From contig CAVTQK010000015.1 in assembly GCA_963736855.1 (NCBI GenBank), forward strand, positions 64,001-128,000: a stretch of 64,000 bases of DNA. Direction: 5' to 3'. Below the pieces are notes generated by a model, which ran no database searches, was not told where the DNA came from, and was given only the letters and a program-made list of their open reading frames with translations. The DNA is from an uncultured delta proteobacterium (lineage in GTDB: Bacteria > Desulfobacterota > Desulfobacteria > Desulfobacterales > UBA2156). Of the stretch, positions 1 to 64,000 are shown piece by piece (positions within the stretch are counted from its first letter, which is position 1; every line of letters begins with the position of its first letter). The position numbers and the translations under genes are program-made.

Positions 1-1128
1 CATGGTGTTTTGTGCAAAATTCAGCAACGACGGCAAATGGTCGGGAGGAAGGCGTTTCCCCAGGACGATGTTGGCGGTGATTTCGATATTCGGATACCGT
101 TGATTAACCTCCAACATGCGTAAAAATGCCTCCTTGACCCGTGATACATCAACCGGTTTTTTTAACAACGCCAGGGTTTCAGGGTCCATGGATTCGAGAC
201 CGAGATTGATGTAGGTGCGATAAGGGAGTCGGTTCAGGCTTTCAAACAGGGATTCCTCGGCCTTGAGCATGGCATCAACGCTGCCGAAAAGAAACAGCCA
301 CGCATCCTTCAGGTACGATCGATCCAGTTCGAAGATATCGCAGGCATTTTCGGCGGCAAATATCAAAAGCTCTTTTCCGACCAAAAGGGCGTCATGCTGG
401 CCTAAAAATACCGCATTGTAATTGGGAAGATCTTGGTCCAGAAACACCTTCATCCGTAACATTTGGGCCATAATGGCATTTTTACTCAGAGGTGTAAACG
501 TATCCCGGGTTTTGAACCTGCAAAATCCGCAATGATAAAGGCAGCCCCGTGCTATGACGACCGGGATTACCGCATAATCGACATGGCGGGTATCCGGAGG
601 AAGGATGGTAATCTTTTCACCGAGAATCCGATGGAAGCGCTCGGATCGATGCTTTAATGCGGCCTCGTTTGCGGTTGAGGCTTTCCGCAAAAAAGCCTTC
701 AAGGGGAGCGGGAGATCCTGTCGGCTTAAAGTGTCGAGTTTTTCAAACAAAGGGTTCAGCCCGGACAGGGCATCTCGGACTGAGGGGGATACAAAGGGGC
801 TATACCTGAAAAAGGGATTCTCATCGTAACTCAGACAAGGAAAATAATATTCTCCTGTGATATCAAAAATGTCGTTGTAGCTGCCGACGGAATAATAAAT
901 CCAGTCGTTTCCCATGGTGCGTTTCAGCCATTCCGCTGGATGCGGCCAATCCCGATGGCGACCCTGAATGTATTTGATCTCTGCGTTGAGGTTGAACTGG
1001 ATCAGGTGTTTAGAAGTTCGAATTTCGTGGTATTGGCCGTGGCGCATGGGCACGCTGAGTTTAATATATTCGCGGACCCCTTCGCGGTTTAAAAATATGC
1101 TCAAATCATCGAAGGCGTACGCTGTCAT
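1..1128 (-). CDS. Radical SAM domain protein (3' end runs off the window)
   Basis: Not in the ORF track. Manual translation from ATG at 1128 gives MTAYAFDDLSIFLNREG..., and the same frame contains ARGCLYHCGFCRFK (CxxxCxxC, ~520-543). Confidence 0.85.
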   Translation of the reverse strand, partial: MTAYAFDDLSIFLNREGVREYIKLSVPMRHGQYHEIRTSKHLIQFNLNAEIKYIQGRHRDWPHPAEWLKRTMGNDWIYYSVGSYNDIFDITGEYYFPCLSYDENPFFRYSPFVSPSVRDALSGLNPLFEKLDTLSRQDLPLPLKAFLRKASTANEAALKHRSERFHRILGEKITILPPDTRHVDYAVIPVVIARGCLYHCGFCRFKTRDTFTPLSKNAIMAQMLRMKVFLDQDLPNYNAVFLGQHDALLVGKELLIFAAENACDIFELDRSYLKDAWLFLFGSVDAMLKAEESLFESLNRLPYRTYINLGLESMDPETLALLKKPVDVSRVKEAFLRMLEVNQRYPNIEITANIVLGKRLPPDHLPSLLNFAQNTM

Positions 1129-1188
1129 AGGCGCAGTTTTTTTGCTTCATTGCCGCCCGGTTTTATCCAGGATTTCTGTAATCCGATA

Positions 1189-1824
1189 TCAACCGGCATG
1201 CGTCGGCGTACCGTTGAGGATCGCTTCAAGGTCTTCCATGCGGTGGAGGTGATAGTCGGCGGACAGTGCCGCATTTTTATAGGCAATGAAGAAGACCCCA
1301 GCACCTTCAGCGGCTCGCGCATCGACATCCGAGTCCCCGACGTAGACGACCTGTCGGGGATCGGTCTGAAAATAAGTTAAAATCTTTTGCAGCTGCTCGG
1401 GGTGAGGTTTTGGGTTGACGACATCCCGGGCGCAAACGATCAGATCAAAATGGCCTGTCAGACCGTGCGATTTGATGACCGCATCCATGGTATCGGTGCG
1501 GTTGGTGGCGATGGCCGTCTTATAACGGGGCCTAAGTCGGGAAAGAAGTGGGAGCAGTCCTTTTTCCATTTCCATTTCCTGGATAAACGGACGGTAATCC
1601 ATCTGTCTGCGGAAGCGCTCCGCCGCTTGATGTTCCTCGTCGTCGGGAAACAGATAACGCATGGATGCCGCCACCGCATGTTTGTGCACGAATGCGAATT
1701 GTTCGGCTGTTATTTCCGGCTTTCCCAGGTGCTGGAGGACCGAGTTGTAATAGGCCCTATTGGCTCGATCGGTGTTGAAGAGGACTCCGTCACAATCAAA
1801 GACAACGATCTTGATACCTTTCAT
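1189..1824 (-). CDS. HAD-superfamily hydrolase (phosphoglycolate phosphatase-like)
   Basis: Motifs FDCDGVL, ATNR, KPHP and YVGDSDVD. Likely start MKGIK at 1824 overlaps the upstream stop (ATGA). Confidence 0.9.
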   Translation of the reverse strand: MKGIKIVVFDCDGVLFNTDRANRAYYNSVLQHLGKPEITAEQFAFVHKHAVAASMRYLFPDDEEHQAAERFRRQMDYRPFIQEMEMEKGLLPLLSRLRPRYKTAIATNRTDTMDAVIKSHGLTGHFDLIVCARDVVNPKPHPEQLQKILTYFQTDPRQVVYVGDSDVDARAAEGAGVFFIAYKNAALSADYHLHRMEDLEAILNGTPTHAG

Positions 1825-2561
1825 TGAGTTGTTTCTTCTTTTCCAGGCAGAGGATCGGACAGCTCTCCATAGACCCATATCCGGATCTCCGGGCGCATGT
1901 TCAGGTCGGTGGGAAAGACGACGACTTCATGATAAGTCCCTTTGGCAGCCTGGTTGTTGATAACCGTCAGCAGGTATTCTTCGGTCGTTTCGCTTTGGAT
2001 TTTCTCCAGGGAATAGGTGACGTTTTTACCCTTGGCATCGGCGAGTTCCGCAAGGGTGAATGGATATTTTTTCTCGGGAATGATGCGGACTGTACCCTTG
2101 ATGGGAAAGCCTGCCGGTCCTCGCAAAATGATCCTGGCCGGTGTGATGGAAGCGAACTTTTCAACGGTTCCTTCGATAACGAAGGCGATATAGGGTTTAT
2201 GGGTGTCGTTGGTGGAAATAATCACCTGCTTGGCCACCCGTCTGCCGCCGTAGCCATAAGTGTTGATTTTTACGGTGATCTGTCCCTCGCCGCCGGGAGG
2301 GATTTGCCTCGAATACGAGGCCGCCGTACACCCTCAGTCTGTTCTGACGTTGAATATTTTCAGTTCTTCGTTTCCCTTGTTGAAAATCTTGAATTGGTGG
2401 TCCACCTCAAGGCCCTCAAGGACGGTGCGGAACACGTGCTTTGGGTTAGGTGCGACCGCATCGGGTCCTTTCAATGCAGGGGAATCTTTTGCAAAAACGG
2501 TTTGAATCGTCAAAATGGCTAATAATGCCGCCAAAATCAGCATGGTTTTTTTTACTTGCAT
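1821..2561 (-). CDS. Exported DUF1573-like (Ig-fold) protein, predicted selenoprotein (TGA 2336-2334 = Sec)
   Basis: Track ORFs 2334-2561 and 1821-2237 are in frame. Read-through gives a signal peptide plus ...IFNVRTD-U-GCTAASYSRQIPPGGEGQITVKIN, matching the 'CGCT...I.PG..G.I.V' pattern of DUF1573. A hairpin follows the TGA. Confidence 0.8.
2306..2321 (-). promoter_or_regulatory. Candidate bacterial SECIS hairpin
   Basis: GCCTCG-TATT-CGAGGC starts 12 nt 3' of the in-frame TGA on the minus strand. Confidence 0.65.
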
Positions 2562-2744
2562 TCAACAGGCTCCTTATCCGGTGAAGCATTCATCGTAGAC
2601 AGGCTATACGGCTTCAACTTCCTTTTCTTTTTATCTTTACCAATAAAGAGTGGATCTGACAAGGCTGTCTTTGATCTTTATTTTCCGACAGATACCTTCC
2701 GCCGGTTGGAAACTTGCGCCCTCTGACCCGAGCCTTGAACCGGA

Positions 2745-5204
2745 TCACATTAGGTCATAGGGATCCACGTCGATGATCACCTGGACGCCGGGAGGCGGAC
2801 GCATTCCCTTGCCATGGATCATCAAATCCGAAACAAACCGATTCAGTGTGGAGACTTTCCGGCTTTTTAAAAGGATATGCCATCGGAATCGGCCGGCGAT
2901 TTTAGAAAGCGGTGCTTCTATGGGACCCAATACCATTAATTCTTGCATACGGGCTTTGGTTCCGGTTTTCAGGCCGCGACACGCCGATCCCAGCTCCACG
3001 GCCCACTTTCGGGTCTTGTCCACATCTTTCCCCGATACCTTGAAGGCGATGATACGGGAAAACGGCGGATAGTCTAAAGACTTGCGGAACCGAATCTCCT
3101 GGTTATAAAAACGTTTAAAATCCTGGTCTCTGGCTGAGATAATGCTGAAATGGTCGGGGTTGAAGGTCTGAAGGATCACCCGGCCGGGTTGATCACCGCG
3201 GCCGGCCCTGCCGGAGACTTGGGCGAGTACCTGGAAGGTCCGTTCCGATGCCCTGAAGTCGGGGAAATTCAAAGATGAATCCGCGCAGATGATCCCCACC
3301 AGGGTGATATTCGGGAAATCGTGGCCCTTGGCGACGATCTGCGTGCCGATCAGGATATCGATAGCTCCGGTTTTCAACTCCGTCAGCAGTGACAGAAGTG
3401 ATCCTTTCTTTCGCGTGGTGTCCCGGTCCATCCGAGCCACATTCGCCTCAGGAAACAGGGTCTTAACGGCGGCTTCCAGTTTTTCTGTGCCCATTCCCAA
3501 GTTTTTAATCGTTCCGGACCCGCAAAGATCGCACGGACCGTCGGCCTGCCGGGTGTATCCACAATAATGGCAGACATGGAGGTTGTCGCCTTTATGATAG
3601 GTCAAAGAGATATCGCAGTGTCGGCAGGTGACCGGCTTCCCGCAAACCATACAAATCGGAAAACCGGCGAACCCCCGGCGATTGAGAAAAAGGAGGACCT
3701 GCTCGCCCTTGTCGAGGGTTTGTTTCATGGCGCTGACAAGCGCATCCGTTAAATGGCGACGGGCGCCGCGTCGGTGTCGGGATTCCTTTAAATCCACCAC
3801 CGTCACTTCCGGAAGCTTTCGCTCTTCAATTCGGCCGGGTAACTCCAAACCAACGAACTTCCGGGCTCGGACGTTAAAGTGGGACTGAATCGACGGAGTT
3901 GCGGATCCCAAAAGCGCGATGCTCTTTCCGAGCATGGCCCGAACCACCGCCAGATCCCTGGCCTGGTAGTGGAGGTCCGTTTCCTGTTTGTAGGATGTGT
4001 CATGCTCCTCGTCGACGATGATCAGACCGATGCGTTTGAGAGGGGCAAAAACAGCCGATCTGGCACCGATGGTCAGATGAGCGTCTCCTTTGAGGATGCG
4101 CATCCACTGGTCGCGGCGTTCACCCTTAGACAGGCCGCTGTGCAGTACTGCCACCTGGTTGCCGAATCGCGCCCGAAAGCGCCTTTCCGTCTGGGATATC
4201 AGGGCGATCTCAGGGACCAGGATCAGGGTGGATTGGCCACGGTTCAGGGCTTCCGCCGCCAGATGCATATACACCTCGGTTTTTCCGCTTCCGGTCACTC
4301 CTGCGAGCAGGAAGGTCTGATACCCCTTTCCCATAGCCGAAAGGACCGCTGTAACTGCGCTTTCCTGGGAATCGGTCAAACGAAGCTCCCGATCCGGTGC
4401 GACAGGTTCACCGAAGGGGTCCCGATAAGCTGTTTTGGAATAGACCCGTATCCAGCCCTCCCTTTCCAGAGATGGGATCAGGCGTGAAGCATTCCGGACA
4501 ATATCAAAAAGCGCTCGAACCGGTGCCTCCTTGAGATCTTCGAGGGCGGAAAGGATTTGTTTCTTAGCCTTGGAAATCTTGCTTGTGGATGGGAGCGGAT
4601 TGACCAGAGCGACGTATCGTTCCTGTTTGACCCCTACGGGCCCTTTGAGCACCTTTTCCTTTTGGATCCAGCCGAGATTTTTCAGGGGGTGTAACCGGGC
4701 TTCTCGAAAGCGATTCTTCAGGATCTGCTTAAAAGTGGTGGGCTTCACAGGGCCGGTTTTCAAAAGGCCTAATATGTGCAGGTCCTCCGGATTCGCATCC
4801 CCGGATTCCAGAATGCTGCGCCCTTTTTCAGTCAGAGAAACCATGTCCAGATCATGCACGGCGATGCCGGATGGAAGGGCGCACGCGACGACTTCTCCTA
4901 CAGGGTGCAGGTAATATTCGGAGATCCATTTGAAAAACGGGACCATATCCGACGGAAAGAGAGGAAGCGGGTCCAGCACATCCAGAATCGACTTGATCTC
5001 GAGAGATTCGATGCTTTCAGAGGTTCCCAGGATATATCCGCTCAGACGCCGCCGGCCAAAGGGAACCAGGACCTTTACCCCCGGTTCAACGGCTCCTATG
5101 GAAGCGTTGGGAATCCGGTAGGTAAAGGTCTGGTGAACCGGAAGAGGAATCGCGACCTCGACGAAGGTTGATCCAGGATGTTCGGGTTTTTTCTTGACTT
5201 GCAT
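2745..5204 (-). CDS. priA: Primosomal protein N' (replication restart helicase)
   Basis: GVTGSGKTEVY, DEEHD.SYKQ, four CxxC pairs, KGHDFPN, QVSGRAGR, C-terminal DVDP. Start may be 5204 or 5222. Confidence 0.97.
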   Translation of the reverse strand: MQVKKKPEHPGSTFVEVAIPLPVHQTFTYRIPNASIGAVEPGVKVLVPFGRRRLSGYILGTSESIESLEIKSILDVLDPLPLFPSDMVPFFKWISEYYLHPVGEVVACALPSGIAVHDLDMVSLTEKGRSILESGDANPEDLHILGLLKTGPVKPTTFKQILKNRFREARLHPLKNLGWIQKEKVLKGPVGVKQERYVALVNPLPSTSKISKAKKQILSALEDLKEAPVRALFDIVRNASRLIPSLEREGWIRVYSKTAYRDPFGEPVAPDRELRLTDSQESAVTAVLSAMGKGYQTFLLAGVTGSGKTEVYMHLAAEALNRGQSTLILVPEIALISQTERRFRARFGNQVAVLHSGLSKGERRDQWMRILKGDAHLTIGARSAVFAPLKRIGLIIVDEEHDTSYKQETDLHYQARDLAVVRAMLGKSIALLGSATPSIQSHFNVRARKFVGLELPGRIEERKLPEVTVVDLKESRHRRGARRHLTDALVSAMKQTLDKGEQVLLFLNRRGFAGFPICMVCGKPVTCRHCDISLTYHKGDNLHVCHYCGYTRQADGPCDLCGSGTIKNLGMGTEKLEAAVKTLFPEANVARMDRDTTRKKGSLLSLLTELKTGAIDILIGTQIVAKGHDFPNITLVGIICADSSLNFPDFRASERTFQVLAQVSGRAGRGDQPGRVILQTFNPDHFSIISARDQDFKRFYNQEIRFRKSLDYPPFSRIIAFKVSGKDVDKTRKWAVELGSACRGLKTGTKARMQELMVLGPIEAPLSKIAGRFRWHILLKSRKVSTLNRFVSDLMIHGKGMRPPPGVQVIIDVDPYDLM

Positions 5205-5294
5205 CAGTGGATCTCTTAGCAATCCTTTATGGCTTTATAACCGAAAAGATTCCACTCTTTTATCCGGGAAGGCATATTTCTTTGGACCTTTGTC

Positions 5295-5407
5295 TTAATG
5301 GCTTTGTAAAAAGCCGAAAATGAACCGTATTCCAGGTAATTCGAACGGTTAGAAAAAGCCTGGACCCCGGTTTTAAACGGGGCCGACAACTTTTACGAAA
5401 TCATCAA
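5295..5407. repeat. MITE-like element, type C core (degenerate TIRs, internal REP-like hairpin)
   Basis: Ends TTAATGGCTTTGTAAAAAG / CTTTTACGAAATCATCAA resemble the TIRs of the 14086, 54476, 54672 and 57152 elements. Internal CCCCGGTTTTAAACGGGG. Confidence 0.6.
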
Positions 5408-5504
5408 CCAGTAATGGTTCAAGAAACGAAATATTGGCATAAACGGGCAAAAGAATCCATGGTTCTTATAAATACTCCTATCCAGAATCGAGATCGAGAC
5501 CTCT

Positions 5505-6197
5505 ATGGATTCGCGCTATTTGCAACCTACCGCCATCATCGATAGCGACCATGCGGCCATCCGCCGATATGCGGATGAAACCGTCGGGGGAATCGGCGAT
5601 GACGCGAAAGCCAAAGCCGTGCGTCTTTATTACCGCGTGCGGGATGAAATCTGGTACGATCCATACACCCCCTTTTATCGCCCGGAACATTATCGCGCCA
5701 GTTTCATCCTTTTGCGCCAGAGGGGATTTTGCGTACCCAAGGCTTCCCTTCTGTGTGCGCTGGGAAGGGCATGCGGGATCCCCACGCGGATCGGGTTTGC
5801 CACCGTTCGCAATCATCTGGCCACACGCCAGTTGATCGATTACATCGGAACGGACCTGTTCGTCTACCACGGTTATGTGGAGTTTTATCTAAACGGGGCA
5901 TGGATTAAAGCAACCCCGGCATTCAATAAACAGCTCTGTCGGAGACATAATGTGGAACCCCTCGAATTCGACGGCAACCGGGATTCTATTTTTCAGCCTT
6001 ATAATAGCAATAATCAGCTATTCATGGAATACGTGGCCGATCACGGGACCTTTGCCGATATTCCGGTTGAAGAGATTATTTCCGCCTGGAAAAAAGCCTA
6101 TGGTGAAGATCGGATGAATCGTTGGATTGCCGAGTTTGAAGAAAATCAAGGCGTTTTGCATAGAAACTTTTTAAAGGAAGATGTGGTGAAAGATTAA
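5505..6197 (+). CDS. Transglutaminase-like family protein
   Basis: YYRVRDEIWY, GFCVPKASLLCALGRACGIP (catalytic Cys), YHGYVE, WIKATP. Confidence 0.9.
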   Translation: MDSRYLQPTAIIDSDHAAIRRYADETVGGIGDDAKAKAVRLYYRVRDEIWYDPYTPFYRPEHYRASFILLRQRGFCVPKASLLCALGRACGIPTRIGFATVRNHLATRQLIDYIGTDLFVYHGYVEFYLNGAWIKATPAFNKQLCRRHNVEPLEFDGNRDSIFQPYNSNNQLFMEYVADHGTFADIPVEEIISAWKKAYGEDRMNRWIAEFEENQGVLHRNFLKEDVVKD

Positions 6198-6491
6198 AAG
6201 ATGATTGACATCGACCTGCGGAATCCGCTGCGCCTGACGGCCACGCTGAGATCTTGACCCGGATAACCATTTTCCGGTATTCCACATTCTCCCTGCCCTG
6301 GCGCATATCAAAGGGTTTATCCATGTGATCCAATCCCAGAAGAAAGCCAAGTGGGCGGGATGAGGAGTGCCCATACCCCTCTTTCAGCAGTCAGGGTTGT
6401 TCGAAGTCCCTGAAGCAGATTTTTAGAATTCGGAAGACCATTATCAGTTTGTAATGCTTTCCAATAATGGTTCGTTTTGACGAAGGAAATC

Positions 6492-7772
6492 ATGACGAAG
6501 GATACCTGTAATACGATCCGGGATCCACACCGGTGGGTGGTATTTTTAACCATCTGCCTGGTTTACTTCTTCGTGTATTTTCACCGGGTCTCCACATCGG
6601 TGATTGTATCGGATCTAGTGGAAACATTTAAAATCGATGCCACCGCATTGGGGTTCATGTCATCCATGTATTTTTACCTTTACGCGCTGGTCCAGCCCCT
6701 GGTCGGCCACCTGACGGACCGAATCGGCCCGCGGCGGGTGATCGGATGGTGGAGCATCACCGCCGCAGCAGGGTGTATCCTTTTCGGGTTGGCGCCGAGC
6801 ATCGGGTGGGCGACCGTTGGCCGGGGCCTCATCGGTTTCGGAGTCGCGGGGGTTTATGTGCCGGCTATCAAGGCTTTTTCCCTGTGGTTTCAAAAGAAGG
6901 ATTTTGCCACCATGGTCGGGTTTCTCTTGTCCGTGGGCAACTTGGGTGCTGTGATCGCCACCACACCCCTGGCATGGGCAGCCGGCACCTTTGGATGGCG
7001 TCCAACCTTTTTTCTCATCGGCGGAGTGACTCTGGCGCTGGCCCTGATCACGCTGTTCTTTACCCGGGATTATAAAAGCCCATCAACCGGAAATCCGGCG
7101 GTGGGTCCTCCGGTACCTGAAGAAAAGCCAGGGCCGCAGCCGGGCTTTCTCAAAGTGCTGGCATCTGTCGATTTCTGGATCATCGCTATGATTTTCTTCG
7201 GAATTTACGGCACGCTGGTGACCCTTCAGGGGCTTTGGGCCACCCAGTTTCTGATGACGATCCTCAATGTGGACCGGATCTACGCCAGCAACCTCAACAT
7301 GGTGATTCCCATCGGCGTCATCATCGGCGCTCCCGCAATCGGTTGGTTCAGCGATCGCTTTTCTCTAAAAAAGGAAAAGGTCTTGATCGGAATCGTGGTC
7401 GTTTATGCCCTGACATGGGCGGGGATTCTTTTTTTCGGCGCTTCTCTTCGAGCATTCGGCATGGCAGCGGTTTTCATGGTGATGGGAATGGCTATAGGCG
7501 GGTTCATCACTGTACTCTGGGGGCTTGTCCGGGAAACTACGCCCTCAGGAATCCTGGGGTTGACTTCGGGCATGCTCAATCCCGCCCCGTTTTTCGGCGT
7601 GGCCGCCTTCCAGGTTCTAACCGGCGCGATTCTGGATCGGGCTGGGAGAATCAACAACCTTTACTCACTGTCAGGTTTTAAAAGCGCATTTTTGGCGTGT
7701 CTGGCCTGCATCCTAATCTGTCTGGTTCTGTCGATTTATTTACAAAGACGCATCGGACGCAGATCCTCCTGA
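6492..7772 (+). CDS. MFS transporter
   Basis: About 12 hydrophobic segments and MFS motif A GHLTDRIGPRR. ATG 6492 follows AAGGAA. Confidence 0.92.
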   Translation: MTKDTCNTIRDPHRWVVFLTICLVYFFVYFHRVSTSVIVSDLVETFKIDATALGFMSSMYFYLYALVQPLVGHLTDRIGPRRVIGWWSITAAAGCILFGLAPSIGWATVGRGLIGFGVAGVYVPAIKAFSLWFQKKDFATMVGFLLSVGNLGAVIATTPLAWAAGTFGWRPTFFLIGGVTLALALITLFFTRDYKSPSTGNPAVGPPVPEEKPGPQPGFLKVLASVDFWIIAMIFFGIYGTLVTLQGLWATQFLMTILNVDRIYASNLNMVIPIGVIIGAPAIGWFSDRFSLKKEKVLIGIVVVYALTWAGILFFGASLRAFGMAAVFMVMGMAIGGFITVLWGLVRETTPSGILGLTSGMLNPAPFFGVAAFQVLTGAILDRAGRINNLYSLSGFKSAFLACLACILICLVLSIYLQRRIGRRSS

Positions 7773-8098
7773 AGTGAAAATTATCTGATCAAGTTACATT
7801 TTTCAAAAAGTTCCGGGCAGTTCTATATCTTGTATAAAAGACCGATAACCGTTTTTAGTTTTTCTTGATCTACATGGTTAGAAGATTCCGATCACTTCGT
7901 TCAGCTTTTTCACCAGTTGCCCATACCCTTCATGAATAAAAGCCCCAAGCTGAGCAATGAGGGAATACGCAAAAGCAAATTACGTAACGGTACACGGCAG
8001 TTGTGAAACGGCTGACAATGAATAGTGATTTACTTTTATTTCAAAACCGATACCCCCTTGTCTTGCCTTCAATCATCATTACTGTGACCAACGGCATC

Positions 8099-8671
8099 TC
8101 AATCCTCCTTCATGCACGGCTGTTGGGTAAGAAGGGCGTGACCCGCCTTTCCGGGACGCTTCTTTTCAATGAATGGATTTACAGTGATTCTCTTCCTGGC
8201 TTCCCAGTAATCCAGATGTTGACCTTCTCCAACATCTATAGTTCCAGGACCGACGATTTCATAACCGATAGCTTCATAGAACCTTCTGGACGGAAGTGAA
8301 ACGGATAATGTTATCTGATCCAATCCTTTTGTTTTAGCTACTCTTTCCAATTCATTCATGATGAGTTTGCCGTAGCCGCAATGCTGGTTTATGGGCGAAA
8401 CAAAAACGCCAAGCACCTCATTGCCGACCAATGCTCCCGTCGCCGCTATCGCAAGGTTCTTTTCGAAGATAAGAATTTTGCCCTTTTGGCTTCGCTCACG
8501 GATTTTTAGATTAGAATGGAAGTCTTTGAAAAACTGAACGGCGCGTTCAGGGTAAACCTTGGAGTAGGAAACGTCGATAGTGTTGTGAATCATTCTGCGA
8601 AGGGAATTCAAGTCTGAAAGCAAGAAATCTCTAAGACCCATTTTCCTCTGGCTTAAACCGTTTCCCTTCAA
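8099..8671 (-). CDS. GNAT family N-acetyltransferase
   Basis: VFVSPINQHCGYGKLIM (motif A) and RRFYEAIGY. Start may be ATG 8641. Confidence 0.85.
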   Translation of the reverse strand: MKGNGLSQRKMGLRDFLLSDLNSLRRMIHNTIDVSYSKVYPERAVQFFKDFHSNLKIRERSQKGKILIFEKNLAIAATGALVGNEVLGVFVSPINQHCGYGKLIMNELERVAKTKGLDQITLSVSLPSRRFYEAIGYEIVGPGTIDVGEGQHLDYWEARKRITVNPFIEKKRPGKAGHALLTQQPCMKED

Positions 8672-8769
8672 AGCGAATGCCTGAAGTTTGCAAAAGCCCT
8701 TTGGCGGCGGGAGAATCTTTCAATATTTTTCCTATTGGAATCCATTTATGTAAATAAACAGGAATGCCA

Positions 8770-9219
8770 CTATTTGAAATTCTTTTTTCTGATATATAAG
8801 ATTTTAACCACTTGGGCTATTTTCTCCCCTGCTTCATTCTTAATATCCACTGAAAACTCGGCAAAATATTTCTGTCCCCCTGAAGTGTTACAGATTATTT
8901 TTTCGATTTGTTCTTTATTGATTAAAAAATCTGCAGTGACAGTTCCCTGGCCCGGCTTGATAAAATCAATGTGCGCTTCTTTATCCCAGACAATATACTC
9001 TTTTCCTAATATCTGGATCAACATCAACATATAGAAGGGATCGGTCATTGCATATAAAGATCCTCCGAAATGGGTTTTGACATAATTTCGGTTGTACCAC
9101 CTCATCTTCATCCGTACGCATATTTCTCTAAAATCTGGAGAAATGCTCCTGACGGTAATTCCTGTTCCCCAGTAGGGGGGATATAAATTTATTAAAAGTT
9201 TAAGGTAACCGGGACCCAT
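8770..9219 (-). CDS. Hotdog-fold thioesterase-like protein (DUF4442/YiiD-C like)
   Basis: NLYPPYWGTGI, NRNYVKTHFGGSLYAMTDP, WDKEAHIDFIKPG. Confidence 0.85.
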   Translation of the reverse strand: MGPGYLKLLINLYPPYWGTGITVRSISPDFREICVRMKMRWYNRNYVKTHFGGSLYAMTDPFYMLMLIQILGKEYIVWDKEAHIDFIKPGQGTVTADFLINKEQIEKIICNTSGGQKYFAEFSVDIKNEAGEKIAQVVKILYIRKKNFK

Positions 9220-9490
9220 TTTTATTTCTAAAGCATCCGCGATAATTTCTTTGTCAAAAAAAGAGTTCGCTATATGGGATCAAAATCAACATGACGGTCC
9301 TTCAATCATTCTGGACATAACATGATCCTTGCCTGTTTTGCTACCCAATACCTAAGCAATGTAAGGGATGCCGCCGTTACGGATGGCCGGTTGATGTCTC
9401 GGAATCTTATTCAAAGGAATAAATACGGAAACGGTAAGCTCACTTATGAGCCCCCTGGAATCTCATCATCCGGTAAGAAAATTTTTCAGA

Positions 9491-9727
9491 TTATCGATCC
9501 GGGCGCCATTTGATTTGAAATTCAATTTCTTCCTCTGAAGCGTCGCGCTCGTGCTCAATATTGATCACGGCATTCGGTGGTATTAAAATCCGCTCTCCCG
9601 CCACCTGTATCCGAAACCGATTTCCCTTTTCAATGCAGTCCGCCAGTCGTCTGAGCTTTTTAGCAAACTGTCGGTTTGGATAGTTCTTCTCAATATCCCT
9701 TTTCCGTTTTTTATTTTTTTCCAACAT
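9491..9727 (-). CDS. Amphi-Trp domain protein
   Basis: KLRRLADCIE amphipathic helix and C-terminal EEIEFQIKW. Confidence 0.8.
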   Translation of the reverse strand: MLEKNKKRKRDIEKNYPNRQFAKKLRRLADCIEKGNRFRIQVAGERILIPPNAVINIEHERDASEEEIEFQIKWRPDR

Positions 9728-9769
9728 AGAATTTAATCCTCCGATTGAGACTGTTCGTTGACGCAGAGA

Positions 9770-12700
9770 TCAGACCAGCGCTTCCCGGACCTTGCGGGCG
9801 ATGGACTCCAGGAAAAACGGTTTTTCAATAAACTGAACGCCTTCATCCAATACGCCTTGATGTGCGATGACGTTGGCCGTGTAACCGGACATGAACAAAA
9901 CTTTGATCTCCGGCTTCAGAAGTTTGATCTTTTCAGCCAACTCCTTTCCACTCATCAGCGGCATCACCACATCGGTTATGAGAAGATGAATCGGATCCGA
10001 AGTCTCCTGCACCCGTTCGATGGCTTCATTGCTGGTGTCGGTTGCAACGACATTGTAACCGAGCTTCTTCAGCATGGCTTGCCCCATAGCCAGAATCCCG
10101 GGATCGTCTTCCACCAGGAGAATCGTTTCCCCTTTCCCCCGGGGATATTCATTTGGTTTTGCATCCGGTTCCTTTCCGGCCTGCCCTTCATATCGGGGAA
10201 TGTAAATCTTAAACGTGGTCCCTTGTCCGGGTTCGCTGTAAACATTGATGAACCCGTTATTCTGTTTGACGATGCCGAAAACCGTAGCCAGTCCCAACCC
10301 GGTCCCCTTCCCCACTTCTTTGGTGGTGAAAAACGGCTCGAAAAGTCGCGACTGCGTTTCCTGATCCATGCCGCCCCCGTCGTCGCTCACCCCCAGCATG
10401 ACGTACTGACCTGGGATAAAACCGACATGATCCTTGCAATACGCCTCGTCTAAAATCACATTTTTCGTCTCGATGGTGACCTTCCCCGCACCTGAAATGG
10501 CGTCACGGGCATTGACACAGAGATTGGCCAGCATCTGATCAATCTGGGCCGGATCCATCTTCACCATCCATAAATCCGCATCCGGCTTCCATAACAGATC
10601 GATGTCCTCGCCGATGAGCCGCCGGAGCATCTTAAGCATCCCCTCTAATGTATCGTTGAGATCCAGTGCTTTCGGCGCGATGGTCTGCTTCCGGGCAAAG
10701 GCCAGAAGCTGCCGCGTCAGATCCGCCGACCGTCGCGCCGCCTTTTCGATTTCCTCAAGGTCTGTATAAAACCGATTCCCCGGCTTCAAGTCCAAAAGCA
10801 TCAGTTCCGCACGGCCCAGAATTACTCCCAGCATATTGTTGAAATCGTGCGCCACACCCCCTGCCAGACGCCCCACCGACTCCATCTTTTGGGCTTGAAT
10901 CAGCTGATCCTGTAACTTTTTCTGCTCGGCCTCCGCAATTTTACGGTCCCGGATATCCCGGAAAAAGCCCACCAGGGCTTCCTTTTTCCCGAACAGGGTC
11001 AATGCGGCATAGATCTCGATGGGAATCTCATCCCCGTCCTTTGACACGATAGAGATTTCAACAGGTTTTGGTATAATCTCGCCTGACAGCCGTCGCCGGT
11101 ATCGAATCCTCCCCTCTTCCTGATCCGCCGGAGCGAGAAGGTCAAGCCAGGAGGTTTTTTCCAGGATGTGTTTCGGTAAGCCTGTGAGCCGCTCCACTTC
11201 CTCATTTGAAAAAATAATGGCAGCGTCGATACCCTCCTGATCCTGAAGCACAATCACACCCTGTCTTGCAACACCGGCGGCATCGAATAGGGTCCTGTAT
11301 CTTGCCTCGCTCTCTTCCAGCGCCTCCTCCGTACGCTTGCGTTCTGTAATGTCATTGATGGTGCCCATAAGATAAAGCGGCCTGCCTTCATTATCCCGAC
11401 GCAGCGCCACGCTCACTTCGGCCCAGACGATGGACCCGTCTTTATGCATATATCTTTTGACATATTGTTCTGTTTCTTTTTCACCGGATAAAAGCGAATC
11501 AACGATCCGTTGAGTTGCTTCGACGTCATACGGATGCGTGACCTCCTGCCATTTCAGGCTCGGGCGTTCCGCTTCCGAATATCCCAGCATTTTGTAAAAA
11601 GCATTATTGGCGTTAATCTCGCCCGTGGGCAACGTAATGCTTTTCCCAATCGGCGAGTACTCGTACACATACTTAAATTTGTCTTCGCTCTCTTTGAGTG
11701 CCTCTTCCGCCCTTTTGTGGCTGATGATTTCCCATGTCACATCGGCGATATAGGAAACAATCTCCGAATCTTTCTCGGTGTAGTCGGCGGCTTTATTCCC
11801 CACCCCCAGGATGGCGACGACCCTGCCTTTCCGCATCACGGGGACCACCAGTTCCCGCACCACCGGGGTGTGCCCTTCGGGCATTCCCTTTTTGTGCGGA
11901 AGGGATGCATAGTCGTTATGGATGACCGGTTTTTTCTGATACACGCAGTCCGTCCAGACCCCGGCCCGGTCAATGCCGTAGTGCATCCCTTTCCCCTTGG
12001 CCCGGCAGAATTCCTTGAGGGTACGGGTGGACCATGCTTGAAGAGAAAGGGTTTTCTGGTCGGCTTCCACGAAATGATAAAACCCGATGGGGCTTTCTAC
12101 GATGGCGCTCACGTCATCCAGGGCACAGGTCATCAGCTCATCCAGCGTGTGCTCTGCGGCGTATCCGATAAGCTTAAGGCGAGTTTCCATCAGCCTCTGG
12201 GACAGACGATCTTTACTCTGATCCCGAAAAACCAGGACCACGCCGATAATTTTCCCCTGGTCGTCCCGAACAGGGGCACCGCTGTCGGCGATGGGAATTT
12301 CCTTTCCGTCTCTGGCGATCAACAGGGTATGGTTGGCCAAACCTACTACCATACCTTCCTTGAGAACCCGTGCCACAGGATCTTCCGCCGGTTTGCGCGT
12401 TTCCTCGTTGATGATGCAAAAAACCACGTCCGATCCTTTTCCCAGGGCTTCCTTCTCTTTCCATCCGGTGAGCGTTTCCGCAATCGGGTTCATGAGTTCA
12501 ACTCGGCCTTTTTCATCCGTGGCGATCACCGCATCACCGATGGCTTTGAGGGTCACGGTCTGCTTTTCTGCGGCGGTGCGCAATGCGGCTTCCGAGTGAT
12601 AGAGCGATTTGTAGTGGGCCTTGAGATTTCGCTGCCATGCAAGCAGTCCTGCCGTACCCGCAAGCGCGACGGCACCCAGCATCAGCAGGAGGATCAGCGC

Positions 12701-13597
12701 CGATCGGAATCGCCAACCCGAGAACGCCTCAACTGCGTCCATCTTGGATACCATGAACCATGGAGTATATGGGATGGGAAGCATCGCCGCCACAACCTCT
12801 ATGCCGCGATAGTCCTTCCCCTCCATGATTCCGATTTTCCCCTTTACAACCATGGCTGCGGGAAGATCGGAGCGATTCAAGGGGATCCGGAGTTTCAACG
12901 CCGTATCCTTTTGGTGGCGCAGTTCGTTTAAAAAAAGGACATCGTCCCCGTCCTTTTGAACCAGAAGCGTTTCGGCGGTTTGGGATGGGGTGGGCCAGGA
13001 CTGGATGAGAGGATATAAAAACCGTGAGGCATCACATATCAATATCACGGCTCCGATGGGCGTTGGGTCGCCTTGTTGATTCAACAGGGGAGCGACCACG
13101 GAGATGTGGGGATGCGGGTATTCAGTATCTATGTGCAGCGGCGTCAAGACCGGTTTGCCCGAAGCGATGGCAATCTCAAAGGCGGCGGCAAACCCTTCGT
13201 GAAATTCCGTTTTTTTGCCCAGACTCAGCCGCACCCGTTTTTGAAGGTCCGCCAGAAGGATGTCCGAGTAAACATTCCGTTCCTGCATCGTCTTAAATCG
13301 TCGAAGAATCTCGGAGGCTTCATGCCCGTTGGACCCGGCTAAAAAGCGTTTCACGGACTCGATGAGGGCGCGCCGCTCCATCAGGATGGCGGCATCGGCC
13401 AGCCGTTCCGCCCGCCAATCGGCGATCTGTCGGACTTTGAGTTCGGCTATGGACCAGAGGTGCGCCTCCACCTCCTTTCGCTGATGTTTGTACTGATCCC
13501 TGAAAAACCAGACGCCGCCGGCAAGAAGGGCAAGAATCATTCCTGCAAGACCGACTTTTATCCATAGGGGAAATGCCTTTTCCCTGACTTGATCCAT
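9770..13597 (-). CDS. Hybrid sensor histidine kinase (2 TM, periplasmic sensor, PAS, GAF, PAS, PAS, HisKA, HATPase, REC)
   Basis: GGVAHDFNN, NARDA, FFTTKEVGKGTGLGL, C-terminal LLVEDD...TDVVMP. Confidence 0.95.
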   Translation of the reverse strand: MDQVREKAFPLWIKVGLAGMILALLAGGVWFFRDQYKHQRKEVEAHLWSIAELKVRQIADWRAERLADAAILMERRALIESVKRFLAGSNGHEASEILRRFKTMQERNVYSDILLADLQKRVRLSLGKKTEFHEGFAAAFEIAIASGKPVLTPLHIDTEYPHPHISVVAPLLNQQGDPTPIGAVILICDASRFLYPLIQSWPTPSQTAETLLVQKDGDDVLFLNELRHQKDTALKLRIPLNRSDLPAAMVVKGKIGIMEGKDYRGIEVVAAMLPIPYTPWFMVSKMDAVEAFSGWRFRSALILLLMLGAVALAGTAGLLAWQRNLKAHYKSLYHSEAALRTAAEKQTVTLKAIGDAVIATDEKGRVELMNPIAETLTGWKEKEALGKGSDVVFCIINEETRKPAEDPVARVLKEGMVVGLANHTLLIARDGKEIPIADSGAPVRDDQGKIIGVVLVFRDQSKDRLSQRLMETRLKLIGYAAEHTLDELMTCALDDVSAIVESPIGFYHFVEADQKTLSLQAWSTRTLKEFCRAKGKGMHYGIDRAGVWTDCVYQKKPVIHNDYASLPHKKGMPEGHTPVVRELVVPVMRKGRVVAILGVGNKAADYTEKDSEIVSYIADVTWEIISHKRAEEALKESEDKFKYVYEYSPIGKSITLPTGEINANNAFYKMLGYSEAERPSLKWQEVTHPYDVEATQRIVDSLLSGEKETEQYVKRYMHKDGSIVWAEVSVALRRDNEGRPLYLMGTINDITERKRTEEALEESEARYRTLFDAAGVARQGVIVLQDQEGIDAAIIFSNEEVERLTGLPKHILEKTSWLDLLAPADQEEGRIRYRRRLSGEIIPKPVEISIVSKDGDEIPIEIYAALTLFGKKEALVGFFRDIRDRKIAEAEQKKLQDQLIQAQKMESVGRLAGGVAHDFNNMLGVILGRAELMLLDLKPGNRFYTDLEEIEKAARRSADLTRQLLAFARKQTIAPKALDLNDTLEGMLKMLRRLIGEDIDLLWKPDADLWMVKMDPAQIDQMLANLCVNARDAISGAGKVTIETKNVILDEAYCKDHVGFIPGQYVMLGVSDDGGGMDQETQSRLFEPFFTTKEVGKGTGLGLATVFGIVKQNNGFINVYSEPGQGTTFKIYIPRYEGQAGKEPDAKPNEYPRGKGETILLVEDDPGILAMGQAMLKKLGYNVVATDTSNEAIERVQETSDPIHLLITDVVMPLMSGKELAEKIKLLKPEIKVLFMSGYTANVIAHQGVLDEGVQFIEKPFFLESIARKVREALV

Positions 13598-14085
13598 AGC
13601 AGACGCTCCGTTTGTCTATTCTCTTTCTTTCAAGTTGTTTTCCGTATCATGTAAGCGGTGGTAAGACCGGACGATGTTTCAGCGAATCCAATCTAATGCG
13701 ACGGTCTTTTTCCGCCTTAAAGGATGGAGTTTTATTCCGGCAAGACATGTTCCGTGGGGTTTCTACATCGGCACTTGGATAGACCCTTGAACCCTTTAAA
13801 TTAATCTCCTCAGTAACTTTTTTCATTGGTGTCGTTACTTCGTTCAACAGGAGCCGTCTGAAAAATACGGGCATTTTCTCGAAAGGGTATTGGAGTGCAG
13901 GCGGCATCAGATGCTTCGAATCGCTTTTATCCGATTGAAAAAAGAATTGTTGGGTTGGGTTGAACCTGCGATTAATGATTTCTACAGTCAATTCATCTCA
14001 AATTATGCGCATTAATAAAATATAAAGCAGGTTGTGAAAAAAAGCTAATGGAAGAGCATATATTAACTACTATAGCATGTCAAAT

Positions 14086-14242
14086 TTGATGGCTTCGTAA
14101 AAAGTCCATCTGCTGCGTTGCGCTGCATCCTTCGTCATTGCGGCGTACCCATATATACGCCTCATTCCTCAGGATTTGCGCGCCTTGCATCTGAAGCTTT
14201 TTACTTTGCCATCCTAATTTTGAGTTTTTACGATTTCATCAA
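14086..14242 (+). repeat. MITE-like palindromic element, type A (157 bp)
   Basis: TIRs TTGATGGCTTCGTAAAAAGTC / GAGTTTTTACGATTTCATCAA. Near-identical inverted copies at 54672-54828 and 57152-57308. Confidence 0.9.
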
Positions 14243-14360
14243 ATTTGATTATCAAACCGCTTGCAAGAGGCTCTTCAATAGTATTGAAATAAAAATTCGG
14301 AGCGTATAGAGGATTTTTAAGAGGAATTCATGTTTCTATTGGTATATGAAAGGAGGGGCC

Positions 14361-14666
14361 ATGCTTTCCAAAGAACAAAACGACGCTTACAGGACATTTT
14401 ACCAATCGGCACGGCAAAATCCAACCCTGGATCCCAAGACCACCCTCCTGGTGCATGTGGCCACGGCCATGGCCATCGGGTGTTATCCCTGAGTACGCAA
14501 CTACCTTGGCGTGGCCAAGGCTGAGGGGATAACTGAAAAGGAGATCGGTGCGGTGCAGGCCATCGTGATGGCGGTTTCTGCAGGGAGGATAAATGCCCAG
14601 CTTCGAGAGATCCGGGAAATCGATGAGGAGGCTCGAAAGAAGGAGATGTCCCAGATCACCCCGTAG
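14361..14666 (+). CDS. Carboxymuconolactone decarboxylase/AhpD-like protein, predicted selenoprotein (CYPU; TGA 14490-14492)
   Basis: Not in the ORF track. RBS AGGAGG before ATG 14361; MLSKEQ...LDPKTTLLVHVATAMAIGCYP-U-VRNYLGVAKAEGITEKEI...QITP*, 101 aa. Confidence 0.88.
14504..14520 (+). promoter_or_regulatory. Candidate bacterial SECIS hairpin
   Basis: CCTTGGC-GTG-GCCAAGG, a perfect 7-bp stem starting 11 nt after the TGA. Confidence 0.7.
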
Positions 14667-14856
14667 TTTCGAAAATTCCGGAAAGTGGGTTTTTTACGCG
14701 CTTAAAACGCTTGTATTTGCGGCGGGAAGTGAAACTCGGGTTTACAGGGCTTGAACCGCTTGATATGGAGGGGGAAAGACAGCCCTGAACTGTTTCTGAT
14801 GACAGGAAGCCCATGCTCGAAGGATCCGTTATTGCTACCAGAAAAGGGGGGTACCC

Positions 14857-15360
14857 ATGTTTGAAAGACGCAAGACCATAAAATCGGAGGAAAACATCGA
14901 ATCGGCGGAAAAACAAGTCGAAATCGAGCCGGTACCGATGGCCCTGAAGGAGGGGAAAACCATCATCGGTGAGCAGATCACCATCGAGGGTGATATCCGC
15001 GGCCAGGAAAATTTAATCATCGAGGGATCGATGAGAGGAAAAATCGCGCTGGAAAAACACCATGTGATGGTTGGCCCCAAAGGTAGATTTGAAGGAGAGA
15101 TACAAGCCGATAATGTGACCATCAGCGGCCATCTGATCGGCAACATTTTCGCCTCCGGGAAGGTCAAAATCACCAAAGAGGCCGATTTCAGCGGAGAAAT
15201 TAAAGCTAAAAGCATCGCGGTGGAAGATGGGGCCTTTCTCAAAGCGATCATCGAGTTGGAAAAAGACACCAAAAAAGTGATTCCGGCTATTGGAAAAGCC
15301 GCCCGTGAGGAGACTAAGGCGACCATCACCCCGTCGGTGGCTGCCGGCAGAGCAAATTGA
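14857..15360 (+). CDS. Bactofilin (polymer-forming cytoskeletal protein)
   Basis: TIIGEQITIEGDI...IEG...GEIQADNVTISG beta-helix repeats. Confidence 0.92.
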   Translation: MFERRKTIKSEENIESAEKQVEIEPVPMALKEGKTIIGEQITIEGDIRGQENLIIEGSMRGKIALEKHHVMVGPKGRFEGEIQADNVTISGHLIGNIFASGKVKITKEADFSGEIKAKSIAVEDGAFLKAIIELEKDTKKVIPAIGKAAREETKATITPSVAAGRAN

Positions 15361-15986
15361 GCCTGCCCGATGGTGAACGCCTGATGGACGACTTATCGTC
15401 CGGGCCCGATACATCCGTGCACACCAGTATGATCCTGCAGCTCTTCGTGGAACTGTTGGGTCAAAGAAAAAAAGTCTGTCTTCTTGATTTGGGGCCCATC
15501 ATCGGCACCAATATCGCATTTTTTTCCCATCGGGCCAGTCGACTTTGCGTCTGCGACCTGTTCGGTCGTTTAGACCAGGCGCTGAGTCGAAAGCGCCCCC
15601 TGGACGAGGCTTGGCGGAATTTGAATTATCCGCCGGCGCACTTTGACGGCATCCTGTTGTGGGATTTCCTGGATCACCTGGAAAATGCCTGGGCATTGCG
15701 CATGGTGCAAGTGATGAGCCGGTGGATCAAGCCTGAGGGGTTGGTGGTCGTGCTCTCCGGCGACCAGCAAAGGCCTCAGACCTCGGTGACCGCCTTTGGT
15801 GTTGATGATGACTTTCGGCTTCAGGTGAAGTCGATCCCCCGATTGCACCTTCCGGTCTACCCGAGGCAGAACAGGGAGATCATGGCGTTGATGCATGCCT
15901 TTTCATCCATCAAATCCTTCATTTATCGAAACGGAATCCGGGAATACCTGTTCCGGTTTGAGAACGCTGCAAAACGCCCAATTTAA
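15357..15986 (+). CDS. Class I SAM-dependent methyltransferase-like protein
   Basis: LLDLGP, FDGILLWDFLDHL, IKPEG. Overlaps the bactofilin stop. Confidence 0.7.
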   Translation: MSLPDGERLMDDLSSGPDTSVHTSMILQLFVELLGQRKKVCLLDLGPIIGTNIAFFSHRASRLCVCDLFGRLDQALSRKRPLDEAWRNLNYPPAHFDGILLWDFLDHLENAWALRMVQVMSRWIKPEGLVVVLSGDQQRPQTSVTAFGVDDDFRLQVKSIPRLHLPVYPRQNREIMALMHAFSSIKSFIYRNGIREYLFRFENAAKRPI

Positions 15987-16049
15987 GACACGGAATGGAA
16001 TCGGGATTCCATTGCCGTTACGGGATAGCTTAAACCGTGAGGGTAAGGT

Positions 16050-16817
16050 TCACAGGAACCCGCCGAACTCGGCGCGGATCACTTCGTACAATTCGTTTCC
16101 GATGGAAATCCCGAGATCGATGAACTGAGGGCCGTATCGTTTTCCGGTTTGAGTCCGGAAGGTATGCCGGATCCTTTGAATCAGTTCCATGCCTTTAGGA
16201 TAATAGTCGATGAACTGGAGAAGGGGGGTCTTGAAAAAAGATACCATATCCCAGATGGTGTCTGAAAAATTGTCGGGTCCCCATCGGAATTTATCGCTGT
16301 CGTAAAGGCAATCCGCGATCAGGATGCCTTCCGGATCGCGGATGGGAGGACTTTTTTTAAAGGCCTCATGACTGCGTATGGCCCCGCAGATCTGTTCCGT
16401 CTCTTCCTTGGAAAAGGGAAATGCCTTCAGGATCTTCCTGGCGTAAATCGCCCCCTTTGCAGCATGCTCGCGTTGTTTTCGTTTGACGTCATGCAGCAGA
16501 CCGGCACACTGCACGAGGCGGATTTTTCGATGGATCTCCGGTATTGCGTATCCGGCCATGGTCCCTTCGATAATCATCAGAGCGCCGGCGTCCAGTGAGA
16601 CTTTTACGGCATGATTCAGCCCATGGCCTAAATCATTGTCCAGATGCTGTGCCAGGAAATCCAACAGCCGGTAGACGACAGGATCGGCTTTAAAAAGTTT
16701 TTTGGATAACGTATTGGCCTTACGGTAGCGGCGATAGAAATCTGCTTGGGGATGGCGGGATATGATTTCCTTGGCGCGGCTCTGAATCTGCGTGTAAACC
16801 GGATCCATGGGATTCAA
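16050..16817 (-). CDS. HD domain phosphohydrolase
   Basis: GHGLNHAVKV, AGLLHDVKR, HAAKGA, LYDSDK. Confidence 0.85.
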   Translation of the reverse strand: MNPMDPVYTQIQSRAKEIISRHPQADFYRRYRKANTLSKKLFKADPVVYRLLDFLAQHLDNDLGHGLNHAVKVSLDAGALMIIEGTMAGYAIPEIHRKIRLVQCAGLLHDVKRKQREHAAKGAIYARKILKAFPFSKEETEQICGAIRSHEAFKKSPPIRDPEGILIADCLYDSDKFRWGPDNFSDTIWDMVSFFKTPLLQFIDYYPKGMELIQRIRHTFRTQTGKRYGPQFIDLGISIGNELYEVIRAEFGGFL

Positions 16818-16895
16818 AGGTGTGTCATGGGGGGGGAGGGAAGTCCGCGTGCCCGAACAGGCTTTCCTCTTCGTTTTATTATCGATCCAACAGGG

Positions 16896-17396
16896 TTATA
16901 CAGCGGGCAAAGTAAGCTTCGTCTCGCAGACTTTCCACCGACCTTGTTCCCTGACGACTTTAAAGGTCTGATCCAGCGGATAGCTTTCTCCAAGCAAAAA
17001 TATCTGAGCGACCCAGGTGAAGACCGGATGAATCATGCGTTTGCGGGCGCCGGCGATTCGAACGGTAGCGCTATTTTTATCGGTATAGTGAGTGTGGGTT
17101 TCCATATGGACCAGTTTGCTGCGCATATATCCCTTGTCAAATCCTCGCACACGTGCTTCCTCTGATGCCTTGGAAAGGAGTTCGTCGACGATATCCGATT
17201 CCTCGTTCTCCTTGGCCTCGTTGCAAAGAAGCGCGCCCATGGATGGATCCAGCGCATAATATGCTTTTGCAAACTTGACCGCAGCCCGACTTGGGGTATC
17301 CACCTGGTCGGCAAAGACGAACATGACCTGTAAAAACACCGCCAAGATTATTGCCAATACGAATGCGAAGACGTTGCTTTTTTGGGTATCGGTCAT
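16896..17396 (-). CDS. Hypothetical membrane-anchored protein
   Basis: N-terminal hydrophobic helix and GGAGGG RBS. No family recognised. Confidence 0.7.
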   Translation of the reverse strand: MTDTQKSNVFAFVLAIILAVFLQVMFVFADQVDTPSRAAVKFAKAYYALDPSMGALLCNEAKENEESDIVDELLSKASEEARVRGFDKGYMRSKLVHMETHTHYTDKNSATVRIAGARKRMIHPVFTWVAQIFLLGESYPLDQTFKVVREQGRWKVCETKLTLPAV

Positions 17397-17638
17397 CGGT
17401 TTCCCTCCCTCACAAGAATACGGATTATAACGGGCTATGGCAAATCAACTCAATCCATTTTTTTACCATAGGGGATACCGGATGACAAGAATTTTTAATC
17501 GAAGTGTTTAATCGGGATTTTTTAATCGGGGCGAGGATTTGTTCCGACACGTTTCTAATCCGAAAGAAACGGCGGCTTTTTTATTGACCCTCAGACTGTT
17601 TTTGATTATTTTGATCGGAAATCCATCCTCACAAAAAC

Positions 17639-18897
17639 CAGTAGTGTCCCAACGTTGAAATTTGAAACTGATGTAACTATATAATATTAAATAAAAATAT
17701 TCTAATTATGACATTTTTCGATTTGAAATTCATTCGGGGAAAATGGGAAGTTTCTCCATTATTCAAGGAGGAACAAACCCATGAATTCCGGGAAAACCAT
17801 TTTTGCCCAAGTGATGGATTTTCTACCGTCCTACGAATTTCATCGATGCGTTCAGCGATACAATGGAAATTACAAAATCAAAAGTTTTTCATGTTGGGAT
17901 CAATTTCCCTGCATGGCTTTTGCCCAGCTCACGTATCGAGAGAGTCTCCGGGATATTCAGGCATGCCTGAGGGCGGCTCAGCCCAGGCTTTATCATCTGG
18001 GCATTCGGGGCAAGGTTTCCCGAAACATCCTGGCCCATGCCAATCAAGTTCGAGACTGGCGGATCTATGCCGATTTTGCGCAGATTCTCATTACCAAAGC
18101 CAGAAAGCTCTATGTCAACGATTCTATCGGCGCGGAATTGGATCAGACCGTTTATACATTGGATTCCACGACGATCAATCTGTATCTTTCTCTTTTCCCT
18201 TGGGCCAAATTCCGGAAAAGAAAAGCGGCGGTGAAGCTGCATACACTTTTGGATTTGCGGGGAAGCATTCCCAGCGTGGTGATCATTACGCCCGGCAAAG
18301 TCAACGATGTAAGAATTGCCAGACTTTACAGAATTCATCAAACCGGCGCTTTCTTTGTTACCCGCTCAAAGGACAACTTCCGATTTTGAAGGCTTTGCTC
18401 CCAAAAAACAGGGTCGGAATCCATCCGATGCGACCAGATCATTGTCGCCCACAATTTTTATACCAAAAAAGATTATCCGGCCAAGATGCGGCGCATCCGG
18501 TACCTGGATGCCGTAACCCAAAAACAGCTCACGTTTTTAACCAACAATCTCTCACTTTCCGCCTTAACCATCGCCGATCTTTATCGGCCCTGATGGCACG
18601 TGGAGTTGTTCTTCAAATAGATCAAACATCACCTGCGCATCAAAGCATTTTACGGCACCACGAAAAATGCGGTCAAAACCCAAATATGGATCGCCATCAC
18701 AGTTTATGTGCTGGTCGCAATTGTGAAAAAGCTTCTCAAATTGAATCAAAGCGTCTAAATCATTTTACAGATTCTGAGCGTGACTCTTTTCGAGAAAACG
18801 CCCATTTTAAAAGCATTCACAGAGATGCCTTACATAAATCAAAATTTACTAGCTGATAAACAATTGAAATTATTTGAATAACATTGGGACACCTATG
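17639..18897 (+). mobile_element. Decayed IS4-family insertion sequence
   Basis: Imperfect TIRs CAGTAGTGTCCCAACGTT / AACATTGGGACACCTATG enclose a transposase pseudogene. Confidence 0.8.
17781..18860 (+). pseudogene. IS4-family transposase (DUF4372 + DDE), frameshifted with in-frame stops
   Basis: MNSGKTIFAQVM...LTYRESLRDI...LDSTTI...KLHTLLDL. Stop at 18389; later fragments (W.VELFFK*IK.HLRIK.FYG) contain stops. Confidence 0.9.
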
Positions 18898-18924
18898 ACG
18901 AAAATCTTTACTTTTGATATCGCG

Positions 18925-21195
18925 ATGAAGAAGAACGGAATTCAAAAGAGCATGGTAACAAGGCTTATCGTTTCTGTAGGCATCATTGTGTTTCTGAGTA
19001 TTGCCGTTTGGGCATTTTTCAACATCAGCTATCAAAAGCGAAAGGTGATGCGAGATCTCAGGGATCAGACCCAGAGGCTCAGCACGGCAATTCGCATGGG
19101 CGCTCACTATGCCATGATGGTCAACTCTCGGGATGACATCAACCAGATTATCCGCAACATCGCAACGCTTCCCGAAATAGAATCCGTTCGAATATACAAT
19201 AAGGAAGGAAGAATAAAATATTCCAACGTTCCTCATGAAGCTGAACGGGTGACCAATATCCGATCTGAACCGTGTGTCATTTGCCATCGAAATGAACCCC
19301 CGGAACCTCAGCTTCCCATAGTCGATAGGACACGGATCTTCGTGTCGCCGGAAGGAAAGCGTGTCTTGGGGCTCATCAGTCCAATTTTAAATGAAACCGG
19401 TTGTTCATCGGGAGATTGCCATGCACATCCTGAGGGGAAGAAAATTCTGGGAGCTCTGGATGTGGTGGTATCAATGGAGAGCGCAGATGCAGAGATATTT
19501 TTAATTGAAAAGGGAATCATCGGTCTTGCCGTCATTCTGTTCATGTTTACTTCTACGTTCATTTTCTTTTTTGTGGTCCGTTTTGTGAAGCGCCCCATTG
19601 CCAATCTTATCAGCGTCACTCGGCGGATATCCAGAGGAGATTATTCCGGAAAGTTGTTGATCGATCAGCAAGACGAGATGGGGGAACTGGCACAGGCCAT
19701 GAACCGCATGATGGAAGAGATCGGAAGAAAACAGGCCGAGCTCGATGAGCAGGGAAAACGGTTTCAAGGTCTTTTTGAAGGGGTTCCCTGCATCATTACG
19801 GTTCAGGATCGCAATTATCGTTTGGTCGGATATAATAAAGAGTTTTCAGATCGATTCGATCCCAAGCCCGGGGATTTTTGCTTTCGTGCTTATAAGGGGA
19901 GAGACTGCAAGTGCATCATCTGCCCCGTGGAAAAGACCTTCGAAGACGGTCAGTCCCATACCAGTGAAGAGGTCGGACTCAACAAGGATGGTACCAAGAC
20001 CTACTGGGTTGTCCGTACCGCTCCGATCCGAAACGAAAAAGGAGAGGTCGTGGCGGCCATGGAGATGAACTTGGACATCACCGAACAAAAAATACTCGAA
20101 GAGAAGTTGGCCGCATCTGAGAGAAAGTATTATGCCGTATTCGAGAATATCCCCAATCCTGTTTTCGTCGTGGATCTGGACACACTGACCATCCTGAACT
20201 GCAATGAAAGCGTCACAGGTGTTTACGGATACCCGAAAGCGGATCTGATCGGCAAGCCCTTTACGGACCTTTTTATTGAGCAGGAGCGCAGCGGATATAC
20301 CTCCCAGATCCGATCCGTCAGACCCATCACCCAAGCCAGGAATGTGGGGAAGGAGGGGAAATCGCTTTTTGTCAACTTCAGGATTGCGCTTTCGGAGTAT
20401 GATGGTCGTCAGGTGTTTTTAATAACTGCCAGCGACATTACCAAACGACTCGAAACCGAGCAACAGCTCATCCATGCGAGCAAAATGGCTACTTTGGGTG
20501 AAATGGCCACAGGCGTGGCTCATGAACTGAATCAGCCCCTTGCCGTCATCAAGACCGCCAGCGGCTTTTTTATGAAAAAAATCAAAAAAAATGAGCCGAT
20601 TGAAAAAGAAGTTCTCCTGACCATGTCCGAAGAGATAGATCGGCATGTGGATCGGGCTACCAAGATTATCAACCATATGCGGGAATTCGGGCGAAAATCT
20701 GAAGATAACTTGGTTCCCTTCAACGTCAACGAAACCCTGAAAAGAGCTTTCGAGATTTTTAGTCAGCAGTTGAAAGTGCGAGGGATCGAAGTGACATGGG
20801 AAATTCAGGAAGATATTCCCCTGATTAAAGGGGATCCTGATCGCATGGAGCAGGTCTTCATCAATCTGCTGATCAATGCCAGAGATGCCATTGAGGAAAA
20901 GTGGAACGCTAGAAAATACAGTCCCGGGGACAAAAGAATCATCTTAAGGACCATGTCGGACGGAAAGCAGATATCGGTGGAGATCGAGGATACAGGTCCG
21001 GGGGTTCCGGAAGCTATTTCCGAAAAAATATTCGAGCCGTTTTTCACAACAAAAGAAGTCGGAAAAGGAACTGGGCTAGGACTCTCCATAAGTTATGGAA
21101 TCGTCAAAGACTGCGGCGGTAAGATTCGCGTGGTCTCTGAACAGGGAAAAGGCGCAAGGTTCATCATTGAATGTCCGGTAGCGGAGAAAATATGA
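18925..21195 (+). CDS. Membrane sensor histidine kinase (periplasmic CxxCH domain, HAMP, 2 PAS)
   Basis: Two TM segments, DEMGELA (HAMP), GVAHELNQP, FFTTKEVGKGTGLGL. Start uncertain (18895 or 18925). Confidence 0.93.
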   Translation: MKKNGIQKSMVTRLIVSVGIIVFLSIAVWAFFNISYQKRKVMRDLRDQTQRLSTAIRMGAHYAMMVNSRDDINQIIRNIATLPEIESVRIYNKEGRIKYSNVPHEAERVTNIRSEPCVICHRNEPPEPQLPIVDRTRIFVSPEGKRVLGLISPILNETGCSSGDCHAHPEGKKILGALDVVVSMESADAEIFLIEKGIIGLAVILFMFTSTFIFFFVVRFVKRPIANLISVTRRISRGDYSGKLLIDQQDEMGELAQAMNRMMEEIGRKQAELDEQGKRFQGLFEGVPCIITVQDRNYRLVGYNKEFSDRFDPKPGDFCFRAYKGRDCKCIICPVEKTFEDGQSHTSEEVGLNKDGTKTYWVVRTAPIRNEKGEVVAAMEMNLDITEQKILEEKLAASERKYYAVFENIPNPVFVVDLDTLTILNCNESVTGVYGYPKADLIGKPFTDLFIEQERSGYTSQIRSVRPITQARNVGKEGKSLFVNFRIALSEYDGRQVFLITASDITKRLETEQQLIHASKMATLGEMATGVAHELNQPLAVIKTASGFFMKKIKKNEPIEKEVLLTMSEEIDRHVDRATKIINHMREFGRKSEDNLVPFNVNETLKRAFEIFSQQLKVRGIEVTWEIQEDIPLIKGDPDRMEQVFINLLINARDAIEEKWNARKYSPGDKRIILRTMSDGKQISVEIEDTGPGVPEAISEKIFEPFFTTKEVGKGTGLGLSISYGIVKDCGGKIRVVSEQGKGARFIIECPVAEKI

Positions 21196-22346
21196 CGCAA
21201 GGTATAAAAAGTTCGCCGGTTCTACTAGTTGACGATGAGGAGGGAATCCGTAAGGTTTTAGGGATCAGTCTGAGGGACATGGGATATGTGGTGGACACGG
21301 CGGAAAATGGCCTCGAAGCTTTGTCTCTTTTCGAAAAGGAAAAACATGCCATCGTCCTGACGGACATTAAGATGCCGCATTTGGACGGCATCGAACTATT
21401 AAGGCGGATCAAGGAGATCCATCCCGATACCGAGGTGATAATGATTACCGGTCACGGCGACATCGATCTTGCAATTATGAGCCTAAAGAACGAAGCCACC
21501 GACTTCATCACCAAACCTATTAATGATGAAGTCCTGGAGATAGCGCTCAAACGAGCCAGCGAACGGATTTCCATGAAGAGACAACTCCGGGAATACACGG
21601 AAAACCTCGAGTCTCTGGTGGAAGAAAAGACCAAAAGGCTCATGGAAGCCGAACGTCTGGTCGTCGTCGGCCAAACCGTGGCGGATCTTTCCCATGCCAT
21701 AAAGAATATTGCGGGAGGATTGAGCGGAGGCATTTTTGTTCTTGGAAAAGGGATTGAACTGGAGGATAAAACTTATATACGGCAGGGATGGGAAATGATC
21801 CGTGGGAATGTGGATAAGATCAAGAACCTCTCCTTGGATCTTCTCGGCTTTGCCAAAACCGCCGGAGTTCAATTTCGCTTGGCCGACCCTAATGATCCCG
21901 CCAGAGAGGTTGTGGAACTTATAAGGCCAAAAGCAGAAGAGGTCGGCATTGCCGTAGAACTCGACCTATCTTCCAGATTGAAACCGATTTACATGGATCC
22001 GGACGGAATCCATCGGTGTCTTCTGAACTTGCTTACCAATGCGGTCGATGCCTGTATGGCATTTGACAGGAAAGAAGAGATTAAGAAAATCCGTGTGACA
22101 ACCGAACCGCAATCAGGCTTGGGAGTGGTTTATCGAGTTGAAGACAACGGTATTGGAATGGAAAGTTCCATCAAAGAGAAACTCTTCCAACGTTTTTTTA
22201 CCACTAAGGGGATGGAGGGCACCGGCATCGGTTTGATGATATGCAAAAAGATCGTCGATGATCATGGAGGAAATATCGAGTTTGAATCGCTGAAACATGT
22301 CGGATCCACCTTTACCGTTAGGCTTCCAGAAAGAAACAGCCCCTGA
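21192..22346 (+). CDS. Hybrid response regulator-histidine kinase (REC-HisKA-HATPase)
   Basis: LLVDDE, TDIKMP, LSHAIKN, FFTTKG. ATGA overlap with the upstream kinase. Confidence 0.92.
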   Translation: MTQGIKSSPVLLVDDEEGIRKVLGISLRDMGYVVDTAENGLEALSLFEKEKHAIVLTDIKMPHLDGIELLRRIKEIHPDTEVIMITGHGDIDLAIMSLKNEATDFITKPINDEVLEIALKRASERISMKRQLREYTENLESLVEEKTKRLMEAERLVVVGQTVADLSHAIKNIAGGLSGGIFVLGKGIELEDKTYIRQGWEMIRGNVDKIKNLSLDLLGFAKTAGVQFRLADPNDPAREVVELIRPKAEEVGIAVELDLSSRLKPIYMDPDGIHRCLLNLLTNAVDACMAFDRKEEIKKIRVTTEPQSGLGVVYRVEDNGIGMESSIKEKLFQRFFTTKGMEGTGIGLMICKKIVDDHGGNIEFESLKHVGSTFTVRLPERNSP

Positions 22347-22549
22347 TTCCCAACGTCCGAATTCAAAAATAGATCCCGAAGTCCGTGTCCGGTTCCCAGT
22401 TTACTATATCCTTGAATTCCTTTTCAAAGGCCTTTCCCATTTCTGGCCGACCAACCCCACCAAAGTCCAATTTCGATCATAACTTATTAAAAATATTAAC
22501 ATAATAAATACGTTTAAAAAATGTGAAAAAAGTATTGACAAAGGAATTC

Positions 22550-22599
22550 TTTCTTGACAATAAAGATCAACAATTTTCTTGAGTATTATAATCAAGAAA
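22550..22599. promoter_or_regulatory. Two abutting 25-bp palindromes, candidate Rrf2 operators
   Basis: TTTCTTGA-N9-TCAACAAT (22550-22574) and TTTCTTGA-N9-TCAAGAAA (22575-22599) lie directly before the Rrf2 start. Confidence 0.65.
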
Positions 22600-22607
22600 G
22601 GTTCGAT

Positions 22608-23054
22608 GTGATTAAAGCACAAAAAAAATGCCAATACGCACTAAGAGCGGTTTTCGAATTGGCCCGACACAAAGGAAAGGGGCCCGTTAAAATCTCTCAA
22701 ATCGCCCGGTCCCAGGCCATACCGGTTCGCTTTTTGGAAGTAATCCTGGGACAACTGAAAAATAGCGGCATGGTCGAAGCGAAACGGGGTTATTTCGGAG
22801 GATATCAACTCATTCGCGATCCGGCGGAAATTTCTGTGGGAGAAATTTTCCGGCACATGAGACGGCAAGCCGTTCCGGACCGCTGTATCGTCTGTATTTC
22901 TGGGGCCAATTGCCCGTTTCATGGAAACTGCGCCTTTGCGTCCATGTGGAACCGGGTCAACGAAGCCGTAAAAAAGATTTACAACGAGATCACTATCGAG
23001 GACCTCCTCGAGGAGGAAAAGCAGAATGTGCTTTATCACGATATGGTTACATAG
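22608..23054 (+). CDS. Rrf2 family transcriptional regulator
   Basis: YALRAVFELA, FLEVIL..L, KRGYFGGYQL, Cys cluster CIVC-x5-C-x5-C. Likely start GTG 22608. Confidence 0.9.
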   Translation: MIKAQKKCQYALRAVFELARHKGKGPVKISQIARSQAIPVRFLEVILGQLKNSGMVEAKRGYFGGYQLIRDPAEISVGEIFRHMRRQAVPDRCIVCISGANCPFHGNCAFASMWNRVNEAVKKIYNEITIEDLLEEEKQNVLYHDMVT

Positions 23055-23093
23055 ACAGTTGTCAATCACTGCGCCAAGGATAAGGATTTACGT

Positions 23094-24698
23094 ATGAAAC
23101 GGGGGAGACTTTGGAGAAGATGGGTACCTGTCATGTTTGTGGCAGTCGCCTTTTCGTCATGGGGTTTTGTAGCCTATGGACTTCAGGTGCTTGCCAAAAC
23201 ATCCGAAATCCGGAGACCGGATGTCGTCGCCATTGACGGCTTGAAACAATTCGGTGCCATTGAAAGGCCTGCGGTTCTCTTTCTTCATGACAAACATACC
23301 GAATTCATGGAGAAGAAAAAGAAAGACTGCAGCGTTTGCCACATGACCGAACAGGAGAAGCTTTCTCCCAAATTCAAACGCATCAAAGACACGACTCGAG
23401 AAGAGATAATGGATATTTATCACGTGCAGTGCATCGCATGCCATAAGGAAAGCCGAGCAGAAGTCGAAAGTCCGGGTCCGGTTGCTTGTGGGCAGTGTCA
23501 TATTGATAAATCCGCCACCATATCCTCCCGGGAGCCTATGGATATGGATAAGTGGCTTCATACCCGACATTCCACAGCATTAGAGAAAAAGTGCGAGTTG
23601 TGCCATCACGAATACGACTCCAAGGCTAAAAAACTTTACTATGCCAAGGAGCAGGAAGGATCCTGCCGTTACTGTCATAAGTCTGTTACAGAGGAAAACC
23701 GGATCTCCATGCGTCTGGTTTCCCATGCCTCATGCATCGATTGCCATCGCAAACGGATCGCATCCTCTTTGAACGCCGGGCCTGCCAGATGCGCCGGATG
23801 CCATGATCTTGCGGCTCAAAAGGCTTTCGAGAAGGTGGAGCCGCTTCCCCGTATGGAGAGAAAGCAACCGGATGTGCTTTTTGTCAAAAAGAGTCAGGTC
23901 CGTGAAGTCTCAGAGACAGTAGATATTCGGATGAACCCGGTTCCTTTTGACCATAAGGCCCACGAGGGATATAACACAACGTGCCGAGTCTGCCATCATG
24001 CCGACCTCAAATCCTGCAGTACGTGCCACTCCATGGAGGGTACAAAGGAGGGAAAGGGAATCAAGCTGGCCCAGGCCATGCATCAGATGGATAAGAATCA
24101 AAGCTGTATGGGATGCCATGAAACCCGGAAAACCGACAAGAATTGCTCCGGATGTCATGCGCACCTCTCAAAGACCCGCGAGCCTGATAAAGGAACGTGC
24201 ACCCTTTGCCACATGTCGCCTCGGCAGCCTTTGAAGAATCCTTACACCGAAGCGGCGGGGGGGGAAATGGCTCGGAAGATGCTCGAAGAGCGCCCAACCA
24301 TGATAGATACTTTTGATATTGCCGATATACCTGAAAAAGTTGTTATCAAGATCCTTTCCAAACAATATGAGCCTGTGGAGCTGCCCCACCGGAGGATCGT
24401 TGCGACTCTGGTCAAGAATATCAAGGAAAAGCCTTTGGCCCAGTATTTTCACAGAGAGAAGGGGACGATCTGTCAAGGGTGTCATCATAACAGCCCCGCA
24501 GCCGTCAAACCGCCAAACTGCGGAAGTTGCCATGGCAACCTGTTCCAAGAAAACAATCTCCATAAACCGGGATTAATGGCGGCATATCACCAGCAATGCA
24601 TGGGGTGTCATCAAAAGATGGGAATTGAAAAGCCGGCGACAACGGATTGCACGGCTTGCCACATCGAAAAGAAACGATGGTTAACTTCGGGAAGCTAA
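23094..24698 (+). CDS. hmcA: High-molecular-weight 16-heme cytochrome c
   Basis: Signal/anchor sequence plus 16 counted CxxCH motifs; first structural gene of the hmc-type order. Confidence 0.93.
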   Translation: MKRGRLWRRWVPVMFVAVAFSSWGFVAYGLQVLAKTSEIRRPDVVAIDGLKQFGAIERPAVLFLHDKHTEFMEKKKKDCSVCHMTEQEKLSPKFKRIKDTTREEIMDIYHVQCIACHKESRAEVESPGPVACGQCHIDKSATISSREPMDMDKWLHTRHSTALEKKCELCHHEYDSKAKKLYYAKEQEGSCRYCHKSVTEENRISMRLVSHASCIDCHRKRIASSLNAGPARCAGCHDLAAQKAFEKVEPLPRMERKQPDVLFVKKSQVREVSETVDIRMNPVPFDHKAHEGYNTTCRVCHHADLKSCSTCHSMEGTKEGKGIKLAQAMHQMDKNQSCMGCHETRKTDKNCSGCHAHLSKTREPDKGTCTLCHMSPRQPLKNPYTEAAGGEMARKMLEERPTMIDTFDIADIPEKVVIKILSKQYEPVELPHRRIVATLVKNIKEKPLAQYFHREKGTICQGCHHNSPAAVKPPNCGSCHGNLFQENNLHKPGLMAAYHQQCMGCHQKMGIEKPATTDCTACHIEKKRWLTSGS

Positions 24699-24716
24699 AG
24701 TTTCAAGGAGTCTCAG

Positions 24717-25799
24717 ATGGGGATAACGCGCAGGAAATTTTTAGTATGGATGGGATCCGCCGGAGCGGCGGCAACCGTCGGCAACGGGGCCCATGCAGCT
24801 GCCACCAAGGAATTCAAGGGGCATCCGAATGCCTCCGGCGTCCTGTTTGATACGACGCTATGCATCGGCTGTCGAAAGTGCGAGGAAGCGTGCAACCGTG
24901 TCAATGATCTACCCCCCCCTTCCCAGCCGTTCAGCGACTTGGCGGTTTTAGACAAACCGCGAAGGACCACGGCAAAGACTTATACGGTGGTCAACCGCTA
25001 TGCGGACACCGGTTCCGGATCGGGACCGGTATTCAGGAAAATCCAGTGCAATCACTGCCTCGAACCGGCATGCGCGTCGGCGTGTTTCGTGCGGGCGTTT
25101 ACTAAAACAGCAACGGGAGCCGTCACCTATGATGCTTCAGTCTGTGTGGGCTGTCGGTATTGCATGATTGCCTGCCCTTTTGAAATCCCGACCTACGAGT
25201 ACAATGAAGCGTTCACGCCGCGGATTATGAAATGCACCCTGTGTCATCCCCGGCTGGTTAAGGGTCTGCTGCCGGGGTGTGTGGAAGCGTGTCCGAAAGA
25301 AAGCCTCACATTCGGTAAACGCGATGATTTGCTGAAAATCGCCCGGGAACGTATCCGGAAATATCCGGGCCGATATGTGGATCATATCTACGGAGAGCGG
25401 GAAATGGGGGGAACCAGCTGGCTTTATCTCTCCTCGGTCCCGTTCTCTGACATCGGGATGCGGGAGGACTTGGGGACCGCTCCGGCACCAGAACTGACCG
25501 CCGGCGCACTGGGGGCCGTACCCATGGTCGTCGGACTTTGGCCGGTCCTGTTAACGGGCGTCTATGCCATTTCCAAACGCAAGGAAAAGATCGCATCTCA
25601 GGAAAAAAACCAGGCGGTTGTCGAAGCCCTGGAAAAGGCTCGGCTGGAAGCCGAGGCAAAACTGAACGCCTTCCGGGAAAAGTCTGAGAAGGAAAAAGCC
25701 CAGGCCCTTGAAAAGGCGGTTGCGAAAGCCTTGGAAGAAGCTAAGAAAGAAATGGTCGAAATAAAAATTGAAAAAAACGGAGCCGAGGAGGAATCCTGA
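24717..25799 (+). CDS. hmcB: Hmc complex iron-sulfur subunit
   Basis: Tat motif TRRKFL, four Fe-S motifs, C-terminal TM and Ala/Glu/Lys-rich tail. Confidence 0.9.
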
Positions 25800-26971
25800 T
25801 GTCCGAACAAACCGCCGTCGTAAAAAAATCAATTTTCAGCCCATTCAATATCATTGCGGGGATTATCGTGGTCATCGGTCTGGGAATCACCGCGCAACGG
25901 TTCACCAGCGGCTTGGCCTCGGTGTCGAATCTCTCGAACTATAATCCCTGGGGCATATGGATCGGGTTTGATCTACTCGTGGGTGTCGCCTTGGCTGCAG
26001 GCGGCTTCGTTACCTCCGCCGCAGTCTATATCTTCGGATTTAAAAAGTACCACAGTGCCGTACGTCCGGCCATCCTAACCGGATTTCTCGGCTATACCCT
26101 GGTGGTGCTGGCTCTCCATTATGACGTGGGCCGGCCTTGGCGCCTGCCATATCCATTTATTATTCAGCAAGGAACTACCTCTCTTTTGTTCGAGGTGGCA
26201 GCCTGTGTAGCCCTTTATCTGACGGTGCTCTTCATCGAGTTTTCACCTGCTGCCCTGGAGTGGCTGGGCCTCAAACAGGCCAGGAACCTGGTTGTCAAAC
26301 TCACCATGGTATTGACCATCTTCGGAGTCGTCCTTTCCACGCTCCATCAATCCTCTTTGGGGGCTCTTTTCTTGATTACACCGTCCAAGCTGCATCCGCT
26401 GTGGTATTCATCCTATCTTCCCATCTACTTTTTTGTTACGGCAGTTATCGCGGGGTTGTCCATGGTCATTTTTGAAAGCACCTTGTCCCACCGTTACTTT
26501 CACGACGAGATGGATGCCACCCACCTTGCGGAAAGCGCCTCCGTGACCCTGGGTTTTGGAAAAGCGGCTTCCCTGGTGCTGGTGGGATACTTTTTCATCA
26601 AGGTTATCGGAATCGCCGCTGGGAATCACTGGCGCCTACTGGGCACCGGTTACGGAATCTGGTACCTCGTGGAACTTCTCGGATTCGTGGCGCTTCCGGC
26701 GTTTCTTTACGCCATCGGCGTCCGGGAGAAAAACCTGAAGGTGATCCGGTGGACGGCGGCGCTCACCGTGCTTGGCATCGTGGTCAACCGGTTCAATATC
26801 TGCTTGGTTGCGTTCAACTATCATCTCCCTTCATCGGAACGTTATTTTCCCCACTGGAAGGAGATCGGCATATCGCTCTTCATCGTCACCCTGGGGTTGA
26901 TCGCGTATCGGTTCATTATTACGCGGATGCCCGTATTGTATGAACACCCGGAGTACCGGGACACACATTAA
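25799..26971 (+). CDS. hmcC: Hmc complex NrfD/HybB-type membrane subunit
   Basis: PWGIWIGFD, DVGRPWR, STLHQSSLG; polytopic membrane protein. Confidence 0.9.
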   Translation: MSEQTAVVKKSIFSPFNIIAGIIVVIGLGITAQRFTSGLASVSNLSNYNPWGIWIGFDLLVGVALAAGGFVTSAAVYIFGFKKYHSAVRPAILTGFLGYTLVVLALHYDVGRPWRLPYPFIIQQGTTSLLFEVAACVALYLTVLFIEFSPAALEWLGLKQARNLVVKLTMVLTIFGVVLSTLHQSSLGALFLITPSKLHPLWYSSYLPIYFFVTAVIAGLSMVIFESTLSHRYFHDEMDATHLAESASVTLGFGKAASLVLVGYFFIKVIGIAAGNHWRLLGTGYGIWYLVELLGFVALPAFLYAIGVREKNLKVIRWTAALTVLGIVVNRFNICLVAFNYHLPSSERYFPHWKEIGISLFIVTLGLIAYRFIITRMPVLYEHPEYRDTH

Positions 26972-26986
26972 AGGAGCGGCAAATCC

Positions 26987-27133
26987 ATGGACGGTATCTT
27001 TCACACATTTCACGATTTTATGGTCCATACCAAGGCCATAACCTACCTGCTGATCGTCGTCGCTTTGGCGGGCATCACCTGGTGGTGGGGGTTCCTGACG
27101 GAAGGCGACCAGGACGAGCATCCTCATGAGTAA
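26987..27133 (+). CDS. hmcD: Hmc complex small membrane subunit (48 aa)
   Basis: Below the track cutoff. AAGGAG RBS; MDGIFHTFHDFMVHTKAITYLLIVVALAGITWWWGFLTEGDQDEHPHE; lies between hmcC and hmcE. Confidence 0.82.
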   Translation: MDGIFHTFHDFMVHTKAITYLLIVVALAGITWWWGFLTEGDQDEHPHE

Positions 27134-27151
27134 GTTGCAAGGAGACAACCG

Positions 27152-27829
27152 ATGTATCAGTTTGTAACCGGACCTTTGGCATGGCTGGCCTTCGGCATTT
27201 TCTTTGTCGGTTGCGTTGTAAGGATTGTATTGTATGTTAAAGGTCTCAACTGGCAGATGGATCGGGTAACCTACGGGGTCAACATATCGTATGGTGTCAG
27301 GGGAGCCCTGCGGTCGATTTTTTACTGGCTTTTACCCTTGGGGACTACAAGCTGGAGAAAGAACGCCGGATTCAATATCGTTGTTTTCATCTTCCATTTC
27401 GGGCTATTGTTCACCCCTTTGTTTTTATTGGCTCACAATATTCTGCTGAAGGAAAGATGGGGATTCGGTTTATGGTCCATGTCTGAAGCGGCGGCGGACG
27501 GGATGACCGTTTCGGTGATCGTCACTGGACTGATTTTGGTTTTCCGGCGCATCGCTTATCCGGAGGTTCGGATCATTACCAATGCACACGATCGCCTGAT
27601 CATGGCCATTTCCATAGCGCCGTTCGTAACCGGTATACTGGCCCATCATCAGATAGGAAACTACGATTTTTGGCTGATCCTCCATATATTGTGCGGTGAG
27701 ATCTTTTTAGCTGCCATACCGTTTACCAAATTATCCCACTTTGTCCTTTTCTTTGCATCAAGGGCTCAACTGGGTATGGATTACGGAATCAAACGGGGAG
27801 GCATGAAAGGAAAAGGGCTGGCGTGGTGA
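27152..27829 (+). CDS. hmcE: Hmc complex NarI-type cytochrome b subunit
   Basis: Five TM segments, conserved His residues, IPFTKLSH. Confidence 0.9.
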   Translation: MYQFVTGPLAWLAFGIFFVGCVVRIVLYVKGLNWQMDRVTYGVNISYGVRGALRSIFYWLLPLGTTSWRKNAGFNIVVFIFHFGLLFTPLFLLAHNILLKERWGFGLWSMSEAAADGMTVSVIVTGLILVFRRIAYPEVRIITNAHDRLIMAISIAPFVTGILAHHQIGNYDFWLILHILCGEIFLAAIPFTKLSHFVLFFASRAQLGMDYGIKRGGMKGKGLAW

Positions 27830-27874
27830 TAAACACGCGCTGTGACTCCAACCGAAGGGATTCGGGAGAAAAAA

Positions 27875-29263
27875 ATGCCTGAAGGAAAACTCTGCAATAA
27901 ACAACCGGTGACCACCAAAGAACAACTCGATGCACTTCTCGCAGATAAAGGTGGCAAGCAGTATTATGAAGAGATGAGCCATCTGGAGGTGGATAACAAG
28001 GCGCTTTGGGCTACCCTCCAGAAAACTTGCAAATCCCGGCTTAGAACTTGGCTGGAGATCTGTACACACTGTGGTTTGTGCGCGGAAAGTTGCTTTTATT
28101 ATCTAGCCAATGGCCGGGATCCCAAGCAGGTACCTTCCTACAAGATCCAGGCAACCTTGGGTGAAATGATTCGACGTAAGGGAGACGTGGACAATGCCTT
28201 CATGCAGATGACCATGGACACCGCCTATTGCAAATGCACCTGCTGCACGCGCTGCGGCGTTTACTGCCCTTTCGGAATCGATACAGGCATTATGTTCGGC
28301 TATGTACGCGGCCTCCTCTTCTCTCAGGGTTTCACCCCGTGGGAGATGAAAATCGGATCCGGAATGCACCGTATCTACCGGGCCCAGATGGATGTTACCA
28401 GCGAGGATTGGGTGGAGACCTGTTCATGGATGGCTGAGGAATATGCAGACGATTGGCCGGGTTTGGAGATTCCAGTCGATAAGGAAAATGCGGACATCAT
28501 GTATACCGTCAACGCAAGGGAACCGAAGCATTACCCGGAAGACATTGCCGAGGCCGCAATCCTGTTTCATATCGCCGGGGAAAATTGGACCGTCCCCAGC
28601 GAAGGGTGGGAAGAGACAAGCCTGGCCATGTTTGCCGGGGACTGGGCCGGCTGCAAGATGCAGGTGGAAAACGTCTATGCAGCCATGAGCCGGTTGAATC
28701 CGAAACGCATGGTGGTCACCGAGTGCGGTCATGCCTATCGGGCCACCGTCATTGAGGGGCCATATTGGGCTGGATTGAAGACTGGAAAAACCCCCGTCGA
28801 AAGCTACCACTATGTGGAATGGGTGGCCGAGGCGCTGAGGACCGGGAAGCTCAAGATCGATCCGGCCAAGAAAATCAAGGAGCCGGTAACCTACCAGGAT
28901 TCATGCAACTACATTCGGAATGCCGGCCTGAAAGATATCGCCCGGGAGATTATGAGTTATATTGCCGAGGATTTCAGGGAAATGAATCCGTGTAAAGAAC
29001 ACAATTTCTGCTGCGGCGGCGGAGGCGGATTGAACGGTATCGGACGATATCGGGAACAGCGGAATATCGGCATGAAAGTCAAACTGAATCAGATCGTTGC
29101 GACCGAGGCAAAACTGGTGGTCGCCCCCTGTCACAATTGCTGGGATGCCATCCGGGACATGGAGGAAATATACAAACCGGGCATCCGTTGGAGTTTTTTA
29201 AAGCCTCTTCTCATCAGCATGGTGGAGGTCCCGGAGCATCTGAAACCCTCGGAGGAGGAATGA
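27875..29263 (+). CDS. hmcF: Hmc complex HdrD-like Fe-S (CCG domain) subunit
   Basis: [38 protein letters not shown]. Likely start ATG 27875. Confidence 0.9.
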
Positions 29264-29279
29264 CCGGATCGGGCTACCG

Positions 29280-29816
29280 ATGAACCAGGTGATTCTTCAA
29301 AACAACGGCATCCTCCTCCATGAAACGAAAGTCGTGACGGGAGGGCCACTCCCTTTTCTCAATCATGAGATCCTGTTGGATGTCGGATTTACGCTCAGGA
29401 GTTATTTTCGAATGCTGGGAGCATATTCGATCCTGCAGGAATTGAACGCTTTTATTTCCATGCTCATGGAGCAGTATCGGAAAAGTCCTGGAAGCGGGTG
29501 CACCTACCCCGGATTGGATCATCTGGAGTTCAACAGAACGGTGGAAATGATCGGTTTCCCCGGAAAACCTAAAATGGAAATTTACACCGTTTTTCAAGGA
29601 GTTAGAAAAATGGAGCGCCTCGAGATCCGATCCATTCGCATCGAAAACCTTTTAGATATGCCGGTGAAACTGGGACGATTGAAACACATTGTCTTCGGAG
29701 ATAAAATGGACGTGTTTGAATTCGATACGATTTACACCCTATTTGAGTTCGTGGATGGAATCGCCTGGGAACTCAGTTTTCATGGAACCCCCATGGAATG
29801 CCAGATAAGGAGATGA
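29280..29816 (+). CDS. Hypothetical protein within the hmc operon
   Basis: 178-aa ORF tightly packed between hmcF and the USP gene. Confidence 0.75.
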   Translation: MNQVILQNNGILLHETKVVTGGPLPFLNHEILLDVGFTLRSYFRMLGAYSILQELNAFISMLMEQYRKSPGSGCTYPGLDHLEFNRTVEMIGFPGKPKMEIYTVFQGVRKMERLEIRSIRIENLLDMPVKLGRLKHIVFGDKMDVFEFDTIYTLFEFVDGIAWELSFHGTPMECQIRR

Positions 29817-29819
29817 CCC

Positions 29820-30746
29820 ATGTTCAAAAAAATCCTTTTCGCCACAACAGCATCCCCCACCTGTGACAACGCAGCCAAGGTGGCTTTTGATCTCGAGACG
29901 AAATGGGAAGCAAAGCTGTTTGTTTTTCACGTGCTGGGCATTCCCACGCGTGGTTTCAGCTCCTTTGTCACGGACTCCCGGACCGGAGAGACGGAGACAG
30001 TGGATCTCGATTATATTGAATGGGTCAAGGAAGAAATGAAAAACACTTATGGGGATCTCCTGAAGTACAGCACCGACGTCGAAATTGACACTGTTCCCGG
30101 AGTACCGCACCGGGAAATTTTGCGAAAGGCACGGAAAGAAGATGTGGACATGATCATCATGGGCGCCCATACGCGACAGGAAGATGTGGGTGCCACCCGG
30201 TATCGGGGAGTGGTGGGAAGCACCATGCAAAAGGTGGCCAAAGCCGCCCGTTGTCCGGTCGTCATTATCAGCCGGCCGTGTACAACCTGCTGGAAACTGT
30301 TTTCCAACATCGTCTTTGGGACTGATTTTTCCAAAGCCTCGGATTATGCATTTCTCTGGGCCTTCAAACTGGCCAGGGAAATCGGTGCCGCCATCCATAT
30401 TTTTCACGCATGCGACATCAACATGGGATCGGCGGGGAGAGTCGAAGGTCAGGAGGAGATCGAGGCCAAGATACAGGCTGCCCGAAAAAAGATCGATGAA
30501 CGGTATATATCCAAAATGGACGGATATGAAAAGCATAGCGTCGAGATCTGGGAAGGGACGCCTTATGTGGAAATCCTGAAATTTTCAAGGGAAAAGCAGG
30601 CCGATCTTATTGTGATGGCACATCATGCACGGGAGCTCGACCCTGAAAAGGCTCTTCTCGGAAGCACAGTGGAACAGGTGGTTTTAAGGGCTTCATGTCC
30701 TGTGGCGAGCGTCAATCATCCGGACAAAGTTGTGGACATGGAATAG
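29820..30746 (+). CDS. Tandem-domain universal stress protein
   Basis: FKKILFAT...DMIIMGAH...GST, then NIVFGTDFS...LIVMAHH...LLGSTVEQVV. Confidence 0.93.
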   Translation: MFKKILFATTASPTCDNAAKVAFDLETKWEAKLFVFHVLGIPTRGFSSFVTDSRTGETETVDLDYIEWVKEEMKNTYGDLLKYSTDVEIDTVPGVPHREILRKARKEDVDMIIMGAHTRQEDVGATRYRGVVGSTMQKVAKAARCPVVIISRPCTTCWKLFSNIVFGTDFSKASDYAFLWAFKLAREIGAAIHIFHACDINMGSAGRVEGQEEIEAKIQAARKKIDERYISKMDGYEKHSVEIWEGTPYVEILKFSREKQADLIVMAHHARELDPEKALLGSTVEQVVLRASCPVASVNHPDKVVDME

Positions 30747-30764
30747 CATCACAGCGTTGCGTGT

Positions 30765-31163
30765 ATGGAAAAGAAGAGGATTCTCATCGTCGACGATGCC
30801 ATGGACATGCGAATTTTTCTTTCCGCCCTTTTCAACACCTCCGGTTTCCACGCGGTCGCCGTGAAAAACGGCAAGGAAGGAATCCGAAAAGCCAGAGAGA
30901 TCCGACCCCATCTGATTATACTGGACGTTATGATGCCCGACGAAGGGGGAGCGGCCATGTACCGGGATCTTAAAGCCGATAAAGGGCTTGCAAACATTCC
31001 GGTGGTGATGCTCTCCGCGGTGGAGAAGAAAACCTTCTACCATTACCTAAAAATGTATAAACTCCATCAGAACGAAGACATGCCGGAGCCGGAGGCCTAT
31101 ATGGAAAAGCCACCGGATCCCGAGGTTCTCATCAAGTTAGCCAAGACCTTATTGGCTTGTTGA
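30765..31163 (+). CDS. Single-domain response regulator (Rrf1-like position)
   Basis: ILIVDD, LDVMMP, EKP. Confidence 0.9.
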   Translation: MEKKRILIVDDAMDMRIFLSALFNTSGFHAVAVKNGKEGIRKAREIRPHLIILDVMMPDEGGAAMYRDLKADKGLANIPVVMLSAVEKKTFYHYLKMYKLHQNEDMPEPEAYMEKPPDPEVLIKLAKTLLAC

Positions 31164-31382
31164 TACAGTCCTTTATAATAAAACCCTGAAATAAGCCTCG
31201 TTTTCTCCAAGTGTGTTAATCTCGTCACTATCGGAACACCCGATTCATCCAGTGTTTTTCCATTTTGTTCTTGACTTGGAAATACCTCTTTGCTAATTCC
31301 GCTCATGATTTTTGTGCAATAATTTCTATTGGTATAAAATATTTGTCAAATTGAGCAAGCTATCAGCTTTCAGAATCCGTTA

Positions 31383-32126
31383 ATGTTTTCGCGAATCGTT
31401 CCTGTCGCCCAGAAGCCCTTGACAGTTTCCCAGGCAGCCGCTTTATGCGGGGTTAACCGAAATACCATCGGGTTCTGGATTCGTTCAAAAAAGCTCAGAG
31501 CCCAAAGAATGGGCCGGAACTATACCATTCCCGTAGAAGAGCTGATCTTTTTCTTAAAGACATCGGGGCAGCCGATTCCAGAGTCTATCGGCGGAAAGGG
31601 ACTCAGGGGACCCTATTTCCGATCCATGCAGAAATGCTGGCAGTTATTAAAGAAATCCGAACATGCGAAAGATTGTCAGGAGTGTACGGTTTTCAACAAC
31701 GAACTCGAAGTCTGCTTCACCGGAAAAGAAACCAGCACCTTCGGGTGCAAGAACGGATGTCACGAGTGCGAATATTATCTGGAGGTTTACCACTCAAGGA
31801 TCCAGTTCATTCATCAGATCGCTTTTCCGGCGGCTGTTTACAAAGACATGTTTTTTTGGGGATCCAACGAAATGTGGGCCGAACTGTGTGGAGTCAAGAT
31901 TAATGAAATGGTCGGCATGGGCATTGAGCAGTTTTACCACCCGGATTCGCTTGGAATGGTGATATCCAACAACAATAAGCGATCCTTAAAGGATCCGTCA
32001 TCTCCAAGAACGGATGTTGTTTACATTCGTACGGCAAGTGCGGAAAAGCAAAAGCTGAGCATTACGCATTACGCGTTGAACGAACCCGTCAAGGCATGGT
32101 TGCTCCTGGCGGAGTCGATGACATAA
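31383..32126 (+). CDS. Excisionase/MerR-type HTH protein with Cys-rich linker and PAS-like domain
   Basis: LTVSQAAALCGVNRNTIGFWIRSKKL; seven-Cys segment; N..WAELCG...E.VG...FYHPDS. Confidence 0.8.
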   Translation: MFSRIVPVAQKPLTVSQAAALCGVNRNTIGFWIRSKKLRAQRMGRNYTIPVEELIFFLKTSGQPIPESIGGKGLRGPYFRSMQKCWQLLKKSEHAKDCQECTVFNNELEVCFTGKETSTFGCKNGCHECEYYLEVYHSRIQFIHQIAFPAAVYKDMFFWGSNEMWAELCGVKINEMVGMGIEQFYHPDSLGMVISNNNKRSLKDPSSPRTDVVYIRTASAEKQKLSITHYALNEPVKAWLLLAESMT

Positions 32127-32174
32127 ATCGGGTCGGAGCAGGTTTTTTTAAGCCTTCACCATCAAGGAGGGAAT

Positions 32175-33437
32175 ATGATTGATCCAAGCAACTGGGACTG
32201 GGAGACAAAGGAGAAAACGATTCCTTTTAACCCATGGAAGGAGAACTTCAACTGGGTTGAAGAGCCGTATGCCAGCCCCGATGGAGAAAAGGTGGCCGCC
32301 ATCGTCAATGTGGAAGAAGGGGTATTCAGCGCCTGCGTCAACGGGGAGGTCTGGGAGACCACTTTTGATAAAATGTGGCACCTGCGGTTTACCCCGGATG
32401 GTAGGTTGTTTGCCATTGTTCAGGATACAGGTGAATGGACAGTGGCTGTGGATGGAGCGCCCTGGGAAAATAAGTTCGGCTATGTCTGGGAGCCGCTATT
32501 CAGCCGAGACGGGAAAAATATTGCCGTGGCTGCTCAACAGGACGGGGAATACAAAATGGTCCTAGACGATACGCCATGGGAAAACGCATTTAGTAACATG
32601 ACTTATTTCTCCTTAAGCCCGGACGGGACCAAAACCGCCGCTGCAGTCCAGGTGGAGGATTTCGGAGAAGGGGAAATTCATAAATTTCAGAAAGGGTGTT
32701 TCACCGCGGCCTTGAACGGGGAAGCGTGGGATACCAAATTTGTCAATGTGTGGAATATGACCATCAGCCCGGATGGAACAAATCTGGCGGCCGAGGTCAG
32801 GCTCAATCTTTATGACTATACCATCGCTGTCAACGGAAAGGCCTGGGATAAGGTCTTCGGATGTGTCTGGGAGCCGATTTTCAACCCAAAGACGGGAGGG
32901 GTGGTAGCGCCTGTCCGCATTGCGGGCAAATGGACTATGGCCGAAGATGGGAAAATCTTATGGGATGGACGGTTTTTCCAGGTATGGCACCAAGCATTCA
33001 GCCCCAATGGAGAATCCCTTGCCGCCATAGTCTCTCCGAAATACGGGAAATGGACCATTGCGGTGAACGGCCGACCTTGGGGAGCAACTTTCGGTCAAAT
33101 GGTAACGGACATGGTTTTTTCTACTGATGGGTCCCGCATTGCTGCCCTTGCCAAAGAAGGGGAACAGTGGAAGGTGGTCTGCGATGGATCCGCATGGGCG
33201 CAAACTTTTGATATGGCGTGGAAGCCGATTATCAGTTCCAACAGCAAGTACGTCGGGGCAAAGGTCGAAAAGAAAGGGAAATATTTCATTGCCGTCAACG
33301 GCCACATTTGGCCGAAAGAATGTGATGCGGCCTGGGACCCATCATTCAGTCCAGACGAGGAAAAGGTTCTGTTGAGAACAATAGAAAACGGTCAGTACAA
33401 ACGGCGTGTTCTGCCGGTTTCAGAAATCACAGGTTAA
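32175..33437 (+). CDS. tmcD: Tmc complex Trp-rich repeat subunit
   Basis: Repeats of V(N/D)G..W...F..(V/M)W...FSPDG; lies upstream of tmcCBA. Confidence 0.88.
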   Translation: MIDPSNWDWETKEKTIPFNPWKENFNWVEEPYASPDGEKVAAIVNVEEGVFSACVNGEVWETTFDKMWHLRFTPDGRLFAIVQDTGEWTVAVDGAPWENKFGYVWEPLFSRDGKNIAVAAQQDGEYKMVLDDTPWENAFSNMTYFSLSPDGTKTAAAVQVEDFGEGEIHKFQKGCFTAALNGEAWDTKFVNVWNMTISPDGTNLAAEVRLNLYDYTIAVNGKAWDKVFGCVWEPIFNPKTGGVVAPVRIAGKWTMAEDGKILWDGRFFQVWHQAFSPNGESLAAIVSPKYGKWTIAVNGRPWGATFGQMVTDMVFSTDGSRIAALAKEGEQWKVVCDGSAWAQTFDMAWKPIISSNSKYVGAKVEKKGKYFIAVNGHIWPKECDAAWDPSFSPDEEKVLLRTIENGQYKRRVLPVSEITG

Positions 33438-33449
33438 GGGGGGTGACCC

Positions 33450-34109
33450 ATGCATGATATCTACCGATTTGTGAGTGGTCCTCTGGCTTGGGTGGCGTTC
33501 ATCCTTTTTATCGGAGGAAGCTTATATCGACTAATCACCATGATCGTTGAAGTGAAAGAGAAAGAACCCTTTGTTTTTACATATATGAGCCTCAAGTACA
33601 GCCTGCGATCCATACTTCACTGGATCACACCTTTCGGCACGTTGAACTGGCGGCGAAATCCGGTTCTGACCGTGGTCACTTTCGCTTTCCACATCTGCCT
33701 TTTCCTTTCACCTATCTTTTTGCTCGCCCATGTGACGCTATGGGATGAAACGTGGAATATCAGCTGGTGGACCTTGCCCGATGGCGTGGCCGACGTCATG
33801 ACATGGATTGTGATCGCGAGTTGTGTTTTTTTCCTGATCCGGCGGTTGACGCAACGAGAGGTTCAGTTTGTCACTTTTACATCCGACTATGTCATTTTAA
33901 CCATTGTTGCGGCGCCTTTTGTCACGGGCTTTTTGGCATATCACCAGTGGTTCGGATATCCCGTCGTCATGATCCTGCATATTCTGGCAGGAGAGGTAAT
34001 GCTCGTTGCGATTCCGTTTACGAGATTGAGCCACATGCTCTTTTCACCCTTCACGCGGGCGTACATGGGATCGGAGTTCGGTGTCATTCGAAAGTCGAAA
34101 GATTATTGA
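33450..34109 (+). CDS. tmcC: Tmc complex membrane cytochrome b subunit
   Basis: Paralog of hmcE (FVSGPLAW, IPFTRLSH). Confidence 0.88.
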   Translation: MHDIYRFVSGPLAWVAFILFIGGSLYRLITMIVEVKEKEPFVFTYMSLKYSLRSILHWITPFGTLNWRRNPVLTVVTFAFHICLFLSPIFLLAHVTLWDETWNISWWTLPDGVADVMTWIVIASCVFFLIRRLTQREVQFVTFTSDYVILTIVAAPFVTGFLAYHQWFGYPVVMILHILAGEVMLVAIPFTRLSHMLFSPFTRAYMGSEFGVIRKSKDY

Positions 34110-34182
34110 TAGAATGTCGATGGAAGACAGACGAAAATTCGGCGTCCTATTAACAGGCGATCCGAAATAAGGAGGAGAAACC

Positions 34183-35538
34183 ATGGCGGAGCCAGCCGTT
34201 TTACAGGATCCGGCAAAAGAAAAAGAAGAAGAGAAAGTCGTCGATGAAGGGATCGACGTCGGCATTTCCAGACTTACGGAAGATAAAATCGAAAAGGTCA
34301 TCAACCAGGTTCTCAAAGGGGAGACCGGAGCGCGTCTTAAAACATATGTAAATACATGCATCCATTGTGGTCTTTGCAGCGAGGCATGTCATTATTACAT
34401 GTCCCACGACAAAGATCCCATTTGGTCCCCGGTGGGAAAGGTAAAACAGACCCTATGGGAGATGATCAAGAAAAAAGGTCGGGTAAGCCCCGAGTTCATC
34501 CGGAGGGCCGTCGAGATCGCACAGACCGAATGTAACCTTTGCCGTCGATGCATGCAATTTTGCCCTTTTGGAATCGACATCGCTTACTTAATCGCAACAG
34601 TCCGGAGGATTTGTCACAAGTTGGGGGTCACACCGCGATACATCCAGGACACGGCCCACAGTCACAGTGTCACCATGAACCAGATGTGGGTCAAGGGTGA
34701 TGAATGGCCGGATACCCTTCAATGGCAGGAAGAAGAAGCTCGGGGAGAGTTCCCAAAATTGAGGATTCCCCTGGATAAGGAAGGTGCTGACATCATGTAT
34801 TCGGTCATCGCACCGGAACCCAAGTTTCAGGCACAGCTCATTTACCAGGCTGCTGCCATCATGGAAGTCGCTGGTGTGAACTGGACAATGCCCTCCTCCA
34901 TGGGGTGGGATAACAGCGACATGGCCATGTTCACCGGGGATAACGAGATCATGGGACGGGTCAAGCGGGCACATTTCGAGACGGCCGTACGGCTTCGAGT
35001 GAAACGGATCGTCATGGGCGAATGCGGACACGCCTTCCGATCGGTTTACGATACCGGGAACCGCTGGCTCGGATGGAGCGAACCTCCTATTCCCATCGTC
35101 CATGCCATCGATTTTTACTACGAGCTGCTCAAGGACAATCGGATTCCCATTAAGGAAAAATTCAAAGAGCCGGTCACACTCCATGACCCGTGTAACGTGG
35201 TTCGGGGAGGCGGTCTGGCGGAAAAATCGCGATATGTGGCCCATGCCCTGTGTGAAACCGTCATCGAGATGTATCCGAACCGGGAATATAATTATTGCTG
35301 CTGTGCCGGCGGAGGAGTCATCAACTGCGGTCCCCCTTACAAGTTAAAGCGGGTAAAGAGCAACCGGGTAAAGGCAGAACAATTGATGGATGCCAGGACC
35401 CGGGGTGCAAAGGTGATCATTTCCCCCTGCCATAACTGTCATAGCGGGTTGAAAGACATTAAAGATTACTACGACCTCCACATGGACATCAAATTTTTCG
35501 GGGATATCATTTACAAGATCATGGAGAAACCCGAATGA
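34183..35538 (+). CDS. tmcB: Tmc complex HdrD-like Fe-S subunit
   Basis: [39 protein letters not shown]. Confidence 0.9.
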
Positions 35539-35555
35539 CTAGAAGGAGAGCCAAA

Positions 35556-35936
35556 ATGAAAAAAGGGTTGTTCATCATTGCCGGGGCTTTTTTTCTTTCT
35601 GCCATGATGTTACTCTCAGTACATTCTCAGGAAGATATGACGGAAGTGGATCGGAACGTTTTTACAAACCCGCAGAGACCGGCCGCGATGTTCAAGCATG
35701 ACGCGCACAATGAGAAAACCGGAATCGAGAACTGTAATGAGTGTCACCATGTTTACGAGGATGGAAAGATCGTGGAAGACCAGTCATCCGAAGACCAGAG
35801 GTGCTCGGATTGCCACGGCCTGAAGACGGAGGGGAATAAGCTTTCTCTAGTCAAGGCGTTCCATGTCAATTGCAAGGGGTGTCACGCAAAACAGAAAAAA
35901 GGACCGGTCATGTGCGGCGAGTGCCATGTTCGATAA
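35556..35936 (+). CDS. tmcA: Acidic tetraheme type II cytochrome c3
   Basis: Signal peptide and four CxxCH motifs (CNECH, CSDCH, CKGCH, CGECH). Confidence 0.9.
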
Positions 35937-35994
35937 CTCCGTCTTCCTAAGGCGGGAGTCTTGAAGCCAAAACCCATAGCGAAAGAGGTATGTC

Positions 35995-36345
35995 ATGGCG
36001 AAAAAAATATTAGTAATCGATGATGATCCAGTGATCGTGAAATATCTAATCAACCTCTTTGAAGACAACGGGTATGTCACTTGCACCGCTTCCAGCAGCA
36101 TGGAAGGGCTAGAGGTGGTTAAGAAGGAGAAACCGGATCTCATCACCCTGGATCTACAAATGCCCCAGGAATGGGGGCCTCGATTCTACCGAAAACTCAG
36201 ACAGGACAAAGGGCTGAAGGACACCCCGGTCATCGTCATCACGGGAATCGACGGCGACCATGCCATCAAAGATGCTGTCGCCTTTCTGAGCAAACCCTTT
36301 GATCCGGACAAGCTTCTCGGGATCGTCAAGCGGACCATCGGATAA
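35995..36345 (+). CDS. Single-domain response regulator
   Basis: ILVIDDD, TLDLQMP, SKPF. Confidence 0.92.
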   Translation: MAKKILVIDDDPVIVKYLINLFEDNGYVTCTASSSMEGLEVVKKEKPDLITLDLQMPQEWGPRFYRKLRQDKGLKDTPVIVITGIDGDHAIKDAVAFLSKPFDPDKLLGIVKRTIG

Positions 36346-36567
36346 CCGCTCTTCTCGCCGCTGCAGGCGAGAACCATTTCGTCTGCAGCGGATTTTTCGC
36401 GAGTCCTTCCCTAGTAAATGCAACCTTTTCTTCCCAAAACACCTCCAAAAGCCTGATTATTTTCGTGCATTTAGACTGTTTTTCTGGTAAAAGCTTCTAA
36501 TCTGCCTTCCGGCCCGATCCTGCGGGCGCTTACAGTCCATATCTTTTAAGATCTTAGGGCACAAACA

Positions 36568-38514
36568 ATGGATGAACGAATCCTTTTGGTAGATGACGAA
36601 GAGGGGATCCGAAAGGTTCTCGGGATTGCACTGGCCGACATTGGTTATACAGTTTTCACTGCCGAAGACGGGGATCAGGCCCTAGCTATTTTCCGGAGGG
36701 AAAGGCCGGAAATCGTACTGACCGACATCAAGATGCCGGGGATGGACGGTATTCAACTTCTCGAAGCCATTAAAAGCGAGTCCCCGGATACGGAGGTCAT
36801 CATGATCACCGGACACGGGGACATGGACCTTGCCATCAAGAGCCTCAAGCATGAAGCCACTGATTTTATCACCAAACCCATCAACGATGATGTTCTGGGG
36901 ATCGCTCTCAAGCGCGCCCACGAGCGGATTTCCATGAGAGGCCAGCTCCGGGCCTACACGGAAAACCTGGAGAATCTGGTCCGAGAAAAATCGGCCCGCC
37001 TGATGGAACTGGAGCGGCAAACGGCGGTGGGTCAGACGGTGGAAGGGCTCTCCGAAGCCATCCGGAGCATTGCCGGAGATCTGGATTCCAGACCCGGCGG
37101 CATCACCTATTTCAATGACATGCCCTGTTTTGTTTCCATTCACAACCGAGACCTGAAAGTGATTGCAACCAACGCACTGTATTCACGCCGCCTGGGAGAC
37201 CGTGTGGGAGGAAGCAGTTGGGAAATCTACACAGGGAAAAAAAATGAAATCGATGACTGCCCTGTTAAAAGAACCTTCCGGTCCGGTGTCGGCCAGCGGA
37301 GCCGTGAGACCGTGCGGTATCAGGCCGGGAAGGAAATGCCGGTCATCGTCCACACGGCGCCCATTCGCAACCGTGAAAACCAGGTGGAACTGGTAATAGA
37401 AATCGTCGCCGATGTGGGAGAAATCGAACGTCTACAGGAAGAGCTCCGGACTACCCGGCAGCGGTATCGACAGCTTTTCGACGAGGTCCCCTGCTATATT
37501 TCGGTTCAGGACCGGGAGCTTCGGGTTGTCGAGGCCAACCGGCGGTTCAAGGAAGATTTCGGAGAAGCCATCGGATCGCGCTGCCACCGAATCTATAAGC
37601 ACCGGGAAGATCCCTGCATGGATTGCCCGGTCGTTAAAACCTTCGAGGACGGCAACGCACATCAGTCCGAAATGGTAGTCACCTCTCGGACTGGAGATTT
37701 ATATAATGTCCTGATCTGGACCGCCCCCATCCGGAATGCCGCCGGAGAGATCGTTCAGGTTATGGAACTCCTCACCAACATCACCCAGATTCGCCAGCTC
37801 CAAGATCATTTATCCTCATTGGGGCTTCTCATCGGATCCATATCTCACGGCATTAAAGGTCTGCTTACCGGGCTCGACGGAGGGATGTACCTGGTTTCCT
37901 CCGGGTTTGACAAGGAAAATACGGTCCAGATCCAGGAAGGATGGGAGACGGTAAAGCTTATGGCGGACCGGATCCGAAGCATGGTGCTCAATATCCTGTA
38001 TTATGCCAAGAAGCGGAAGCTTAACTGGGAGAAAGTGGACGCGATCCGTTTCGCCAACGAAGTGGCCGCCACCGTCGAGTCAAAAATGGCGTCTCATCAT
38101 ATCCGGTTTGTGAAATCGTTTGCTCTGGACGTCGGACAGTTCGAGATAGATGTAGGGGTAGTTCACAGCGCTCTCATCAATATCCTGGAGAATGCGATGG
38201 ATGCGTGTCTTGCGGATCGGTCGGGCAAGAACTCCGAGGTTTGGTTCGTAGTGAATGCAGATATCGAAACCATCGTTTTCGAGGTGAAAGATAACGGAGC
38301 CGGAATGGATCCGGAGACAAGGGATAATCTTTTCACCCTGTTTTTTTCCACCAAAGGGAAAAGCGGGACCGGTTTGGGATTGTTTATCTCCAATAAGATC
38401 ATCGAGCAGCATGGAGGCAGGATTCAGGTTGAAAGCACTCCAGGAAGCGGTTCCTGTTTCCGGATCCACATGCCCAAAACACTCCCCGAGTCGGCCAAGA
38501 ATATGAATTCATAA
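36568..38514 (+). CDS. Hybrid kinase (REC-PAS-PAS-HisKA-HATPase)
   Basis: REC very similar to that of 21192; ISHGIKG, NAMDA, FFSTKGKSGTGLGL. Confidence 0.92.
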   Translation: MDERILLVDDEEGIRKVLGIALADIGYTVFTAEDGDQALAIFRRERPEIVLTDIKMPGMDGIQLLEAIKSESPDTEVIMITGHGDMDLAIKSLKHEATDFITKPINDDVLGIALKRAHERISMRGQLRAYTENLENLVREKSARLMELERQTAVGQTVEGLSEAIRSIAGDLDSRPGGITYFNDMPCFVSIHNRDLKVIATNALYSRRLGDRVGGSSWEIYTGKKNEIDDCPVKRTFRSGVGQRSRETVRYQAGKEMPVIVHTAPIRNRENQVELVIEIVADVGEIERLQEELRTTRQRYRQLFDEVPCYISVQDRELRVVEANRRFKEDFGEAIGSRCHRIYKHREDPCMDCPVVKTFEDGNAHQSEMVVTSRTGDLYNVLIWTAPIRNAAGEIVQVMELLTNITQIRQLQDHLSSLGLLIGSISHGIKGLLTGLDGGMYLVSSGFDKENTVQIQEGWETVKLMADRIRSMVLNILYYAKKRKLNWEKVDAIRFANEVAATVESKMASHHIRFVKSFALDVGQFEIDVGVVHSALINILENAMDACLADRSGKNSEVWFVVNADIETIVFEVKDNGAGMDPETRDNLFTLFFSTKGKSGTGLGLFISNKIIEQHGGRIQVESTPGSGSCFRIHMPKTLPESAKNMNS

Positions 38515-38576
38515 ACACCCAGCACCGTTATCATTTGAGGCTTCGGTAGATCTTGTAAGAGATTTGAGGAGATATT

Positions 38577-41500
38577 ATGAAAAGAAAAATCCTCCAGGAA
38601 GCCATAGCACTGGCGGAGGCTTGGCAGAATCGAGCCAATGAACTCCTGACTCAAGAGGAAAAGGGGATCCAGGAGCAGATGCTGCGGCTGGTGACCCACC
38701 CCATGGACAAGGCGGTCCTGACCCGGCTCATCGATATCAGTTTTCGATCAGAGGACCCCGCACGGGTGGCCGATCAGGTCAGCGCGCTGCTCAAAGCTCA
38801 CGGCGTTCCGGATTTTTTTTCCCGGGTTGAAAAACTCCTGGTCCAGATGTTTTTAGGGTTGGGAAGGTATTTTCCAACCCTTTCGGTTCCCAAGATGATC
38901 GAGAAGATGCGCCAGAGCAGCAGTCGGGCCATCATCCCGGGAGAGCCGGATGTGTTACACGCCCACCTGCAAAAGCGCAAAGAACAGGGCGTCCGGATGA
39001 ATATCAACCACCTCGGAGAAGCCGTGCTTGGAGAAAAGGAAGCCCATACCCGGCTGCTCACCTATTTAAGAGACCTGCAAAACCCGGAAATCGAATATAT
39101 TTCCATCAAGATTTCCACCCTCTTTTCCCAGATCAACCCCCTGGCTTTCGAGGAGACCGTACAAACCATCGTTTCACGCCTATCCCGTCTTTTGGAGATT
39201 GCCGGAAAGAACATCTTTATCCGAAAAGACGGAGCAGCCGTGCCCAAATTCATCAACCTGGATATGGAGGAATATCGGGATCTGAGAATCACTGCCGAAG
39301 CGTTCAGGAAGACGCTGGATCAGGAGGCCTTCCTAAACCATTCGGCCGGCATTGCCCTCCAGGCCTATCTTCCGGACTCCTATTCCATCCAACAGGAACT
39401 AACCGAATGGGCCAGAAACCGGATCAATCGTGGCGGGAACCCCATCAAAATCCGTGTGGTCAAGGGAGCGAACATGGAGATGGAGATGGTGGAGTCCGCC
39501 CTGAGGGACTGGCCGCTGGCGCCTTATGACAATAAACTGGATGTGGATGCCAACTTCAAGAGGATGGTGGAATACGGCCTGCAGCCGGAAAATGCCCGGG
39601 CGGTTCATTTGGGAATCGGATCCCATAATCTCTTCGAACTGGCCTATGCCTATAGGCTGGCCAAAGAAAATGGGGTGACACCTTATTTTTCTTTCGAGAT
39701 GCTGGAGGGAATGGCCGATCATGTTCGCAGGGCCATTGCGGAAAGCCGGGAGGAGTTGGTCCTGTATGCGCCTGTGGCGACCCGGGACCAATTCATCAAT
39801 GCCATTTCGTATCTTATCCGACGCCTGGATGAAAACACGGCTCCGGACAATTTCCTGCGCTACTCCTTTCATCTGGACACCCGATCGGAAGCCTGGGAAA
39901 CATTGAAAAGGCAGTTTATTCAGTCTGTTACCATCCGGGACACGGTTCGATCGGCGCCTCATCGGACTCAAAATCGCCATATCGAAATTCATGACCGGCC
40001 TAAGGGGACGTTCCATGAAAGAATCTTTTCAAATGAACCCGATACCGACTGGTCCCTTTCGGCCAATCAGCAATGGGCGCAATCCATTCGGAAGAAATGG
40101 CAGAAGCAATCCGAAGACCCGGCGGTGGATATCCCTCTCGTTATAGGAGGGCGAGAAATCCATAAGGGCAGCAAGATTCAGGATTGTTTCGATCCCAATG
40201 TATTACCCGAACGTGTCTGCGTGGCTCGATACGCCGCCGCAGATGAAGCCGATATCCTTCAGGCGGTGACCGTAGCCAAGGAAGATCCCGACGGCTGGAG
40301 AGCCTTGTCCGTCGACAAGCGCCATAGGATCCTTTCCGGGGCAGTTTGTGCCCTTCGCCGGGCTAGGGCCGATCTTATCGGCGCGGCCGCCGCCAACACC
40401 GGAAAAGTTTTCACCGAAGCCGACCCCGAGGTGAGTGAGGCCGTCGATTTCGTCGAATATTATCCGCATGCCGTGCAGGCCTTTTCCCGCGTGCCGAACC
40501 TGAAGGCTCGTGGAAAAGGCGTGGGGGTCGTGATCTCTCCATGGAATTTTCCCATCGCCATCCCGGCCGGAGGAATCGCGGCCGCATTGGCAGCCGGAAA
40601 CACGGTTCTTTTCAAACCGGCCTCACCTGCGGTTTTGGTGGCTTGGGAGCTTTGTCAATGTTTCTGGGATGCCGGGGTCTCCCGGAATACCCTTCAGTTT
40701 CTTCCCGGTTCCGGGGATGTGTCCGGAAAAATTTTAACCGGGCATCCGGATGTCGATTTCGTGATTCTGACCGGCGGCACACAGACCGGCCTAGTGATTT
40801 TGCGGCATCGTCCGGATCTGCACCTTGCCGCGGAGACCGGCGGGAAGAACGCCACCATTGTGACCGCCATGTCGGACCGGGATCAGGCAATCGCCCATGT
40901 CGTCCATTCGGCTTTCAGCAACTGCGGGCAGAAATGCAGCGCCACTTCGCTTTTAATTCTGGAAAAAGAGATTTACCGAAGTGAGAAATTCATGGCGCAG
41001 TTGGTGGATGCGGTCACAAGCCTTCCGGTAGGATCGGCCTGGGACTTCACCAGCAAGATGGGCCCGTTGATTCGTCCTCCGGAAGGGGATTTGAAACGAG
41101 CCATGACCCACCTGGAACCGGGGGAATCCTGGGCTCTCAAACCGAAAAACATCGGCGGAAATCCCCATCTATGGACACCGGGAATCAAATACAATGTTCA
41201 ACCCGGTTCCTTTACCCATATGACCGAGTTTTTCGGTCCGGTTCTCGGGGTTATGGAGGCAAAAGATCTAACGGAAGCTATCGAGCTGGTCAACCAGACC
41301 GGCTATGGTCTGACGAGCGGTCTGGAAAGCCTGGACCAACGGGAGCATGAACAATGGAAGAAAGGGATCCGGGCCGGAAATTTATATATCAACCGGGGTA
41401 CCACCGGAGCCGTGGTCCTACGACAGCCGTTCGGCGGGATGGGAAAGTCGGCTTTAGGGGCCGCCATCAAGGTCGGATACGCCAACTATCCGGCCCAGTT

Positions 41501-42173
41501 CATGACGTTTACCGAAACCGGACCGCCGGAAATCGATGCCCTTGAAAAAAGCCATCCTCTGCTTCACGCGGCCCAAAGGCTACAGTCGGCCATCGACTGG
41601 GGGCAGGCCGATGAATCTGCGGATGATCTGAAAAAGACCGTCTGCGCCATCCGCAGTTACCTGTATTGGCAGGAACAGGAGTTTGGAAAGGAGAAGGATT
41701 TTTTTCATCTGAGGGGTCAGGACAACATCCACCGCTACCTACCGGCGGGGGAGGTTGTCATTCGGCTGCACCCTGCCGACACCCTTTTCGAGGCATTAGG
41801 CAGGATTACCGCGTCTCAGATAGCGGGATGCAGGATTTCGGTAAGCATCCCCTCCGGGCTGGAAAACGATGTGACCCGATTTCTTACCGGAAGAAAGGGT
41901 AAGCCGTTTGTCCATCACTGTCCGATTTTTATCGAAAGCGACGAGGAACTGATGGATTCCATGGGGCGGATTCAGCGGATCCGGTATGCGGCAGAAGATC
42001 GAGTTCCCGTGAAGGTTCGTGAGGCAGCAGCGCAAACCGGATTCTATATATCCCGAACCCCGGTCATGATGGAGGGGCGCATCGAGCTGCTCCAGTATGT
42101 GCAAAACCAGAGCATCTGTGATACCTACCATCGGTATGGAAACATCGGGGAGCGGGGCTTGATTGAGGCATGA
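38577..42173 (+). CDS. putA: Bifunctional proline dehydrogenase / P5C dehydrogenase
   Basis: NLDMEE, RVVKGA, YLIRRLDEN; PWNFP, AETGGKN, GQKCSA, EFFGP. Confidence 0.95.
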   Translation: MKRKILQEAIALAEAWQNRANELLTQEEKGIQEQMLRLVTHPMDKAVLTRLIDISFRSEDPARVADQVSALLKAHGVPDFFSRVEKLLVQMFLGLGRYFPTLSVPKMIEKMRQSSSRAIIPGEPDVLHAHLQKRKEQGVRMNINHLGEAVLGEKEAHTRLLTYLRDLQNPEIEYISIKISTLFSQINPLAFEETVQTIVSRLSRLLEIAGKNIFIRKDGAAVPKFINLDMEEYRDLRITAEAFRKTLDQEAFLNHSAGIALQAYLPDSYSIQQELTEWARNRINRGGNPIKIRVVKGANMEMEMVESALRDWPLAPYDNKLDVDANFKRMVEYGLQPENARAVHLGIGSHNLFELAYAYRLAKENGVTPYFSFEMLEGMADHVRRAIAESREELVLYAPVATRDQFINAISYLIRRLDENTAPDNFLRYSFHLDTRSEAWETLKRQFIQSVTIRDTVRSAPHRTQNRHIEIHDRPKGTFHERIFSNEPDTDWSLSANQQWAQSIRKKWQKQSEDPAVDIPLVIGGREIHKGSKIQDCFDPNVLPERVCVARYAAADEADILQAVTVAKEDPDGWRALSVDKRHRILSGAVCALRRARADLIGAAAANTGKVFTEADPEVSEAVDFVEYYPHAVQAFSRVPNLKARGKGVGVVISPWNFPIAIPAGGIAAALAAGNTVLFKPASPAVLVAWELCQCFWDAGVSRNTLQFLPGSGDVSGKILTGHPDVDFVILTGGTQTGLVILRHRPDLHLAAETGGKNATIVTAMSDRDQAIAHVVHSAFSNCGQKCSATSLLILEKEIYRSEKFMAQLVDAVTSLPVGSAWDFTSKMGPLIRPPEGDLKRAMTHLEPGESWALKPKNIGGNPHLWTPGIKYNVQPGSFTHMTEFFGPVLGVMEAKDLTEAIELVNQTGYGLTSGLESLDQREHEQWKKGIRAGNLYINRGTTGAVVLRQPFGGMGKSALGAAIKVGYANYPAQFMTFTETGPPEIDALEKSHPLLHAAQRLQSAIDWGQADESADDLKKTVCAIRSYLYWQEQEFGKEKDFFHLRGQDNIHRYLPAGEVVIRLHPADTLFEALGRITASQIAGCRISVSIPSGLENDVTRFLTGRKGKPFVHHCPIFIESDEELMDSMGRIQRIRYAAEDRVPVKVREAAAQTGFYISRTPVMMEGRIELLQYVQNQSICDTYHRYGNIGERGLIEA

Positions 42174-43138
42174 ATACTTCGGGATTCGAAAAGCATCCGA
42201 GGAAGGGATATATTTTCGTAATCATTGCCGCACTCCTGTGGGGTGTGTCGGGTCCGAGCGCCAAGTTCCTGTTTAATTCCGGCATCACCCCTTTTCAACT
42301 GGTCCAGCTTCGTTTAACCCTTTCGGTGGGAATCCTGTTTGGGGTGCTGGCGGCCTTACGGCCGTCGCTTTTGAGAATATCGATCAAGGACATTTGGTAT
42401 TTTATCTTTTTCGGAACGGTGGGGATGGCCGGCGTCCAGTTTACGTATCTGTATGCTATCAGCAAGATCAATGTGGCGACGGCGGTTCTCCTTCAATACA
42501 TGGCACCTTTTTTCATCGTGATCTATTCCGCCCTGTTCTTGAAGGAGAAACCGAGCCGAGCCACCACCCTGGCGCTGGTGAGCGCCTTCACCGGCTGCTA
42601 TTTAGTGGTCGGCGCCTACAATCTCAGTCTTTTGTCCATGAATCTTTCCGGCGTGTTGAGTGCCATTTTATCGGCCATCGCTTTTGCCTGGTACGGCATT
42701 TACGGGGAATACGGCATGCGGCGGTACGAGCCCTGGACCGTTCTCTTTTTCGCCTTTGTTTTTGCGGCCCTGGTCTGGAATATCGCCCACCCCCCTCTGG
42801 AAGCCTTTTTTCATGAATATACCTGGATCCAGTGGGGCTGGATTCTTTATATCGCCCTTTTCGGAACGCTGGTTCCTTTCGGTTTATACCTGAAAGGGGT
42901 CAATCTCATCCGGGCCGCCCGGGCCGGCATTACCGCCACCCTGGAACCTATTGCGGCCGGCATCCTTTCAGCCGTCTTTTTAAACGAAATCCTTTCCCCA
43001 CTCCAGATATTCGGGGGGGTCCTGGTCATCGCCGCGGTAATCTTGCTTCAGCTCAAGCAGGAGTTTGACGAAAAGGCACCCGCCATCATCCGGGCCAAGG
43101 CTCTGGAATCCGCCGCCCGGTCACAGGAAAACCCCTGA
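42170..43138 (+). CDS. EamA/DMT family transporter
   Basis: Ten TM segments, LLQYMAP, TLEPI. Overlaps the putA stop. Confidence 0.9.
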   Translation: MNTSGFEKHPRKGYIFVIIAALLWGVSGPSAKFLFNSGITPFQLVQLRLTLSVGILFGVLAALRPSLLRISIKDIWYFIFFGTVGMAGVQFTYLYAISKINVATAVLLQYMAPFFIVIYSALFLKEKPSRATTLALVSAFTGCYLVVGAYNLSLLSMNLSGVLSAILSAIAFAWYGIYGEYGMRRYEPWTVLFFAFVFAALVWNIAHPPLEAFFHEYTWIQWGWILYIALFGTLVPFGLYLKGVNLIRAARAGITATLEPIAAGILSAVFLNEILSPLQIFGGVLVIAAVILLQLKQEFDEKAPAIIRAKALESAARSQENP

Positions 43139-43364
43139 AAAGGGGCCGCTGATAACGAAAAACACTGCAAACTTCGATCGTGGATCAGAAATCTTCATCC
43201 TTAATAAGGATATAGATTTTTTGAATCCGCATCGATTCTATCATTTAAAATATCAATTTGACTGATTATTTGTATCGATTTAGAATTTATAACCAGGCGA
43301 ATTCGATTCAAGCATTGGGATCAACCCTTGCGACACAAGGATTCCAGGAAAGAAAAAACGACTC

Positions 43365-44414
43365 ATGAACCCAGAAACCAGGATACGACTGACCACCACG
43401 GTTGCCGGTGCGGGTTGAGCTTCCAAACTGGCTCCAGGGGACCTGGACCGGGCATTGTGCGGCTTGAAATTTCCAACCGATCAAAATGTCATCGTGGGTC
43501 TGGATCGTGCCGATGACGCAGGCGTCTACCGGGTGTCGGAGGATCTGGCTCTTATTCAGACGGTGGATTTTTTGACGCCCGTAGTGGACGATCCGTACGC
43601 GTTTGGACAGATCGCTGCGGCCAACGCACTCAGTGATGTCTACGCCATGGGGGGAACGCCGAAGACCGCCATGAACCTGGTGGCGTTTCCGGCCAAGGAC
43701 ATGAGCCTGGAGATATTGCGCAGCATCCTGGAGGGAGGTATCGACAAGATCAAAGAGGCCGATGTGGTGCTGATCGGCGGGCACAGCATTGAGGACAAGG
43801 AGTTGAAATACGGGCTCTCGGTGACGGGTTTCATTCATCCGAACGCGGTGCTGACGAAAAAGAATCTAAAGGCGGGGGATTGCCTGGTACTAACCAAGCC
43901 CATTGGTACGGGGATTATCAACACGGCCATTAAGGCTGCTATGGCGCCGGAAGACCTTGTAAGGGAAGTTACCCGGATCATGGCGACCCTCAACCGGGGA
44001 GCGGCGGAGACCATGAAGGGATTTGATGTTCATGCGTGCACCGACATTACCGGCTTCGGGCTTTTGGGGCACCTGACGGAAATGATGGACGGATCCGGTA
44101 TGCATGTAAAACTCTTTTCAAACCGGGTGCCTGTAATCCAGGAGACGCTCTCTTTTGCCGCCATGGGGCTGATCCCGGGCGGTGCCCATAAGAACCGGGA
44201 ATTTTTTAAAAAAAGAATTGAGTTTTCCGGTTCCGTGGAGCTTGCGCTCCAGGACGTGCTTTTTGACCCTCAGACCTCCGGAGGGCTGTTGATCAGCCTT
44301 GATGCCGCAAAAGGCCCGATACTGGTCGATGATCTCCGAAACGCAAATATTGCTTCCGCCGCGATCATCGGAGAGGTGACTTCAGACGGACGGGAGATTT
44401 TATCGGTCCTTTAA
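43365..44414 (+). CDS. selD: Selenide, water dikinase, Sec-containing (TGA 43416-43418)
   Basis: MNPETRIRLTTTVAGAG-U-ASKLAP is in frame with the track ORF at 43455; DDAGVY, QTVDF, NALSDVYAMGG, DPQTSGGLL. Confidence 0.95.
43433..43447 (+). promoter_or_regulatory. Candidate bacterial SECIS hairpin
   Basis: TCCAGG-GGA-CCTGGA starts 14 nt after the TGA. Confidence 0.7.
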
Positions 44415-44435
44415 ACATTCGATGGGAAAAATGAC

Positions 44436-45032
44436 ATGAAAGAAATCGATGCGCGGGGCCTGGCCTGTCCGGCCCCGGTATTGCAGACCCGTGCCGCGCT
44501 TCAGGAAGCAAAGCCTGCCGCTGTGAAGGTTAGAGTCGACAACACGGCATCCCAGCAAAATGTCAAACGCTTCCTGGAATCCCAGGGCTTCGAGACGGTT
44601 TTGGAAAAACAGGGGGAAGAATATCTTATCATCGGTCGTTCCAAAGAGGCCCCCATGCCCGGAGAGGCGGCTATCGACCGAAAAGAATCCCAAGCGAAAA
44701 AAATCCTAGTCATGTGCGCCGCCGACCGCATGGGTTCAGGTGACGATATTTTAGGAAAGAAATTGATGGTCAATTTCATCCGAACCCTAAAGGAAATGGG
44801 GCCGGATTTGTGGAGGCTGGTCCTGGTAAACAACGGCGTGAAGCTGGCCATCGAAGGATCCGAGGTTCTGGAGGATTTAAAAAGCCTCGAGCAAGATGGG
44901 CTGAAAATCCTGGTTTGCGGAACCTGCCTCAATCATTTCAACCTGTTGGAAAAAAAACGGGTGGGTGAGACCACCAATATGCTGGATATCATCACCGCTA
45001 TGCAGCTGGCCGATAAGGCGATCAACTTATAG
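44436..45032 (+). CDS. yedF: Selenium metabolism protein YedF-like (TusA/SirA + DsrE domains)
   Basis: IDARGLACPAPV, LVCGTCL, GETTNM; follows selD. Confidence 0.88.
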   Translation: MKEIDARGLACPAPVLQTRAALQEAKPAAVKVRVDNTASQQNVKRFLESQGFETVLEKQGEEYLIIGRSKEAPMPGEAAIDRKESQAKKILVMCAADRMGSGDDILGKKLMVNFIRTLKEMGPDLWRLVLVNNGVKLAIEGSEVLEDLKSLEQDGLKILVCGTCLNHFNLLEKKRVGETTNMLDIITAMQLADKAINL

Positions 45033-45211
45033 CCTGTCAACAAGGCCGGCGCCATTCTTGTAACCCGGGCATTTGTTACGACAATTTTCGTTGCATTTTC
45101 CGGAGCATGACTATAATGCTCTTTTCCGTTTTATTTGGTTGCAGCAGCGGCAACAACGGAAAAATGCTTCAGAAGATCAGCGGCATCTGGGAAAGAGGCC
45201 AGGAGGTAGAA

Positions 45212-46729
45212 ATGGAGAGAATCAGACTCACCGGTTTTGGAGAGAATCAGACCACCCGACAACAGAATGCTCGTGGGCGGGGGGAAGAAGCCCCCTTCGA
45301 ATCGCCCTATTTCAGGGAGGCCAACACCCTGACCCTGGATGTGACTTTCATGTTCGACAGCCCTGAAGGGATTTCCATCCACCGGGAGGACATAGAGGAG
45401 ATTAGGCCAAAGGCCCTGGAAGCAAACCGAATGCTCGAGGAAGGGAAGGGTGACATATGTGACGGCGGTATTCCCATGACCGGATGGAAAGACCTGCCGG
45501 AGAAACTTGATAAAAATCACCTGGAAGAGATCGTCACTGTGGCCAGGACCCTGGGCAGCGAGATAGACGCCTTCGTTTCGCTTGGGATCGGCGGTTCCTA
45601 TCTGGGGCTGGAGGCCACCTTCAGGGCTCTTACGCACACCTATTTCAATCAATTGAGCAGAGAAGAGAGGGGGGGTGCGCCTGAAATCTATTTTCTCGGC
45701 CAGAATATGGACCCCGACTATTTCAGGGACACCATGGACATGCTGGAAGGAAAGCGGATCGCAATCAACGTGATCTCAAAGTCGGGCACAACCACGGAGA
45801 CTGCGATTGCCTTCAGGATCATGCAGCAACTCCTGGAAGGGCATCTCGGGAAAAAAGCCGGCCGGTTCATCCTTGTCACCACGGACCGGCAGAAAGGAGC
45901 CCTTCGAAAGCTTGCTGAAAAGAAAGGCTATCGCACATTCGTCGTTCCGGATGATATCGGCGGGAGGTTCTCGGTCCTGTCCGATGTAGGTCTGGTGGGG
46001 CTTGCCATGGCCAACATCGACATTCGCGAGTTTGCGGCGGGATTCAGGAACATGCGGCTTGCCGCCATGAGGGAGGAGTTCTGGCAAAATCCGGCCCTTG
46101 TGCATGCGGGCATGCGATACGCGGCATGGGCCAAGGGAAAAAAGATCGAGGTGGTGGCGACAAATGCTTTCTCCCTGTATCCCGTGGCAAGATGGATGGA
46201 GCAGCTTTTTCCGGAGAGTGAGGGCCACAGAGGGCAAGGATTGTGGGTATCGCCTTCCCTCTATTCCGAAAAGCTCCATGCCAACGGCCAGATGGTACAG
46301 CAGGGGGAACGGAACATCATCGAAACCTTTTTATTCCTGAAGGAGCATGACAACCGTGTGCGGATTCCGCGGGACGGGGAGGACCCGGACGGCCTCAATT
46401 TCCTTGCGGACAGGGGGCTGGACATGAATTACATAAACGCCAAAGTGGTGGAAGGGCCGGCCTATGCCCATTACCAGGGGGGGGTTCCCAACATGACCCT
46501 GGAGATTCCAAGAAGGAACGCTTACAACATCGGACAACTTTACTACATGATGGAGCGATCCGTGGCCATCAGCGGATACCTCCTCGGCCATAATCCGTTT
46601 ATTCAACCCGGGGTGGAGTCATACAAGACCGCCATATTTGCCCTGATCGGAAAGCCGGGGTACGAAGACAAGGCGAAGAAGATGGAAGAAAGTAAAGCAA
46701 AACTTGAAAGGATCAGGATCCATGCTTGA
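45212..46729 (+). CDS. pgi: Glucose-6-phosphate isomerase (divergent)
   Basis: GIGGSYLG, SKSGTTTE, GGRFSVLS, QPGVESYK. ATG 45212 follows AGGAGG. Confidence 0.88.
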   Translation: MERIRLTGFGENQTTRQQNARGRGEEAPFESPYFREANTLTLDVTFMFDSPEGISIHREDIEEIRPKALEANRMLEEGKGDICDGGIPMTGWKDLPEKLDKNHLEEIVTVARTLGSEIDAFVSLGIGGSYLGLEATFRALTHTYFNQLSREERGGAPEIYFLGQNMDPDYFRDTMDMLEGKRIAINVISKSGTTTETAIAFRIMQQLLEGHLGKKAGRFILVTTDRQKGALRKLAEKKGYRTFVVPDDIGGRFSVLSDVGLVGLAMANIDIREFAAGFRNMRLAAMREEFWQNPALVHAGMRYAAWAKGKKIEVVATNAFSLYPVARWMEQLFPESEGHRGQGLWVSPSLYSEKLHANGQMVQQGERNIIETFLFLKEHDNRVRIPRDGEDPDGLNFLADRGLDMNYINAKVVEGPAYAHYQGGVPNMTLEIPRRNAYNIGQLYYMMERSVAISGYLLGHNPFIQPGVESYKTAIFALIGKPGYEDKAKKMEESKAKLERIRIHA

Positions 46730-46886
46730 CAGCCGGAAGCCCGAACGACTTCGGGCCGATACCTGCAGCAGTCGGGGAAAGCGCCAGCCTTAGAGGACAA
46801 TGCATACCAGAAGGCGCACGGTGCGGCAAAAGGCCGGAGGGTTTCGTTTATAAACGAGGACTCGGTTCCGGCCGTGGCCGAAACAT

Positions 46887-47942
46887 TTACACATTGAACC
46901 GGAAATGGACGATTTCCCCGTCTTGGACCATATATTCTTTCCCTTCAAGCCTCAGGGTGCCGTGCCCCTTGCAGGCTGAAAGCGAACCGGCTGTTTGAAA
47001 ATCCTTGAAGGACACGACCTCGGCACGAATGAACCCGCGTTCGATATCGGAGTGAATTTTTCCGGCCGCCCTTTGAGCATTGGCACCGCACCGGAGGGTC
47101 CATGCTTTGACTTCATCTTCTCCGACCGTGAAAAAGCTGATCAGATTCAGCATACGAAAGGCCGCCTGGATCAGGCGATCTTTGGCCGGTGCCTGAAGAC
47201 CATAATCCTTAAGAAAGTCAGCCTGTTCTCCCGGATCCAAACGACTGATTTCAGCTTCCAGGGTGGTGCATAGAGGCAGGCATTCCACTCCGATTTCCCG
47301 ACACCGCTCCTTCAGCGGCTCAAGCCCTAACCCCTTCAGATTGTCCTCTGCCACATTTGCAACCACGATCAGGGGTTTTCGGGAAACAAAAGAATAAGGC
47401 TGAGCCATCGCCTCCTCTTCCGCTATGAAATCCATTCCCAGAAGAGGGCGGCCTGACTCCAATTGCGATTGGCAGCGGTCCAACCATCTGGATTCAAGGA
47501 GCGAGAGGGTTTTCCCGGCTCGTTTTTCTTTTTCCGCTTTTTGTCGGCGGCGTTCGATCCGCTCCAAATCCGCCAGCACCAAATCGAGCAGGAGCGTCTC
47601 CATTTGGGCCGACGGATCGACCGGCTTTCCCGCATAATCCGTTTCGCCGAATGCCTGAACCACCATTACGAATGCATCGGCTTCGGCTGTGAAAGAACCG
47701 CCGTTTCGGTTTTTCTGCCGGAGTTCCGGATCCACAAAGACGATTTCCGCCGGTGCAAATTTTTTAGGGTTGTAGATATCGTACAGTTGATTAAGCCGGG
47801 GATCCGGGACGTTGGCCGAACCGATCCGGACCTCCCCTTTGTGCACAAAGGACGGGCCGTCGGGGGTTTCCGTCAACGCATCGAAAAGGATGGATTTTCC
47901 GGAGCCCGCCGCGCCGATGAGATGTAAAGACAGCGATGCCAT
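46887..47942 (-). CDS. YchF/DUF933-like P-loop ATPase
   Basis: Canonical YchF C-terminus (FFTVGEDEV.AW, GFIRAEV, EGKEY.VQDG...FRFNV); N-terminal motifs are atypical. Confidence 0.85.
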   Translation of the reverse strand: MASLSLHLIGAAGSGKSILFDALTETPDGPSFVHKGEVRIGSANVPDPRLNQLYDIYNPKKFAPAEIVFVDPELRQKNRNGGSFTAEADAFVMVVQAFGETDYAGKPVDPSAQMETLLLDLVLADLERIERRRQKAEKEKRAGKTLSLLESRWLDRCQSQLESGRPLLGMDFIAEEEAMAQPYSFVSRKPLIVVANVAEDNLKGLGLEPLKERCREIGVECLPLCTTLEAEISRLDPGEQADFLKDYGLQAPAKDRLIQAAFRMLNLISFFTVGEDEVKAWTLRCGANAQRAAGKIHSDIERGFIRAEVVSFKDFQTAGSLSACKGHGTLRLEGKEYMVQDGEIVHFRFNV

Positions 47943-48348
47943 TTTGTTTTTCCCCAATTTTGAAAAAAACGAAACATAGGCATCTTTATGCCGAACGTCA
48001 ACCGGAAAAGGTATCCTGAGAATAGATCAACGGTTTGAACCTGATCCAAAGACCACGGCATGCCGCTGGATACCGATATCCGTTCGGAGAAAAACAGACT
48101 GTATAAAGACACGCCCCAAACCGGTCCAGGGCGACGTGGCAGCTTTGATCCAGCCCAAACCGTTGCGTGGGACAATTCAGCACGACAGTGGCCTGCGTGC
48201 GGATCCACCTTTTTTGTTGTAAAGAATAAACATTTTAGTTGACCAGTGGGGCGAATGGCATTATGTTACAAAATAAGCATCGACAGGACTCCCTAGCGAT
48301 CCGGGTGCTTTAAAGGCTGGATGAAAACATTTTGTAAAGTATGGTATA

Positions 48349-48383
48349 GCCACCACACCCTCCAAAGTGTGGTGGTTTTTTTT
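48349..48383 (+). terminator. Intrinsic terminator-like hairpin in the csp leader
   Basis: GCCACCACAC-cctccaaa-GTGTGGTGGT followed by T8. Confidence 0.75.
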
Positions 48384-48435
48384 GCTGTCGTTGTAGTCCG
48401 CCCTTTTAAAAATATAGGAAAGGAGGATGAAAACG

Positions 48436-48636
48436 ATGATGCAAGGTAAAGTTAAATGGTTTAACGAGCGCAAAGGCTTCGGCTTTATCGAAGCTGACAG
48501 CGGAAGCGATGTGTTTGTGCATTTCAGCGCAATCCAGGATAGCGGCTTCAAAACCCTGCAAGAGGGCCAGTCTGTCAGTTTTGAATTAGAGAACGGGCCG
48601 AAGGGCCCGTCAGCAGCCAATGTAAAGGCTATGTAG
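48436..48636 (+). CDS. Cold-shock protein
   Basis: [28 protein letters not shown] at 48421. Confidence 0.96.
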
Positions 48637-48652
48637 ACCTACCGTTTGAAAC

Positions 48653-48684
48653 GGCGCTCCGGCCCCTTCAGTCGGCGGAGCGCC
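48653..48684 (+). terminator. Hairpin downstream of csp
   Basis: GGCGCTCC...GGAGCGCC with a weak U tract. Confidence 0.45.
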
Positions 48685-48789
48685 CTATCTTCCCTTGATA
48701 TCCGGACGCTCAGTCGTTGATGTTTCGGTCTCTTGTAAAAACTTCACGCCTCGAAGACTCGGATAAATGCCTTAGGAAAGGATCCATCA

Positions 48790-49122
48790 ATGAATAAGAA
48801 GCTTTATATCGGGAACCTGTCAGACGAAGTCACGGAACAGGACCTGAACCATAATTTTTCAACAGTCGGCAAAGTCGTTTCGGTGGCAATTATTAAAGAC
48901 CGGTATACCAACCGAACCAAAGGCTTCGGGTTTGTGGAAATGGAAACCGAGGAGGATGCCCGAAAAGCCATTGAGCAATTCAACGGCGGAGATCTTAGGG
49001 GCAAGATTATTGCCGTCAGCGAAGCCAGAGAAAAGAAGGAACGGGAAGGCGGTTCCGGCAGAGGCGGTCGCCCGGGATCAGGATTTTCCCGAGACCTCGG
49101 CCGAAGGGACAGGAGGCACTAA
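48790..49122 (+). CDS. RRM RNA-binding protein
   Basis: LYIGNL (RNP2), KGFGFVEM (RNP1), Gly/Arg-rich tail. Confidence 0.95.
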   Translation: MNKKLYIGNLSDEVTEQDLNHNFSTVGKVVSVAIIKDRYTNRTKGFGFVEMETEEDARKAIEQFNGGDLRGKIIAVSEAREKKEREGGSGRGGRPGSGFSRDLGRRDRRH

Positions 49123-49152
49123 TGGCAGCGAGGCATCAATTGAAATTGAATT

Positions 49153-50340
49153 GATAAGAAGTTGCTTTTTTGCGGACTTATTAAACGTGAGGACGAATTG
49201 TGTTTTAGCGGCATCTGCACCCCAAGATATGGGAACGCGCATTGGTCATGGCGTATGGGTTTTCAATTATCCAAAGTTGGCTGGGCTGTCAATCGCAATG
49301 TTATCGGCAGAAGGCCATTATTTTGGTCGATTTGGACATAGGTCAGCGGGTCAGCGTCGACCGGCTTTTTAGAAGTAAGCATCCATGGGATAGATCGGGT
49401 CGGCGACGTAATCCTCGGCGGAAGGCTGGAAGGTATCGTCGTATGTCGGTGATTCAATCCTCGGCGGGGCATGGGCGATAGGTCTTGGCGGTTTTTAAAT
49501 GCGATCACTCGCATTTTTCCCTGGCATTTTGGGCAGGTCAGGGGGTCAACTTCATACACTTTCTGGATCAGTCGAGACCAGTTTTTCCGGAACTGAGCAT
49601 CGGTCAGCCTCCGGTTGGAGCAGGCAGGGGATGATTTCAGGCATCCCTGATTTTTTGCGCCAACCGCGGGATGCGTTGCTGTAGTATCCATAGTAACGCA
49701 CCATCTGCTCCCCTTTGTTCGGAACATGGCTGGTCATGGCAGCCAGCCACTCCAGAGCGTCAAACACGCGGGTGGCACGGCTGTCTTTGGATTGATAGAT
49801 CACAGACCCGGCTTCCGGAACGTAGGTCATCCGTTCCTGGGAGAAGGATGCCCGAATAATATATCGGGCCAGGTTTTCCATGGACGTCTTTTTCCATGGA
49901 AGGATCCTTTGGCCGCAATAGACGTTGAACCCGGTATGACGCCATTGATCCAGGAGGGCAATCATGTCTTTTGTGATCTTGCCTTTTTCCAAAAGCATTT
50001 TGAGCATATAATGTCTGAAGAGGCGTCCCAGGATCCGGCAGTCGATGCCGGGCGACACAGTGAGCATGCCGCAATCCAGATATCGATAGATCACTTCTTT
50101 GATATACGGGCGAAAAAAGCCATATCGCTGTTCAAATCGATCTTCATAGATGCCTTCGAAGCCGAACCTCGAAATGGTTCAGCCTCCACGCATTGGTAAC
50201 ATGGAGAATTCTGAGGTCTTCGCGAGATCGGTAAACGGCTTCGGACACGGATATGGGCCGGTGCGGCCCGGCTCGATGATCGGCGGTATTCCGAAATTTG
50301 GCAAGCACGGACAAAAATTGTCTGTCCATGGGCGACCTCC
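49153..50340 (-). mobile_element. Decayed IS91-family (rolling-circle, Y2) transposase remnant
   Basis: Fragments WRHTGFNV, LARYIIR, HVPNKGEQMVRYYGYYSN and, in another frame, WSRLIQKVYEVDPLTCPKC. Most of the N-terminus is missing; boundaries approximate. Confidence 0.8.
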
Positions 50341-50432
50341 GGATATAATGGTGCCTGCGGTTGACGGTCAAAAGGTACGGGATGGATCTTCAGAAAAGGG
50401 TGGGATCAAAGAGTCTGAACGGATCCCCGAGG

Positions 50433-51128
50433 TCATCGGATGATGCAGGATTGTACATTCGGGGCGGCGATCGCCAACAGACGGCCCATGCCCTCCTGAT
50501 CGAATCCCGGGGTTGTGTCTTTGAAGAATTCGGGGGTTAAAAGATGGTCGGGCTGAAAATGCTGGAGAGCATAAAGCCTTGCCCCTTCAATGATCTGAGA
50601 GATTCGCTTCATGGTCGGTTCGTCAACAAACGGTTTTACACAGGTGGTCCTGAATTCATAGGAGATGGAGGACCCCATAATCAGGCGAATACTTTCAAGG
50701 AGGTCATGGGCCGGATCATTGTACGAAATTGCAGGGGCATAATGGTGCGGATCGGTCTTGATGTCCATGGCGATATAATCCGCAAGCCCGGCCTCCAGGA
50801 TCGTTTTCAGGACTTGGGGTTGACTGCCGTTGGTATCGAGTTTCACCGAAAAACCGAGGGTCTTGATCTGTCGGCACACCTGGGTAAGATCCTTTTGAAG
50901 GGTCGGCTCTCCCCCGGAGAGAACCACGCCGTCGAGCAAGCCTTTCCGCTTTTTAAGAAACGCGTACAGGTCTTCTTCTTCAAAGAGGCCCTGAACCGGT
51001 TTTTCCTTGACCAGATCCGGGTTGTGACAATACGGGCAATGAAAGTTACACCCCAATGTAAACACGACGCAGCTCACCTGGCCGGGGTAATCGATGAGGG
51101 AGGTATTTTGAATGCCGCCGAAACGCAT
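50433..51128 (-). CDS. nrdG: Anaerobic ribonucleotide reductase activating protein
   Basis: GCNFHCPYCHN, SGGEPT; adjacent to nrdD. Confidence 0.93.
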   Translation of the reverse strand: MRFGGIQNTSLIDYPGQVSCVVFTLGCNFHCPYCHNPDLVKEKPVQGLFEEEDLYAFLKKRKGLLDGVVLSGGEPTLQKDLTQVCRQIKTLGFSVKLDTNGSQPQVLKTILEAGLADYIAMDIKTDPHHYAPAISYNDPAHDLLESIRLIMGSSISYEFRTTCVKPFVDEPTMKRISQIIEGARLYALQHFQPDHLLTPEFFKDTTPGFDQEGMGRLLAIAAPNVQSCIIR

Positions 51129-51147
51129 CGGCCGATTTTAAGCTTTC

Positions 51148-53238
51148 TCAGGCCACCTTAAATGTCTGGCGCATGTGGTACTCGGCCTGCTTCCCTTCGT
51201 TCCACTGCTTGATGGGCCTTAAGTATCCCACCACTCTGGAATAAATCTCAGTTTCCTGGCTGCAGGCGTGGCAGTGGGGATGTTCCCCGGAGAGATACCC
51301 ATGAGAGGGACACACGGAAAAAGTCGGTGTCAAGGTAAAATAGGGAAGCCGGTAGTTGGTAGCGATCTTCTTAACGAGTCTTTTGACGGCGCCGGTATTG
51401 GAAATTTGTTCCCCTAAAAAGATGTGCAGGACCGTTCCTCCGGTATACTTGGTTTGAAGCGGATCCTGCAGCGTCAGGGTTTCAAAGACGTCGTCCGTGA
51501 AATTGACCGGAAGGTGTGTGGAGTTGGTGTAGTAAGGGGCGGCACCGCCTTGTAACTCTTTTTCATTGGCGCACACAATGTCGGGAGATCGCTTTTTATC
51601 GATCATGGCCAGCCGGTAAGAGGTCCCTTCGGCAGGGGTTGCTTCTACATTGAAGATGTCGCCGGTTTCTTCCTGGACCTGGACGATACGATCCCGAATG
51701 AAGTCGAGAGTCTCAAGGGCAAAGGCCTGGCCTTCCCGGCCGGCGATGTTTTGCCCCAAAAGGTTCAGACACGCCTCGTTCATCCCGATGATGCCGATGG
51801 TGGAGAAATGATTTTTCCAGAACATACCGGCATGTCGCTTGATTTCTCTTAGATAGAACCTGGAGTAAGGGTAGAGATTTTCCTCGGTGAATTTTTCAAG
51901 CACCTTGCGCTTGATGGTGAGGCTTTCCACCGCAAGGCCGATAAGCTTGTTGAGCCTGTCCCAGAATTCACTTTTATCCGTGGACAAATATCCGAGGCGC
52001 GGCAGGTTGAGGGTTACTACGCCGATGGAACCAGTGAGTGGATTGGCTCCAAAAAGGCCTCCCCCTCTTTTCAGGAGTTCCCGGTTGTCCAATCGAAGTC
52101 GACAGCACATGGATCGGGCATCTTCCGGGGACATATCCGAGTTTACGAAATTGGAGAAATAGGGGATGCCGTATTTTCCGGTCATCTTCCAGATGGTTTC
52201 CAGGCTGGGGTTTTCCCAGTCGAAATCCTTGGTGATGTTGTAGGTGGGGATGGGGAACGTGAAAACCCTCCCTTTGGCGTCTCCTTCCATCATGATCTCG
52301 GCAAAGGCCCGGTTGATCAGGTCCATTTCAGGCTGGAATTCGGAATAAGTCTCGGCGCGAAACCGGCCCCCAATAATGACCGGATGATCCTTGAGGGTAA
52401 TGGGAACATGAAGATCAAGGGTGATGTTGGTGAAAGGCGTCTGGAATCCGACACGGGTGGGGATGTTGATGTTGAACACAAACTCCTGAATGGCCTGCTT
52501 GATTTCTTTGTACCCCAGATGATCGTAACGGACGAAGGGAGCCAAAAGGGTGTCGAAGTTGGAGATAGCCTGGGCGCCCGCAGCTTCTCCCTGAAGGGTA
52601 TAAAAAAAATTGACGATCTGACCCAGGGCCGATCGAAGATGCTTCGGCGCAGCGCTTTCCACCTTTCCTTCAACCCCCTTGAAGCCCTGGATGAGGAGGT
52701 CTTTGAGATCCCATCCGACACAGTAAACCGACAGCAGGCTCAGATCGTGAATGTGAAAATCTCCATTTGAATGGGCGGCTCGGATGTTGGGCGGATAGAT
52801 CTTGTTGAGCCAGTAATCGGAGGTGATGTCGGAGGAAATGTAATTGTTCAGACCCTGCAGGGAATAGCTCATGTTGCTGTTTTCTTTGATCTTCCAATCC
52901 TGCCTCTGGATGTAATGGTCGACCAGATCCACATTGGCCCGGGTGGCCATGCGTCGGATCTGGGCGTGCTGCTCCCGGTAGATGATATAGGCCTTGGCGG
53001 TTTTGAGGTAGGGGGAATCCAGGAGGACTCTTTCGACGATATCCTGGATTTCTTCCACTTCGGGCATAGGCCCCAGACGAAGCTCATGGGCCAGGGTGAG
53101 TACACGGAGGGTCAATTTTTTGGCTTCACGCTCACCGAATTCTCCGGTGGCGTTGCCGGCTTTGGCAATGGCGGAGGTGATCTTTTGAGCGTCAAATTCC
53201 GCAATCCGACCGTCTCGTTTCTTGATCTGTTCGAACAC
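51148..53238 (-). CDS. nrdD: Class III anaerobic ribonucleoside-triphosphate reductase with ATP cone
   Basis: IKKRDG, HIHDL, SMCCRL, EATPAEG, YSRVVGYLRP glycyl-radical loop. Confidence 0.95.
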   Translation of the reverse strand: MFEQIKKRDGRIAEFDAQKITSAIAKAGNATGEFGEREAKKLTLRVLTLAHELRLGPMPEVEEIQDIVERVLLDSPYLKTAKAYIIYREQHAQIRRMATRANVDLVDHYIQRQDWKIKENSNMSYSLQGLNNYISSDITSDYWLNKIYPPNIRAAHSNGDFHIHDLSLLSVYCVGWDLKDLLIQGFKGVEGKVESAAPKHLRSALGQIVNFFYTLQGEAAGAQAISNFDTLLAPFVRYDHLGYKEIKQAIQEFVFNINIPTRVGFQTPFTNITLDLHVPITLKDHPVIIGGRFRAETYSEFQPEMDLINRAFAEIMMEGDAKGRVFTFPIPTYNITKDFDWENPSLETIWKMTGKYGIPYFSNFVNSDMSPEDARSMCCRLRLDNRELLKRGGGLFGANPLTGSIGVVTLNLPRLGYLSTDKSEFWDRLNKLIGLAVESLTIKRKVLEKFTEENLYPYSRFYLREIKRHAGMFWKNHFSTIGIIGMNEACLNLLGQNIAGREGQAFALETLDFIRDRIVQVQEETGDIFNVEATPAEGTSYRLAMIDKKRSPDIVCANEKELQGGAAPYYTNSTHLPVNFTDDVFETLTLQDPLQTKYTGGTVLHIFLGEQISNTGAVKRLVKKIATNYRLPYFTLTPTFSVCPSHGYLSGEHPHCHACSQETEIYSRVVGYLRPIKQWNEGKQAEYHMRQTFKVA

Positions 53239-53420
53239 CTGGCACCTCTCTAATTGATATCAGCGATAAAAAACAATTTTAGCAAATTAGGTGCTGTTTC
53301 CGGGTTTTGTTTTTTGGGTTTTAAACTTGAAGTGAAAATCAGGCGGCGCCGGGAAAAAACGGAAATGTCGCCTTCAGGATCCGGCGTCGTCGCGCCATTC
53401 CGTCATGAGATTGCCGAATA

Positions 53421-53466
53421 GCACAACATGTTGAGCTCTGTCAAATGAAATTTCAACATATTGGGT
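53421..53466. promoter_or_regulatory. Tandem NrdR boxes
   Basis: gcaCAACATGTTGagc (53421-53436) and tttCAACATATTGggt (53451-53466) fit acaCwAtATaTwGtgt and lie upstream of nrdD. Confidence 0.75.
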
Positions 53467-53522
53467 TTTACGGCACAAACTCCATAAAATTTTGGGGCGC
53501 TTGGGAGAGTTTTCATTTTTTT

Positions 53523-54428
53523 CTAAGGGGTTATCCAAAGATAATCCGCAAACGACAGTTCAGCGCGAGAGGTGACGGCGACCGGATAGATGGTTTTAAA
53601 GGAAAGGCCTGTTCTTTTAAAGACCCGCTCCGGGATACCGAATTTTTTGACGATGTGCCCGTTTCCCGCTAGAACAACCATCGGATGACCGTTTAGGTTT
53701 GAGGCGATCCGCTCGGCCATGGCATCTTCCCAGGCACATTGTGCCAGATAGAAATGTTCGAAGTTTTCTCTTCCCGGGATGCGATGGCTTTTAAAAATAC
53801 TTTCGACATACACCCTGTGGTCTGCATTGGATGTATCGATTTTTTGGGGCAGGTGGCGTTTTTCCTCGGCATTCAGGCTTTCGATGCCGCCGATGGCAAT
53901 CTTTGCCGGCAGGTGAAACGGAAGATTCAGGCCGAAAAGGGGAATTCGGTTGTTTTGGATGAAAAGCAGAATATCCCGATAAAGGTTAAAGTCGTACCTC
54001 CAGTTGGCGTACCAGTGGGTTTTTTCGAGAAACGCTTTCTCATCAAGGTTGCCGTCAGACCACGAATCCAGGACCTTTTGGTAGGAATGGTCGAACATCT
54101 CCATGCCCACTCGCAGTCCGGGAACCCGATGAAACAGGGCCTGAATCGTTTTCAGCTGAACTGCGTGGTGCGAGGCGTCCGTGTGAGACTCTCCGATAAA
54201 GACGATCTGTACCTGGGACAGATCCTGAAGCATCGCTTCAAAATCGGTCGGCTGACCGGTTTGACCGGACAGGATGGTCCCTGCCGGATACATCTGATTA
54301 AGATCCTGGATAAGAAGTCCTTTGGTCATCAGCGTGCACCCTAAGAGTATTGAAATAAGGATAAAAGAAAGGATTAGAAAAGACAACCGGCCTTTTCCCC
54401 GCCGTTGTGCTTCCTGGTTGATAATCAT
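53523..54428 (-). CDS. ChaN family (heme-uptake-like) lipoprotein
   Basis: Lipobox LLGC, VFIGESH, GMEMF, AQCAWEDAMA, LAGNGH. Confidence 0.85.
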   Translation of the reverse strand: MIINQEAQRRGKGRLSFLILSFILISILLGCTLMTKGLLIQDLNQMYPAGTILSGQTGQPTDFEAMLQDLSQVQIVFIGESHTDASHHAVQLKTIQALFHRVPGLRVGMEMFDHSYQKVLDSWSDGNLDEKAFLEKTHWYANWRYDFNLYRDILLFIQNNRIPLFGLNLPFHLPAKIAIGGIESLNAEEKRHLPQKIDTSNADHRVYVESIFKSHRIPGRENFEHFYLAQCAWEDAMAERIASNLNGHPMVVLAGNGHIVKKFGIPERVFKRTGLSFKTIYPVAVTSRAELSFADYLWITP

Positions 54429-54475
54429 TCGAGTCAGGATCCCTTGATTTTATATTGAATTCCCCGTAAGGAATT

Positions 54476-54669
54476 TTGATGAAATCGTAAAAAGACCGAT
54501 TTTTCTCGCGCCGCAAGTCTTTTCGGAAGATCCAAAGGGTTTCGCTAACTCTCAAGAACTCGGCACAAGTGTCTCAAACAGCTTGAGATTTTTAACGCTC
54601 AACCCTTTGCCTCTCTTTTTCCGAAAAGACTTGAATGGCGCTCACAAAACCTTTTTACGAAGCCATCAA
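54476..54669. repeat. MITE-like element, type B core (194 bp, nested inverted repeats)
   Basis: TTGATGAAATCGTAAAAAG...CTTTTTACGAAGCCATCAA, with internal CAAGTCTTTTCGGAA/TTCCGAAAAGACTTG. Confidence 0.8.
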
Positions 54670-54671
54670 TT

Positions 54672-54828
54672 TTATTAAAATCGTAAAAACTCAAAATTGG
54701 GATGACAAAGTAAAAAGTTTCATATGCAAGGCGCGCAAATCCTGAGGAATGAGGCGTACATATGGGTACACCGCAATGACGAAGAATGCAGTGCAACGCA
54801 GCAGATGGACTTTTTACGAAGTCAGCAA
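54672..54828 (-). repeat. MITE-like element, type A copy
   Basis: Reverse complement of 14086-14242 with scattered substitutions. Confidence 0.9.
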
Positions 54829-54890
54829 TTTTTAATATCCTAGGTTTCAACAGGAGGCCCGTGACTTAAAGTCGCGGAGTTTGACTGCCC

Positions 54891-55148
54891 ATGGGTCTGG
54901 AAAAAAGCCCGGTTTTTAGGCGCGCCATCATTCCCTGGTACGACGTGACACCCGTGTGTCTGGTTCTCATCGGGGTCATGGCGGCCGTTTTTCTTTTCGC
55001 CCTTGCCGGCATCGCGGTTTCTTATGAAGATGGAATTGCAAAGACTGTCATCTGGGTCCCGGTTTTACTCTCGGTTCTGAGCGCGGTGGTCATGGGATCG
55101 ATTTCAATCCGTCTTTTTCGCCGGCACCTTAGGCGCCTTACCGAATGA
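54891..55148 (+). CDS. Small two-TM membrane protein
   Basis: FRRAIIPWYD followed by two hydrophobic helices. Confidence 0.7.
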   Translation: MGLEKSPVFRRAIIPWYDVTPVCLVLIGVMAAVFLFALAGIAVSYEDGIAKTVIWVPVLLSVLSAVVMGSISIRLFRRHLRRLTE

Positions 55149-55775
55149 TCCTTTTTTCACTCCCGCCGCGGAATAGATCTCTGTAACAAAAACCGAATAA
55201 AGCTGTTCGAGCAAAAAATGAAGGATCTTTCCGGTCACCCCCCAAATCTGCACGTCCTCGACAGGATAGCTCAGCTCGAGGACCCCTGGCAGGCGGCCGT
55301 GATATCCACGCGCCACGTGGATCTGAAGAAGGGTGGAAATGGGGAGTTTAAGAATCCGTGATATTTCGGCCTTGTCGAAGCGCAAGCTCCCCCGGCCGTT
55401 CCAGACGCCGGCAAATACCTCAATGTCTTTGTTGTTGATGGTCTGAAAATGTCCCAGCGGTCCGATATAGCGGACATCCTTCCGTGTTATTTGGAGTTCT
55501 TCTTCCAACTCCCGAAATGCTGCATCCAGGGCTGTGTCATCCCTTTCATCCACATGCCCGCCCGGGAGAGCCACCTGATTGCGCCAGGGATATCCCTCGG
55601 TGTCGGATTTAAGGACCGCCAGGAGGTGGGGATTCAGGATGTCAAAGAGGAGCAAGAACACGGCCGTGGCGTCTAAGCAGCGTTTCTCAGGCTGATTCAT
55701 GGGCCTGATTTCCCGGATGATCCTCTCTATCGCAGGGAGATCCAAGGATGTTTTTCCCGTTTTCATGTTCCCCAT
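55104..55775 (-). CDS. Nudix hydrolase (CoA pyrophosphatase-like)
   Basis: QVALPGG...AAFRELEEEL, IWGVTG. Confidence 0.88.
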   Translation of the reverse strand: MGNMKTGKTSLDLPAIERIIREIRPMNQPEKRCLDATAVFLLLFDILNPHLLAVLKSDTEGYPWRNQVALPGGHVDERDDTALDAAFRELEEELQITRKDVRYIGPLGHFQTINNKDIEVFAGVWNGRGSLRFDKAEISRILKLPISTLLQIHVARGYHGRLPGVLELSYPVEDVQIWGVTGKILHFLLEQLYSVFVTEIYSAAGVKKGSFGKAPKVPAKKTD

Positions 55776-55784
55776 TTTGTCGCG

Positions 55785-56267
55785 TCAATTTTTCTTTAAA
55801 AACATCTTTAAGGTCATGGTCTTATAGCTGTCGGTATGGATATATTTCAGTGTAGAGACAAGATCCTTGGCGGAGATGTATCCCGGTTGGTTCCCGATTT
55901 GATTCCCGGTTTCGGTCATGAAAAATGAGACGGGAAGCCCGCGTATGCCAAACTGGGATGCTACCTTCGGCTCCCGGTCGTAATCGACCTTGATGCTGAC
56001 GAAAGAATTATTCAGGTAATCGATGACGTCGGGGTTCATGAAGGTCTCTTTAGCCATTTTGGTGCAGTAGGAACACCATTCGGCCCAGAAATATACAAAG
56101 ACCTTTTTGTTTTCCTTTTTACTTAAAGCCATCCCTTCCGGATAGGTATGCCAGCGCACTTTGGAGACGGCTTCCGGACCGGCAGAAGAAGCCCGGGTGA
56201 GGAAAAAGGGGATTAATAAAAGGAGAATAAAGTAGATCCACCGGGATTTTATTTTCATGATGATCAC
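55785..56267 (-). CDS. Exported thioredoxin-fold protein
   Basis: Signal peptide, WCSYC, cis-Pro loop GLP. Confidence 0.88.
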   Translation of the reverse strand: MIIMKIKSRWIYFILLLLIPFFLTRASSAGPEAVSKVRWHTYPEGMALSKKENKKVFVYFWAEWCSYCTKMAKETFMNPDVIDYLNNSFVSIKVDYDREPKVASQFGIRGLPVSFFMTETGNQIGNQPGYISAKDLVSTLKYIHTDSYKTMTLKMFLKKN

Positions 56268-56965
56268 CTCGAAAAATTTAGGAGACCCAGTTTATCGGTT
56301 ATCAGCAAGAGCCCCATTCCGATCAAGAGAATTCCTGCAACAGCGTTAGCATATCGGATTGTCTTTTGTGTTTTTCGGACTATGGCCAAGAAAAAATGGA
56401 TGAAAACGGAAAGGATCAAAAAGGGGATGGCCAGTCCGGCCGCATAGGCGGCCAGAAGAAGCGTCCCTTCCAATACCGTTTCCTGGTTTCCGGCAAGGAT
56501 CAGGATGGAACCGAGCAAAGGACCGATACATGGGCTCCACCCGGCTCCGAAAGCCATTCCGATCGCCAGCGTTCCAAAGGCATGGCCAGGCTTGGTCCTG
56601 AGGTGGACACGCTTTTCGAAATCAAGGGCCTTAATACGAAAAATCCCGCTGAGGTGGATCCCGAAAAGGAGAATCATGAAACCTCCTATGACCCGGACAA
56701 GATTCTTGTATTCAAAAAGAACGCCCCCCAGGTAAGAAGCCGACGCCCCCATAAGGATGAAGACCAGGGAAAAACCTGCAACAAAAGAGAGTGTGGCCGC
56801 CAGGACCCGATGACGGATGGCGAGATTGTTATTCGTGAGCTGTTCCAGGGACAACCCGGTGATGAACGTGAAATAGGCCGGCACCAAAGGCAGAATACAA
56901 GGAGAAATAAATGATAAAAAACCTGCCAGAAAGGCGGCGGGATATGAAACCGCTTCCGTCAGCAT
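56264..56965 (-). CDS. ccdA: Cytochrome c biogenesis protein CcdA
   Basis: SFISPCILPLVP and GWSPCIGP. Confidence 0.93.
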   Translation of the reverse strand: MLTEAVSYPAAFLAGFLSFISPCILPLVPAYFTFITGLSLEQLTNNNLAIRHRVLAATLSFVAGFSLVFILMGASASYLGGVLFEYKNLVRVIGGFMILLFGIHLSGIFRIKALDFEKRVHLRTKPGHAFGTLAIGMAFGAGWSPCIGPLLGSILILAGNQETVLEGTLLLAAYAAGLAIPFLILSVFIHFFLAIVRKTQKTIRYANAVAGILLIGMGLLLITDKLGLLNFSR

Positions 56966-57151
56966 GGAAAAGGATCTCCTAAAGGAATTGTCACCGTAAC
57001 CGATAGGTTTGATCCGGTTTCTGCTTCAAAAAAGAGGAGCTGCCTTTCAGGCAACGACAACTTGCAGAATTCGGAATGGAAAAGCTCCTTATAGTCTAAA
57101 TTGGGAGGAGTATTTTTGCTCAATATAAATACCCTATTAATTTTGTCAATT

Positions 57152-57308
57152 TTGATGAAATCGTAAAAACTCAAAATTAGGATGGCAAAGTAAAAAGCTT
57201 CATATGCAAGGCGCGCAAATCCTGAGGAATGACGCGTACATATGGGTACGCCGCAATGACGAAGGATACAGTGCAACGCAGCAGATGGACTTTTTACGAA
57301 GCCATCAA
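57152..57308 (-). repeat. MITE-like element, type A copy
   Basis: Reverse complement of 14086-14242, same 157-bp length. Confidence 0.9.
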
Positions 57309-57399
57309 TTTTATCGCTTGAGTGTTCCATACCCTACAGGATGCCTCGTTTGGTCAGGAAATCGGAAGCAGCCATGGGGTGTTTCTCGCCGGGGAGGAT

Positions 57400-58275
57400 T
57401 CAACGGCTGATGTCTTTGGAGCGTTCGGTTGCTGCGACGACCGCTTCGATGATCAGATGGCCGACACCGCCTCTTTCCATGACGCCAAGGGCCGCCTCAG
57501 TGGTACCGCCCGGAGAAGTGACTTTCCGGCGGAGCATCCCGGGAGATTCACCCCGCTCTTCAAGGAGGGATAGAGCACCCCGGAAGGTTTCCAATGTCAG
57601 CACCGCAGAGGCTTCCTTGCTGAGACCGACTCGAACACCGGCTTCGATCAACGCCTCGATGAAATAAAAGACATAGGCGGGTCCTGACCCTGAGAGGGCG
57701 GTCACCGCGTCCAGATCATTTTCGGAAAATTCCAGGACGCACCCGATGGCGGAAAGGATTTTTCGGGTTGTTCGGATATCTTGCCGCGTGGCATAGCGGT
57801 TCGGGCTCATACCGCTTACACCCTTGAGGACCTGGGCGGGGGTGTTGGGCATGACCCGGATAATAGGGAGCCGCTTTTTCCGGGCCTCGGAGAGTGGCGG
57901 ATACAGCAGAGCCTCGATTTTTTTAAGGGGAGTCCCTGCGGCGATGGAAATGAGCAGCTTCTTTTTTTGCGCCCTCCGATCGCTTGATCCGGCGAGTTCG
58001 GAAAGGACCGGATGCATCTGTTGGGGCTTGACCGCGAGGATGACCGCATCGCAGGACGAAAAGACCTGCAGGTTGTCCGTCGTCGTTTCGACGCCAAAAA
58101 TCCGGCGGAGGGTCTTCAGGCGGCCTGTATCCTTGTCCGAGACAAGGATCGACTGAGGATCGATGGTTTTCGACCGGATCAAGGCACCGATAAAGGCCTC
58201 TCCCATGTTACCCCCGCCGATGAATCCGATGCGTTGAATGCCTCTGAGTGTATCGGAAGTCATGTGTGCCATCAC
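57400..58275 (-). CDS. proC: Pyrroline-5-carboxylate reductase
   Basis: FIGGGNMG, LAVKPQ, RVMPNTP, SGSGPAY, VTSPGGTT. Confidence 0.96.
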   Translation of the reverse strand: MMAHMTSDTLRGIQRIGFIGGGNMGEAFIGALIRSKTIDPQSILVSDKDTGRLKTLRRIFGVETTTDNLQVFSSCDAVILAVKPQQMHPVLSELAGSSDRRAQKKKLLISIAAGTPLKKIEALLYPPLSEARKKRLPIIRVMPNTPAQVLKGVSGMSPNRYATRQDIRTTRKILSAIGCVLEFSENDLDAVTALSGSGPAYVFYFIEALIEAGVRVGLSKEASAVLTLETFRGALSLLEERGESPGMLRRKVTSPGGTTEAALGVMERGGVGHLIIEAVVAATERSKDISR

Positions 58276-58410
58276 TTCGCTAAAGGATTTTTGCTTATTC
58301 TATGAAGTCTTTTACGATAGCGCCGCCGGTCATGTCAACGATGGAACCCATATAGAACATGAAACATCTTGACTTATTCCTCACAATTTATTTAAAAGAC
58401 AGGACAAAGG

Positions 58411-58719
58411 ATGGACCAGATGTATTTTTTGGGTTACCTGCTGATGGGAGTCGCCAAGGTCATTGATGTTGTGCTCCTTTTGTTCATGTGGATCGTCATT
58501 GCACGGGCCATATTGTCCTGGGTCAATCCGGATCCTTTCAATCCCATTGTTCGTTTTATTCACAATGTGACCGAACCGGTGTTGTCTCCGATCCGGGCAA
58601 AGCTTCCGGTCAATTTCGGCGGTTTGGACCTGTCCCCCATCGTGGTGTTTCTGGCTATCATATTTCTTAGGACTTTTCTTGTCAGCAGCCTTGATCGGCT
58701 GTCGGCAAGCCTGTTGTGA
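58411..58719 (+). CDS. yggT: YggT family membrane protein
   Basis: ILSWVNPDPFNP, TEPVL, GLDLSP. Confidence 0.92.
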   Translation: MDQMYFLGYLLMGVAKVIDVVLLLFMWIVIARAILSWVNPDPFNPIVRFIHNVTEPVLSPIRAKLPVNFGGLDLSPIVVFLAIIFLRTFLVSSLDRLSASLL

Positions 58720-58749
58720 ACCCAAACGGTTGACGGGAAGGAAGCCTTT

Positions 58750-59280
58750 ATGGAAATCACTTCTGCCGATATTCAGAAAAAACAGTTTCGAGTCAGGTTC
58801 AGAGGCTTTGACATCCGGGAAGTGGATGCGTTTCTGGAAGAGATGGCCCATACTTTTCGAGCCCAAATCGATTTGATTAGAAACTTAAAGAAAGAGATGG
58901 AAATTCTCAGGCAGGAAAGCGCTCGGCAAAAGGAGCGGGAAAAAACCTTCGAGCGGGCCTTGGCCGCCTCTCAGAGAGTACTGGACCAGATGAAAGAAAA
59001 TGCCCGGAAATCCGCTGAAGTCGTCATTGCCGATGCGGAAGTCAAGGCTGAAAAAATGCTCAATCGGGCCCATAACCGGTTGGCCCAGCTTCATGAGGAT
59101 ATCGCTGAACTGAAACGGCAGCGCATGCAGATCGAGGTTCAGATCCGTTCCGTGCTGGAGGCCCACACCAAGCTTTTGGAAATGGGACGGGAGAGCGTGC
59201 AGGCCATGGATGAGGAAGACGGTAAGTTAAGGGTGCTCAAACACCTCCGGCCGGCCAAGGAATCCCTATCCATCCCCTGA
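58750..59280 (+). CDS. DivIVA domain protein
   Basis: ITSADIQKKQF...FRGFDIREVDAFL plus coiled coil. Confidence 0.92.
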   Translation: MEITSADIQKKQFRVRFRGFDIREVDAFLEEMAHTFRAQIDLIRNLKKEMEILRQESARQKEREKTFERALAASQRVLDQMKENARKSAEVVIADAEVKAEKMLNRAHNRLAQLHEDIAELKRQRMQIEVQIRSVLEAHTKLLEMGRESVQAMDEEDGKLRVLKHLRPAKESLSIP

Positions 59281-59335
59281 CGAAAAAATCATCTTCATTT
59301 TCAATTTATGGAAGAACCGATAAAGGAAAAACCTG

Positions 59336-60418
59336 ATGGCAAAGATCGATGCATTTTTCAAGCTGATGCATGAACAAGGGGCTTCGGACTTGCACCTGGT
59401 GGCGGGTCAACAACCCGTGATCCGGATTCGGGGAGACATGGAGCGGGTGAAATTCAAGGTGCTTGACTCCGACGATCTCAGGGGGATGCTGTATGAAATC
59501 ACTCCTGAAGAAAAGATCAAGGCTTTTGAGGAAAGCGGGGATGTGGATTTTGCCTACGAGATTCCAGGCCTGGCACGGTACCGTGCGAATTTTTTCATGC
59601 AAAAAAACGGGGTTGCTGCCGTGTTCCGGGAGATCCCCAGCATCATCATGACTCCTGAACAACTCGGACTTCCACCGGTCATCTCGAAACTGGCCATGTT
59701 GCCAAGGGGCTTAGTATTGGTGACCGGACCTACCGGGAGTGGTAAATCGACGACTCTCGCCGCCATCATCGACAAGGCAAACCAGCAGCGCAAGGATCAC
59801 ATCATCACCGTTGAAGATCCGATCGAGTTCGTGCATACAAGCCAGAGCTGTATTGTGAATCATCGGGAGGTGGGGACCCATACCCGGTCCTTCAGCGCGG
59901 CTTTAAGAGGGGCACTTCGGGAAGACCCGGACATCATCATGGTGGGTGAAATGCGGGACCTGGAGACTATCACGTTGTCCCTGGAAGCCGCCGCCACCGG
60001 ACACCTGGTCTTTTCTACCGTGCACACCACCAGTGCGGCCAAGACCGTCGATCGGATCATCGAGGTGTTCCCGTCGCATCAACAACCCCAGATTCGTTCT
60101 ACCCTGGCCGACGGTGTCAGGGCTATCATCGCCCAGGTTCTGTTCAAGCGGATCGATATCAAGGGACGTTGCATAGCATTGGAAATCTGTATCGCCACAC
60201 CGGCGGTTCGGAATCTGATCCGGGAATCCAAGACCTACCAGATTCCCTCATCCATGCAAACCGGTAAAAAGTATGGGATGCAGCTTCTGGATGACGCCAT
60301 CATGGATTTGTACAACAAAGGATGGGTCAGCGCGGACGAAGCCTATCTGAAGGCCAATGAAAAGGCGCGATTCAGGCCTCTGATCAAGGGGCCGCCGACT
60401 GATTTCACCGAGGTTTAG
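59336..60418 (+). CDS. pilT: Type IV pilus retraction ATPase
   Basis: GASDLHL, GPTGSGKST, LREDPD, AVRNLIRE, GMQ. Confidence 0.95.
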   Translation: MAKIDAFFKLMHEQGASDLHLVAGQQPVIRIRGDMERVKFKVLDSDDLRGMLYEITPEEKIKAFEESGDVDFAYEIPGLARYRANFFMQKNGVAAVFREIPSIIMTPEQLGLPPVISKLAMLPRGLVLVTGPTGSGKSTTLAAIIDKANQQRKDHIITVEDPIEFVHTSQSCIVNHREVGTHTRSFSAALRGALREDPDIIMVGEMRDLETITLSLEAAATGHLVFSTVHTTSAAKTVDRIIEVFPSHQQPQIRSTLADGVRAIIAQVLFKRIDIKGRCIALEICIATPAVRNLIRESKTYQIPSSMQTGKKYGMQLLDDAIMDLYNKGWVSADEAYLKANEKARFRPLIKGPPTDFTEV

Positions 60419-60444
60419 CGGCTGGGAAAAAAAGGAGATCCGGG

Positions 60445-61611
60445 ATGAGAAGGCAGGAAGTCGACTATATCTTTTCCCAAATGCTCGAATCGCACGAGGG
60501 AGTATCGGACCTTAATTTCACGGTTGGAAAACCGCTTCAGGTGGAAGCCTACGGAGAGCTTATGCCGGTGGACATGGAACCGAAGATCAAAAAGCTCACC
60601 CCTTATCAGACCGAGGTCCTGGCACTGAGCCTGATCAACGCCAACCGCCGTCTCACCGAGCACCTGCTGACCATGGGGTCCTGCGACCTCTCCTATTTTT
60701 TAGGCGCCAAAGCCCGATTCCGGGTCAACATCTTTTCCCAGTCTGGCAACTACTCCATTGTCATGAGAAAACTGGAATCCAAAGTCCCCACCATCAACGA
60801 GCTGGACCTGCCGAAGGTCTTTAGCGATATTGCCATGGAAAGAAACGGTATCGTGATGTTCACGGGCGCCACCGGAACCGGGAAAACGACCTCTTTGGCG
60901 GCCATTCTGGAGGATATCAACGAGAAAAAATCGGTCCATGTGATTACCCTGGAAGACCCCATAGAGTATCAGCACTCCCACAAGCGGGCGACCTTCAACC
61001 AACGGGAACTCGGTGCGGATTTCGACACATTCGCCCGCGGGCTGCGGGCCGCCCTTCGTCAGGCCCCCAAGGTGATTTTAGTGGGTGAAATGCGGGACCG
61101 GGAAAGCGTGGAGATCGGCTTAAATGCGGCGGAAACCGGACACCTGGTCCTCACCACTATCCACACCGTGGATGCCGGACAGACCATAAGCCGGGTACTT
61201 GGGATGTTCGACACGGAAGAGGAAAAGCAGGTCCGGATACGTCTGGCCGATACATTGCGCTGGGTCGTGTGCCAGCGGCTTCTTCCTAAAGTGGGCGGGG
61301 GGCGGGTGGCCGCCTTCGAAATCCTCAGGACCAGCCTCAGGGTCAAGGATTCCATCTTACATGGGGAGTCCGAGGGAAAGACTTTCTACGACATCATGCA
61401 GGCCGGCAGGACTTTCGGAATGACCACCTTCGATGACTACATCGTGGGACTTTACGAGGCCGGACTTATCACCGAGGAGACGGCCATGGGCTATGCATCG
61501 CGAAAGGCCCTGGTGGGCCGGGGGATCGACACGGTAAAAAGCGCCCGGGGCGAGGCCACCACCGATATCGACAAGCTCGAGATGGACAAAGCCTATAACA
61601 AGTCCCGATAG
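60445..61611 (+). CDS. PilT/PilU family ATPase paralog
   Basis: GATGTGKT, EDPIE, LRQAPKVILVGEMRD, ETGHLV. Confidence 0.9.
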   Translation: MRRQEVDYIFSQMLESHEGVSDLNFTVGKPLQVEAYGELMPVDMEPKIKKLTPYQTEVLALSLINANRRLTEHLLTMGSCDLSYFLGAKARFRVNIFSQSGNYSIVMRKLESKVPTINELDLPKVFSDIAMERNGIVMFTGATGTGKTTSLAAILEDINEKKSVHVITLEDPIEYQHSHKRATFNQRELGADFDTFARGLRAALRQAPKVILVGEMRDRESVEIGLNAAETGHLVLTTIHTVDAGQTISRVLGMFDTEEEKQVRIRLADTLRWVVCQRLLPKVGGGRVAAFEILRTSLRVKDSILHGESEGKTFYDIMQAGRTFGMTTFDDYIVGLYEAGLITEETAMGYASRKALVGRGIDTVKSARGEATTDIDKLEMDKAYNKSR

Positions 61612-61648
61612 GAAAGATCTTCCAATCGACAGGAGAGACAGGACCGCC

Positions 61649-62293
61649 ATGAATATCAGCTGCCCGGAGTGCAAGAGCCGTTTCCGGATTCCCGACGAAA
61701 AAGCCTCCAAACTCGAAGGAGTGACCCTGACGTGCCCTAAATGCGGCGGCAGGGTATCCGTCGATACCGTTAAAAAAAATAAAAAAGCACCTGTTGTTCC
61801 GGACCCGAACGAGGCTAATAGTTACGACGCATCCAAAAAGCCTTTTGATTTCCTCGAACCCGGAAGCCGGACCGCCATCGTTTGCGTTGCGGATACTTCG
61901 GTGAAACAGTCCGTCCTGAAGGGCATCACTGAAATGGGATACCATGTGACGGAAGCCCGGGACTCCCGGGAGGCTTTGAGGAACATGTGGTACCATACCT
62001 ATCATCTGGTGCTGCTGGATGAATTGTTCGATACCCAGAATCCGGACCACAACCGGGTGTTGATCTATCTGGAAGGATTGAACATGGCCATGCGCCGGGA
62101 AATGATGGTGGTCCTGCTCAGCCGGAGCCTTCGAACCATGGATGAAATGGGCGCATTTCAGAAAAGCGTCAACCTGATCATCAACATCAAGAATCTTATG
62201 GAGCTTTCACGGATACTTCAAATGGCCATTCGGGAGTACCAGACGTTTTATCAGGTGTACAAGGACCTGGAGAAAAAGGAGACCGCTTTATAG
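61649..62293 (+). CDS. Zinc-ribbon (MJ0042-type) protein with degenerate receiver-like domain
   Basis: CPEC...CPKC at the N-terminus; YHV..A...EAL...YHLVLLD. Confidence 0.78.
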   Translation: MNISCPECKSRFRIPDEKASKLEGVTLTCPKCGGRVSVDTVKKNKKAPVVPDPNEANSYDASKKPFDFLEPGSRTAIVCVADTSVKQSVLKGITEMGYHVTEARDSREALRNMWYHTYHLVLLDELFDTQNPDHNRVLIYLEGLNMAMRREMMVVLLSRSLRTMDEMGAFQKSVNLIINIKNLMELSRILQMAIREYQTFYQVYKDLEKKETAL

Positions 62294-62370
62294 CCGAGAG
62301 AACTTCCCATAAAAAATTCACTTCCATCCGATGCGGTACAGAGGCTGAGATCAATCGGATTTCGCAGGGA

Positions 62371-63253
62371 TTGTATCACATCGCCCTTCCTGCCCCTCTC
62401 GAGGGGTTCGACCATTTCATCAACGTTTGGCTGTGCCGGCGCGAAGGCGCCTTCCTGGTGGATGTGGGCCCGTCATCCACGGCCGCTTCACTGATTGAGG
62501 CCATGGAGCGTCTGGATGTGGACTCTCTGGATTGGATCTTGTTGACGCATATCCACATTGATCATGCAGGCAGTATCGGTCGGGTGGTCCGTCGGTTTCC
62601 CGAAAGCCGGGTGGTCTGTCACGCTTCGGCCATTCCGCATCTTGTGGCGCCGTCCTGCCTCTGGGAAGGAACCCTCAAGACACTGGGAGCGCTCGCCAGG
62701 GCCTATGGCCCTGTAGAAGAGGTCTCGGAGGAGCGGCTGGTGGACGTCAATCGTTTTGTGCACCCGTTTGTGAACGCCGTCCTGACCCCGGGGCATGCCG
62801 CCCACCACGTAAGTTATCTTATGGGAAAAACGCTTTTTATCGGCGAGGCCGGTGGGGTAATCCTGCCTGTCGGTCCGGACCCTCCGTACATGCGGCCGGC
62901 CACTCCACCGAAGCTGTTCCTTGACACCTTCATTGAAAGTCTCGATCGGCTGATTGCCTTCAAACCTGAAAGGCTCTGCTGCGGCCACTTCGGTGCGTAT
63001 TCGGATGCTGTCCGTCTGATGAAGGCCCATAAAAAGCAGTTGTTGCTTTGGGCGAGGTGCGTCCAGGAAACCCTGGACCAAGACGCATTGGAGGATCCCG
63101 TGGAGAACTGCCTTGACTTGCTCCTGCAAACAGATCCCTGGATCTCGTGGATTATCCCAAATGGATATAGCGGCTCAAAACCGGGAGCGCTTTTTTATGA
63201 AAAACAGCATCCGGGGATTCATCGGCGATCTTGAACGGCAAAAAGCCCTGTGA
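62371..63253 (+). pseudogene. MBL-fold metallo-hydrolase, probably frameshifted near 63148
   Basis: THIHIDHAG, TPGHAAHH, CGHFG. A plausible helical C-terminus continues in the +1 frame to TGA 63251-63253. Confidence 0.6.
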
Positions 63254-63383
63254 AACGATTTCGCCCGGATCATCTGGTCGTCGCCCTGGAAATTGCGATT
63301 GCGGCCCTATGCTTTTTCGCCTATCGGTTTTTCCGACCCCTTTGAGTCGATTAGATCGCACCGAGTTGCCAGACTGACTCCAT

Positions 63384-64000
63384 TCAGGGTTGACCCGGGC
63401 TTTCCTGAGCCTCCCGGATCTCTTCGGCGATGCGCAGGGCGGCGCGTTTCGGATCTTTTGCGTCCCGGATGGGACGCCCGATCACGAGGTAATCGGCACC
63501 CTCCCGGATTGCCCTGGTCGGAGTAACGATGCGCACTTGATCGTCTTTGGGAAGGGTCTCCCACAATGGGCGGATGCCGGGCGTAACGACAACGAAGCTT
63601 TTGCCCAGAGTCTTTTTAATACGCCGGACTTCTAAGCCGGAACAGACCACCCCTACGCATCCCGCTGTTTTGGCCATGGTGGCGCGTTTCAAAACCAGTC
63701 GGCTGGTATCTTCGCAATAAATGGATCCGTATCCGGCCTCCTGGAGATCTTCTCCGGAGATGCTGGTCAGGAGGGTGACACCCAAGAGTCCTACCTTTCC
63801 CCGGCTTGCCGCCACAGCCGATTCGAGCATAGCCATGGAGTCGCCGCAATGAATGGTGGCAAACGCCACGCCAAAGTCGGAAAGGGCGCGGGCGGCGCGG
63901 GCGGCTGTCTCGGGGATGTCGTGAATCTTGAGATCCAGAAAGACCCGGGCCGGGCCGACGGTGGAAACCGAACGAACGATGGCCGGACCGCAACGGAAAA
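63384..64000 (-). CDS. pyrF: Orotidine-5'-phosphate decarboxylase (5' end outside the window)
   Basis: FLDLKIHDIP.T, GVTLLTS, VTPGIR, DQVR, VIGRPI. Confidence 0.95.
   Translation of the reverse strand, partial: FRCGPAIVRSVSTVGPARVFLDLKIHDIPETAARAARALSDFGVAFATIHCGDSMAMLESAVAASRGKVGLLGVTLLTSISGEDLQEAGYGSIYCEDTSRLVLKRATMAKTAGCVGVVCSGLEVRRIKKTLGKSFVVVTPGIRPLWETLPKDDQVRIVTPTRAIREGADYLVIGRPIRDAKDPKRAALRIAEEIREAQESPGQP

Follow-up and report, generated by a model that had tools for sequence, protein, structure and literature searches.

Does an in-frame TGA in the DNA of an uncultured delta proteobacterium of the Desulfobacterales separate two short genes, or does it encode selenocysteine (Sec) within one, and what might the resulting protein do? 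The question arises near one end of the 64,000-nucleotide stretch of DNA that was analyzed, referred to here as the window. Inspection of the sequence places one frame of 246 codons at positions 2561–1821 of the minus strand, with a TGA at 2336–2334 as its sole interruption; the two listed open reading frames, 2561–2334 (75 aa) and 2237–1821, lie in this same frame. The first-pass annotation had described this arrangement, two reading frames split by a single TGA with a 246-residue read-through product, and its RTD-U-GCTAA motif is found as NVRTD-U-GCTAASY, in which the Sec position is residue 76 (U76). No Shine-Dalgarno-like site is seen by inspection ahead of the internal GTG at 2237, and the ATG of the downstream HAD hydrolase gene overlaps the stop codon of the proposed selenoprotein gene (ATGA). 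The features of the locus, together with the selD gene of the window, are as follows.

1189..1824, minus strand: HAD-family hydrolase gene, conserved downstream neighbour (domain match)
1821..2561, minus strand: predicted OS_HP2/DUF1573 selenoprotein gene, 246 codons, TGA read as Sec (frame, profile matches, codon column)
1857..2153, minus strand: domain 2, a second β-sandwich, about residues 137–235, with no conserved Cys and no Pfam match (model, alignment)
2160..2450, minus strand: domain 1, OS_HP2/DUF1573 Ig-like (ASH/PapD-like) β-sandwich, residues 38–134 (NF041425)
2306..2321, minus strand: SECIS-like hairpin, GCCTC(G)-loop-(C)GAGGC (folding, covariation)
2328..2333, minus strand: Gly77-Cys78, the rest of the U-G-C motif, both invariant (85/85 rows)
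2334..2336, minus strand: in-frame TGA, putative Sec76 (TGA 68, Cys 16, Ser 1 of 85 distinct relatives)
2490..2561, minus strand: predicted signal peptide, residues 1–24, with a basic start, hydrophobic core and VFA end (sequence, hydropathy)
2570..2575, minus strand: Shine-Dalgarno-like AAGGAG, 8 nt before the ATG at 2561 (sequence)
2745..5222, minus strand: priA (primosomal protein N'), conserved upstream neighbour (homology)
43386..44306, plus strand: selD match with its own in-frame TGA at 43416, supporting the Sec machinery and outside the selenoprotein locus (profile match)

The N-terminus of the read-through product resembles a signal peptide: residues 7–19 form the most hydrophobic stretch of the protein, with a mean Kyte-Doolittle value of 3.0, and are followed by VFA-K. 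By inspection and hydropathy, export is predicted, in line with the exported protein envisaged in the first-pass annotation. A scan for promoters and terminators returned matches at chance level. Three other TGA-GGN-TGY motifs in the window were rejected as chance occurrences, the open frames upstream of them being at most 17 codons long.

Comparison with related sequences makes it almost certain that the in-frame TGA of the OS_HP2/DUF1573 gene is decoded as selenocysteine. The machinery whose absence the first-pass annotation had considered (selA, selB and selC) is present: the genome, rated 100% complete, carries tRNA-SeC, selA, selB and selD, with the three protein genes above their profile cut-offs. 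The selA gene sits just past the end of the window, and selD, which the first-pass annotation had placed in the window, is found there at 43386–44306. When neighbour proteins were used as tblastn queries, 17 further Cys/TGA sites were found in the genome, one of them doubtful, mostly in HdrA-, MvhD-, FdhA- and HesB-like genes. Elsewhere in the genome, three Fe-S oxidoreductase-like genes (G000:C8:98949, C6:143231 and C13:61748) have an in-frame TGA aligned to Cys in NTE-U-GH or WPE-U-GH, with a hairpin after each.

Relatives of the protein are found in 191 of 201 sampled genomes of the class Desulfobacteria, its own included, and the closest named record, 90% identical, is from a Desulfobacterales MAG of this class. 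Among the 150 class matches listed (135 more exist), a hand count gives an in-frame TGA in 135, no stop in 14 and only a TAG in one. The selA gene is matched in 197 of the 201 genomes, including G084, whose sole match to the protein is a Cys copy; it is unmatched in G071 (950 contigs) and G090 (100 contigs), both of which have TGA copies.

A working set of 85 distinct copies (97 matches minus 12 duplicates) allows column 76 to be read at the DNA level: TGA is observed in 68, TGC in 13, TGT in three, TCT in one and TGG in none, in a set that includes the loci for all 15 non-TGA rows and thereby over-represents Cys copies. Thus 84 of the 85 homologs have TGA or Cys at this position. Gly77 and Cys78 are invariant in all 85 copies, Cys78 is the only conserved Cys besides position 76, and His55 is kept in 84 rows. 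Identity to the window protein averages 41% upstream of the TGA; downstream, it averages 50% for the rest of domain 1 and 39% for domain 2. Both signs of a genuine Sec codon that the first-pass annotation had named, alternation with Cys and conservation on either flank, are therefore observed. At least five Sec/Cys changes on well-supported branches are needed on a quick maximum-likelihood tree from which 13 columns around the motif were left out, the more careful search being unfinished. A paralog on contig C23 of the same genome, 37% identical, also carries TGA at this column.

Several further observations concern this region of the alignment. Column 75 is Gly in 54 of the 68 TGA copies and Ser or Thr in 11 of the 16 Cys copies. 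The single Ser codon (TCT, L048:932-934) is found in a gene just upstream of selB-like ORFs with GTP_EFTU and SelB-wing domains. Tandem duplicates are seen at L071, L093 and L094, with Sec and Cys copies in two genomes and two Sec copies in the third.

The hairpin reported in the first-pass annotation, a perfect GCCTCG/CGAGGC stem 12 nt downstream of the TGA, is present in the sequence: GCCTCG (2321–2316) pairs with CGAGGC (2311–2306) around TATT. Folding of the 86-nt region gives z = −2.1, a level reached by 3 of 200 shuffles; for the 27-nt hairpin segment, comparison with synonymous-codon shuffles gives p = 0.013. All five pairs of the core form in 44 of 68 TGA copies versus one of 16 Cys copies, the median folding energies are −8.65 and −1.35 kcal/mol, respectively, and synonymous shuffles are beaten at p < 0.05 by 47 of 68 TGA copies versus one of 16 Cys copies, all of these counts resting on related and hence non-independent sequences. 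Across 66 distinct TGA rows, pairing holds in 88% of cells, as compared with 30–54% in slid controls, and four of five pairs vary on both sides. The hairpin covaries and tracks the TGA codon.

The hairpin falls within the ranges for bacterial SECIS elements given in the available text of PMC13188914 (stem of 4–16 bp, loop of 3–9 nt, 16–37 nt from the UGA, minimum free energy of −7.5 kcal/mol or lower), with a stem of 5–6 bp, a loop 17–18 nt from the UGA and an energy of −11.0 kcal/mol. The G of the bacterial consensus, at the first two loop positions, is present in the 5-bp form (loop GUAUUC), absent in the 6-bp form (loop UAUU) and kept in just 23 of 68 TGA copies; some bacterial SECIS elements deviate from the model (PMC13188914, same text). 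A second hairpin coincides with IPPGGEG, a protein motif that the Cys copies also have, and the hairpin of the paralog is weaker, at −5.2 kcal/mol.

That the TGA instead ends a pseudogene or one half of a split gene, encodes Trp or arose through faulty assembly is scarcely credible. Public databases do give some footing for a stop or for Trp, as the 3' half alone is found in six of 19 public protein matches (P0002, P0003, P0005, P0007, P0009 and P0010) and W stands at the column in two (P0004 and P0006). The DNA of L011, to which P0006 is nearly identical, reads TGA, and the W entries are therefore probably gene-caller readings of TGA. Neither a stop nor Trp would readily account for a TGA that 68 of 85 relatives share within conserved flanking sequence, that alternates at the DNA level with Cys codons and never with TGG, and that is accompanied by a hairpin tracking the codon. 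As to assembly error, two other studies provide contigs that run across the codon, and a change to TGC or TGT, the result that the first-pass annotation had looked to as contrary evidence, is not found among the differences listed (24 of 25 and 13 of 19, respectively). An RNA run, X20, in which 9% of the sampled words occur, gave no more than two short contigs. The gene call presented here corrects the annotation, in that the databases hold the 3' half alone or the Trp reading.

By its profile matches, the gene belongs to the known OS_HP2/DUF1573 UGC selenoprotein family. The read-through protein scores 125.6 bits against NCBIfam NF041425, "OS_HP2 family (seleno)protein", which has a curated cut-off of 100. 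Against Pfam DUF1573 (PF07610), it scores 66 bits for a cut-off of 26.1, which is passed only when the halves, scoring 20.7 and 25.7 bits on their own, are joined. Pfam PF22544 is also above its cut-off on domain 1. The question of novelty raised in the first-pass annotation is answered in the negative, as the family is already catalogued (NF041425; PMC1976440, PMC2398784, PMC9312934, PMC13188914). OS_HP2 is one of six new families in the 2007 study of Olavius symbionts by Zhang and Gladyshev (PMC1976440) and was tied to pfam07610 with the motif UxC (PMC2398784). A "DUF1573 domain-containing protein, UGC" is listed in reviews of 2022 (PMC9312934) and 2026 (PMC13188914), the latter under "Predicted with high confidence". 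In the accessible portions of PMC10434189 and PMC10682907, DUF1573 proteins appear only in expression tables. A literature search whose coverage mostly excludes subscription journals returned no functional study of DUF1573, PF07610 or OS_HP2 proteins.

The predicted structure agrees with the Ig-like fold put forward in the first-pass annotation. An AlphaFold2 model, computed on a 91-row alignment with Cys in place of Sec, has a mean pLDDT of 94 and a pTM of 0.82 and comprises two all-β sandwiches. U76 is modeled in a short loop and C78 opens the next strand; the Sec-x-Cys site proposed earlier is borne out by the invariant Gly77-Cys78 beside the TGA/Cys column. Fold searches bear on domain 1, with domain 2 barely covered. 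Domain 1 resembles ASH/PapD-like folds, among them Porphyromonas gingivalis 2qsv (106 residues aligned at Z 13.4 and rmsd 3.7), VesB (96 residues at Z 12.3 and rmsd 1.9), in which the likeness, as in VesC, is to the C-terminal domain, and the PapD-like domains of HYDIN and pilus chaperones (Z 8–10), all at sequence identities of only 6–18%. The aligned domain of 2qsv has no CGC at the motif. A sequence search of solved structures returned 2qsv at E 0.009 and other rows at chance level. A thioredoxin-fold oxidoreductase of the DsbA/MauD type was considered and rejected, since the model is all-β with no helix of four or more residues and the motif is UxC, not CxxC. The 149 newly listed representatives include 34 proteins of at least 1000 residues, giant repeat proteins of this fold, of which 33 lack CGC; judged from these sequences, the DUF1573 Ig fold is therefore a common spacer and the CGC/UGC motif is its special part.

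The neighbours of the window copy give no functional hint. Among 62 loci with flanks of about 4 kb, priA is found in 24 and a HAD-like match in 38, and no MauE or CcdA gene is found within about 4 kb of the 38 loci that carry priA or HAD markers (0/38); the window copy, between priA and the HAD hydrolase gene, belongs with these. In six loci (L050, L052, L054, L077, L082 and L088, one family), the gene lies directly before gspG-gspE-gspF, and the encoded protein has a long low-complexity C-terminal tail with a conserved ELKKKFE end. At L028:847-1641, an N-terminal OmpA-like peptidoglycan-binding domain is fused ahead of the UGC domain. Within the window, the stretch 55788–57025 on the minus strand, about 54 kb from the selenoprotein gene, holds a CcdA-like gene (SPC, SPC motifs) and, after it, one for an exported thioredoxin-like protein (WCSYC), and genes judged by inspection to encode NrfD-like, NarI-like and Fe-S subunits form a membrane redox cluster at 25772–29260 on the plus strand.

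Redox genes adjoin the paralogous group. The paralog of the same genome (L074:1504-9884, G000:C23 around 125173-125850, with TGA at the same column) lies in the gene order ArsR, ArsP permease, ArsE-like thioredoxin, thioredoxin, DUF1573, CcdA-like, rhodanese-like ORF (by inspection), CDF-MauE fusion and ACR3. The CcdA-like protein keeps the Cys residues of its SPCH and GSCT motifs, and the thioredoxin has CIPC. In 25 loci of this group, which are mutually related and comprise 20 picked by likeness to the paralog and five earlier ones with such markers, a CcdA-like gene is found in 21, MauE in 19 and either in 24; by best markers, ArsP is found in nine and ACR3 in five. By hand count, 13 of the 25 have MauE, which carries a CGCF motif, either immediately upstream of the DUF1573 gene or fused to it. 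In-frame fusions of MauE (CGCF) to a UGC domain are seen at L066:4481-5296 (minus strand) and L068:3314-4132 (plus strand), in two genomes of one genus. Among 36 long homologs, chosen by length from the 150 best representatives, redoxin/thioredoxin domains are found in 13 and peptidase C39 in four, with no DsbD, MauE or CcdA fusion among the 36 scanned; a search for longer fused forms provided five proteins that lack both DsbD and MauE domains, a weak piece of evidence. In the organism's own genome, VKOR is found and DsbB is not.

On balance, we lean toward the window protein being a thiol-exchange relay outside the cytoplasmic membrane. This reading is based on the invariant G77 and C78 with no other conserved Cys, the MauE/CcdA neighbours, the MauE fusions and the redoxin/thioredoxin domains of long homologs; for the window copy itself, it is drawn from homology to the paralogous group with its MauE/CcdA context. 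In such a relay, the Sec76 selenolate would attack a disulfide and Cys78 would resolve the product of this attack, closing a strained Se-S ring in the manner of other CGC redox sites; BrxA/YphP is one protein with such a site (PMC5790435, available text). U76 and C78 would cycle between the selenol/thiol form and the Se-S ring outside the membrane, and the protein could pass disulfides or electrons between MauE/CcdA-type membrane proteins and exported thioredoxin-fold proteins or folding clients, in either direction, oxidizing or reducing. According to the available text of a preprint on MauE (bioRxiv 10.64898/2026.03.05.709764), MauE of Desulfatibacillum and Caldithrix replaces DsbB through its CGC motif, and a thioredoxin-like intermediary is suggested.

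Two other roles for the selenoprotein have to be weighed against the relay. U76 and C78 might serve as ligands for a soft metal or metalloid (As(III), Hg, Cu or Zn) in a periplasmic carrier or scavenger, as the arsenic genes and CDF transporter domain around the own-genome paralog and the near-invariance of His55 would allow. We regard this as unlikely: CcdA/MauE are steadier neighbours (24 of 25 loci) than ArsP or ACR3, the fusion partners are MauE and redoxins, just two thiol/selenol ligands are conserved, and the conserved neighbours of the window copy include no metal genes. A role mainly as a PapD-like folding chaperone or envelope scaffold, in which the U-G-C bond is only structural or regulatory, appears quite improbable. 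Its basis is the match of domain 1 to HYDIN/ASH, VesB and pilus-chaperone folds (Z 8–13), the position of the gene directly before the gsp genes in six loci and the single OmpA-like fusion; yet a shared Ig fold at such low identities shows no function, the near-absence of CGC from the giant repeat proteins marks the motif as an added feature, and class-wide retention of Sec would be hard to explain for a structural bond.

The Cys copies may bear on selenium supply. In seven of 13 Cys-only loci (L035, L036, L037, L041, L043, L045 and L046), neighbouring genes carry Cys where their homologs in the genome of the window have TGA (HdrA, MvhD/FlpD, FdhA and HesB-like), versus one doubtful case in 48 TGA loci, a comparison of related loci that sees only neighbours of the HdrA, MvhD, FdhA and HesB-like families. 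These Cys islands suggest a selenium-independent backup. It is conceivable, though doubtful, that OS_HP2/DUF1573 is a near-universal exported selenoprotein of the Desulfobacteria that partners the newly described MauE disulfide pathway (or CcdA) in the periplasm without itself being a thioredoxin, with Cys copies kept in islands as a backup for selenium starvation.

The family has been catalogued since 2007 as a predicted selenoprotein, and the window gene is a further member. Added here are its spread through the class, the repeated Sec/Cys switching, a SECIS element whose loop G is unconserved and gene-context evidence pointing to an extracytoplasmic thiol relay with MauE or CcdA. Because of this gene context, the function would be directly testable in cultured sulfate reducers or through a Cys homolog in E. 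coli.

Among known systems, the N-terminal domain of DsbD (nDsbD) has an Ig-like fold. Like the DUF1573 protein as predicted, it is a periplasmic non-thioredoxin domain, and its Cys pair relays electrons; the DUF1573 paralogous group adjoins CcdA/DsbD transmembrane genes. The likeness is an analogy only. The two differ in the spacing of the Cys pair, which is CxC in the DUF1573 protein; nDsbD is absent among the 50 fold matches listed, and no match to sequence-family models of the DsbD N-terminus was returned. The closest relationship is to the OS_HP2 family itself, with which the window protein shares the domain, the UGC (UxC) motif with one Sec, the stem-loop past the UGA and the Cys homologs. 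Nothing defining differs, and the window copy adds a second β-sandwich outside the family model; the accessible portions of the OS_HP2 papers give no function, location or gene context. BrxA/YphP and BrxB (DUF1094; PMC5790435, as available) share a C-G-C type two-thiol site with the window protein. The Brx proteins are cytoplasmic and have a thioredoxin fold, whereas the window protein, as known from its sequence, would be an Ig-like sandwich whose site begins with Sec. MauE, in the preprint text cited above, also has a C-G-C type two-thiol site like that of DUF1573, and it often adjoins members of the family and in some cases is fused to them; unlike the window protein, for which an Ig-like sandwich is predicted, it folds as a helical bundle in the membrane.
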